64,000 nucleotides of DNA from Lama guanicoe (lineage: Eukaryota), in assembly GCA_013239625.1 (NCBI GenBank), contig MU053629.1:895567-959566 (forward strand). Reading direction: 5' to 3'. Both the position numbers and the translations under genes were made by a program. The notes under the pieces were generated by a model. The model had not been told where the DNA came from and made no database searches. It saw only the letters and a list, made by a program, of their open reading frames with translations. Each line of letters opens with the position of its first letter. The first letter of the stretch is position 1. Of the stretch, positions 1-64,000 are shown one piece after another.

Positions 1-699
1 AGGAATTGTAACCCAAGGAATCTGATCCAAGCCCTTGCGCTCGTCTACTGCATTACACTTTCTGGAAGGTCCCAGCCACTTCCTCCCCAGCCTCTGTTCA
101 ATTCATTCCTATAGATATCTCAGAGACCTTTAACTCAGGGCTGCTCAAACTCTTCTTCCAAAGGACTTTAAAAGTCACAGGAGAATGAATAGATACTCCT
201 GGGGTCTGGGCCCATAGCCTGGAGAAGCCTGTCATTTCAGAGATACTTATTTGCAAACAGTTGTCTTAACTTAAAAATTCATCCAGATTTTGTATTCTTA
301 TATGTAATATTTTCATGTGCGTTTTATTTTTAAAATCATGTTTTTAATTCCTTCCCATGGAGGAAACTGATGCTGTGGAGACTGGCATCAGGTTTATCCT
401 CAGGCTTCAGCCACCCTGTCGTACGAGCCCCACGTCCTCCGGGGACGGGAGTCCCATCTCAGTCCATCCAGCACAGCTTCCCCAGGAAAACCTGACGCTA
501 AATCAGAGCCTGTACTCACCAAGCATTCAACTTCCATCTCTCCTTTCCAGAGGAACAGTCAGCTCTCCCATCCCCTAAGACAGTGACTCAGTCCCTCCTT
601 GAGTAATTAAGGCAGCTGCCATGAAGGGCTATTTGCTGTCATAAGCCCCAAGCAGATCAGGTGAGACGCCAAGGGCTCCCTCCCCTGCCAAGTGACAGG

Positions 700-1175
700 C
701 GTACTGAGGACGGTGGAGGTGGAGCCAACTGAGACATGGCCTTTCTCAGCTGCTCAAGGTTTATCTAGTGGCTCTGGGTGGGGGGAGGGGAGCCCTGACT
801 TGTAGTGTTTGCTCCATCGGAGTGGGGTGTAAAGACTCCCACCACGGCTGACTTCACGCTACCAACACGATGTCCCTGAACGTGGAGTTGGATAGCGACG
901 TGCAGTAACACACACACAGCGTTCCACCAGGTAGAGGCAGCTAGACGCGGGTAATGTCGAGGACACAGATCATAGTACAGTATCGTAAAACAATCAGGAA
1001 GGAACGACTTTTTAGTGTCTATTAAATTTTGGTTTTAACACGATGTATTTAATTATAACTTTGTATAATCGACTGTTTAATAATGGCAATGTTTGACAGC
1101 TGGCTTGCAAAGTTCCAGAAGATTGATCAGTCACCTCTTGCAAGCCAGTGTGGGCTGTCTTCAGCACCCTACTGG
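700..1175. mobile_element. Old hAT DNA-transposon relic (MER63-like)
   Basis: Resembles recalled MER63 sequence (gctgacttcacgctaccaacacgatgtc...; end ...cagcaccctactg); boundaries approximate. Confidence 0.5.
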
Positions 1176-2894
1176 ACAGCTGAATTTCTCCTCTGGGGCT
1201 TAAACACTACTATTTCCCAAAATCAAATATACTCTTTTCTCTAAAACAGTAAATATAGTTTAGATCATAGAACTCACATGCGTGCAGCTCACACTGATGC
1301 AAATGTTGAAAAGAAATCCAAAGAGAAGAGTCCACTAATGACCATGGACTATCAGATGGGGAACTTCTCCCTCCTTGGTCCCTGCTGGCCCCTAGGCTTT
1401 GTGGGGCCACGAGAGGGACTGGAGAGGAGAGGGTGGCTGAGCAAATGGCTAAGTGGGCAGTACTCTGGAATGAATGTCCCAGAGCTTGGATGGAAAGGAT
1501 GGATCCAGAGAGTTAGAAACTTCTCATGGCGAGGAGGAGAGGTTTCCCAAAGGAGCTGGGTGGAAATCTGAAGACAGGTACTCTTTCTAAAGTGTAGGAG
1601 AAGCTCAGGGTTCAGTGAACGAGGTCAAGTGTGAGACAATGTCACTGAGAATCCCGCTTGTGATAGACTTGAGTTTAAGTGCCTTGGTTTAGGATTCAGG
1701 GGCGAGTTGAAATTAACAAGAAATAGGACTTTTCTTCTCCTTTGTTAGAATTTTGAAGTGGCCACAACCTCTCTAGCGGAGAACTCAGCTCATGCCTGTT
1801 CAGCCTGCCATGGCTGTTTTAGCAAGCCCCGCAAGATAAGGTGGCAAAGCGCTCATCTACACACTGGCCTCAGAGAAGAGGGACCTGGAGCCTAGCAAGT
1901 GTCCGGTGACTCGGGGTTCTAGGAGGCAGACCCACCAGTACTAGGGGAGGATAGGTGGATAACCCAACCTTCTGCTCACTCCTGTAGGTTCGAGGATGCC
2001 GCTTTCTGAAAGCAGGAAGAGGGGCCCCATGTCCGGCTGGCGTCCCTGACTCTGCCTCACATGCAGTACTGGCATGGTTGCTTCATTTGCCTGCATCTGC
2101 CCGTAGATCCTACACTTTCGAAGGGAAGAGAAGATGCCATTCCTAGCACAGGACATGGCATACAAGAGGTGCTCAATAAATGTTTGGGGGTATGAATGAG
2201 ATCCCAGAAGGAGTGCCTTCAGTCTTCCTAGGAGAGGAAAGCCCCCAGCAGCTGGAGGCAACAATGAGTGAGCGAGACACCCCCGCCCGGGAGCACCCAA
2301 CAAAATGCACAGTTGATGGACAAATGTCATGTTTTTCTCCGGATGAGCTTGAAGCACTGGGAGAAGACGGAGAAGGAGAGACTTGACCTTGACCTCCAGA
2401 GAGTCTCCTGCAGTGAGGAACAGGGCACACCTGAGGAGCTCAAACAAGTCTGGACCTGAGGTGAGTTCATGGCTCCTCTGTGAGGCTGGGTGACTCATCC
2501 AAGATCTCAGCAGCAGGAGGAGGCTTCTGCCCCGGGTCCTGGCTGCTCAGCCCGTGCTGGCTGCTCCCCTCCTCTCCGGACCAGGCAGCCGTGCTGGGGA
2601 GGGGCTGGCGGGTCACCTCCAACGGAGGAGACTTCAGACACATGGGACTGTCCCTGGGCTTTGCAGGGGTGGTGGGGATGCCTGGTGGGGAGAGAGGAGA
2701 GGAGGCAGCTCTGAGGCAGGAAATGACAAGCTATACCTGGGAAAAAAAATGCTTCGAGGTGCTGGGGGGTAGGTGAGAGGGAAACATGGGGACAGAGTTG
2801 GGAAGGCTGGTGATCTGGGGCCTGGAGTGCCCGGCTGAGACGCTGGCACTTTCACACGTCAGTTTCTTCCTACACGTTGGGGGAGGAGGGAGTT

Positions 2895-3062
2895 AACATT
2901 TACTGGTGTCATTATTTAATGAATGTCTCTCTCCCACGCCGAAATGGAAGCCCCAGGAGGGAGGGGGGCCTGTGTCTCATGTTGCTCGCCGATGTACCCC
3001 CTCCCCCTGGAGAAGTGTGGGGCATGGAACAGGCCCTTATAAGTGTTCATTGAATGAGCGAT
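2895..3062 (+). mobile_element. L2 LINE 3' end
   Basis: Typical L2 tail pattern ...ggaagccccaggagg...catggaacaggcccttataagtgttcattgaatga. Confidence 0.6.
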
Positions 3063-4479
3063 CAGAAATGTTCAGTTTGTATGTTTGATGTTAGGTTCCC
3101 GGGCAGCCACAGCAGCCAGAGAGACACAGCCAGGAGCCTCTGTGCCTTGTAGTTCGTCAGCTTCCGGTCTTCTGTATGCAGTGGGGTACCTTTAGTGTCT
3201 CACTTGTAGCAGGAGTTCTTTAACTAAAAAAAAAAAAAGAGTAAAACTGGCGTGGAGCAGGTGTCCTCTCGGGCCCTCGGCGCTCTGTCATTCTGGGCGT
3301 GGCCTGGAGGCATGACCCAGGGGGCTGAGCGTGGATGGGCGTGGCCCTGGTTCTCTGGGCCCATCATCTCCACCACTGGCTGCACCCGGACGTTTGCCCA
3401 CTTTGGAGGGCACCTCTCTCTTAAGTTCAGGGCCTGATCACCAAACAGGCCTTTCCTTTCCTATTGCCTGAGGCCCTGAGAGAATGACGTGGCACAAAGC
3501 CCCCCTCAGTCTCTGCTCTGCCCCTGCAGGCCCACTGTGCTCACCCCCTCGAGTTGGCAGCTGCCCTGACCTGCTGGAGGGTCACCCCGAGCCATGCCAG
3601 CTCCCACTAGCTGCCTGGATTTCCTAGACCTAGACTCAGAGCAGCCAAATCAGTTGAAAAGAAAAAAATATATATATCCTTTCTCCACACCCGGACTCCT
3701 CACACTTGAGCTGGGGAAGAGCCAACAAAAATAGCATGATGTCATCCCCGACTGATCCTGTTAATCCCTTTTCTGAGGAATATTGAGTCTTGGTTTTTAT
3801 TTAAAAGCGATTTTATTGTCAAAAGCTGGTTAAAAGCCTCTGAGAGCCGTGCTGGGAGAGCTAGTGGCGTCTTTGATGTGCAGAGTGGTGCAGGGCCCTC
3901 GGCCCATGAGCCCTGACAAGGGAAGAAATGGGATTTGCAGAAGGCCGGGAAGCTGGAGGAATTCTGTTTCAGACACTGTGCCTTACCAGCAGCATCTGGT
4001 TTTGCATTTCACGGCCAGCGCCCCTCTGCAAGACAACCTCTCTGAGAATTTCTCAGCCTCTGCAGGGCCTGTGAGGAACGCCACGGCCGGACTCCCTCTG
4101 GACCACCGTCTTTCCTGCCCCATCATCACTAGAGAATGCACTCGCCTCTGTTGGAGTGCCCTGCCCCCACGCTCACCCCCATCACCCAGCATCCAAATCC
4201 CAACCCAGTCTAGAAGGGCTGCCTTCGAGAGGCAAGGTGGGCTTGGGGCCAGCGGACATGGGCTTGAGGCTTAGCTTTGGGCAAATCTGGGAAAGCCACT
4301 TTACCTCTGAGCCTTGGTGCCTCGTAGGTAAGACAGAAATACGAGTCCCTGGCCTCCTAGCTACCCTGCGTCACACGCGACCACCCCAGCGTCCAAAGGA
4401 AATCACGTGTCTTCAGAAGCTCTACAAACACAAGAGCTCAGTACTAAGGCCAAGCATTGCTGCAAGGAAAGTAAAGCGC

Positions 4480-5520
4480 ATAGGAGGCCCACAGGAGCCA
4501 GGGAGTTGGAGGTGTGTTTCAAGGGAGTGAGTCCAATGAGGGATCATGGAATCTGAGACAGAAAGAAAGGGAAGTGAAGCCAAGAGGACACTGATGGGTA
4601 GTGAGGAGGAATTGGGCCAAGTAGGTCTGGGTTCATGCGGTCAAAGAATTGTTACAGGAGGCCATGAGGAAGTAAGCTGGAGGGATAGGCCAGAGAAAGA
4701 GATGTTTGGGTTTTGGTTTTGGGAGGTTTGCCCTTTTTGTGATGAGAAGGGAATGGGTAGTGAGCTATGAAAGTGTTCCTGGCAATGAGGTCAAGATTGG
4801 GATCCTGGAAAAATTATCCTCGTGATTGAAGAGAGGCCGAGGAATTATGAGGGAGTTGGGGCGGAAAGGATTCCAGCAGCCCAAGAGTGAAGGTGGTCAG
4901 GGAGTGGGGGGTTGACCAGAAGGCCCAGGGGGCATCAGGGACGGGGAGGGGGTGACTGGTGCAAGTTTGGAGGAGCAGAGGCTTTGACGAGATGAAGGGG
5001 AGAGTAGGGGCAGCCTGGGGAGCCAGGAGGATTACAGACTGATCCTCTGACCCTGAGGAGGGGGTGTGAGAATAGCAGCCCCCACCTGAAAGGACAGCAG
5101 GCAGAGGGAAGGGAGGGTTCCAGGAAAAGGCTGAGGGTACAGAGGAGTTCGCTGCCTCGAAGATGAGGGGATGGGAGGGATGCGGGGGACAGAGCAGGCC
5201 AGCTGAGCAAATGAACAGAGCAGTGTGGGGATGGAGCCACACTGGGAGCTGGAGGGTACCTGGGGAGACCTGGGCTCCGAGCTGAGCATGAGGAGAATGG
5301 GTTTGAATATGATGGATGTTGTCCCTGTGGTCTGTAGGAGGGGGTGAGGACTTGGAGCTGACACCTTCACATGGTGTCTTGGCCACAGGTAGATTTGGGC
5401 AGGCGGGGCTTGAGCGGGCCATCATTTAAAGGCAGCTTCCATGGACCTCAAGCAGTGGATGGTGCTTGTGAGGAGGGATGATGGCTCCATTGGCCGGAGG
5501 GTGGTCAGATCAGGGACCAG
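4480..5520 (-). mobile_element. Ancient L2 internal fragment (endonuclease-region remnant)
   Basis: G-rich + strand; minus-strand translation AVLSGGGCYSHTPSSGSEDQSVILLAP resembles the L2 AP-endonuclease segment. Confidence 0.5.
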
Positions 5521-5614
5521 AGGAGGTTGCATTTGCCCCTTCTCACACAGCGGCCAAACTTAAGTGGGCAAGCTTTTGTAGTGACCTCTGTCAGTGTGAC
5601 AGTCATCTCAGGAC

Positions 5615-5950
5615 CCTCTCATTCTACCAGCCTCCAAGATGGCCCCCAGTGGTCCTTATCTCTCGTTATTCTTGCTCTTGTATAGTCCCTTTCTCATTGA
5701 TCAGGGCTGAGATAGGTGAACAATAGAATACAATGGACATGGTGACGTGTGACTTCCAGGACGAGGTCACAGAGGCACTATAGCTCCTTCCTTGGTCTTC
5801 TCAATAGGTGACTATGGGGGAAGCCAGTCGCCACGTTGGAAGGACCCTCAAGCAGCTTCATGGAGAGGTTGGGGTGGAGGGGAACCAACTTGCAGCCACA
5901 TGAGTGAGCCACTGAGTTTGGGGGTAATTTGCTACACAACAGTAATTGGA
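5615..5950 (+). mobile_element. MaLR LTR (MLT1 family)
   Basis: 5' cagcctccaagatggccccc and 3' agccactgagtttgggggtaatttgctacaca motifs. Confidence 0.7.
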
Positions 5951-6324
5951 GATGAGAAAAAAGGGAGGTAATGTGTATGGAAGCAAGAACAGTGGAGTAG
6001 TGTCTGGCACATTGCCCCTCCGGGGGCTCCGAGGGACCTTCCAGCAGGTGTGGCCAGCTCCTCAGGAACATAGCTAACAGATGCCCAAGCTGTCGGTCAG
6101 CCTGGTCCCTCACATGTCCCTCATGTGTGGTTATGTTTGCAAGAGATGCTGAATATCTTGGCCTCCGGGGGCAAGGGTCAGGCAGTGGTGGGGCCCAGGG
6201 TAAGGCAGTTCATGAACAGCCGCCCCTCTATGGGCAGTGTCCTCCTGGCCCTCTAAGCCCGTCTGGCCACAGACCTCCCTGGGCTGTGTTTTTCCTTTGT
6301 GTAAACCTGGGATTAGAACACCCA

Positions 6325-6532
6325 TGAATGAACAGCCCGTGAAGCACTCACCTGTCTTTGTAAACAGACAAAGCTTGATGAGAACTCAGCCACGCCTGTT
6401 TGTTTGTATATTGTCTGAGGCTGTTTTTGTGCCACAAGGGCAGATCGGAGCAGTTGTAACAGAAATATGTACATCCTGCAAAGCCTGAAATACTTCCTAG
6501 CTGACCTTCTAAGGAGAAGTTTGCTGACTCCC
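6325..6532. mobile_element. MER58-like hAT-Charlie MITE
   Basis: cagccacgcctgtttgtttgtatattgtctgaggctg...gcaaagcctgaaatac...aagtttgctgactcc. Confidence 0.7.
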
Positions 6533-6724
6533 AGTAGAAACGGTCGGAGGATCGCTGGCTGGCGCAGCTGAGAGCCAGAGAGGCAGCCCGGGCTGTCTGC
6601 TCCGTGCCCGGCTCTGCTTCTGTCTTTCTCTCTCAAGGTGAAGGACTTCCCAACAAGATGGAGAGTAGGCACGTCAGGGGAATCTCACCGATCCTGACAC
6701 ATGTGCCAACAGAGGTCCATCCTC

Positions 6725-7025
6725 CTGCATTAGTTACCTGTTGCTGTACGGCAGCTTACGCCAAAACTTGGTGCCTTCAAGCAATAAACAGTTATTATCT
6801 TGCACAGTTCCTGAGGGTCAGGGATCTAGGCATGGCTGAGGTTGCTGGTTCTGGTTTGGGTCTTTTACAAGATCAAGGTGTTGGCTGGGGCTGCAGTCAC
6901 CTGAAGGCTTGACTGGGGCTATAAAATGCGATTTCAATCAATCAGGATGTGATTTCATTTCACATGGCTGTCAGGTCACAGCTGGGTGTGGACAGGGGTC
7001 CCTCCCATCCCAGCAGGACCTCTGT
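6725..7025 (-). mobile_element. MaLR LTR (MLT1 family), reverse
   Basis: tgcattagttacctgttgctg...aaaacttggtgccttcaagcaataaac...cacagttc, the reverse MLT1 3' end. Confidence 0.65.
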
Positions 7026-8419
7026 TTTCTGCTGTTTCTTCTTTGAGGTGGGGAAGGTGTTCCGTGGTGCTTCGCCTTTTCCAAGGGTTTCTCCCAAACC
7101 GAGGATGTTCCTGAGATGTGACCTGCAAACCTCATCCCAGACTGCACAAAAAGATTACACCGTCATGCCAGTCTGGGCAAGAGGCAGACCCCCTCCTCCG
7201 TCTCCTGCCCCAGCAGATAAATGGGCAACTGCAAGGCCTGGGGATTATCCTAACGTGGAAAGAAACCTCGCTTGCTCCGAGAACCCCTCCTTAATCACCC
7301 CAGTCAACTCTCCTGGCCTCCGCTTTGCCCTCCAAAGCAGTAATCTGACACTTAGGACCTGCATTGATTACATTCACAGATGAGTTGCATCCATATCTTT
7401 TCCCAGCTGGAGCATAAGCTGGAGGATGGGGAGCCCTCTTAGACTTCCCGTCCACCACACACCTGGCCCAGTGCCTGGCGATGAATCAGAGCTTACAAAT
7501 GTTAGTGGGGTGGCTGCCCCGTGGATGGCGTGGAACACAGGCTGCAGACCCTGCCTCCCAGGGCCCAAAAGAGCAAATATCGTGGTCAGTGGGACAGTGG
7601 AAAGGCGAGTCTCTCTTGGGGCCAGTGCAGATGATTAAGGAAGTCAACTGACAGACAGGACCACACCGGCCCCTGACAGCCTGTGCCTTTCCTCCAGGCT
7701 GCGGAGGCAGGACCTGTCCTGTCGTCCATCCCAGAGGCGGAGCCAAGCCCCAGCGCCTGCTGCCTGGAGAGCTGGTGCCGTCTCCGCTGAAATTCCAGGC
7801 CTGTGGGAGCGAGGTCTCGGGTTACACCCCCGTCCTAGGCCCCTCAGCTTTTGACAGGAGCTGCTTTGGGACGGGGCGTCACCACCACCCCATTAGTGCA
7901 GGAAATATTTGCCAGAGAGCGTCACCCTCCAGGAGGAGAATGACAACTGAAGATCTCCGTTTCCTGGTTCCAGGACCCTTTTAGCTTAAATGCGTTCCTT
8001 AATCCTTCCTCCCTCCCAGGCGGCTCAGGGACCTGCAGGCTGTCCACACACTGTGTCCTTTTTAAGTTTAGAAATTGACCTCGCCGTAACACCTCCTTGC
8101 AGCATCCTTGCAAGTGTCCCAGTGTGCACCACCGGATGTATCTGCACGTCAACGCCGTGAAGCAGGACGAGATGTTTCAGCTCAGATAAATAATGGAATA
8201 ACCACAGACAACTAACACTGTGCTAAACATTTCACATATACTATCATACGTAAGCCTCTGAACAACCATCTGAGGTGGGAATATCTCTGTCCCCATTTTC
8301 AGATGAATAAACTGAGGCTTAGGGGTGTTAAGAAACTTCCAGAGTCACCCATCTGGGAAGTAGTGAGACCAAGATTCAGATTCAGGAGAGTCTGGCTCCA
8401 AAGCACAAACTGTCTCTTT

Positions 8420-8861
8420 CTCTCTTTTTTTAATTGATGTATAGTTGCTATACAATATTACATATCACAGGTGTACAGTATAGTGATTCACAAGTTTTAA
8501 ACGTTGTACTTCATTTATAGTTATTATAAAATATTGGCTATATTCCCTGTATTGTGCAATATATCCTTGTAGTTTATTTTATACGTAATAGTTTATACCT
8601 CTGAATCTCCTACCCCTATATTGCCCCTCCCCTCTTCCCTCTCCACCCTGGTAACCACTAATGTGTTATCTATTATCCGTAAATCTGTTTCTTTTTTGTT
8701 ATATTCTCTAGTTTGTTGTATTTTCTAGATTCCACATATAAGTGATAACATACAGTATTTGTCTTTCTCTGTCTGACTTACTTCACTTTGCATAACACCC
8801 TCCAAGTCCATACATGTTGCAAATGGCAAAATGGCATTCTTTTTTATGGCTGAGTAGTATT

Positions 8862-8899
<38 letters not shown>

Positions 8900-9512
8900 G
8901 CATCTTTTTTCTCTGTTCACCTGTTGATGGACACTTAGGTTGCCTCCATATTTTGCCAATTGTAAATAATGCTGCTGTGAAAATTGGGGTGCATGTATCT
9001 TTTCAAATAAGTGTTTTTGTTTTACTCAGATCTATACCCAGGAGTGGAATTGCTAGGTCATATGGTAGTTCTATTTTTGGTTTTTTGATAAACCTCCATA
9101 CTGTTTTCCACAGTGCCGTACCAATTTACATTCCCACCAACAGTGTCTAAGGGTTGCCTTTTCTCCACATCCTCACCAGCATTCCCTATTTGTGTTCTTA
9201 TTGATGATAACCATTCTAACAAGTGTGAGGTGATACCTTGTTGTGGTTTGATTTGCATTTCCTTGATCATTAGTGATGTTGAATGTCTTTTCATGTGCCT
9301 GTTGGCCATCTGCATGTCCTCTTTGAAAAAATGTCTCTTCACATCTTCTGCCCATTTTTCAATCAGGTTGTTTGGGGCTTTTTGATGTTGAGTTGTATGA
9401 GCTGTTTATATATTTTGGCTATTAACCCCTTATTGGTCATACCATGTGCAAATATTTTCTCCCATTCAGTAGGTTGTCTTTTCATTTTGTTGATGGCTTC
9501 CTTTGCTGTGCA
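8420..9512 (-). mobile_element. 5'-truncated L1 (ORF2 C-terminus + 3'UTR) inserted in a MIR; internal (TG)n at ~8864-8896
   Basis: ORF 9058..9342(-) [28 protein letters not shown] is L1 ORF2-like; poly-T at left; caaagcacaa on both flanks. Confidence 0.9.
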
Positions 9513-9811
9513 AAGCACAATCTCTTAACACTCACGGTCCCCTTCTGCCCACGTGCCTGTGCTGCTATCAACACTATGCTACATGCAGGAAACATAGGGG
9601 CACTTAAGATACCAACTTTGACTCTCAAGTTTTCAACCCAGCGAGGGAAATTAATTTAACATGTTTTTAAAATTATATATCATAAGGTGATATTCATAAT
9701 AATAAAAGATATGTATAGGAGTGATTCAAAGATGGTTATTAATTCTATATATAAGGAGGAAAAGAGATTAGGGAAAGCTGCACAAAGGAATGCTCAAAAA
9801 AATGAACTTTA

Positions 9812-9945
9812 AAAAAAATTTATTTTGGAGGGGGGAATTAAGTTTATTTATTTATTTTAACAGAGGTACTGGGGATTGAACCCAGGGCCTCGTGCATGCT
9901 GAGCACAGCATTCTACCACTGAGCTATATGCCACCCCTCCCCCAC
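9812..9945 (-). mobile_element. tRNA-Ala-derived SINE (camelid vic-1-like)
   Basis: gaggtactggggattgaacccagggcctcgtgcatgct...ctaccactgagctata is the reverse of the A/B-box tRNA-like head. Confidence 0.85.
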
Positions 9946-10099
9946 ACAAAAAAATGGAACTTCCTTTCCTTATGGTGTAGTTTCTTTTCTATTTTGAATG
10001 TGTAATCTTTAACTATCATCCATCCACACTGGCATCTTGTGGCTGAGTCATCCATCATCTGGGCAAGACCCAGGCAAAAGGGGCCTCATCATACTAATT

Positions 10100-10460
10100 C
10101 TTTTTTTTAATTGAAGTATATATAGCTGATTTACAATGTTGTGTTAGTTTCTGGTGTACAGCATAGTGATTCAATTATACATATATATATTGTTTTTCAT
10201 TATAGGTTATTATAGGCTATTGACTATAGTTCCCTATACAGTAGGAACTTGTTTATCTACTAGTAATTTCTATCTGCTAAGCCCAAACTCCTAATTTATT
10301 CCTCCCCAACCCTTTCCCCTTTGGTAACCATAAGTTTGTTTTCTATGTCTGTGAGTCTGTTTCTGTTTTGTAAGTAAGTTCGTTTGCATCATTTTTTAAG
10401 ATTCCACATATGTGATATCATATGATATTTTTCTTTCTCTGTCTGACTTACTTCACTTTG
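10100..10460 (-). mobile_element. L1 3'UTR fragment
   Basis: poly-T then typical L1 3' end; TSD-like atcata(c/g)taattc on both sides. Confidence 0.85.
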
Positions 10461-10512
10461 TATCATAGTAATTCTTTATGTTGACGACAGATAGACATGA
10501 TTACATAGTTTT

Positions 10513-10601
10513 GTTTGTTTTTTAATGGAGGTACTGGGGATTGAACCCAGCACCTCGTGCATGCTAAGCACGTGCTCTACCACTGAGCTACGCCCACCCA
10601 C
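10513..10601 (-). mobile_element. tRNA-Ala-derived SINE (vic-1-like)
   Basis: Same family head; 11-bp TSD tacatagtttt at 10502-10512 and 10602-10612. Confidence 0.88.
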
Positions 10602-13344
10602 TACATAGTTTTATTTTTATAAAAACATTTTTAAAGATTTAATTACATTTTCAAAAGAATAGCAATTTTATCTAAGTAATATTGATTTTTCAGGTTGACA
10701 TAAATTTATGATAATTTATATTTTTTCTTTCAATTCCGTAGATTGTTTTGCATATTGATTTGCATGAATATTCAGTTACATGGAAAAACATTAGATGGGT
10801 TCACTCCCCACACCAGCCACACTCACTTATCGCCCCACAAGCCCTCCTGAGCTAGCAAACAGCGGCTTGGCGAGGTGTACAGCCCCGTAGTTGGCACCTG
10901 ACTCCACAGGAAGCATGTAAAAGGCTCCCTGACTGGGGCAGGAGGGGCTTCACATACAAGCTGTATCCGCTGCTGCCACGTATAGTGTTCAGTTGCTCAC
11001 TCTGCCTTGCTTTGCCCTTGGCTTTCTGTCTCCTGGTACCTAACTCTTCCCCTGGCTTCCTGAATACCTTGACTGATCGTTTTAGCGCTGTCCTCCTGAA
11101 CCAGGTCTTTGTCAACTTTACTTTGATGATCACAATCCCTGCTTCCTCCCCAGCAAGTATCCCCTCACATCCATTCACCTGGTATGACACAGTGCACTCA
11201 CACACATGTATGCTTTAAAACTGCTCTTTTCAAGAATACGCAGAAAATGGTCTCCTTCATCACTCATTTCATGTAAATCATTGTACCAACCAGTCCGATC
11301 CTGGCCTCACTATGTGCTCTTTCAGACTAACTCATAAATCATTAAACCTAGAAAGGAGATCAGCCAGTTTGCGGCACTCTTTTCACAACTGGGGCAACGG
11401 AGGCCCGAGGAGAGGAGATGACTTGCCTGTGGTCACACAACCAGAAAACTCAGACCAGAGCCAGCCCTCCAAGCTCCAAGCCCAGCAACCATTCTCTTGC
11501 TCCACACCACCTGGTTGGCTAATTGTGCATTCCAGCAGCGCCCCACCCCAGTACATGTCTCCCTGACGTCCTAAAGAACGGTTATCGTGAATTGCGGGCT
11601 GGAAATTTGACGCTGAGTGTGCAGAGGGAAAGCAAAAGGGGCTATTTCATAAATGACACAATGGCATTCTCCAAAATGGAGCTACAGGGTTTCTGACGCC
11701 CTGAGAGCCTGCATGCCTTTCTGGAGACTAAACATTTTCACAGTTCCTTTGGCCCAGGGGTTATTTTCTTGTTGAAAAAATGGAAAATCACCATTCCAGT
11801 TGCTAAGAAAAATAACTTCAGCTGGACTAATCTGGAGACAAAGGTTCTTCTGAAACCGAAGGAGGATAGAATAGTCAGGGGAAGTAAATATTTACTTTAT
11901 ATAAATGCTGAATGTTTCTTCTGGCTTTCTTTCTATTTGGTAGTACCTAAGAACTCCTAACTGGCTGGTTAGAGAGAGGCTGGGTCGCCCAGGTCATAGG
12001 AGGAGCTGAGTGGTCATGAGGCTGCAGGAGAAGCTGGCCACTGGGGTCCCCTGCCCGGCCACGGCTGTCGGGAGCTGCAGCCCACAGTCCCTGAGCTGAG
12101 GATGAGATGACTCTTCCGGGGGAGACCCACCCAGAAGAGCTCCTCCCTCGAGATAGAATCGTTAGCAATCTGACACCCTATTTATTACCTATCTTCAAAG
12201 TGTACTTCTTCCTAATGAACTACTGCTTTTGCCATTGACATTTCTCTTGTTAGAATTTGCTTCTTTTTGGTTTGGTTTGGTTTTCGGTTTTCAATATTTT
12301 TATTAAGATATAATTCACGTATCATAGAATTCACCATTTAAAGGTTCTCAGTGCAATGGTTTTTCTGCTTTATTGAGGCATAATTGACAAAATATATATA
12401 TAATGTACAATGTGATGGTTTCATATAAATATGCATTATGAAATGACCATCACAGCCAAGCTAATTAGCATTCATACAATTTGCTTCTTGGTATCAGAAT
12501 CATTTATGTTCATTTCATTGATTTCATAATCGATTCATTTTTAATCCAAATGTTCTCGGTTATTTAGCTAAAGAAGAATGAGTTTCTTTAAGGAAAAATC
12601 TTAAGTTAGTATCTTTAGTTAAAAGATTCCACAAATGAGGCAAACCTGAAAGGAAAAAACCTAACTGTTGGAAACACTGAAGATGTCAGCCACTTCAGGT
12701 AGCATGGGGGAGAGGTTTCTCCTGGGAGGTTAAGGAGGTCAGTGGGGCGTGACACCTGTTCTGAAAACCCACTGATGTTTTCACAGACGCTTGCAGCTGC
12801 ATCGTCATGCGTGTGAATGCTGTTCAACAGCACGGCACCATCTTCTGGAATGTGCTTCCGTTTGTTGAATGAAGTCACAGATAGACGGTTTTTACTTGCC
12901 AGGATGTTTGGAATTGCCCCCGAAGGGCCAGGGCAAAGAAGGAGCCTGCAGTGTCCCTAGCTTCACAGTAAATCTGCCCTGTAAACCATAAAAGTGAGGC
13001 ACAAACTCGCAAGGGTCACTTCACCTACACTTCAAGATACCCACCTCACAGCCAATGAGACGGACAAAGCGCAGTGCACTGGGGTTACGGTGCGATCATG
13101 CGACGGGACTAGACCAGGGGAGAAAGGGCGTCTATCAGATTCAGGCCGTGTGACTTTGGGCAATGCTTTACATATATCTGAAATACAACAGTGTTAGTAA
13201 GACTACATATTAATACTTCTATAAATAAGATTAATGATACTGGCCCGCTCTACCTCACAGAGGTGATAATCAAATTGTTTAAGAGCTGAAAAAGTACTTT
13301 ATAAACTACAAAGTACTTCCTGAAAATAATGTCATATTTGTGTT

Positions 13345-13477
13345 GGGGGGAGGTAATTAGTTCTATTTATGTGTTTATTATTAGCTTGTTTGTTTTTTAA
13401 TGGCGCTACTAGGGATTGAACCCATGACCTCATGCATGCTAAGCACACACTCTACACTAAGCTATCCCTCCCTCCTC
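13345..13477 (-). mobile_element. tRNA-Ala-derived SINE (vic-1-like)
   Basis: ggggggaggtaattag...agggattgaaccc...catgcatgctaagcac...gctatccctccc. Confidence 0.82.
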
Positions 13478-13621
13478 AATCATGTATTCACTAAATGTTT
13501 ATTGAGTACCTACTATATGCTAGGCACTGTTCAGCATTGGAAATAAAACGTTAAACAAATTGTCTTTTTAATTGATACAATTGATTTTCTTCCTGGCCTT
13601 TAAGCTGAATGGTTCTTCGGC

Positions 13622-14380
13622 ATGGTGGTCAGTCTCCCACGATGGCCCGCAGTGATCCTCAGCTCCTCTTACGTGTGCTCTTATGTTGCCCCTACCACAC
13701 TGAACCTGGTCTGTGTGACCAATAGAATTTGGTAGAAGTGACAGTCTGTGGCTTCCAAGGTTAGGTCATAAAAGAGATTGCTGCTTCATCCTTGGTCTCT
13801 TGGATTACTCACTCTGGAGGAAGGTAGCCACCATGTTGTGGGGACACTCACAAAGCCATGTAGAAGCCATATACAGAATGTGGCGTTCTCCCAGCACCAT
13901 ATTGCCTACATTCCTTTGGGAGTAAATTCTTCTGCACCAGATGAGCCTTCAGATAACTGCAGCCCAGCCAACATCTTGACTACAACCTCATGAGAAGCCC
14001 CAAACCACAGTTGCCCAGCGAAACCACTTCTTAATACCTGACCCATAGACGATGTGAGGGATAATAAATATAGCCACCATGTTGTGGGGACACTCACAAA
14101 GCCATGTAGAAGCCATGTGGCACTCTCCCAGCACCCAGCACCATATTGCCTGCATTCCTTTGGGAGTAAATTCTTCTGCACCAGGTGAGCCTTCAGATAA
14201 CTGCAGCCCAGCCAACACCTTGACTACAACCTCATGAGAAGCCCCAAACCACAGTTGCCCAGTGAAACCACTTCTTAATACCTGACCCATAGACGATGTG
14301 AGGGATAATAAATATTTGTTCTTGTTTTAAGCCACTACATTTTGAGGTAATTTGTTACACAGCAATAGATAACTTATACA
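13622..14380 (+). mobile_element. MaLR LTR (MLT1 family) containing an internal tandem duplication
   Basis: 5' gatggcccgcagtgatcct and 3' ttttaagccactacattttgaggtaatttgttacacagcaatagataac. Confidence 0.8.
13825..14314 (+). repeat. Direct tandem duplication, 2 x ~245 bp
   Basis: Copy 1 13825-14070 and copy 2 14071-14314 both run tagccaccatgttgtgggg...gagggataataaata. Confidence 0.97.
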
Positions 14381-17058
14381 CTTGGTCAAATGTTCCTCCA
14401 AAAGGGTAAATGAAGATACATCACTACAAACTAATGTTTGTTGCCTCTCAATTATCATTTGGCTGAGGAATGTTGCTCCCAACCATGTAGATGGTGCTAC
14501 ATAAATAAGCACTTGTTGGCTATTGGAGTAGTGATTTTAGAGCCACTGAATTCAACAATGGCTTAGAGGGCAAGGGATAGGTCACACAAGGTTAGCCAAG
14601 GCACAGGGAGACCCACCGAGGCAGATCGATGGTGGTCTCTGCAACAGGTGATCCTAGAAGTCCAGAGAGATGGGCTGGCTTAAGGGAAGTTTAGGGGTAA
14701 CCATTGGGCATCCCCGTGGCTAGTCAGGCAGATCCAGGTTTGAAGTTCTGTATTTTAAGGAGGAAAGTAGTAGACAAGTGCAAGTGGAGGGAAAAGTAAA
14801 GGAGAGGTGCCGGGACCTCAAAGGCAAGACTTCAGACTAAGAGATGACTGCAAGGTGGATCCTAGGGGGCAAGATAAAGGAACCCAGTCTTGGAGGCTTA
14901 GGGAATCAAAGTAGAAATGGTAAGCAAGTCGGAAGCCCACACCTGGAGCTCGGGCCCCGTGGACCTGAGGAGTGCAGCAAGGACACAGAAGGACCAGTGG
15001 CCAAGCTGGCTCAGTGGGTGTCTCCAGAATGGGAGCTCCAGGTCCTGCCGTTCCCCCTGCCTAAGACCTAGATTGCTCCAGGAGCCCAGAAAAAAAGCAC
15101 AGTGTGCAGAGGAGACGGTTAAAGCAGTCCCATCCCGTGAAGTGGATGGAGGTGTGGGCAGAAATCAGATCCATCTGCAATTGGAGAGAGGGATCCAGCT
15201 GGTATAAACTGTTACATCTCTTTCCTCAATGTAGAGACAGGCAAGGAGACATAAACCAAATCATGAGCTGAAACATTTGCTTATTTCAACCTCTGATCCT
15301 CCATCAAAACTGTTCTTTTGTTATTGTTACTGGTTGGTGGCCAAGCGGATTCTTGCGGTTTCTCTGTGCTTCCATCTCCCTGGCCACTTTGGGACGGAGG
15401 GTCGGGTAGATAGATTCAGACAGACAGCAGAATCTAGGCAGCCAGAGGGTGAAGAAAGGCAGATGGGCATGATGCCCTAGGGGCCGCCGGGTGAGTGTTT
15501 CGGATCAGTACTCTCCGCTGGAGAGCGACGCAGCCCCCGGCTGTCAGGGGTGCTCTCGCATGCGATTCCCTTCACAGAATGTCCTGACTCTTGAGCCTAG
15601 TAGCCCAGTCTCTCCTCCCAACTCCACCCTCACCCCTCTGCCCCCTCTCCCTTCCACCTCAGCTACCTTTTGGGTTTGACACCTGCTATGGCCCCCTTGG
15701 GCTTGGCTTTGACCCCCTCTCCACTTTGATTCCTCATCTTCCACCTGGCAAAGCATCCTGGAGCTGCTGCCCTAACACCCTTCCCTGCTCACCCGGCAGG
15801 CGGTCGAACCTTCTTAGCCGGGCACCCCTCGCACTGGTTGAGCTGTCACTACACCCACCGCAAAGTTTCCTGGTTCCTAAGTCTGAATTCACCTTGATTT
15901 GCAATGAGGGGCCTTTAACACAGTCCTTCCGTGTCAGTACCACAGGGGACGCTGTCTCTCCTTAACCACACCTTCACAGTTATCCCTTCTGTGGCCCATT
16001 GGCTTCTGGGGCAACAGACAGTGTCCCCAAAACTGATGACAGTGACAATCTGGTGATGACACTAGACTGTGAGACTCCAGTGAAGTGTCAAGGCGAGAAA
16101 CTTTATTGACAAAAAAAGAACTTAGTCCAGGAGCTCTGGAGATAATCAAGTGGAAACAAAATACAGCGTTATAAAGCCGTCACTTTCCAAAATACCTTCG
16201 CCTTCTAGAGTTTGATACTCGAACCACAAAAAGGACAACACAATGTGAATATCAAGCTCAAGTCCAAATTCCCCTTCCGACACTCTAGAGACCACTTCCT
16301 GTGGCTTGGTGGCATCTTTTACTTTTTTCAAATTTATTAAAGACGCACATTTTCCAGGCATTCTTCCCAAAAGCAAATCCCCCCTCCCAAAAAAAGTGTA
16401 TCACCCAAATATTGTGCAGGTTGGACCTGAGTTCAGCCTCGGCCCTCTCTTTCCCTCTCTTAATACAGAAGGTTCAGGTCCTAGCAGAGTTTTTCTATAG
16501 CAGTTTCTCTATACAGTGTTCACCATTGTAAACTGAACTCGCACAAATCTTGAGCTGTAAGAACTGTTTCTACTGAAAATGTTTCTGAACTAAATCAAGT
16601 TGGGCTCTGAGCCCTCACAGACCAAGCTCAGTGAAAAGTCCCACGATGGTCGTTTTTGGGTGGTTCATCTGCCCTCTCCCCGGGGCTTTCATGACCCAGG
16701 AGACAATATGAGCAAGTCCTCTAACTGTGGTCCCTCATGGTCCCTGTGGGAGCCCTTGGTACAAGCCTGTGGGGTCTCTTCAAAGATGGGCTTCTTCACA
16801 CACATATCCATGAGCACCAGGCCAGGCTGAGGCACAGGACAGAAGCCAAAGTTGCATGAGTGTGGTGTTTGGACCGTGGTCCTCGAGCGTCCGAGCAGTC
16901 ATCCCACGCTGGGCCCTGCCAGCCTCAGACATGAAGATCTCCCATCCTCTCCCCAACCCAAGCCCCAAGGCCCTGATCCCTTTTCCTCTAGGACAACCAA
17001 GCCTTTCTCCTTTTTTTCCCCCAAAAAAGCCCAGGTGCTTTTCCTCTTGCCCCTGGAA

Positions 17059-17059
<1 letters not shown>

Positions 17060-17097
<38 letters not shown>
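17060..17097. repeat. (CA)n microsatellite
   Basis: Perfect CA run. Confidence 0.97.
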
Positions 17098-17099
<2 letters not shown>

Positions 17100-17582
17100 T
17101 GAAGCTGTTCCTTATCGTCCCTCCATCCCCACCCCATCTCCCGAGGCCAGATGTGCAGGACCCGACACCAGGATGGCTGTGCGCCCTCTCGGTGAATCTT
17201 GAGGGAGAATTACTTCTCGCCTGCAGCAGACGCTCTGTTTTCAATAACTTGATTGTTAATTGGTGATCACCTTTCCACATTCTTGGCTCTAAAATAGCCT
17301 ACACTTTTACAGCAGAAGGTCCACGGGATAGAACTCACAAAACAGGGGCTCAGCACAGCCTGGTGTACGTGGATCGAAGGAGTGTGTGAAGCCTGCCTTA
17401 GCTTCTTTCAGCCCTGTGAGATCTGGCGCAGTACAATTTCAGGAACAGAGATAAGACTTTTAAAAAAACTAGGCTCAGGGACTGGCTCATGCCAGGGACA
17501 GATATACCTTCCTGAGCATTTGTCTATTTCGTGTGTTGAAACTGTTGCGGGTTTGTCTGCCACCGTCAGAGATGGAAACAAA

Positions 17583-17712
17583 GGGGGAGGGAATTGCTCA
17601 GTGGTAGAGCGCATGCTTAGCATGCATAAGGTCCTGGGTTCAATCCCCAGCACCTCCATTAAAATACATAAATAAATAAACCTAATTACCTCCCCTCAAC
17701 AAGATTAAAAAA
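17583..17712 (+). mobile_element. tRNA-Ala-derived SINE (vic-1-like)
   Basis: gggggaggg..gctcagtggtagagcgcatgcttagcatgcataaggtcctgggttcaatccccagcacctcca plus A-rich tail with cctaattacctcccc. Confidence 0.9.
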
Positions 17713-20700
17713 TAAATACATAGATGACATGGCCCCTACTCCTAAAGACTTATTTTCTAGTTGAAAAGGTCTGCACCCATGAAAAGGGTTAATAAGAGTA
17801 TAAAAGAACAATGAAAGTCATGTCCCCAGACACGTGGGTACGTCTCACCGGACTCCTGCAGCAATCCTGAGTGGTAGGTGTTATGACCTCCCATTTCGTA
17901 GTTGAGGACACTGAGGTTCAGACAAGAGATGCTGTCTTCCCGTAAGCTGTGCCTCTGGAGGTGGAAACTAACCCGAGAGCAGAGGAGGCCACGCCCAGCT
18001 GGTACCCCTCGCTAGCTGGCTCCCTCCTGACCTGCAGGCTTCCCAGCACACACCCGCAGCCTGACTCTACCTTACAAGGGCAACTGCCTCTGTAACAGTC
18101 TCTAAGTCTTAACGTTCCTGCTTTCAGGAAGTTGCTGAATCTCCCCAACACTTGCCTATAAAATGGCACTCCAGCCGCTGCCCCACTCTGTCCCTAGCCG
18201 CAGGCACCCAGTGAAGCTGAGGAAACTCTGTCAGGGGATTCTGGGGTCACACCTGTCAGTTGTCGACCCACCATCCCTGTCAAGAGACAATTTCCACGGC
18301 CCAGGTGAGAGGCACCCTGGTTTTCCAGGCTCACCGCCCACTCCGCCCATCAGTCTCCACCGTACATCAGAAGACTTCCCACTATTTCCTGAATGCTCCA
18401 CGTCCCCAGGCTTTGGCTCATGTTGAGCCCTCCTGGACTTTTCTTCCCTCCAATTATGCTTGTCCGCTCCCGCCTGCCTGTGAGAACTAGGTCTAAATAT
18501 CGCCTTCTCCTTCGCTCCTTCCTCAGTTTCTTCCATCTGTCTGTGAGCTCACCAGTCCCTGTAACACCACAGAATTTCACCTGGAGCATCTAAAGGCATC
18601 CTTGTTCATCTGCTTCTTATTTCAGTTATTTGCAGATTTGCTTAGGGACTGGGAATCAGAGTTCTGAGTCTGTGTCCAACCTCTGCCACTTATGCCTTGT
18701 GCAAAATCGGGAAACTGAGCCATAAGCAGCTCATCTGTAAAGTGGAGTTTCTTGAGGATGAAATGAGATAACAAGGAGGAAAGCGCTTGATAAATGATCA
18801 TGGGCGTTACTTGTGTTGTGCTGAACCACTACTCTCGGCTTCAGTTTGCTCATCCATAAAAATGAGGAGTAATAGCGTCTCTCCCTTGGATTTGCAGCAA
18901 GGATTAAATGGGCTCATGTATGTAAAGCACACTGAGTAGAGTTCCTGCTTCTGTCTCTGCCGCACACACATGATACAAGCAGAGCTGGGACCACAGACCC
19001 AGCATCATGCTCTTCATTCTAACTGCGAGATTGAGCAGGATTTAAGGTACCGTTGCAAACACTCCTCCCTGTGGCTGACTTTTGGAATCTGGGCAGGGAT
19101 TCCAATGCTCTGCAGTCATCATCATCATCATAAACAGTTGGTGGTCCCTGCATCCAGGAAATTAATTTTGGGAGCACAGGTCTGTGCTGGGATGGAACAC
19201 CCCTGCACAGAGGGAGGACTGCAGAGCATGTGTGTCCATAAAGCCACAGCTGATTCTCAGACCAGATGAAAGAGCCTCCATCCTGAGTTGCAGGACACTG
19301 TGTGAGAGTCAGAAATTGCCTCGAATGGCAGTTTGGGGAGCATTGGTCCTAGCCCTCCAGGGGCCATGTTATCTAACTGCTTCAGTTCAACTTTGGTGCA
19401 GGAGGTGAATACGTCAGTCTAGGGTCCAAGGATCTGCATCTGAGAGGAAAGAGAAGCCAGAGACTATCAGGGCTGGGAGAGGCCAGTGTGGACCACGATC
19501 CTGGCTGAGAACCTCAAGCCACACCCTCCCCTTCCTCGGCAGCGCTCCCTCTTTTTAGGGGGGAGCCACAGATTGTTAGCGTCATGTGTCCCTAACCCTC
19601 CAGCCGTGGTTGCTATGACCAAGCATGGACCAAGCCAGGCCAGTCAGATACTCTCTCCTGGAATTCTGGAATTGGAAATCGGATACACTGGTCAGTTTCT
19701 GTTGGGATCTTTATCCAAGAAAATTCACTTTCCTGCATAGGATACAGAGTGGAAACCAGGCAAAAGAGAATAGTTTGGGAAATTGGGACCTCATTCCAGA
19801 GAGAAACCGCTCAAGGAGGTGGCCCCACATGAGGAAGATTGCAAAAACCACTCACCAAGATACCAAACTTCTTTTGACTCATTGCTTTAGTTAATTAACA
19901 TATAACCCAGTGCCTTGCACATAGCTGCTGCTGAAAAGTTCGTTGATGCTTGAATTAGTCATCAAATACAGGTGGAGACCAAATCACAGTATAAATTTTG
20001 GGGGAAAAACACAGAGGCACTGAGTTGCTTAAAATTAGAAGCCAGTTTTATATGAAGTTCAAAAACAGACAATCAAGGTAGTAGTTACCTTTAGGGAGAT
20101 AGTATGTGGAAGGTGAAAAAAAAAGGGCTTTTGGAATGTTCTGATTTCCAGTCTAGGTGCTGTTGAGTCTGTGAAAACTCCTTTGAGTCATATTTATAAG
20201 ATATGTGTACATCTCTGTATGTGTGGTGCACATCAATAAAAAGTTTTAGAATAAAACAGAAAGGGATCAGTTCTTGACTTGCCCCCGGAGCCCACCCGAT
20301 ACACTTCTGACAGGGCTTCAAGGTCCCACCTCCCCAGTATTTTCATGCAACAGATCTGGTTAAAAGAAATAAGCAAAGTGGCCTAGAAGAGAACAGAAAT
20401 CAGAGAGCCAAGTCATGGAAGAGCAGCCTCGTTCTGAGAAGAGTCTGGGGTGAAAAGAGCTCATTGTCCTGAAGACAACTCCAAACGGCATGATACTAAT
20501 GTGTTTGGGCTAATGTTTTAGACATAGACCCGCAGAGACACAGATGTGTGGGTGCATGTGTCCATGCACCTTGGACCTTTTATAAATTCCTAATAATTAT
20601 AAAAGTAATATTTATTAGAATGTTCAACATGGCAGGCACTCTGATTTACATTCATTAATTAGCTCAATTATCACAACAACCTGATGAAGTGGGTACTATT

Positions 20701-20871
20701 ATTTATCCTTGTTTTTCAGGTGAAGAAACTGAGGCACAGAGAGGTTTAGTGACTTGGCTAATATCACACAGCTAATAAATGGCAAAATCAGGCTGGGCTA
20801 ATTCCAAAGCCTATGCTTTTTAAATAGTACTTCCCAATTCCCTAAAAATGTGCAAATAGAAGTGTGTAATC

Positions 20872-21131
20872 TTCAGGGAGGGATAAATCAGGGGGTGGAG
20901 ATTAATAGACACACATTACTATATATAAAACAGATAAACAACAAGGACCTACTGTATAGCACAGAGAACTATATTCAATTTCTTGTAATAACATATAATG
21001 GAAAAGAATCTGAAAAGGAAAATGTATATATATATGTGTGTGTGTATATATATATTACTGAATTGCTTTGCTGTATGCCTGAAACTAACATTGTAAATCA
21101 ACTACACTTTAATCAAAATTTTTTTTAAAAA
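20872..21131 (+). mobile_element. L1 3'UTR fragment
   Basis: ...aacaaggacctactgtatagcacagagaactatattcaa...; TSD agaagtgtgta on both sides. Confidence 0.85.
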
Positions 21132-22694
21132 AGAAGTGTGTACCCTTGACTTCTCTATGTGAAATATAAGACAAGAAATGTTCACTTTTGTTCATCAATA
21201 GTTTGTACTGAAGACACATCTGGTAGCAAGACAAGTGAGCTTGTTTATTTCGAGGGGTAAATGGGAGTAATTAATTTGCTGGTCATTTTCCCACGTGTGA
21301 ATGTTGGAGAGGAAGTGGCAGACATGGTGGTTCTGTCATCACACTTCATCCTCCTAAAAATTTTATGAGGTGGGTATTCTCGTCTGTAGTTTGCAGAAGG
21401 AAAAACCTTCCCCTGGAGGCTAGGAGAGATTAAAGGGCCTTCATCCCTATTCAGACTCCAGCCTGGGTAACTCTAAAGCCCAAATGGGCATTTTCACCCC
21501 TAAAAAGTCAGTCTGTCTCCTCATGTTGGTTTCTGAAATGGCTCTGGAGTTGCACAGAAGGGCTCATACGTGGCCTGGCCTTGCCCTGGACCGGGTGTGC
21601 TCGGTGACATTGTTGTTACTTCCCGGGGCTTCTGTTTCTCTTTGGCAATCCCAGGGCTCTCAGGTCCACCAGCTCAGCACGTTCCAAGAACCAATGACAT
21701 TGAACCCCCAATGCATTCCCTGTAACGGAGGAACCCAGAAACCCAGAGAGCAAGCACCAGCACTTGTGCCTGGGAGGAATGTGGCTGATGACTGAGAAGT
21801 CACAAGCTGTGCCAGCTTCCCTGGAGGAAAGAAGGACATGAGTCCCGGCTTCCCCACTGACCACACAGCTGGGGGAAGCACATCATACTCAGACGGCAAG
21901 GCTGATGGAGAGTGAGCGGAGGTGAACACAGGCCAGAGTGACCTTTGTTTCTTCTCTTCTCATAGTTGGGAAGACACTGGCTGCCGGCTTTCCTATTGCT
22001 GTTAATGACGTGCAACCACAAATTGCAACAGCACTTCTTTAATGCACATGTGCAACGTTTGTTCACTCAGTAAACATGTGTCATGGGTCTCCTCTCATTG
22101 AGCACCTGGAGGGGCGATGCAGTCTGGTGTTAAGAAGGTGAACTCTGGTGCCTGTCTGAACTGGGTTCAAGTCCTGCCCTGTGCAGCCTAGTCTGGGGAG
22201 AGTCTGCTGCTCTCATGGCTTGTTATTGCCCAGTGGACGTCCGAAGCTGGGTGCTGGGGGAGAGAGGGGTGGTCCACAAGGAGTGTTCCTGCCACGAGGG
22301 GCGTGAAGGCAAGCACATGAATAGCCTGTGGCTGTGAAATAGGAAACATGCAGAATTTGACGAGGAACCGAACAGGTGATTCAGAGTGAGCAGCACTGCC
22401 TCTTTCAAACCTGTCCTTTTGCGAGGGCTCGTATTTACGTGGAAAGCATTGTTGCTGATGGTTAAAGGAGTTTGGGAACATGTATCGACTTTTTATTACC
22501 ATTGTAAAAGTAAAACGTGTTCATTTTTGAAACTTTGAAAAGTACAGAAAGTATTTCAGATATTTCTCTTCATTCCATCAACTAAGAAACCATAGTCGAA
22601 ATTTGGCTGTATGTTCTTTTACTTGTATTTTTTCCAAAAATATTTGGAGTGCCACATTTGGAGCCTCTGTTTCCTTAGACTCTGTAACACATTC

Positions 22695-23120
22695 TTTTTT
22701 TTTTTAATTGAAGTATAGTTGATTTACAGTGTTGTGTTAGTTTCAGGTGTACAGCATAGTGATTCAGCTATACTTTTTTTTTCAGATTCTCTTCCATTAT
22801 AGGTTATTACAAGACATTGAATAACCCTCCTGTAGGAGGGCCTTGTCATTTATCTATTTTATATATAGTAGTTTGTATCTGCTAATCTGGAACTTCTAAT
22901 TTATCCCTCCCCCCAAGCCCTTACCCCTTTGGTAACCACAGTTTGTTTTCTATGTCCGTGAGTCTATTTCTTGTTTGTAAATAAGTTCATTTGTATCATT
23001 TTTTTCAGATTCCACATATAAGTGATAGCATGATATTTGTCTTCGCCTTCATTTAACATAATAATCTCTAGGTCCATCCATGTGGCTGCAAATGGCATTA
23101 TTTCATTCTTTTTTTCATGG
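22695..23120 (-). mobile_element. L1 3' end fragment
   Basis: ORF2 tail KKNEIMPFAATWMDLEII on the minus strand; poly-T; degenerate TSD tgta(a/g)caca(t/g)tctttt. Confidence 0.88.
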
Positions 23121-25098
23121 TGTAGCACAGTCTTTTGACTTTGTCTCATGAGGCAAATCCTTATCCTTTGAGGGTAGGTTGGCATTTTGGAACAGCCTTA
23201 AGGTGCCCGGAGCCAGGTATGGCAAATTTGGTAAGTGACTGAGCTGGAGGCGTGTTGCTTTTGGTCCAAACACAAGATGGTAAGGTAATGAAACTAATTT
23301 TATTAGGTGGCTTGTAAAATAGCACTAATGACAGTTCTAGTGGGCAGCCTGAAATATGAATTTGCCACAAGCAGCAACTTAGAAAGTCAGGAATTCTGAG
23401 TTGATTGTTTTTAAATTTCTGGTGTCCAGTGTTTTGCCTGGCAAATAACAGGTACTTAAAAACAGTTGGGTGCCCTGAAGGAGATGGACCACTTTATTTT
23501 TTAATTGATTTTTAATTGCTGTGTGGCTTTGGTTTGTGTACACACCAAATTATAAGACATGCAATGAGAAGATTTTTCAAATTTTCTATGATACATCCGT
23601 GAATGTATTTTAAAATAACAGTAAAGAAAAATAAGAAACCGTTAACACTTTATATAATTTGTAAAAATATTCTACTTACACAAATTAAACCTTAAAGATA
23701 CGGCTACACTCCTCTTTGACCACCATATCCAATCCTAGACCCCTCTCCCCCCAGAGGAAGTAAATTCAGTTACATGATCAATGTGCAAATTTCCAAATTG
23801 TTTTGTTTGTGTGTGTACACATCTATATTATGTATATCATACATGTCATTTTTAACTAAACTGTATCATGGGATGTGTGATTCACTGCTTGCAAGTTTCA
23901 CTCAACTAAATGAAAACTGACCACCTTAAAGGGGACAAAACTCATTTGGATATTTAAGTTCTGGTTCACTTCCTTTTGAAATAAGTTCTTCCCTTTATAA
24001 CCAGGTCTTCCATGGCATTGGGGAGAATTTAGAGTAGCCAGAGATATCAGCAGAGGCACCTAAGAACACCCACCTCTAGAAGGCTGGCCCTAGGATTTTT
24101 CAGCCCATTATTGTATGTCTGACAGTGGCACCAGGGAATGCGGTGGGCAGTATGGGCTGAGGTCACACTCCAGGATTGGAGACATCCTAAGACACACTCA
24201 TTGTCCTTCATGGCCCACAATGAAACTGTCCTCCACAAACGTAGCAGGTGTCTTGAGAACGTATTTCTATTCTCAGCTTGCCTCATCTTTAGGGAGTAAT
24301 GAGGTCAGTGAGTTGTACCCTCTATGAGAAGGATGTTTGCACCCCCCCCACATCATCATCTGGCCTAGAACATTAGCTGGATTTTGTCCCCCATCATCAC
24401 ATAGTTGATATTTTGATCTTCCTATATCATAAAAGGATTTTGCTTCAGGGAAGTACGTGAGACATTCTCTGGTTGCTTCCATCTGGCATGAACAGGAGAG
24501 GGAAAGACTGCAGTTGGGAGCCATGAGTAAACTCATCAGAACTAAAGTGGTTGGCATCGAGGTACACAGATCCGGTGGTTTTCTCCAACTTCTTCCCAGG
24601 CCAGACGTCACACACCTCAGCCAGGACCCGTAGCAGCCCCACAATCTGGGGAGGAACAAGAAAAGGCACAGAGCTGGTAATGCGATGTCTCCCGCAAGAA
24701 AAGCCTCCCTCAGATGGTATTTCAGGGCATTAGCTCAGGCGGCCTTGTCCTCAGTCATCTCGCTGGCATTTAAGTAGCCCTTGGGTTACAGATCATGGCA
24801 GGTGCGGGGAAGTAAAGAAGGCCGTGCTAAAAATACCCAGCCTCTTCTGGAACTCGGCCGGCAGCCTGAGCTCCCTCCTCCAGCGCCAAGACCTCAGAAA
24901 AAGAACAGAGAGTTTCCTTCACCTCCAGCACTAAGAAAGGTCTGGCTCCCTCCTCCACTGAACTAGCTGAGGTGGAAATGGTCCTCTGGAGAGAACAAAC
25001 TCAAAGAAGCATTTCTACTGAGCAAAAGCAATTTCGACTAAATGAAGAAAGCAGGCTCGCTTAAGGAGAAGCCAGGGTCCCAACAGAAAGTACCCGGA

Positions 25099-25196
25099 GG
25101 GGGAGGAAATGCTAGCTCAGTGGCAGTGCGTGGTTAGCAGGCATGAGGTCCTGGGTTCGAGCCCCAGTGCCTCCACTAAAAAAAAGAAAAAAAAAT
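25099..25196 (+). mobile_element. tRNA-Ala-derived SINE (vic-1-like, short)
   Basis: tagctcagtggcagtgcg...ggtcctgggttcgagccccagtgcctcca plus poly-A. Confidence 0.82.
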
Positions 25197-27483
25197 GCTT
25201 GGGGAGAAGGGATTTGCTCATCATCCAAGAAAGAGTCTTTACAAAAATAAGGATGTTTGCTGCCTGTTTTCAGTACCCTAGCCCACCCATAGGCCTCCAA
25301 ACCGAATCATCTCAACTGAAAATTAAGCTGTTGGCAGTGCACAGCACAGGAACAAAATTTTGGAATTCCTCATTCTGAACTGACCGAATACAGCGGCCCT
25401 CCTAGGGCCTGGATGAGTGGGAGCCAGACGTCAGCTGGAGCAGGAGGCACCGGGGCTGTCTGCGTCCATGGGCATGTTTGCATCAGGTTTCACGGTCAGC
25501 AGCATAAGAGGGGAGCCCTGCTCACCTCTCGGGAGGCTGCAGAGGTCACTTTCACATATGCTCCTGTTAAGAACATCAGTGGAAACTCGAGAACCTAGTA
25601 TAAAAATATAAAAATGAATAGGCAGCATTCAATACGACAGAATGCGGGAATTGCCGGGAAGCCGTGATTAAAACCATTCCGCAGCTCCGATGTGGCCCCT
25701 GAGGCTGGCTCAGGGCTCGGGACCGCGAAGCTTGTGGACTTTGTCGTTTCTGCACAGGCTCTGGCTTAAGGAAACCCTAGATGCAGTCCTGACCACATAT
25801 TTTGTCTTTGTTTTCCCCCAAACATGCTGCCTGAGTTGATTGGTGGCTCATTCCTTTGCTGACCCAAAAGTTTTGAGGGAAGAAAATGTAGATTTCTAAT
25901 GATTACCTCCAACTTCCTTGAAGGTGCTGGGAACAAAATGAATGTACTTGCCTTTCTGTCTTCATGAAGATGTCCTTTGTGTCCCATCTTGGGCTATAAA
26001 CACCAGGCTCTCCCATCAGCCATTTAGGAGTCTGAGCTGCAGTGCTGTGCTGGCCCATGTTGGGTGAGACACTCCTTCAATCCCAACTTCATTACTGTCA
26101 CCTTTTATGTTCATGTGTAGAAAAGACCTCTGGTGCTGCCCTCTCCTCTCCTCTTCACTTTATCATGTGTTGCTTTTAAACATGGAATTAAATACTAATG
26201 TAAAACCAGGTTGTGCGTGGTTCATGAAAAGAGCACCGTTGCTGGAAGCCAGGCATCCACATTCTTGTTCCTGCACAACCACCTCCTAGCTGGATGATCT
26301 TGAGTCCTCGGTGCTTTTGATTTGCTACTCTGTAGAGCGGGGGTGATGGCAATCCCTCTGATGCTGTCGTGTAAGAGGTTGTGAGGAAGAGCTAATTAAC
26401 TTGAAGATGCTTCTTCAACTTGACATACATAGGGAATATGGCTGTTCTTGAGACAACACTCACCACAAGTCGGCTTGGTTCAACCTATGCATAATTGCTG
26501 CTGTTGAAAGACAGAAGGTAAGATGTAAGACAGGAAAACTCACGGCCTTTTTCTGTCCTAGAACCATTTTGCCTGTGCAAACCCTCCAGGGAGCAAGAGT
26601 ACTCAGGGGGCGCACAGCAGATCAGGACCAGCTCTATGTCACCGAACACTGAAGGAAGACATCCACAGTGGCCTTAAGACCTTTCTCAAAGCTCCAAACC
26701 CTCCCTGGAACCCTTTCTTGGGTTCTTGATGGTAGTATCACAAATCCTCAAGAAAGAAAGCACTCTTGTGTATGGGGAAAGCACGCTGTATCTTGTTCCG
26801 TGGGACGTGACACGCTGCATTCCAAAACCCAGTGCAAGAAGCAATTGTCTCTCGCTTTAATTATAGATTCTTCACTTTCCCTTAATTGCTTGAGTCAGGA
26901 CTGCGGACTCCGGGGGAGTCATGGTACACAGGTAGAGAGGCAGTGCTGTTAAACAAGATGGGACTGTCAAGTAATGAGGTTTTTGTTTTGTTTTGTTTTG
27001 TTTTTTAAACAAACAGACCCTGATGTCCATATGTCTAGGACAGGGAGTGTTCCTGTTAAAGGTGCCACATTAGTAAGCTGTGCTCATGTTGACTCTCTCT
27101 TCTAGCCAAATATTGGGGAATGTAGTCTGGTAAGTATGGGTGCTCCTACCGGGGGGGAAGGGACAGTGAGTTTAATATTAAATCTCTCCTAGAAAACCTG
27201 CCATGTGTTTGTCGCAGCTACAGGGGGCCCAGGTAACATTTGGGACAATGGTAACATAGTTGGAAAAACACATCAAATGACACACAGAAAGAGGGTTTTA
27301 CCCTGCAACATACATAGATACTTTTCCTGGAGGAAAAGATCCATGTCTCTTACTCACATTCCTTGATCCCAGAAACTCTAGTTAAATGCCTTGTACGTAA
27401 AAGGTGTTCAATAAATATTTGTGGGACATTTGTCCTTCCTGATCACAATACTTATATTCATTCTTCAGAAAATAAAAGAGTCC

Positions 27484-27960
27484 TTTTTTTATTTTTTAAT
27501 TGTTTTATGGAAGTATAGTTGGTTTACTACGTTGTGTTAGTTTCTAGTGTATAGCATAGTGACTCAGTTATACGTATATATATTCTTTTTCATTATAAGT
27601 TATTATAAGAAATTGAATATAGTTCCCTGTGCTATACAGTAGGACCTTGTTGTTTATCTATTCTGTATATAGTAGTGTGCATCTGCTAATCCCAAACTCC
27701 TAATTCATCCCTCCCTACCCTTTCCCCTTTGGTAATCATGAGTTTGTTTTCTATGTCTGTGAGTCTGTTTCTGTTTTATAAATAAGTTTATCTGTGTGAT
27801 TTTTTTTAAATCCCACATATAAAATCTCATATAATATTTGTCTTTGATTTACTTCACTTAGTATGATAATCTCTAGGTCCATCCATGTGGCTGCAAATGG
27901 CATTATTTCATTCTTTTTTATGGCTAAGTAGTATTCCATTGCATATATGGACTCCATATT
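27484..27960 (-). mobile_element. L1 3' end fragment
   Basis: ORF 27751..27957(-) MEYYLAIKKNEIMPFAATWMDLEIIILSEV is the L1 ORF2 C-terminus. Confidence 0.9.
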
Positions 27961-28419
27961 TTGAATGGAAATAAGTCTTTTAAGCCTAATGTTCTTACCT
28001 TCTTTCCCACATACTCTTTCTCTTACTGGCTTGTTTTGTTAACAGCCAAGAAACAGTCATTCAACAAACATTTATGGAGAAATGACTGAATACCAAGTAC
28101 TGGAGAAATCTCCTGGACATTCCAAGGGCATTCTTGGTGAGAACACAAAACCTCTGGACCAAGGATGCTGTGTGGGTTCCCACGCCACCATGATTTGGTC
28201 AGTTATTTTACTGTCAGTGAACACAGACCCTCTCCTGTAACCTCAAGAAAGAAAGGGGGTGATTAAGAAGACCCCTGGAACTGAGATTTGGTCATCATCT
28301 CCCAGTTTTTTTCTCTTAGTGGTGCATCTCTTTATCTTGCTGTGTCTACTCCATTCTCTTTCTCTATAATCAGACTTCTCTGCCTCCTCATACCTGAAAT
28401 GATACATAGCCTATTGTGG

Positions 28420-28790
28420 TATGCTAGCCAGGAGAGGCTAGTTATGCTTCAGTAACAAACAACCCCCAGATCTCAACAGCCTGAAACAGCAAAGGTTTTT
28501 ATCTGGCTCGTACTACATACATGTCCACCGAGGGTTAGTTGAGGGAAGAGGGGGAGTTCTGCTGATCAGAGCCACTTGGGAGCCCAGAACAGCAACAGCC
28601 TTGAAAAATGAACATAGTGAATCATATGCCAACTTTGACAGTGTCCACCTAAGTCACTTTGGCTCACATTTCCTTGGTTAAAGCAAGTCAAATGACCACA
28701 CCTAACTTAATTGGGTGGGAATGTACAGTTTCACCAAGACCTGACTGCAGAGAAGGCACAAATATTTGTGAGTAGCCTTCATCACCGTCA
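28420..28790 (-). mobile_element. Old MaLR LTR (MLT1 family), reverse
   Basis: ggctagttatgcttcagtaacaaacaaccccc...cacatttccttggttaaagcaagtca motifs. Confidence 0.65.
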
Positions 28791-31359
28791 CACACAGCAT
28801 CTCCAGCCCAAGATTGCAACTCCTTTTTGTTTCAGCAGCCTCAGCTAATGGTTCATATTTTCCATGCTCTTTAGTTCAAACTGCAGTGAGAGAGAAACTG
28901 AGGGGCACAGACCATCTCTGCCTGACAGGCCACAACAGCAGGGCCCTGGTTAGCCTCTGGATCTGTCCTTGAGTCACTGCCAGTCAGGTGGGGAGCAGGG
29001 ATACACACTTTATCCCATGGCTGTGTATACACTGTATCCCACAGCTGTCCAGCCCACACCTCTTGATGCTATCCAGGGACCAGGAGACCTGTCCAGTACA
29101 GAATAAACTGTTGTTTAAGTCATGGTATTTTGCTGGCCCTAGCCCTTGATGACAGAAAGGTCTGGATAGTGCAGTCCATGAAGCTGGGTTCAGTCTGCCC
29201 AATGGTCAGGCTATTCATGGGGCAGAATCTCAACAGAGGTGAAGTGGAAATGACTGAGTCCAGGGACCTGCTATGTTAACCCATCAGTCTAGGGATCAAG
29301 GATATGGCACCAAGGGGTTTTTAAAACTGGCTTTGTACAGCTCCATTTCCACATTTGGAGAGCACAGTCTTTGACCTCTGACCGTAGCTCTAGGTGAGAG
29401 GGGCAAGGTGGGGAAGAGAAATGTATGGCTTCAACTTACACAATGAGACTTGAACATCTGAACGTGGAATTCAAGCCCCTTCACCACATGCCTCCCATCT
29501 ACCTTTCCAGGCTCATGTCCCAGTTCACCCCCAAGTGAACCTACTGTTCAGCCACCATCAAACATTCCCTTTTCTTCCCTTTGCTCGTACAATATCCTCC
29601 TCTCTACCCAATGGCTACCCTTCTGCTAAAATCAGCTTAAAGACCACCAGTTTTCAGAGTTTTTATCTGTCTTGTTGGACTTGGTCATTTCTGTTTCTCC
29701 CTCCTCTGAATTTTCGTACCTACCCCTGCTCATTCTGAACGCCTGGAGAGCATAGATGGGTCTTACCGATTTGAGGATCCCAGAGCCTTGTGTCTGCCTG
29801 CAGGTGACCATTATTGGTGTGTCTGAATGAGTGTCTGTAACACCAGTTCATTTAAGGACACTTTAGCAAGTTCCTCTGCTATGTTTGGCACAGTGGAGAA
29901 CAGTCAGTAATATATGGTCCCTCCAGGAGCTTCTCTAGTTCAGTTGCCCCATTTTATAGATGACAAAACTGAGGTCCAGAAAGGAGAAATGACTTGTCCT
30001 CTGCCACCTAAGCAGCCACAATTTATTGAGCACTTTGCTATGTGCCAGACAAAATGCTTTCTATTCTTTATCTCATTTTCATCCCTGTAACAACCCTAAG
30101 GGAAGAATTTTTGTACCTACTTAACAGAAGAGAAAACTGAGACTTTAAGAGGTTGTGACATGGCTAAGGCTAGACTGCAAGGAGGTGGCCAGACCAGGTT
30201 TGGATCCCAGGATCTAACTCTGGGGTCTTACTCGTGCCCCCTAAGTTGAGCTCCAAGCTGGGGAGTTGGCTCCCTGCGGTCCACACACCTGTATATTGCC
30301 CATAGGCCTTGAACTTTGTCAGTGCTCCAGTGCATGGGTTGGCATCTGGTGTTTAAAGGGTCCTGGTGTATTTCTGGGCCACGCAGTGCCTATGTACACA
30401 GATCTAACATTCTGACCATTAGGTCAGGGTATTTTTTCCCTCCTGGGCAGTTGAGTTAGCGGAAGAAACCTGATAAAATCCTGGAGAGGAACTTAATCAT
30501 TCTCTGAAGGACTTACAAGTTGTTTGGCCTGCCTAATCTGCTCAGATACAGTCTGGGGATATTCAGTATCCATGTAGTACAGGTTGTGAATTATTCTTTG
30601 GGGACTGTTAACAAGACCCTCACCAACTCTGCCTCAGCCAGTCTCAAGCAGGGCTTTGGGGCTTTTTCCCCTCGCACCAAAGCTCTGAAAAGAGCAGGCT
30701 TTTCCCCAGTGAGGGCTGGGAGGAGTAAGAGGTGTAGGGGAAGTCCTCCTGCCTCCAAGCAGAGCTCACTGTACAGAGCTGGGCCTGTTCCCTCCTCAGA
30801 CCTAAGCTATGGATATACAATGACTTGGCTGGGATAGCACTTACCCAATGTTTTGGCAACCTAGTACCTGAGTGCCTAACATGGAAAGAGACCAACTCCG
30901 TAAAATCAGTGCAAGAAAAATGATAACAAGTTAGATCTGCAGGCACCTCAGGGATCATCTACCCCCTGGATTTAAAGATGAGCAAACTGCAGCACAGATG
31001 CTAAGTTACTTGTCAAGGTCACAGAGCTGCTGGTGATAGAGACCAAAGTCCAAGTTGCCTGAGTCTAAACTCAATGGCCTTTCCCCCTTAAACTCACATC
31101 CACCCACCTACACAGCAACAAACACACCCCACCCTTTCCGGAAGTACCTCACATAGGCACACACAGAACTGAGCCAACTGGGTCCTATGTCCCTAAAGTA
31201 TATGACTGTCCCTACGCTGAGGGACAGGGCACTGAGTAAAACAGATTCCCAGGCGTTCTGACCCCCATCAGCTGAGAGCCTCAAGAACAGCCCCTAGGCC
31301 TTCCTCCCAGCACTCCCTTTCTCTGCTCCAGTTGAGTTTCCAGAACTTGAGAGCCAGGG

Positions 31360-32286
<927 letters not shown>

Positions 32287-32828
32287 TAACTCTTTCTCTT
32301 GTCTGGGGACACTTATTTCCCTTCTCTGGTTCCCAGAGCCCGCGAAGTCCATTCAAGTCCTAGAGGCCCTGGATTCTCAGAATCAGAAATCAGTTTTGGA
32401 TCCGGAAGTTGGGGTGCGGGTGGGTTGAAGGGAACCAAGTCCAGAAAGTGTTAGAAGTTCTTCTGGACTTTTGACTGGGGACACTGAAACTTTCAACTGG
32501 GTTAAAGACGGGGGGCGATGGGGGGAGGAGGGTCAGTCACAGAGTTTTTTCCTAAAAACAAAGATGGGGCGGAATAGAGAGCACGACCCGAAGGCCGGGG
32601 AGACAGGGACGTTCTCCGCACCCCCAAGTTGTGGACTTGAGCCCGCTGAGACCTCGGCAGGAGTCTCGTCCCGGGGCGCGGGGTGGGGGTGGGGAGCGGG
32701 TGCGGAGTGAGCTCAGAGTAAGTGGGTTACCTAGGGAGCCTTGAACCCCAGCTCGCGGCGCCCCAGACCCGAAGGGCCCCAGCCAACCCGGTGCCCTGTG
32801 TTTTGTTTAGAGATTAGATGTTTTGTGT

Positions 32829-32830
<2 letters not shown>

Positions 32831-32858
<28 letters not shown>
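32831..32858. repeat. (TG)14 microsatellite abutting the exon 2a branch point
   Basis: Perfect TG run immediately 5' of tCTAAC (CTAAC at 32860-32864). Confidence 0.95.
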
Positions 32859-32860
<2 letters not shown>

Positions 32861-32911
32861 TAACACCCGGTCCGTGCCGGCCGCCCGCGCCCGCTCGCCG
32901 CTGCCCCCCAG

Positions 32912-33037
32912 CTGGAGGAGGACATAGCGGCGAATGAGAAGCTGCTGCGGGCGTCGGAGGACGAGCGGGACCGGGTGCTGGAGGAGCTGCACAAGGCCGA
33001 GGACAGCCTCCTGGCCGCCGATGAGACCGCCGCCAAG
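32912..33037 (+). CDS. TPM1: TPM1 exon 2a (smooth-muscle, mutually exclusive with 2b)
   Basis: cccccag|CTG...AAG|gtaccc; 126 nt; LEEDIAANEKLLRASEDERDRVLEELHKAEDSLLAADETAAK. Confidence 0.97.
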
Positions 33038-33070
33038 GTACCCAGGGCGCGCGGCGCGACACACGAATAG

Positions 33071-33152
33071 CTAACTCTGTCTCTCTCTCTCTCTCTCTCT
33101 CCCTCCCTGTCTTTCCCTTTCTCTTTCCCGCTGTCCCTGTCCTTCTGGTTCT
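33071..33152 (+). promoter_or_regulatory. TPM1: Distant branch point and long polypyrimidine tract of exon 2b
   Basis: CTAAC at 33071-33075 followed by a CT-rich tract; no AG between 33071 and the acceptor at 33246-33247. Confidence 0.9.
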
Positions 33153-33247
33153 GTGCACCCACACCCCTCTCCTGCGGGATCACGCTGCCTGCTGCACCCC
33201 CACCCTCCCATCCCCGTCCCCGTCCCCCCACCACGGCCAACTCCCAG

Positions 33248-33373
33248 CTGGAAGACGAGCTGGTGTCGCTGCAAAAGAAACTCAAGGCCACCGAAGACGA
33301 ACTGGACAAATACTCCGAGGCTCTTAAAGATGCCCAGGAGAAGCTGGAGCTGGCAGAGAAAAAGGCCACCGAC
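33248..33373 (+). CDS. TPM1: TPM1 exon 2b (default exon)
   Basis: ctcccag|CTG...GAC|gtaagt; 126 nt; [42 protein letters not shown]. Confidence 0.99.
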
Positions 33374-35664
33374 GTAAGTGCCCCCACACACTGCCTCCCT
33401 CACCTTTTGACCTTGAGGCTGCTCTGGGGTCACCACAGGGGCCAGAGAGCATTGGAGGAGGGTCATCTCCTCCTGCTGGACACCTGCACACAGCCTGCCA
33501 TGGCCCAGCGCACTGGATGCTGCCTCCAACTGCTACTGCACACATTCATTTTTATTTCATCCATTCTTCTCTTTGTTTTCCTCCTTCTTTCCCCCACCCT
33601 TGGGGGTGGAGAGGGGGTGGGTGAGAAGCTGGGAGAATAGAGCAACTGAAGTTGGGACTCTGGAGGTGAACCTTGCCTCCCTGGTGGCAGAAAACCTCTA
33701 AGGTGTCATCACCAAGGTTGGTCCAAACAGAGTACCTAGTTTTCTTCACTTTCCATTTGCCATTTCTGGTGGGTGGGAAGGCCTGGTTTTCGGTGGTGGG
33801 TCCAGTCAGAGTACAGAGGACCTCTAAACTGAAAAGATGGCATGGTGCTACTTAGAAGGCTGAGCTTGGTAGTGAACCACAGAGATCCTTGAGGCCTCCC
33901 TTCTCAATAGGGAAGCCTTAATCCAGTCCTTAAGATCTGCCTGGGAAGATGATACTTGCTTGAGTCTGCAGTCTGAGGGCACTAGATCCAAAAAGTAAGC
34001 TGGGAGTTATATATAGCTCAGTGCTTTATATGGCATAGTGAGCTAGCTGCCCCCGACTCTCCTGCTCGCCCCACCCCCACCTGTCAGCCTCTGACAACCA
34101 CCACATAGTTTCAGGGGTGATGCACGCACCGCAAAAGCTCTACCAGCATTTTGTCCGCGGCCCTCTGGAATCTTTTTAACTGAAGAGCTTGCCTCTTCTG
34201 CTAAGTCAAGACAAGCATTAGATTTCCAAAGGCCTGGCTTCTTTTCACACCGTTGGATTCCATTCTAGAAGCTAATTAAGCCTAGATGCCCAATTAGGAA
34301 AGAATTCTTTGGGAAGTTAGTAACAATTCCAAGAATGTATGAGCACTGGGGAAAGCTATGCCCAGAAATTGAACTACCAAGTCCAACAGCAGAATTTTCT
34401 GAGAGTAAAGTGCAGGCTGCAGGAGTGTCTGGGTCTTGAGATCAGTAAAAGTTTTCTGTGACATGAAAGGCTTGAAATGTAATCTTCAAGTGTGCTTTGT
34501 AAATGAGAGATCCAGACAAAGGACATTTAGAATCTGACAAAAAGCAAGTTTCAGTGAAAAGCAAGGTTCCTGGAAAGGGGGTTTGGGGAAGCACTGATTT
34601 AGCTAAAACATTTAAGTTACAAACTACTTGGCTTTAGAAAAAAAAGCCAAAGAACACATATAACTCTGCGCCTGCTTTCTATAATGTAGATCAGATACCT
34701 GCTCTGTATATGGTTAAATGGAGGATGTCTGTCTCCCCCAAATTCTCTAGCCGGACGTTTATTTAGCTTTTTCAAAAGAGCCGCTGATAGATCAAGGAGA
34801 GATATTCCTTATAAGGAAAAGAATGCAGAGAATTTGAAAATAGCCCAGTAAGACCAAAAGCAAGAGAAGGAGAAAAAAAGCTACTACAATTCTTAACAGA
34901 AAAAAAAATCATGATTATTATAACTACGTGGTGCTATCGTGTCTTTATTGAAAACTCTTGTTTAAGGGAGCATTCTAATGAGGCAGGGCAGAAGTGGAAA
35001 AGAGGATATTTAAAGTCACCTTGGGGGGCGGAGCCAGGAGTAGAGGGAGGTTTTGAAACTACGTTTTGTTTTTTTTCCCCCTCACTGGAAAACTGTCCCT
35101 AATATAGTATACATTTTTTTTTTGGCGGGGTTGGGGGGGCGTAGTAAGTATATTGATCATCTTCCCCTTTAAGACATCTTAAGTTGTTTGGAACCTGTAG
35201 GAATGTGGAAGGAGTTTATGAAGAAATGCTATATTTAGAGTGATTCCTAACTAGTAAAAATAGTCAAGACTTAAGGAGGAAGAGACAGATGTCATTAGAG
35301 AAAGGAGGTAGGAGCGAGGTCAGCTTCCTGAGGCAGAATCATATTACATTTGGGATTAGGACACTGCACTGTCATTACTCACCAGTGTAAAACATTTTCA
35401 CATTTTTCTACTAATTTACCAACATACTTTACAAATCCTATTCCACAAATGGGCTCTTCCTAGCTTAAAAACATATAATTCCCAAGGTCAGATCTCTGAC
35501 GGTTTTGTTTTGAATTTTTTGTTCTCACCCCACCTAAGTGAGGCTTTTTGGGATCAAGGGCTCCATTTTTCTCTCTGGCCCCAACCCCTTCCCCAATAAC
35601 TATGATGTATCTGACATCTGCAGTATGTGAGTCTTTAGTCCCTGCAGGTCTTTGCTTCCTAAAT

Positions 35665-35830
35665 CAGTGCTTCTCAACCTTAGCTAAACAACCACCTACG
35701 ATGGTTTGAAAACTTAAAATCCAGGCAGCACCTGAGGACAATTAGAATCTCTGGGAGTGGAACCCAGGTGTTAGTATTTTTAAAATACCCAGGTGATTCC
35801 AATGTGCAGCTAAGGCTGAGAACAACTGTC
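35665..35830. mobile_element. MER5-like hAT-Charlie MITE
   Basis: Terminal inverted repeats cagtgcttctca...tgagaacaactg; internal cccaggtgattccaatgtgcagc. Confidence 0.75.
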
Positions 35831-36557
35831 CTAAACTCTTGTATAATGACATCAGCATGAAAATGAACTCACCTGAAACTGACTTTCCCAGGTGTTTGAA
35901 AAGCAGGACATTACATCACTAGTTGGCCGCTTAGAGCATTTGCACGTGTCCAGCAGTTTCTGGGGCTCCTCCTGGAGGCTCCCAGATGCCCCCTTCTCCC
36001 ACTCTCAAAGTTAGGTCCACAGTCTATACTCCTCGGGAAGGAGTTGTGACCTCCTTGCTGACTAGATGAACTGTGTGGAAACAAAGCAAGAGGCTCCACC
36101 TACAGGACGTGAGGGTCGGTGCTGGGGTTTGTGAATGTTTCAGCAGAGGCTGTGAGAAAGTCCAAAGCAAATGAGTCAGAAAAGCAAAGGAGCTTTGCTC
36201 TTAGGGCTTTGGAGGAGGAGGGGTTGCCAAGTGTGTTTTCTTTTTCATTATTATTCCCACACTTAAACACAGAAATTTACTTAAAGGGCCTTCTGTGTTA
36301 AAGATGAGGAAGGGGAGCCCTGAGACTTAGAAGGCATTTTAAAATGTAGCCCAAGGGGAGAATTGGCAGAGGCCAGTTCCCAGAGATTTTGTCCACTTTG
36401 GTTTTCATCCAGCAGTAGCTAGAGGCTCTCCTAGGTTTCTGTAGCCCTCTTGGCATGCCTTTTAAAGGCATCTCAGTCCAGCCCAGAATTGGTCAGATTC
36501 CAGAAGATTCTCAGAGGCTGATCTAAAATCAGAGAAGGTTGTAACCAGAAAGGACTC

Positions 36558-37032
36558 TTTTTATTTAATCTTAACTATTTTTTAACTTATGTATTTATTT
36601 TACAATATCATATTTTTTAAATAAAAGTATAGTTGATGTTCAACATTATATGTTACAGGTATACAGTATAGTGATTCACAATTTTTAAAAGCTATACTCC
36701 ATTTATAGTTATAAAATATTGGCTATATTCCCCATGTTATACAATACTTCTTTGTAGCTTATTTTATAACTGATAGTTTTTACCTCTTAATCCTCCACTT
36801 CCATCTTGCCCCTTCCCCCACTTCCCTCTCCCCACTGGTAACCACTAGTTCCTTGTCTACATTTGTGAGTCTGTTTCTTTTCTGTTATATTCACTAGTTC
36901 ATTGTATTTTTTTAGATTCCACATGTAAGTGATATCTTACAGTATTTGTCTTTCTCTGTCTGACTTATTTCACTTAGCATAATACAGCATGGATGGACTT
37001 GGAGGGCATTATGCTAAGTGAAGTAAGTCAGA
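36558..37032 (-). mobile_element. L1 3' fragment with 5' inversion
   Basis: Reverse L1 3'UTR to ~36985, then an opposite-orientation L1 piece ~36986-37032; TSD-like cagaa(a/g)ggactctt on both sides. Confidence 0.88.
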
Positions 37033-37509
37033 AGGGACTCTTGAGATGATTGTTTTTATGGAAAGGAAAGTAAGCCCCAGAAAGGCTGGCGGGCCTGAGA
37101 TCCCACAGCTGGTTATGAACCCCAGTCTGAGTCTTAAAAGACAGTACCTGTGTATTTATTAACTAAGACTATCATTTGAGTTAATCATATACAAGGTTTT
37201 GTGTTTAGCATTTTCTATTTATTTCATAATTTTCACAGCAGCCCTATGAGGAACGGACGCCTATGAACCCCGCTTTTACAAATGAAGTCAAGTTATTTGT
37301 CGAAAGGAATAGCCAGGAGAGAACTAAAAGCCAGATTCTAACCCAGGAAGACTGCATTTAGATTAGGAGGTTTAACCTATCTGCAATGATAGTGATTTTC
37401 ACTTCATGAGTTCCATGAGGCGGAGGAGAGTTGCTGTGGTTAGGATCTTGCGTCCTGGAGTTCTTTACATCGAGAACAGTCCCTTTGGGGGGCACATTAA
37501 GGCCCCAAA

Positions 37510-38067
37510 CCTCTCTCGCTCGGCGCTTCCCTCTTCCTGAGCATGGGAATCCGAGAGTCCGGAGCGGAGCCCTCCAGCCGCCAGTAGGCGGCACCATCGC
37601 CCTTAGCAGCCAAGTCCGTTACCCCAGGGTCCCCAAGGCGCCGGGAAGGGGCGCTTGGAGTCGAAGTAAAACTCCTGGCATGGCAGCCGCCCTCCGGCCC
37701 GCCAGGTGCCCCCGCAGCGCGCGCACCTCGCCCGTCAGCCCCACGGCCGTGAGCATGCGCAGTGCCTCCCGCGCTGGGCGAATTCCCGGGGTCCGCGGCC
37801 CGCGCCCCGCCCCGCCCGCTGGGCCCGCCCACGGCGCTCGCGCACTCGCCTGCGGTTCGCCTGCGCCGCCCGGGAGGCCGCGACTTCCGGGCTGTGCCTC
37901 GGCAGCAGGGGGCGCCGCCGTCTCGCACCGCGGCCTGGGCGGGGCGGCCGGGCGGTCCGAGTGCGGCAGTGGCAGCGGCAACGGCAGCGGCGGCAGGAGC
38001 GCAGCAGCCGGCCTCTCCTCCCGCAGCCCGCCTACCTGCCGGCCCGCCGCCGCCGCCGCCCGGTGCG
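37510..38067 (+). promoter_or_regulatory. TPM1: Internal exon-1b promoter, CpG island
   Basis: Very CpG/GC-rich; GC boxes; ETS ACTTCCGG 37883-37890; CTCF-like motifs 37581-37594 and 37901-37916; no obvious TATA. Confidence 0.85.
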
Positions 38068-38199
38068 ATGGCGGGGAGCAGCTCGCTGGAGGCGGTGCGG
38101 AGGAAGATCCGGAGCCTGCAGGAGCAGGCGGACACCGCGGAGGAGCGCGCGGGCAGCCTGCAGCGCGAGCTGGACTACGAGAGGAAGCTGAGGGAGACC
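38068..38199 (+). CDS. TPM1: TPM1 exon 1b (short/low-MW isoforms); non-canonical donor in this sequence
   Basis: MAGSSSLEAVRRKIRSLQEQADTAEERAGSLQRELDYERKLRET, 132 nt, inside a CpG island; followed by ttaagg rather than gtaagg. Confidence 0.95.
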
Positions 38200-41100
38200 T
38201 TAAGGGACCCACCCATCACCCACCCCCGGGGGCGCCTCCCCCGCCGTCCGCCCCACTGCGGCCGGCGGAGCCCACCTCCCCCGCCACCCCTCCCCCCGCC
38301 TCGGGCCGCACCTGGCGCACCTGGGCCAGCAGGCGTCGGGCTCTGGGGAGGGGCCCTGCCTGTTCTCCGCAGCCCTTCCTTTTCATCTCGCTGGTCTAAA
38401 GTCAAAGAACCGAGGTGGGAAGCCGGAGTGATGCTGAGAAGCTTCTGGAAGCAGCACTTTCTTTCCCAGAAGGGGCTGTAGGTGGAGGCGGGGTGGGGGG
38501 AGGTTGCGTTCGGCCCCGTGTCTCGGGTCCCCTGGGACGTGCACTTTGCGCCGCTGGCATTATTTACTAGGAGGGTGGGGACGGAAGAGGTCCCTCCTCT
38601 TGGAAATCCGTTCGTTTGGGAAGGGCGCTCCCAGGTCAAGTCTGAGGCATTGCCGGACTTTGGGGCCTGGGGATGCTAAACTCCCCCATCCCTGTTCACC
38701 CTTGATTTCATGAAAGCCTGTTTCTCTGGGGTGGTTGAGACAGTGACAGCGCGTGTTCTGGCTTAATATGCGGACCTTTGCCCTTCCCTTTCTTAACCTT
38801 CCCTCCTCCCAAGTTCTCTTCCACAGATAGATATTCCTTTGTTACCGAGTCTTGAAAAAAGTTGGCCAAATGGCTACGATCATTGAGTGTTTTCTCTTGC
38901 CAGCTTCCCCTCCCCCACGTTGAGTGTGATACCTGCCTTCCTTTCTCCTAAAGCAAAGTATCCCGCAAACAGGAACAGGATTTCAGGGGTGGTTTAAGCG
39001 TTTGCTGTTTGTTGATTTTGAGTGTGTGTTTTCAATTAAGATTCTCAAACACCTTAGGGAATTTTATGACAAGCGATAATACGGGGCCCTGCCGTGCTTA
39101 ATAGCAGCCTATTCTGAGTAAATCATAATGGTTAAGTGTATGCAACGGCATTATGGTTGGCCACAGAAACTATGAGACCTATTTTGCGTAAAATACAAAG
39201 AAGTAAACAGGACCTCTTAAGAGGAACACCTCACTAGGTGAAGTTTCAGACGAAATAGACAGGAACCAGGAAATCGATAGGCAAAAGATCGATTTCTGCA
39301 GAGGACAGGACAGCAAAGGTCCCATGGATGTCTCTGAATCTGGCCGGGCGATGAATGAATTCCAGCTCCCTCTCCGCCTGGCTCGCAGCTGTCCTTGAAC
39401 CATTAGAACCAATAGAACGTGATGGATAGGAGCAAGAACTCTGGACCCAGGCTGCCAGGATTTGAATCCTTTAACTACTCAGTCCCTCAGTTCCCTGACT
39501 GTACAGTGTGGGGTAGTGACAGTACCTGCCTGTTGTGAAGGTGAAAAGAAGCACGTGTAGAGAAGTTGCAGTGCAGCTTAGCACACTAGACTAAGTGCTC
39601 TGTGTCAGTAGGTGTTAAAACTGTAGCACCCTCCTCATCCCTCATTCCTCCTTTGCTTACAATTCACCAGCTGTCGAAGGGTCTTAAAAATGGCCTGCTC
39701 ATTGCACTCTAACCTAAAACTCTCCATTCAAATGCTTCTGATTAATCTTTTTTTTTTTTTCTTTTTGCACCTTGAATGGAGAGAGGATGCCGGCTGGGTG
39801 GAAGGAATGTTTGGTGAGGTCGAAGTGGTATTAGTGGTGAAAGTCTGTGGAACTCTCCTCCCCCTGCTCAGAAAGGGAGTATGTGGTCCTGTACAGGAGA
39901 GCCTTCTATCGACTCCTGGCCTGGTGATCGATGTTGGACACAGAAGATAAATTTTATGAAGAGCACGTTGTTACTACTACGCTCACCTTCTCTTTTGGGC
40001 TTAGTTTTTATAACCACACTCTTCCTGGGTCTGTTGGCTAAAGATGGTGTTTTCATTCTTTCCAAAGCTTTATATTAAAAGTGGTTTAAATAGGTTCAAT
40101 TTTTTTTTAAGTATGTTTCGAAAATAGTCTATCCGAGTGATTGGACGGTTACGAAACTTTTTATGACAGCAGTTTGAGGACTGGGTCAGACCACTGAAGA
40201 GCGAATGTCCAATTGAGAGCTGTTCCTAACTTCTGGAAGATGTTAGGAACTTAAAGGTGGCTGATTTAAGGTGGTTTCTTGGTAGCTGTTAGACAAAGCT
40301 GTGAGTTAAACTAGCAGTCACAGTTTTTCTTGGTAGCAAAGATGAAAGTTTAGAGACAGTCACAAGCCCCTGCAAAAAATACGTGGTGAGTTGGCCCTGA
40401 ATTCAGTTTCTCAAAGGTTCAGTCAGGCTGTAGTTAATTGGCCCTATTACACCAGCGCTTACCTTGGAAAAAGCAGCCATCCCTTTTTTTCCCTCTCGGT
40501 TTGTTTTTCCAAGGTGTGTGGGCCCTTCAAAATGTTGGAGTGAGGCTACTTTGCTTGATGTAATGGTTGGCTCCAGGTCTTATGACCCAGTAGGGTTTTG
40601 TTTGTCTCTTGTCCTTATCAAAGGGAAAAAGGGAGCAAGAAAAAGCCAGTTCTCGTTCCTCCTTTCTGGACGGTACCCGGCAAACGAGGGGACTTAAAGC
40701 TGCAGCCTGTAGGTTCTTAATTGGCAACTTTATTAAATCATGGAAAATAACCAATTTATAAAAATTCCCAGCCCTTTCCTCTTTAAGTTAGTAACTATTT
40801 CCAAGACCAGGAATCTAAGAGTGCATTTTGTGCTCACATGGGGTGGCAGTAATGAGAGTGTCTCCTCTGGCTTTCTGCTTTCACGCACAGGCAAGGCGAA
40901 GGCACTGCCCCGTTCACATCCCTCTCGCTCATTATACAAATATGCCTCGTGGATTACAGGCTTCAGTGCAGATTGAGGAGATGGTTTTTATCTCTTATCC
41001 ATGGGAGTGTCCCTTAATGTCATCCGTGTTTTCCCCCCTTTCCTTACCATATAAGGGCAGAAGTTTAACTTGGCTGTAGTGACTTGGTCTTACACAGTAA

Positions 41101-41913
41101 GCTGGGTGAAACCGTCTCTGTACAACAACAGTTTGCATGCAGTAAAAAGGCTTGACCTTCATCATCCCACGCTGCACTCCAGTTCAGGCAGGACTTTGAA
41201 AATATGTTCCAGAGGATTTATTTTTAGGATATAGTATTATTCTCCTCCAGTTTTTTTCCTTAATAATCTTAACTGGAAAACTTTTTTTAAGAAGTAAAAA
41301 GCATTGCTATTTTTAAATTGTCTTTAATTGTATTGGCTGTAACATCTGGATTTCATGAAAGTCTAGGCCATGTTAAAGTTTTTGTTTAAATATGATTTGG
41401 AGTAGTATCTTGCTTTATTGTGTGGGCATGTCCTTGATTTCTGTGTAGTGTCTTGTTGGGACGGGACTGGGGTATACCTGCCCTTGTTTTCTGTGTAGGT
41501 AGCTGGTACCTTGCCAGAGGATGGGGGGAGACATACGCAGATCGAAGCCGGCTCACAAATGCAGAGCACCCGGTGGTGGTTTAACAACAAATCTGCAGGA
41601 AGACAATTGGTAGCCCTTACTAATATAGCAGTCTCTTTTTCTGAGTAGCTCATTACAAGTTGGGACACAATAGCACTTTTGAAATAAAAGAAACCATCAT
41701 TCCAGGCTGAGAGACTTTGCCAGCAGTGTTGATACATGCGCTGTTGTTAGAAGCTAACCCAGTGCACTCAGGGTGAGTTCCATGCCTGGAAGTAATTTGC
41801 TTCTGGGGTCTTGACCCTTCCCAAACGCCTTGTTATTTATATCTGCTTTTTAAATAACAGATGGTCATGTGGCTGTGGGGTTTGTACTGGCAGAGGCAAC
41901 GGCAGGTTAAGTC

Positions 41914-42109
41914 TTTTTTTTTTTCTTTTTAACATTTTTTTATTGAGTTATAGTCATTTTACAATGTTGTGTCAAATTCCAGTGTAGAGCACAATTTTTC
42001 AGTTATACATGAACATACATATATTCATTGTCACTTTTTTTTTCGTTGTGAGCTGCCTCAAGATCTTGTATTTATTTCCCTGTGCTATATGGTATAATCT
42101 TGTTTATCT
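41914..42109 (-). mobile_element. Short L1-type 3' end insertion
   Basis: poly-T plus L1-like tail; perfect 10-bp TSD aggttaagtc at 41904-41913 and 42110-42119. Confidence 0.82.
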
Positions 42110-45100
42110 AGGTTAAGTCAAGTAGACTGCCCATGTGCTGTATTAAAGAGAACCTTAGAAAATACCTAAATAAACCTCAGAACTCAGGGAATATATACCA
42201 GAAATAAAAGCTGGCGAAGGTGAGCGATGGGAGCCTTTTGAATACAGAGCATAATCCCCCCCAAAAAAACAAAACTATAAAGTGCCCTTAATCAACTTAT
42301 CGAATTAAGTGTATCTTGAATTTTAGGGAACCAAACCAAATTGCAATCACACCAGCCAGGTCAGGTCTGAGAAGCCAGATTTTTCCTAGAGGAAGCTTAC
42401 GTGGAGATAGATGGACCCCAGACACTGCTCTCAAACCGGGGCTGTAACCTACAAGCACCTCTGCCCGTCTGGTCTGAAACCTCTGGGGCAGCAGGACTTG
42501 GCTTCTGGCTCTCGCTGAAGACCTTTCTTGTGGGCTGGGTGGGGAGTTGCTGTAGAGAACCTGCCACTCTGACATCAGAAGGCAGAAGGACCCTGTAGGT
42601 GAGAACCACCAATCCCAGCGCTTCCGCGAGGTGCCAGGAGGCCTGGAGAAGCGAGGCGAGCCAGCACAGGAGGAGCAGGGGGCTTGAGTGTTACTCTCCT
42701 CTCCCGCTGATGGCTGTGTGACCTGAGCACGCTTCAGCCCCTGGGGTCAAAGTTCCCTCCCTTTTTCTGTTTTGTCTTTAACCTAGAGCTAGATGAGTGG
42801 TTCCCACAGGATTTGCCAGCTCCTCTGGATGGTGGGTGGGGTAGAGAGGTGGGACCGGTTGCTTCTTTGTAGTGCGGATTCCTGCCCTTCTCTCTGGCCT
42901 CTTGAGTCACCATCTCTAGGGATCTGGCCTGGAAATTTGTATTTTTAATATGCAGCTCCTAGTGAATTCTGACACCCAGCCCGTTGTGGGAACTGCTGGA
43001 CGAGGCCTTCCAGCTAAACCACTGTGACCCCGTTTTGCAGACCACCCACAGGTCTGCTCTCTGTGTTGCCTCAGCCTGGCTCCTGGAGCAGGTTCCCACT
43101 CCCAGTCGTCGTTGGGGTGCCCTGTATGAGGCCTAGGACACAACCTCCTGTACAGTCTGCAAAATGCCCCAGGAGGGACAGAGTTAGTGACGTTTATAAA
43201 AGTGTCTGAGCTAAAGGAAAGAACAGTAAGAGGGGAGATGCATATTGATGGGGGGGGCCTCTCTCGGGGGAAGATCATTTGTGCAGAGGAGGACGGAGCA
43301 CCGGGAGCTGTCTCCTTACTCCGACGCCCTAGCTGTGTGGGAGGCTGGGGACCTTGCCTGGCCTGTCACCTGGAAGTTTCTTTCCCCAGAGCATAAATGG
43401 TCTCCTTTCTATGAGTACAAAGTCCTCCAGGTTGGGGCCCAGCGAGAAAACAGCAGGGAACTTAGAGTGTTGGGGTTGCTGTGAAAATCGTTCTAAAAAT
43501 CCTGTTGACGTTTCTCCAGCCGCAACACCTGCGAGAGAGATATTTAAGAAAGTCGGGTGGCGGGAAATACTCTTGAGTACCTGACCTAGACGTTCTGAGT
43601 TTTTTGTTGGTGGCGGTGTTTTGGAGAGTGGTTTTTGTTTTACTCTTCCTTTTAGTTTCAGCTTTCAGAGTGGCTTGTTCTCCCCCTGTTCATAAAAGAA
43701 AGAGAATTTTACTGGAAATGGAAAATACAGAAAAGAAATCTGACCTGACCCCAAAAGTATACCCTTAATGTATACCTCCTTCCAGTTTTTTTTAAAATGG
43801 GGCTAAAATCTTTTAAATAAGATATGTGTTACCCCTATTACCTTCAGCCCTCCTCCAGAAAAACCCAACATTCATCTGCCAGTCAGGCCTGGTGGGGCCC
43901 TGACTGGCTGTGCACCTGTAATGATTTACTCTGTGAGCCAGTACAATTGTAAACTGACCTTGGCTTCATTTCACATTTCCTCCTGCTCCCTGCCTCTATC
44001 AACCCATTGTTACTACATAGTTAATTTTTGACAAGAGAAAAGTGTATTTGAATGTTTTTGTAGAGAGCCCTTCACCGTGGTTGGAGATGCCCTAATCACC
44101 TCTTTCCCAGACAGAACTTGGCTTTTAGAATTTCACAAATCTAGATGAGCAAAGAGCAGAATGTTCTCATGTTCCTTTAGTTCAAGGCCATAATCACAGC
44201 CTCTAATTACACGTGCATGTGCAACTGTACATCATGCGTCCAGGAGCTAAGAAAGTTGCTTTTGTTTAAATTAGGTTGGTTTTACTCATTGTATTCGGTA
44301 GACATTTACTGAGCCCATACTCTGTGCAGAGAATCGTAATTCCTTGCACATAAGATGCTGAGTAAGGAAAACAGGAATGTAGATGGAGCTAGCATAGGTC
44401 CCTAAGTGCATGTTGTGATTTTTAGGAAACTCTCAAGTGTCCTGAAAACCCCATCACCCCAGCGCACATTCAGAGTGGACAAGGAAAGGAGACCGGATTA
44501 GCAGACTCCATCTTTCACTTCCATGCATTATGTTTAAACAGCCACCAATGCAAGTGTATATAATGGACCATCCAGTCATACAAGTATTCCGAGGTGCATA
44601 GTAACAAATGGTAACTGTTGCATCCCCAAGAAAAAAAATCTTACTTCAGAGACAGATACCAAGTAGAAAGAGTATCTACAGTGCTTTTCTCCTAAGGAGC
44701 TTGAAACTCTTCTTGTAGCAACCTTGACCTGTGAGAAATTCCAGTAGACTTAGGTTAAAAAACACTTGAGAAATTTGTGTTGGCCCTGTTCCAGCATGAC
44801 CAGTTATTCTAAAGGGGTTGCTGAAGGGGAGGGGGCCTGCTGGGTTTTGTTGTGTCTGTATGGTGTATATTTTAGAACCACTGAATTGAAAGATATTTTA
44901 GTTCCTTTATAAAGCCCCTTTGAGAAAGTGGCCGGGAGAAAGGAGAACTGAGACTCCTGAGACCGGGTCTCACTGTCACTGAGCGCTCTTGTCTGGTGTG
45001 GCTGAGCCTGGCTAGGTCAGTTTCATCACCTCCATCCACACCTCAGGCCCACCAAGTGCAGTGGCTGTAGTGAAACTCTCCTTTAACAGGCAGGTAAAGC

Positions 45101-45343
45101 CAGCGTGGAGAAACCCATAGAAGAAAGGAACCATGTGAGAGCGCGTTTGGTCCGCCTGCTTGATGAGGATGGTGTGTGGGGGTCTGTGTGTAGCCCAGGG
45201 TGGACGTTCTCTGCGGAAATCACAGGATGGACTTGTCCAGCAACTCCAGAGTCGACCAGGGCTTGTAACCCACGTGAAGGTAGCTCAGCATGAGGCCCAG
45301 GCTTGCTGTCTGGCACCAGGGCTTCGGTCTCAGCCCCTCCTGA

Positions 45344-45535
<192 letters not shown>

Positions 45536-47544
45536 TGAGGACCCCTGGTCCAGCCCACCTGTTAGCATAGCCTTTCCTCCTGGTGGCACAGGAGGGCTTC
45601 TCTGATCTTGGGCGTTGAAGAAGGTTCCAGTACCTTTATGGGATCGTTTCCTCACTTGATCCAGGCGTAGCTACTGGTTTTGTTCATTAAACATTAGCAG
45701 GACGCCTTTGTGCAAAGCACTGCTTTAAACTCCAAGGTTCTTAAGCAGAAAAAGACCCTCTTCCTGCCCTCGGAGAGCTCACCACCCAGTGAGGGAGACG
45801 GACGTGTAAACAGGCGGTTCTGGGGATGCTTGTTGGTTCTTTCATTCCTGCTGATCGTGGAGTAGTTGGGCGTTTTTTAAAAAGATAACTTTATTTTAAA
45901 ACATACCAGGGAGGCTTAGGCTTAGAAAAAGCGTAGGCCACTGGTTGTAGAATAGCCCAACAAGTGAGGAGAAGGGAAAGCACAGATAAAACAGAAATAT
46001 GGTCCACAAAAGTGCATTGTTCTGGACTTAGTAAAGCCGATAAGACACACGCGCACAGATAAATAGTCAGATACGCATGTTTTCTGAGCCTGCTCCCCCT
46101 GTGACCTGGCTCTACCTGACTCATAACCCCAAGATTCAGGCTTGTGGTAGTAAAGGAACCCCAGGGCCATATCGGCCAGCTCAGCATCGTGTATTCCAGG
46201 AGGCATTGTCTCTCATGCTCGGCCGCTCAAGTTAACGTGTTCACATTGCTTGGAAGCACTCCAAGCAAGACTCCTCGAGACTCGAGGGAGCTCTGCCACT
46301 TGAGGGGTGGCCGAGTAGTGTGGTGCCTCAGACACTAGAAGTGTGTGCTGTGCCGTGGCCTGGGCGGGTGCGTGCAGTCAGTCATCGTGTCCACCTCTCC
46401 ATCTTGGAGGTGCGTGTCTGCCCGTCCACCACGCATGAAGAGTGACTTCAGGCCTTAGGGTTAAAGAAGGTCTTCAGCTGAAGTTTTCAGCTCATTATTC
46501 ACTGTTGCTTACTGTTTCTTTTCTGGCCAAGAGTTTTGGAATCCTTAAGATGAGTCATCATCTCTTACAGTGTACACATAACCAGAGGCTTTGTGGCTGC
46601 CTTCTTCGGAAAGACACTTGCTAGTGGACCTAAAGGGCAATCTGGCAAAGGTAGACTTGGGAGTAAAAAGGTATTAGAGACATTTAGTCCAGTCCCGTGG
46701 TTTTACAAATGAGAAAACGAGGGTTCAGAGACTGGTGTGGCCCGCCCAAAGCCTCAGAGAATTTACGGCCCAGCCAAGACGCAGGTGTCCTAAAACATAT
46801 TGTAGTGCTTCCTCAAAAAATAGTAATTTGTTTATCTTACTGCCTACTTAGACTTTGCTAAATGAATCCTGTTTTAACATAGCTTGTTATTCCTTACATC
46901 TGTAGTAGATCATAGGTCAATTAACATTTTCCAAAACTTACCACCATGCTGAAGGATTCAGACATACGCATCAGCATAGAAGATGGTTTTGGTCCTGTCT
47001 CTCAACACCTCTGTAATGAGAGCGTTCCGTTATAGGCAGAGCTCAGTTTCTCATCTAAAGCGTTTAGGTTACCCATGTGAAATTGCTATTTTTACAGGTC
47101 TGACATGGTCAGATATCAGCAATTTCGTATGGTTCAAACTAATATTTACGTTTGTGGCTAATGGGATAAGAACAGCTCCTTTCATTGTAGGAAGGAAGTG
47201 CATGAAGATAGATTTGCTTTTGTTCTAACTTTGGTCCATTTTCAAGCTGAAGCTTCCCACCAGAAAAGGGAAAGACATCCCATTATTTATATAGCAAGTA
47301 AACCAGGCTGGCTTTTCCTGATTCCAAGCCTCCCAGATTCAAACAGGATCCTGATATGGTATTTTTCATTTAACATTAGCTGCCTGGACAGTTTCAGCTG
47401 TACCAAAAGTACGAGGTTTCATTCACAATAAGCAGATAGAGAAGTGCGTGTCTTTTTTCACCTTCAGCTCTGGAAAGTCTCGCTTCATGGTTTGGAAAAT
47501 AGAAAGTGGCTCTGTGCTCTGTTTCCGTCTGCCGGTTACAGTGA

Positions 47545-47874
<330 letters not shown>

Positions 47875-48974
47875 TGAGAAGCAGAGTCCCTTTGTCTCCA
47901 GAAAATGGCTCTTAATTTTGACCCTGCGAGGGGATCCCAGGCTTTAAAGCCAATCAGTCACACTGGGAAAGACAAAAGCTTCTGTCCCACTGGCCCCTGC
48001 CCCAAAGACTGGGTTGGCCAGGAGAAGGGAGAGTTGGACCTCTGGTGTGTTGTGGAAGGGCCTGTCATGCCGTCACCGTGCAATCAGTCCCTGCTAGTGT
48101 GACTCACCTAGTGCAGCCCAGTTCAGGCAGACAGAGGCGCAGACCGTGCACTGGCTGCCTGGATTCACGGAGGCCCCTCTCAGTCTGTCCTCCTCTCTCC
48201 TGAGCTTCACAGATGAATCACTCCTGGTCATGTCCCCATAAAACAACCTCTTATGGTAACAAAGCTGACACGACTATTAAGGTTTTAGTTTTTCTTTTAA
48301 TGTAACATGGCTGTCCTGAAATGGCATTGACTCTCCTTTGTTACCATTTTCATCATCAGCATCATCTCCGGGTTACACTGTGCCCACTAGTTTTAAAACG
48401 CTTCAGAGGATCCCTTCTCTGTGGTCCTTTCTTCCACTGAATACAGATTTTACCTCATTAGTTATCTCGCCAGCTTCCCATGCTATTTCTGGTGGCATTT
48501 TTAACCTCCTCCACAAAAAGGAAGTTGAGGTACAGAGCTCTAAATTGATGGAGTTCTTAGGGTTATTTTCAGCCTTGTCTTGCAGCCCCCACCTCTGCAG
48601 CATAAAAGGCAGCATGTCTCATCATACTGCTATTTTTGAGATTGTGGATTTCATCTCTCTCCCTCCTTCCTCATGTTGGTCTGACTGCTGTGTAATTATA
48701 TGGGCTTCACCTGGGTCGGACTTAAAATGAGCCAGCCCACTCATAAGTGACCGTTCTGGGCTTTGGTGAGCAGAAGCCTCTGGTCTCCTCTCCACTGGCA
48801 CTCCTGGTGGAGACTTGCTTCTCTCCAGCCCACAGGAAAGAGGATACTCCTGTTTGTAGACAAGAACTCTGGCGGGGGGTGGTGGAGGTGCTGATGGATC
48901 CAGCCCCAGCCCCAGCCCCCCTGCTCAGAGCTTGTAAGCGCCATGGTGTGTATGTTCTGTTTGTCCTGCTGCAG

Positions 48975-49045
48975 GTGGCCCGTAAGCTGGTCATCATTGA
49001 GAGTGATCTGGAACGTGCAGAGGAGCGGGCTGAGCTCTCAGAAGG
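48975..49045 (+). CDS. TPM1: TPM1 exon 5
   Basis: ctgcag|GTG...GG|gtaagc; 71 nt; VARKLVIIESDLERAEERAELSE(G). Confidence 0.99.
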
Positions 49046-49302
49046 GTAAGCGGGCCTGGCGCCAGGAGGCCATGTGTGGGGTGCTGCAGAGCAGTGACTA
49101 AACAGCATGACCTTCTGGCAGCTGCACATTGACCTGTTTCGGCTCCGGGCTCCTTATGTGCTCATTTGACGTGGATGAGCCACGAGTATGGAACACGGAG
49201 GACCTGTGTGGGGTGTCTGTGTGAATGCGTGTATCACTGCATGCCTTACCTGCACACTTGATTTTGAGAATGGCCTTGTGCATTTCCTGTGTCCACTAAC
49301 AG

Positions 49303-49378
49303 CCAAGTTCGACAGCTGGAAGAACAGTTAAGAATAATGGATCAGACCTTGAAAGCACTAATGGCAGCAGAGGATAAG
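49303..49378 (+). CDS. TPM1: TPM1 exon 6a (non-muscle, alternative)
   Basis: actaacag|C...AAG|gtactg; 76 nt; QVRQLEEQLRIMDQTLKALMAAEDK. Confidence 0.98.
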
Positions 49379-49728
49379 GTACTGACGGCTCGTGTGTGGG
49401 TTTTAGGTTTAACTGCAACCCAGGTGCCTTTCAGCTTCCAGTGCCTCCTGCTTCGTTTTCATAACACCTGCGCCTCCACCACACCCTCTGCTGTCTTATA
49501 TCTCGCTTTAAGTGCTTTCTTTGGGTCCTTTATACTCCTTTGTTTTTCCTTCATAAATGCTCTTTGGTGCAGCCTGAAAAGAAGCCAAATCATCAGCCTC
49601 CAAGAGTGGTTGGGTTTTGTCACCCTGCCCCCCTGCTGCTGGAAGGTCGGAGGGCAGTGTCCATGGCAACACGCAGCGTTCTGGTACCCGGCGATTTGGC
49701 TCCTTTAAGGCAGCCCTTTGTTCTCTAG

Positions 49729-49986
<258 letters not shown>

Positions 49987-50356
49987 TGAACCCAGTAGTC
50001 CGTTAGGCACTTCAGCAAATGGCATTATTTTGCGATCATCTCCTAACGGTTATCAATAACAGATTCTCTTCTTTTTTAATAGAGAATATATTGTATGTTG
50101 AGCACGTGAGTCATCTGTAACAATTTAATTTAAGCCAAGTGCCAAATGGCTAAGTTATCTTGTTCTCATCCCATGTGAAACAATAGGCGAGAAAACAGAG
50201 AACGCATTGTCATATGCCATTTGATATCAGAGGCTCCATTACCGCCCAGGAGATCCTCAGCGTCTGTTGGCTGGGTTGGCGCTTTTCTTTGTGTGAGAAG
50301 ACACGAGTGTAGGGTGAGCCGTGGCCTGACATCTGGAACGTTCTTTCTAATTACAG

Positions 50357-50419
50357 TACTCGCAGAAGGAAGACAAATACGAGGAGGAGATCAAGGTCCT
50401 TTCTGACAAGCTGAAGGAG
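50357..50419 (+). CDS. TPM1: TPM1 exon 7
   Basis: ttacag|TAC...GAG|gtaaca; 63 nt; YSQKEDKYEEEIKVLSDKLKE. Confidence 0.99.
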
Positions 50420-50700
50420 GTAACATTAGGGGTGTTTGGGATGAGCCAACTGGATTTCAAATGAGTTTGTTTTTATGGAGCCGGTCGTGATTTTTTTTCA
50501 TTTGGAAGTTACGATGATCCAAGTCCCAAATGTTCAGGGGTGGTCTGGGGGTGAGCGAGCTGTGCCAGCTGCCGCCACTCTCTGTAGTGACGGGTGGCCA
50601 TGGACCCAGCTCGTGGGTGCCATGCTTGATTTTCATTCTCTAGTTTCCCTGTCTTTGCAGCCACCAGAAATCTAAAACTTCCTGGTTTTGATTGAAATAA

Positions 50701-50793
<93 letters not shown>

Positions 50794-52053
50794 TGACATT
50801 TTGTTTTTAACTTGATCATTAAGGCTGAATCCTGACCCGGCAAAGTGATTTTCCAGTCCACGGGCATCCTCCTTGGTACACTTTCTTGCTCCGCGCATTC
50901 TTTCTGTCTGCCCTTTGGGGTTTCTATTCTGTGGCTCTTAAACTCTGGGACCTGAGTTCTCTGCTCACCATCAGCCACCAGCCGGGGCACATCTCTTTCT
51001 GTAACAGCAGATGCTGAGTGGCTTTCCTGCACACTCTTCAGAAGTGTGGCAGGTTCATTCTCCATTGTGAGTGAGTCGGTTGTAGGTGAGAATGATGGTG
51101 TATGTTTTATCTTTAGTGACATCTCCGTATTGTCACAATGGTATGGACTTGTTTTTAGGCACAGCCTGTCTTCCTCCAAGTATGAATTCACTGTAAGGGT
51201 TTGGAATTTTTTTCTTCTGAGTTGCTGATCATCTTGGCCAATGCTCTATGTCCTGACAGGGGGTGAGAGTGGAGAAAAAGGACTGTGCACTTTGTCGTTA
51301 CGCTTAAGCATTTATCCCCTAAGATATTTAGGTTTTATTTAAGTAACACCCCTTCTGTCTCTCAGAAATCCTAAATGTTGAGCTCTAAGGCTTAGTGAGA
51401 AAGAAAGGGGAAAAAATGCATTAAATACATACATCAAAGGTGGAAGGGGCTAGAGAAGGGACTGGAGGTTGGTGAGGACGATGGCCAAGCTGGCGGAGAA
51501 GAGAGTGACAAATGGCTGCAAAACAATCTGCCAAAGTGCAGCGAAGTCTGAAACCTTCATCATGACAGAAGCTAAAGTGCAGAATTGGCACAACCACCCC
51601 ATAAAAAATGTGGCTCTCGCTCTCTACGCCTCTCGGAGCAGTGAGGGCCGCTTGAGTGGGAAGACCACAGGAGTAGTCTAGATGGCACCAAGAAATCTAT
51701 GTCCCAGTGGTCTAGTTTGGTCAGGAAGTCAATGGTTTAAAGGTGGAGCCAGATAAGGGTTACAGACTGTAGTCACAAATTGTTCTTCCAAAACAATGCC
51801 CTTGGATGTTTTCCCTACTGTTTATAGTCGCAGGGGCTGACTGCGCCAGTGTAATTAAATTATAGCTCTGAAAAGAAAGATGTTCTGTTAACCATCCCCC
51901 ACCCCCGGCCCCAGGAGACAGCCTCTAGTTTCGTTTCGGATTTAATGTGGTTTACTGATAGACCTACCGTATGTTACGATTTTCATATTGAGTTGTTCTT
52001 GTTTTATTTTCTAATGGGTTTTGTTCTTTTTGTTTCTGTTTCGATTTTATTAA

Positions 52054-52305
<252 letters not shown>

Positions 52306-52812
52306 TAAATGTTCATCCACCCTGCCTGCTCACACCCGTGCCCTCACGCTAACATGACAGACTCACCACCACTCCCTTCTGTATCTCCAGTGTCTCCGTC
52401 TCTACACCTTTCTGCTCACTCTCTTTGCATAACCTGGGACAGGCGTTGTTTTTTCACATGCTACTAACATAAAGGCCAAGTAGGTTGCCTCTGTAGACAA
52501 ACCGTTTTCCTTTCAGAATCCATCCGTTTCCCATTGTCTCAACTAGCCCGTTCCCACCAAGCAGTGAACTGGAGTATGAGTGACTTGGGCACTCTCCTTT
52601 TAGGAGATTATAACTAGGCTCAAGGAAAATTAGTAGGCTGTGCAATGGTGCAGGAATTTCCTAAGAACTACCAAAAGTTGGTTTCCTGAGATTCAGTTAA
52701 ATACAATGTGATCATTTTTCAAAAGAGAATTTCAAACGTAAGGAACTCTATAGTGTCAGATTACAGAGGCGCGGAGGGAAAGGAAATTGATCTGATAGAG
52801 CCTAAAGGATCC

Positions 52813-52818
52813 AATAAA
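52813..52818 (+). terminator. TPM1: Candidate polyA signal for the 9a read-through terminal exon
   Basis: AATAAA ~500 nt after the read-through stop. Confidence 0.45.
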
Positions 52819-53751
52819 GCCTAAAAGGTCACATCTTCCTCACTTTCAAGAATTCTAAACAGATGCGAACCCTCTGCTGAGTAGCCAAGCCTTTAATTTT
52901 TCTGTGTTTTATCTGAAAAAGAATTTAAATAATTATAAACACCACAACCTGTGTCAAAGAAGTGGGACATAAAACAGATTGTCTAATACACGTTTGAGAG
53001 TCAATGGCCCAGCTTTTACTACCGCGAGGCCGGGAGGGTGGAGGAGACGGTCTTAACCTCACGAGAACCTGGAGCATACACGACTGACTGCCATGGTGCT
53101 AACCAAACCCCAACATTAAACTGGCCCTGCCCCTCTGAATTCTAACCTGGAGAGTTGCACAGAGGCTTCCCTTCATTCTCATGATGTGGCACTGAATTCC
53201 TTACAAGCTGGAAAGTTCATTTTCCAGGCCCACCTGCCATTCCTTTACTCCTGCAGAGGCATGGTAGCTTGAAGAGCATTGGCGTGTGCCTGCTGCCGTG
53301 CAGATTACAGATCCGCCACAGTACCCTTGGAGACATGACTGTCACCATGGAAGCTAGAGAGCGTTCCAGCCTCTCACCCCTCATTTGTAAATGAGGGCAT
53401 GGATCAGATCATCTGTCTCCAAGTGCTAAAATGTGATGATTCTATGGGGGAAACTTTTAGCATCAAGTATGATTAAGTATTCTGAAAGGTGGGTTGAGCT
53501 TCCAATTTGTTAAGGTCTGTCCATGGGTCTGGAAATGGACCCCCCCCCCAGTAGGGGCAGGTGCTGGCCTTGGGTCCAGACACTGGCGGGCAGAGACGCA
53601 CATCCTCCCGCAGGGGCAGCTGGCAGCAGGTTTTGCATGTCTGCTTCTCACCTGTGTTTCGGTTGCTGCTCGCCTCTGTTAGTTTAGCTTCCCTGTTTTC
53701 CATTGTGCCACTGTTTTTTTTCTTTCTCTCCCATCTTTTCTCTTCATGCAG

Positions 53752-53755
53752 ATAA
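53752..53755 (+). CDS. TPM1: TPM1 exon 9b coding bases for the striated isoform (last base of Ile284 + TAA), followed by its 3'UTR
   Basis: long pyrimidine tract, catgcag|ATAA; completes an 855-nt CDS. Confidence 0.96.
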
Positions 53756-53930
53756 GTTTCTTTGCTTCACTTCTCCCAAGACCCCTTCATCAAGCTGGAT
53801 GTCCCACCTCTCTGAGCTCTGCAGTGTGTCTGTTCTCCAGCTGACCCTGGTTCTTTCTTTTCGCATCCTGCCTTAGGGCCGGGCGCACACTGTGCTTTCT
53901 ATTGTACAGAAGCTCTTCATTTCAGTGTAA

Positions 53931-54012
53931 AATAAACACTGTGTAAGCTATTTCTGTTTGCTATTCTTTTTACTTCTTATTTATTGGCATTTTAGTTTCA
54001 ACATTGAATAAA
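53931..54012 (+). terminator. TPM1: Two polyA signals of exon 9b
   Basis: AATAAA at 53931-53936 and 54007-54012, each followed by T/GT-rich sequence. Confidence 0.85.
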
Positions 54013-54126
54013 GCTACAGGTCTGCTTCACACATACGAGGGTTAATTTTTGGCTGCTGCTTTGCTTTTTTTTTTTTTTCCCCTCCCCATTCTGAATATTA
54101 GACACAGATGGCAAGAATTTCTAAAA

Positions 54127-54283
54127 CAGTGGTTCCTTGTGGAACGTCTTAAAAATACGCAGGCCTGGGTCCCTCTCAGAGTTTTGGCTTCCAAAGTTTA
54201 AAGTGAGGCCCGGGCACCTGAGTGGTTTATTTTTTTAGGGGCTGAGGTGGTCCTGGAACGCAGTGCGGGCTGAGAACCTCTGT
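54127..54283. mobile_element. MER5-like hAT-Charlie MITE
   Basis: cagtggttc...gctgagaacctctg termini. Confidence 0.6.
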
Positions 54284-56369
54284 GCAGGGGACGTTTCCTT
54301 GTTGCGGTCAGGAGGCCTGCCTTGAGCAGTGTCTTCCTCTGCCAGATGTTTGGTTTGGGATGCAGTGAGCCCTCTGTGCTGATGATCAGGTAGCCCTGCC
54401 TGGGAGAGGGTGGTTAACAGATGAAAGTCATGATGAAGTCTCCATAGCCATCCTGCGTTGCTAGGAATTTACCCGTTGGAGAAAGTGAAAAAGAACACGG
54501 CTTCAAACACTGTAAACTAAGATGATTGTTGATCATCCTTTTACAGCCCAAAGAGCAGTAAAAGCTTTTTAAAAGTATGTTCATTCCTCAGCCACCTTCA
54601 TTTTGATCATGAATTGACTTTCTTATGTTTTAGGAACATACGATTATGTTCAAGTGGAGATTTATATCCAAGTAGAGTGGACTTTTAAAAATCTATGATC
54701 TAGACTATGCCTCTCCCTTGAGACTATAAAGACTTCTGTGATTTCTTGTTTTTCTTTTCCTAAGGCTCTGTGGGGCTGCCTTTGACTATGACTCCTGCCT
54801 TGTTGCATTTTGGATTCAGAGTAATAGATGTGGGGCCTTATCTGAATAACCCTGCTTCCCACCATAGACAAAATGACACGTCTGAAAGTTCTGCCGGGCA
54901 GATGTTCAGTTAATTCTGCAGGCTCACGGTTTCTTGGAAACCCTTCCAGGGACTTTCACACTTTCTCTAAGCATTTTCTACAAGGAGAAATGGGAAACTG
55001 ATGGGTTGGGAAGGCAGATCTGGAATAACCCAAGAGGGTATGGGCGCACAAGAGAATAAGTAGCTAGTTGATTTTATCAAGACATTGTCAGAGCCCAAGC
55101 TTTTAGCTCAGAGGGCCAGGCTGTACAAGAGGCTTTTAGTTGGCAACAAACCAAAAGCACTGCCAAATCTGGGCACTAGAGGCCCCTGACATCGGGGAGG
55201 TAGAATAGGAGGGGAAAAGACGGATAACCGTTACTGGTCCCTGCCCCCGGGCCACCCAGCACACCAGCTCCATGCAGCTGAAATGGAGCAGGTCCAGAGG
55301 AGGATGCGGGCGGGACAGCTGGCATTTAAGCTGCATTCACATTGATCCTCTGGGTTCTCTAGGATTTCTCCAAAATTGGCCTGTGCATTGGCTCAGCAAA
55401 CTGAGGTGCCCCCCATGATGGTGTGTGTGTGTGCTAGTGGCGTTTACACTGTGCAGCCTCCAAACATGCGAGACAGTGAGATGGAGGGAGGATGTGGTGA
55501 AGAGATGAATCGGAAGTGTTCTCTGTCCTCCTTGCATGTTGTAGGAAGACAGATGAGCAAGGCGAGTCTGAGCTAACAGATGGCGTGTATTTTAGAGTCA
55601 ATGGGATGAGAGGATAATTCTGACTGGGAGCTTCCTGGAGGAGGTGACATTTGACTGGGCTTTTGAATAGTCAGGAAGTGTGGATCAGCAAAGAAGACAA
55701 GGCAGCAGATACTCTAAGCTAGAAAGCACGATGAATAGAGCGTTTTCCCATCTCCTACCATGTATGAGAGAGAGTTAAAAATAAGAACTGGTCAATTTCC
55801 TGGCAGATTGGGGGCTAGAAACCAAACGCTTTTATTTTCCCCTGGGGGCAGGACTGTCAGCCCTCTAAGATCAGTAAGTAGAGTTTGTGGGTCCAGGCTG
55901 TCACTGTCATTTGGAACAGTCACGAGTTGGTAAGTGCCAGTTCTTGTCATTGTCGGGGCACAGCCCCGGCCCGCCAGAGGCAGACTGACTGTCACGCTGC
56001 CTTCCTGCCAAGTGGCAGCTTCCAGGCCAGTGTGTAACATGTATGTCACCCTGGCCTCCACGGGGGTGGTCTCCATCCGAGGGTGAGGTTTTGTCCATTT
56101 TGTATACATCCGTCTAGCACCAGAGAATGCCATCCTCCTCAGGAAGTCAGCAGTTAAATTTTAAATCCATTTTGAGTGGAGATACGTGCTTGTTCCTTTG
56201 CTGTTTGAGTAGGTAACACACCCCCTGTACCTAAGCTGGATGAGAGTTCAGAGTTTGCACCAAGTTACGGCAGTGGGGTGGGACAGGGCACTTAGTTCTG
56301 CATTTCAAAGACTGTTCATACAGCAGTGGCCTCTCTTGGTTCTACCTGCAAGGAAAGCCAGCCCTGGGA

Positions 56370-56705
56370 GCGGAGATGGAAGGGTTCCGGGAAGAGGTGA
56401 GCAGAACCGGGCAGGGTGCGGTCTGGCCGTGAGCGCCCCGCTGGGCCGAGCGAGGAGCGGGCGGCGCGCCGCGCCCCAGCCCTGCCTCAGCTCCGGCTCG
56501 CATGGCGCGTTTAGTGAGATGCAGGAGGAACACTCTTTCTCTCCGCCTCGGGCCCTCCCGCTCTCCTTCCCTTCTCTCCTGCCGAGAGAGGAACCTCGGC
56601 TCCTCCTAAGTCTGCCGGGCCTCCTACCATCCGCCCACCCGGGCGCGGGACCACCGACCACGGGGTGAGGGTAAACTGGCCCACGCGCCCCTGGTGCCCG
56701 AGGTA
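56370..56705. promoter_or_regulatory. Intragenic CpG-rich island upstream of exon 9c
   Basis: Abrupt cluster of CpGs and GC boxes (e.g. gagcgggcggcgcgccgcgcccc) in an otherwise CpG-poor intron. Confidence 0.7.
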
Positions 56706-56804
56706 CCTCTGTGTCCTGTCTGGTAACTCGCTCTCACTGGCTCTAGCTAACCTCTCTCCCTTCTGCCTCCTCTCTTCTGCTAACCTGCTTGCTGACCTGT
56801 ACAG

Positions 56805-56878
56805 ACCAACTCTACCAGCAACTTGAGCAAAACCGCCGCCTCACTAACCAACTAAAGCTGGCCCTGAATGAGGACTAA
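56805..56878 (+). CDS. TPM1: TPM1 exon 9c (brain C-terminus)
   Basis: gtacag|AC; (D)QLYQQLEQNRRLTNQLKLALNED*. Confidence 0.96.
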
Positions 56879-57593
56879 ACTTAAGTGGGAGAGGACTGGG
56901 GCTGAATTCTAGGAATGGAGCCCACGGGCAGGAGTTCTAACTGTCGAACTTAGAGGATTGAAAACAGTAGCTTTCTGCAGAATTGAACATGAAAGGAATC
57001 AGTTGAAAGGCTGGCCTTGCCTGCGTTTTCCTCTTATATCTGGAATAATTAAGTTCTCTTTAATCCCAAAACGACTTTTATGGGAAAATGACACATATGT
57101 ATATGGATAAATGTTTATACTCAATTCAGCACTTGTCTTTGCCGTAGCAGGTCCTCTTGTTTGAACTGATGCATAATGAGGACCAAGATACTGTTTTCTA
57201 TTTCCTACAGAGAACTGAGTCCTGCTTTAAGTTAGAAAGCCAAAGCAGAGGGGTGTGTATGTGTACAACCATATATATATTATATATAGGGCGTGATGTA
57301 TATAATACATATTCATATTGCATATTCATATTCCTAACTTCTGAGTATCTGGTATAGTGTTTGAAATACGATTAAATGTACCTGTGCTTGGGCAAAATAG
57401 CTTTTGAAAACAGGAGTTCTTGTCAGAAGTCCCTGATTGTCTGAAAGGTATGCTTGTATCCAGTCTCATGGCGCTGTTGGAATCTGGTGAGGATGTCGTG
57501 CTAATTTAAACTAGAGCACTGTGAGAATAATCAGAGAATGTCCTCCTGAAGTGTGCATGAAACGTGTTGATAATGTTTTTTATGAGCAACAGA

Positions 57594-57599
57594 AATAAA
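57594..57599 (+). terminator. TPM1: PolyA signal of exon 9c
   Basis: AATAAA with downstream GT/T-rich sequence; ATTAAA also at 57371-57376. Confidence 0.7.
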
Positions 57600-58058
57600 T
57601 CATTTACAACGTTGTCAGAAAACCTATTTACGTACGTCATCTTTGTTTTCTGTGAGATTGTGTTTCAGCAACACAACTCCCAAACCTTTAACTGCCCGTT
57701 AACTCAGAAATGCCTGCTGTTATTAACGTCAGCGCCACGGGCTCCTCCCCCTGTCCCCGCAGCGCGGGACTGGCGAGCCTGCACCACACCCCACCTGCGT
57801 TTCGTCCTCACGGTGGCTTGTTGGTGAAGGTCCGCCTGGCCGCTCTGTGAGAACCCGCTGTGTCTGTAGTTCCTTCGGGTCCAAGACGGCCTCCCCTTCG
57901 TAGGTCCTTGTCTGGGAATGAGTCATGTCTTACAAGCATGCCAAGTCCTAATCATCTCATCCTGTGTTTGTGATTGATGTTTGCCTGCCTGAATGTACGA
58001 GCTACCACTGTGTCCAAAGTGCAGCTATTCATGACTTAATTTTCTAATCCCACCACAG

Positions 58059-58141
58059 AGAAAGTGGCTCATGCCAAAGAAGAAAACCTTAGTATGCATC
58101 AGATGCTGGATCAGACTTTACTGGAGTTAAACAACATGTGA
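58059..58141 (+). CDS. TPM1: TPM1 exon 9d (smooth/non-muscle C-terminus)
   Basis: ccacag|AG; (E)KVAHAKEENLSMHQMLDQTLLELNNM*. Confidence 0.98.
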
Positions 58142-58878
58142 AAACCTCCTTAGCCGCGACCACATTCTTTCATGTCTTTGTTGTTTTTTTGTTTTGTTTT
58201 GTTTTTAAACACCATGCTTACCATGAAACCCCTTCAATGCATTTTTATTTACTTTTACCACTGTCACAGAAACAGCCACAAAATACCAGCTAGATCGGGG
58301 GTGGGGAAAACACACACACACACACAGGAGAGCCTGTGTCAAGGCGATGATGATTTCAATGTGCCATGTCCCAGGTCGACGTTTTGCCACACTTGGTAGA
58401 GAGTTTAGCAACACTGTGTGCTTAGTCAGTCCAGGAATCCTCACTAAAGCAGAAAGATTGCCCCTCGAAGTGCCAATGATGTTTGAGCAGGACAGTGAAT
58501 GTTGGAAACACAGTCAGGTGTGGATTGGTGCTACTTGAAACAAAAGGTCCCCCTGTGGTCTTTCGTTCAATATTGTACAACTTAGAATCCTGTCCAACAC
58601 TAATTTATTTTGTCTTGAGCTTTACTATGAGGTGAGACTGTGGATCCTGTCTGCCAGAATTCGCTGAAGCCATGGGTGTGTAAGCCACGATGCCCCTCTG
58701 AGGCTTCTGTTCCCTTCTCATTGGCACGTTTGCAGCTCGTTACAGCTCGTAGGTTAGCATGTGATGTGGATTTCCACCATGTTAAACTGAAAGACTTAGG
58801 CGCTACATACGATTGGTAAAGAAAAAACCCTTTTCTTTAAGAGTTATAACTGTATGTAAACCTTGTATAATGATATGG

Positions 58879-58884
58879 AATAAA
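58879..58884 (+). terminator. TPM1: PolyA signal of exon 9d (gene end)
   Basis: AATAAA preceded by TGTA motifs and followed by a GT-rich downstream element (~58911-58947). Confidence 0.88.
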
Positions 58885-61800
58885 ATGCACATTGTAGGAC
58901 ATTTTCTAAATGTGGTGGTCCTGTCGTTTGTATGTTTTTTCTTTGTGAACTTGAGATCATGTGATCAGCCTCCTTCCCTTACGCGTGTTTCTTAGAGCAA
59001 CGTCGTACCTAGGGGTCTGGGGGGAACGGTCTTGTGTGTTCTCCTCCCAGAAGCACTCAAGGCAGCAGCCCTGTAGTCTGTGAAAGTTACAACCAAGCAG
59101 GAAGGGACCCATTCCAAGTCCAGGCCTTTCTCCAGGCTACAGGTTATATCTGCACATATCTGCACCAGTGGCTCTACTGGTTTGGGGATATTTTCCTCAA
59201 TTCTTAGTGAAGTCTTTGGCAGTGGCAGTCACACACATCAACAAATTGTGAGTTAACGCGCTGAATCTGCTGTCTCCCAGCAGTGTGAGTCTCCTTAAAA
59301 GTGGAAAGAGTCTTGGTGTCTGCATTCTAACTCGTGCTGAGTACTAAATTCCAATACATCTTCTTTTTCTTGGACTTGGAAACTGAAAATATCACAAGTC
59401 ACTCTTCAAGACTTTAAGCAAGCACAGACAGATTGCAGACTCTATTAGTTGGCTAAACCTGTGCTGCGAGGGGAAAAGGACATCTCCACGAAAAGCGAAC
59501 ACAGTAAAAATGGAAATACACAGGTTCACTTGGATGCACAGATAATATTTTCATTGGAAAAGTGTTCATCATCCCTGTAGCTGTTCTCCACGCTCTTTGA
59601 TCGGGAATTTTCTCCCTGTAAACCCAAATAAAAGCCTGGCAGCCAGGCTTCCAGTTCCCACCTCCAAAAATCTGTCCCTTTGTTCGAGACAAATAACAGC
59701 TCTGAGTCTCAGCCTTCCCGCCTCTTCACCTGGGCTCGCCCCTGCCCACCCTCCGCTAGCCAGAATGTCTCCTGCCTCAGATCGTAAGAGGTTTTCCTAC
59801 ACTGGGCAGTTTTTCACTTTGGGAGCCAGATCTGGCTTCACCTTCCGTAGCTTGTCTCCCTAAATCTGAGATTCTCCGTCCCTGAAATGGGCACATCGCT
59901 TGCAGGGTGCTGTCGTGGGACTCGAGTGTGGCGCAGGTGATGATGTGCAGAGCACCTCAGGCATGCTTGCGACACTGCCTGCGGCTGTCCTCCCTCCCTC
60001 GCCGCCAGCGCTGCAGGGACCACCGCGGAGGGCGTTTAACAACCAGCCCGGGAAGCTGGGACAACACTAGCCTGCCCCACATGGCGATGCTGGTTATCAG
60101 CACTGTTCTCAGGTACCCTGTGCCAGAACCCATCATAAGCACCTTACGAGTGTTATTTCAGTTTCATCTCCGTCCCGTTTTACTCACTACAGGAACAGGC
60201 TCAGGGAGGCTGAGCAAACGTGCTCACAGGGCCAGAGCTCACAAGTAGTGGGGAGGGCGTCAGACTCGGGCCTGTGGACTCCAAAGCCCTGTTTGGATTC
60301 TTCTGCTTGTTTCAGATGTTTTACAGCAGAAGGAGTGCCTAGACACAGGTGGAAACAGGTGGGGCAGCAGGTACAGTGGGGAGAGGGCGAGGCTGGGAGG
60401 ATGGAGGAGGGCTGGCACGACCATGAGTGAGCGGTGTAAGGCCTGACTTCCTCCCTGGCTTCCCGGCATCAGGTGAAATCAATGAATTACTGCAGATTCA
60501 TGCCAATTCGAAGAATTATTACTCCCTGATCTTTCTGATAACTACAAAAGCGAGAACGCCCTGTCCCCAAGGGGCACACCCCTTGCGCCCTCTCAACGTG
60601 CTGCTCTGTGAGATCGGGGAAGAGTGCTTGAGGCACAGCCCTCCGGTGTGTAAACGCCGAGGCTGGACGCTGATGTCACCACTCAGAGAACTGTACAGAG
60701 AAAAAATTCAAGATTCGTACTCAATTCCATTGCCGAGACTTGGCAGGCCCGGATTTCCTAGTGAACAGCTGGGAAAGTTGCCTTGTTCAGAGTAAAACAC
60801 TGGGACTCCACAGAGAAAGAATACAGGGTAATAATGTAAACATCTTCCAGGAGTATTTAAATTTGTGATCAGAGATCTATGATGTCCTATTAAGGAGGAA
60901 AAAACAGCGCTTTGTGGATACTTTGTGAACTCTCTGAGGCTGGCGTTGAAGAGGACCGCCGTTCACTGCTCCTAGAGAACCATCAGCAGAAACGAACCCT
61001 AATTTTTGTGTATGCTGTTGTGTATCCTCCAGAGTTTAATACTGTGGGCTTGATTTTTTTTTTCTCCAGGAGAAAAAAAATGTATTTTTTTACTTGAACA
61101 AATATTTGAGTCTATGTTAACTATTTTCACCTGATGACCACGATTTGTATATGTGATTTAAAAAAAAAAAACTGTAGTCAGATTTACATACAGAAAAAAA
61201 AATGTGAATTCACCAATCAAAACAGAACCCTGGGGTGCTCAGGGAGCCATCATTTCCAGGAAGGCAGGCAGGGGTTTGGAGAGAAACGAGAAATGGCGGC
61301 AGTGCGGGAAGCGTTCCTTCCGTTATATACACGTTTTGACATTGAGGGTTTTCAGAGCCACATTCCTCCGACAGATGTCGTAAATTTTGTGTCAAACAGT
61401 GAATGACGCTGTGTTGAGGGCTGACTCATACGAATGCAACTTTTGCCAAATTTTGGACACACAGGCATCGACCTAGAGAATGAGCCTGGTTCCCGCTGCC
61501 TGTGAGTTTTCTTTCCATCTGTTCCCAAGGCCAAGGCGAACAAAGAGGTGAGTCAAGGCCTTATCAGGGCCCGCCAAGGCCGATGCCCTAACTGAAACGC
61601 TGACAGGGAGCAAGCCGGAGGAGGCTTATCATCAAGGCCTGAGACTCAGTGGCTTGCTCAAGGTCGCTCATCCGGTTGCCTTCAACCCCAGCTCTCCTGC
61701 CGGGCAGGCAGCAGAGTAGAGGGCTTGGAAACCAGAGGGGCCGCTTCCCATCCTCCGCCACTCACTGTGTGACCTCAGGTTTGTGCAGCCATTTCTTCGT

Positions 61801-64000
61801 CCTTGAAGGAGATCGTTGGCTCTTGGCGTGCCTGTACACTTCCTCTTCCTCCGGTCCCCCTTCTGATCCTCTACCCTGACTCTTTTTCTTTTTCCTCCCC
61901 TGGGTTGGGTTCCTAAGGAAACTGAAAGTAACTTTCATTTTGAAATGAAACCCCCCCACTCCCCCGCTGCACATCCCCTGCACCAGTCCCCCGGTGGTGG
62001 CTTCCCAGCGTACCCCACACATAAAAGACATTCCAAATCCGTTTGTGGATTGGCCCAGACGCACACGCTCCTGTAACAATTCCGGCATCCTTAATCACCT
62101 ATGCACAGGACAGGAAGAATGTTTCAAAGTGATAGGTTCGCATTTCATTTTTGAGCAAAACACTGGCCCTTGAAAAGAAGTTTCTGTTGCTCCCTTCTGG
62201 GGCTGCACTTGGATGTGTTGCTGGGGGGAGCCTGCTCGTAGGCCTCGCGGCAGATGTACATGAGGGCAGTTCAGCCCTCATTCATCCTTGGAGGGGCTGC
62301 GAGACAGGCCCACTGCCGAGTCTGTCTGCTATCTCCAGAGGACAGCTAACGACAGGAGAGGGAAAAGCCCTTTATGTGGGTGTGTGTGGGGCAGAGGAAC
62401 GATTCTCCGTCCTCTCTCCCCAGGTCCGTGGATGCTGCGTAGGGATGGGGGTGAGAGTAGAGGACACTTCATGATGGTGAATCCTGATCTGTTGTTAATT
62501 CAGGAGGTACTCAGGATTTGGAATGCTGTCCTTCCAGTGAAACTCTTATTGGACTCATAAATCAGATATTAAAGTCCCAGGTACATGCAGCAGAATAATA
62601 CAGCCCTGTGGTCTTTGATGAGCTGGGCTGACCACATCCTGCATCAGGACCCCACCCCACCCCATCCCAAGCCCATGTCCTCTATGAAAACCACATTTCA
62701 CAATAAAACAGTTTGCCGATTAACTGGTGGAGTCATGCTGTGGTCATGGACACCATCATCTGAAGTGAGCCCCGTCACTATCTCAAATGAGGAAAGCACT
62801 GTTGCTAGGAGCCCAGTGATCAGCATGTTAGAAATGTGACCCAGCGCCCAGGCAATAGGGTTTTTCCTTTTTGTTTTTAAGGTGAGTGACGGCTTCACAG
62901 GGACAGCTGGCGTATCTGCATCCTGGGGGTCGGTCGGGAAGTGACTCGCTGGCTTACTGGTGCTCAGTGACCGCCGTCCCTGCTCTGCTCTCACAGCGTA
63001 CTCCTTTCCAGGGAACTCCAGGACTGTCTGCCTTAGCACCTTCCCAAGAAATAAAAAAGGAACAGGCCGATAGTTTGCCTAGGAATAGGAGTGTAATCAA
63101 TGTAAAGACAGTGTGACTCAGCAAAGTGTTTCTAGTCTCAAATCCTGGCAGGACTGTTCACATCTCTTCAATCCCCAGCCCTCCGCTGGAGAACGCCTAT
63201 CTGGAAGGTCTTGTATTGTCTCTTTCCCCTCCAGCGACAGTTTCTCATTAATCTCTCCTGCTCACTCTCTCTTAAACATAGAAAGAGCTTCCATAGTGCC
63301 TTCTAGTCACTAGGGAACATATGGAGCTTAAGATGATAAGTAATTTCGCCTACAGGACCAGGAATTTCCATTTCCACTTAAGCATTTATTTTCGGGATTA
63401 TAGATTGGAGGCTGTAGGATAATATAGAGTAAGTATAAAACAGACTGGGGGAGTCTAATCTGGAGGAAGCAAAGCATGCATATTAAAAATAATAATAATA
63501 GGATCTGATTGCCTGGCAAAATGAGAGCAAATGATACAGGAGTACATTGAAAACAGACATCATGCTCCCTTCCTGGAAAATTTTTAACCACTGAAAACCA
63601 ATGGGAAAGGCTCTCTCGGGCACGCTGTGTAATTTTCTCCAGTACTCCAGCCTCAGGCATGTGCGACTCGCCTTACCTCTCAGACCTTAGAAGCAAGAGC
63701 TCTGCTGGTTCGTAAGTGCTTTGGTTTTGCTATTTACTCTGGCCAGCAAGATTTTTGTTCTGTATCGTCGGTTTCTTCTGCTGGACTTAATTTAAAAATT
63801 CTCCCCTATCACTCATGTCCCATTTCTCGTTTTATGTCATTTAACTTCAAAAAAAAATTTCTTTGGTCTTACTATACCTTCGCTTTTATCCTAGAGCATC
63901 CGTAAATCTTCAGAGCAAAGAAATAGAGCATAAATAAATAATTACATAGACTCTCAGGGACTACAGAATCAGCTTTTTACTCCACAGGAGAGATCTGCAG

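What the first reader, a model, noticed from the sequence alone, without database searches (positions are those of the whole stretch)
38197..38206. Exon 1b 5' splice site reads TT instead of the invariant GT
Seen: GAG ACC|ttaaggg at 38200. Every other TPM1 donor here is GT, and +2 to +5 (taag) match consensus, so this is a +1G>T change. Exon 1b starts all short TPM1 isoforms. If real and unspliced, the frame runs on to TAG at 38479-38481, giving a 137-aa product with a Pro-rich tail. Nearby GT alternatives are GCG|gtgcgg at 38095 (in frame, loses 35 aa) and GAG|gtggga at 38415 (frameshift). Knowledge: +1G>T donors usually abolish splicing, with rare residual use. Either this lineage or individual has impaired short isoforms, or this is a consensus error in a very GC-rich island; the latter is quite plausible.
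Basis: partly seen in the sequence, partly recalled or inferred. Interest (0 to 1): 0.72.

Follow-up and report, generated by a model that had tools for sequence, protein, structure and literature searches.

The report
Probable misread base at tropomyosin splice
One base that would break the splice signal used by all short forms of the tropomyosin gene TPM1 is in this assembly, but a very close relative has the normal base and the best-matching public samples seem to lack it too, so it is most likely a sequencing error or one animal's rare mutation.

Summary
The TT at 38200-38201, the TPM1 exon 1b donor, is in the window, and the other ten donors checked are GT. It is probably not a lineage feature. 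Of 84 anchored homologues, 73 read Val (G at +1) straight after the exon and none reads Leu. One of them, P0003, matches 134 of the window's 137 read-through residues, intronic tail included. No listed public run holds the whole stretch: the best seven DNA runs (five studies) hold 73 of 76 sampled words, the loss one substitution predicts, though its place is not located. The site lacks both features of working TT donors (G at -1, GT at +5/+6). Two more inferred G>T/C>A changes at conserved positions lie in this gene's GC-rich islands, a weak hint of consensus error. No reads were examined, so error (about 0.58) versus a real private null allele (about 0.37) stays open; a shared or working TT donor is about 0.03. 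If real, short isoforms from this allele would mostly be lost.

The parts
38200..38201 (+). +1/+2 of the intron after TPM1 exon 1b; reads TT where relatives have GT
   Evidence: Val at this codon in 73 of 84 anchored homologues and in P0003
38197..38207 (+). donor region -3..+8; matches 4 of 11 positions of the recalled U1-complementary consensus (+2 to +5 only), C at -1, GG at +5/+6
38068..38199 (+). coding part of exon 1b, 44 codons; first exon of the short TPM1 isoforms
   Evidence: homologues spliced to exon 3 (P0001, P0002, P0033, P0045); PMC11240984 passages
38068..38481 (+). read-through frame if the intron is kept: 137 aa, stop at 38479-38481; not a gene
   Evidence: 134/137 identical to P0003; exact sequence not in the protein collection
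38095..38096 (+). upstream cryptic GT inside exon 1b; in frame, would drop 35 codons (five heptads)
   Evidence: use not shown
38415..38416 (+). best downstream cryptic GT (6 of 11 consensus matches); frameshift, stop after 4 codons of exon 3
   Evidence: use not shown
45401..45534 (+). exon 3, the normal partner of the exon 1b donor; AG acceptor intact
32933..32935 (+). exon 2a codon 8 reads Asn (AAT) where homologues have Lys; inferred G>T at 32935
   Evidence: 16 of 16 hits read Lys; none is known to be from this animal's lineage
37831..37831 (+). A upstream of exon 1b where read-through homologues imply C; inferred C>A
   Evidence: 10 of 10 alignable read-through products, P0003 included, read Pro where the window reads Thr

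Best explanation
The T at 38200 is a single-base consensus error of this assembly in a GC-rich first-exon island. The animal's TPM1 exon 1b donor is the ordinary ACC|GTAAGG and splices to exon 3, giving the usual short isoforms. Shown: T in the window; G in relatives; the site could hardly work as TT. Inferred: the closest animals have G (from an unlocated loss of 3 sampled words); the T arose in sequencing or polishing and not in the germ line.
For: (a) 73 of 84 anchored homologues read Val after the exon and 0 read Leu; 2 of the 86 hits could not be anchored, and the other 11 are 7 spliced to exon 3 and 4 gene models joined to other sequence. (b) P0003, from an independent assembled run, is 134/137 identical to the window's read-through and has Val. 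(c) None of the 24 listed runs holds all 76 sampled words of 37900-38700. Seven DNA runs from five studies and three organism labels stop at exactly 73, and seven more at 71. One substitution should cost 3.06 words and goes unseen only 4% of the time. (d) The TT site pairs at +2..+5 only, against 6-7 of 11 for the eight other donors correctly scored, and lacks the -1 G and +5/+6 GT of working TT donors (PMC6280755 section 6). (e) Two further departures from conserved positions in the two GC-rich islands are of the same G:C>T:A class, while exons 3, 4, 5, 7 and 8 match the zebra-labelled protein P0033 at every residue. (f) The site lies in a CpG island (GC 0.73, CpG o/e 0.77). False splice-junction disruption and poor cover of GC-rich first exons are documented assembly faults (PMC9516821 passages).
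Against: No reads were examined, so nothing here separates an error from a true private allele. The 3 missing words are not located and could be another difference. P0003 is not the same haplotype: it also differs by 2 indels and 5 other residues. The two other G:C>T:A changes are inferred from protein, and either could be a real lineage change (no close relative was seen for exon 2a). None of the three is in the full CCG context of the oxidation artefact. All three are in partial context, as are 40-46% of G/C bases there anyway. That artefact occurs at low allele fraction and would enter a consensus only at very low depth. Heterozygous Tpm1 null mice are viable, so selection does not forbid a real heterozygous allele.
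Confidence: 0.58

Rival explanations
1. The T is a real rare or private allele of the assembled animal, most likely heterozygous. U1 cannot pair stably, and exon 1b, being a first exon, cannot be skipped. Transcripts from this allele keep the intron (stop at 38479, then decay, or end early in the intron) or use a cryptic GT (38095: in frame, 35 aa shorter; 38415: frameshift). Short isoforms (Tpm1.8, 1.9, 1.12 type) come only from the other allele; long isoforms from exon 1a are untouched.
For: It explains the same data as the error reading: T absent from relatives and apparently from the best public runs. Heterozygous Tpm1 knockout and gene-trap mice are viable without gross defects (PMC3843815 and PMC11411305 passages). 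Splice consequences follow.
Against: The +1 G is kept from fish to mammals among the hits, so such alleles are selected against. Three same-class private-looking changes in the two GC-rich islands fit a technical cause a little better than germ-line mutation, where this class is a minority (recalled, not computed).
Confidence: 0.37
2. The T is common or fixed in this animal's species, and either the TT donor works (like human ETV1, FBXO9, LMOD1) or the species has largely lost short TPM1 isoforms.
For: Working TT-AG introns exist (PMC4176328 passages and supplement rows; PMC6280755). +2..+5 read TAAG. The word loss is not located. P0003 is a relative and not the same haplotype.
Against: It needs the best runs to carry T and to differ from the window at some other single site. 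No -1 G, no +5/+6 GT, 4 of 11 consensus matches. TPM1 does not occur in the searched supplements of the human non-canonical survey (one file not searched). It cannot explain a trait shared with the relative behind P0003, such as oval camelid red cells, because that relative has G.
Confidence: 0.03

Closest known systems
False 'splicing junction disruption' in genome assemblies (Kim et al. 2022, PMC9516821; passages read)
   Same: A canonical donor looks broken by one base in a GC-rich first-exon region of one assembly, while relatives are intact.
   Different: That class is defined by mapping reads to the site, which was not done here.
FANCC c.165+1G>T, a pathogenic TT donor with residual splicing (Hartmann et al. 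2010, known to me only as cited in PMC6280755)
   Same: +1G>T change that leaves TTAAG.
   Different: FANCC reads atG|TTAAGTAg, with G at -1 and GT at +5/+6; this site reads ACC|TTAAGGGA and has neither. It also follows a first exon, which cannot be skipped.
Natural human TT-AG introns: ETV1, FBXO9 (PMC6280755 section 6) and LMOD1 (PMC4176328 supplement row)
   Same: TT at +1/+2 followed by AAG.
   Different: ETV1 and FBXO9 have AG at -2/-1 and GT at +5/+6 (the LMOD1 flanks were not seen in a paper), and all three have transcript support. Here the TT is seen in one assembly only, with G in the homologues.

Membership tests
Functional U2-type TT-AG donor (ETV1/FBXO9/FANCC type) | TT at +1/+2 followed by AAG | tested here: met
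Functional U2-type TT-AG donor (ETV1/FBXO9/FANCC type) | G at -1 (exonic pairing with U1, extra GT at -1/+1) | tested here: not met
   C at -1 and no match at -3..-1; pattern from PMC6280755
Functional U2-type TT-AG donor (ETV1/FBXO9/FANCC type) | second GT at +5/+6, needed for accurate TT splicing in reporters | tested here: not met
   GG at +5/+6; PMC6280755 section 6
Functional U2-type TT-AG donor (ETV1/FBXO9/FANCC type) | TT shared by orthologues or other individuals | tested here: not met
   0 of 84 anchored homologues read Leu; P0003 reads Val; no run holds all words (not located)
Functional U2-type TT-AG donor (ETV1/FBXO9/FANCC type) | junction reads from a T-bearing allele | not tested
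   no reads were examined
Assembly consensus error (false splice-junction disruption) | reads of the assembled individual disagree with the consensus base | not tested
   no reads were examined; the source sample is unknown
Assembly consensus error (false splice-junction disruption) | base absent from other individuals and close relatives | tested here: inconclusive
   met for P0003; only inferred for the 14 best DNA runs
Assembly consensus error (false splice-junction disruption) | lies in GC-rich, error-prone sequence | tested here: met
   GC 0.73, CpG o/e 0.77 over 501 bases; necessary context, not proof
8-oxoguanine library artefact (Costello et al. 2013, PMC3616734) | G>T/C>A in CCG context | tested here: not met
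   class fits; 0 of 3 sites in full context, 3 of 3 partial against a 40-46% background (contexts read by hand)
8-oxoguanine library artefact (Costello et al. 2013, PMC3616734) | low allele fraction and read-orientation bias | not tested
   needs raw reads
TPM1 exon 1b (short-isoform first exon) | 44-codon first exon between exon 2b and exon 3, spliced in phase 0 to exon 3 | tested here: met
   homologues named tropomyosin alpha-1 chain

The most novel reading that the evidence does not exclude
The T is real and shared across this animal's species or population, though not with the relative behind P0003. These animals would then either splice a TT donor that lacks the known supports (-1 G, +5/+6 GT) or live with little or no short TPM1, including the red-cell isoform Tpm1.9. 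That would be a natural isoform-class knockout in a group with unusual red cells. A milder version, a real heterozygous null in this one animal, has about 0.37 and would deserve about 0.3.
Probability: 0.03. Interest if true: 0.7.

Novelty: not a real feature. Interest (0 to 1): 0.12.

Why it matters
As an error it matters only for annotation: gene models built on this assembly may lose or distort the short TPM1 isoforms, and single-base oddities in its GC-rich islands need read checks. As a real private allele it would be a natural null for the exon 1b isoforms alone. Tpm1.9 is one of the two red-cell tropomyosins (PMC5597325 abstract; PMC11240984 passages). The knockouts in the passages I read remove the whole gene or the striated isoform, so carriers or homozygotes could show what the short isoforms do. 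A shared, working TT donor without the known supports would test current rules of U1 recognition, but the evidence is against it.

Tried and rejected
No whole genome is held for this window, so paralogue and assembly-wide error checks were not possible. Exact look-up of the 137-aa read-through found nothing, and P0003's cluster has 1 unnamed member. Cluster look-up of 7 homologues listed 15 members, none with a camelid name, so no annotated short isoform from this lineage was seen. The exon 2a search gave 16 hits, none recognisably from this lineage, so whether Asn is private is open. The RNA runs hold 34-35 (four runs), 25 and 9 of 76 words, against about 27 expected for the part up to 38199. 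The 137-aa Pro-rich product was rejected as a protein of interest, since relatives with G give similar tails. A link to oval camelid red cells was rejected: the close relative has G, and PMC9926112, which ascribes the shape to a 4.1R splice form (start of abstract in listing), names tropomyosin only in one reference (term search). The oxidation-artefact signature is not met in full context. A 13-base guess for exon 6a found nothing; the exon was placed from its translation. One comparison (P0043) was misaligned and is not used. Not in print, as far as searched: TPM1, camelid, alpaca, splice; 133 papers with at least 3 terms, 15 listed, none of the 15 containing TPM1; TPM1, exon 1b, knockout, low molecular weight; 7 papers, 6 listed, no exon-1b-only knockout evident from titles and abstract starts; no TPM1 in 3 supplementary files, 1 not searched. 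Most subscription papers are not covered. Scan notes near this place and by words returned nothing.

Full report
Observation. The window reads ACC|ttaaggga at 38197-38207, with T at 38200 and 38201. Upstream is a 44-codon exon from ATG 38068. It is TPM1 exon 1b: homologues carry the same peptide joined to AEADVASL, which is exon 3 at 45401. The window holds the gene in order: 1a (to 32148), 2a 32912-33037, 2b 33248-33373, 1b, 3, 4, 5, 6a 49303-49378, 6b 49824-49899, 7, 8, 9a from 52226 and a last coding exon from 58059 (exon names follow recalled nomenclature). All ten other donors checked are GT.

What relatives have. A search with the exon 1b peptide returned 86 proteins from 137 candidates. 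Most are machine-called read-throughs of genomic contigs, so the residue after the exon reports the first intron codon. Of the 86, 84 could be anchored. 73 read Val (72 read-throughs and one gene model), 7 are spliced to exon 3, 4 are gene models joined to other sequence, and none reads Leu. Val means G at +1. The hits run from mammals to birds, reptiles and fish by their sequences and the few names given. P0003 is the key case. It alone shares all 44 exon residues, it is 134/137 identical to the window's read-through including the non-coding tail and the same stop, and it reads Val. It is a close relative and not the same haplotype: it differs upstream by two indels and three residues and in the intron by two more.

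What the closest animals have. For 37900-38700 (76 sampled words), 24 runs were listed and 20 hold at least a part. The best seven DNA runs, from five studies and three organism labels, all hold 0.96, which is 73 words. Seven more hold 0.93 (71 words), and none holds all. One substitution should remove 3.06 sampled words and would be invisible with probability 0.04. A common ceiling of 73 is what one difference private to the assembly would give, and 38200 is the one site in this stretch where the window is known to depart from its close relative and from the outgroups alike. Direct read evidence is the gap in this report.

Could the TT work? Against the recalled 11-base U1-complementary consensus the site matches at +2..+5 only, 4 of 11. 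The eight other donors correctly scored match at 6 or 7. Even with G it would match 5 and be the weakest of these. In PMC6280755 (passages; section 6 in full) TT ranks just below GC among non-canonical donors. But all eight tested variants had G at -1, accurate use depended on a second GT at +5/+6, and the natural sites of FBXO9 and ETV1 have both. This site has neither. PMC4176328 (passages; three supplementary files searched, one not) lists ETV1 and LMOD1 as TT-AG and does not mention TPM1. It is therefore not a member of the working TT donors, and is unlikely to work like one.

Error or allele? Two more positions depart from conservation in the same direction. Exon 2a codon 8 reads AAT (Asn) where 16 of 16 hits read Lys. 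Base 37831 gives Thr where 10 of 10 alignable read-throughs, P0003 included, give Pro. Both imply G:C>T:A, both lie in GC-rich islands, and exons 3, 4, 5, 7 and 8 show no amino-acid difference from P0033. Of the other four substitutions against P0003, one (37879) is derived in P0003 and three could not be polarised. An unchecked scan note reports a Cys>Phe single-base oddity in MUC2 of this genome, which is the same class if the codon change is the simple one (e1-7858874). PMC9516821 (passages) documents false splice-junction disruption and poor cover of GC-rich first exons in assemblies. Against this: the bases at the two extra sites are inferred from protein and may be true lineage changes. 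The oxidation artefact of PMC3616734 (passages) prefers CCG context and low allele fraction, and none of the three sites is in full context. Heterozygous Tpm1 null mice are viable (PMC3843815 and PMC11411305 passages). I put error at 0.58, a private real allele at 0.37, a shared allele at 0.03 and anything else at 0.02. These are judgements, not computed values.

Mechanism if real. Shown: sequence and frames. Inferred from established splicing rules: U1 pairing fails, and a first exon cannot be skipped. Transcripts keep the 7.2-kb intron and stop at 38479 ahead of later junctions (nonsense-mediated decay), end early in the intron, or use cryptic GTs. The GT at 38095 gives an in-frame loss of 35 residues, five heptads of the coiled coil. 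The one at 38415 gives a stop four codons into exon 3. Four weak in-frame GTs before the stop score 3-4 of 11. The result is loss of short isoforms from that allele and no change to long ones. Exon 1b starts Tpm1.8, 1.9 and 1.12 (PMC11240984 passages), and Tpm1.9 is a red-cell tropomyosin (PMC5597325 outline and abstract). A tie to oval camelid red cells fails because the close relative has G.

Verdict. It is most likely an artefact, possibly one animal's rare null allele, and very unlikely to be new splicing biology. Interest 0.12.

Noticed in passing
window 32933-32935 (+), TPM1 exon 2a codon 8: Asn where 16 of 16 homologue hits have Lys; inferred G>T in a GC-rich island; private, lineage-wide or error is unknown.
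   Followed up: partly
window 37831: A where 10 of 10 read-through homologues imply C, upstream of exon 1b.
   Followed up: partly
window 33287-33289 (+), TPM1 exon 2b codon 14: Ala where the two best solved-structure matches and P0087 have Gly. I recall Ala in pig and cattle; not tested.
   Followed up: no
window 8425-8798, 10103-10467, 22691-23114, 27491-27919, 36613-36985, fragments 20875-21118 and 41918-42110: A dispersed repeat family of about 400 bases, 68-82% alike between the longer copies, probably a lineage-specific short interspersed element.
   Followed up: no
window 13825-14315: Tandem duplication of a 244-base unit, two copies, 93% matches.
   Followed up: no
window 9830-9937, 10510-10602, 13341-13472, 17582-17701, 25098-25193: A second, shorter dispersed repeat of about 80-130 bases in both orientations.
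   Followed up: no
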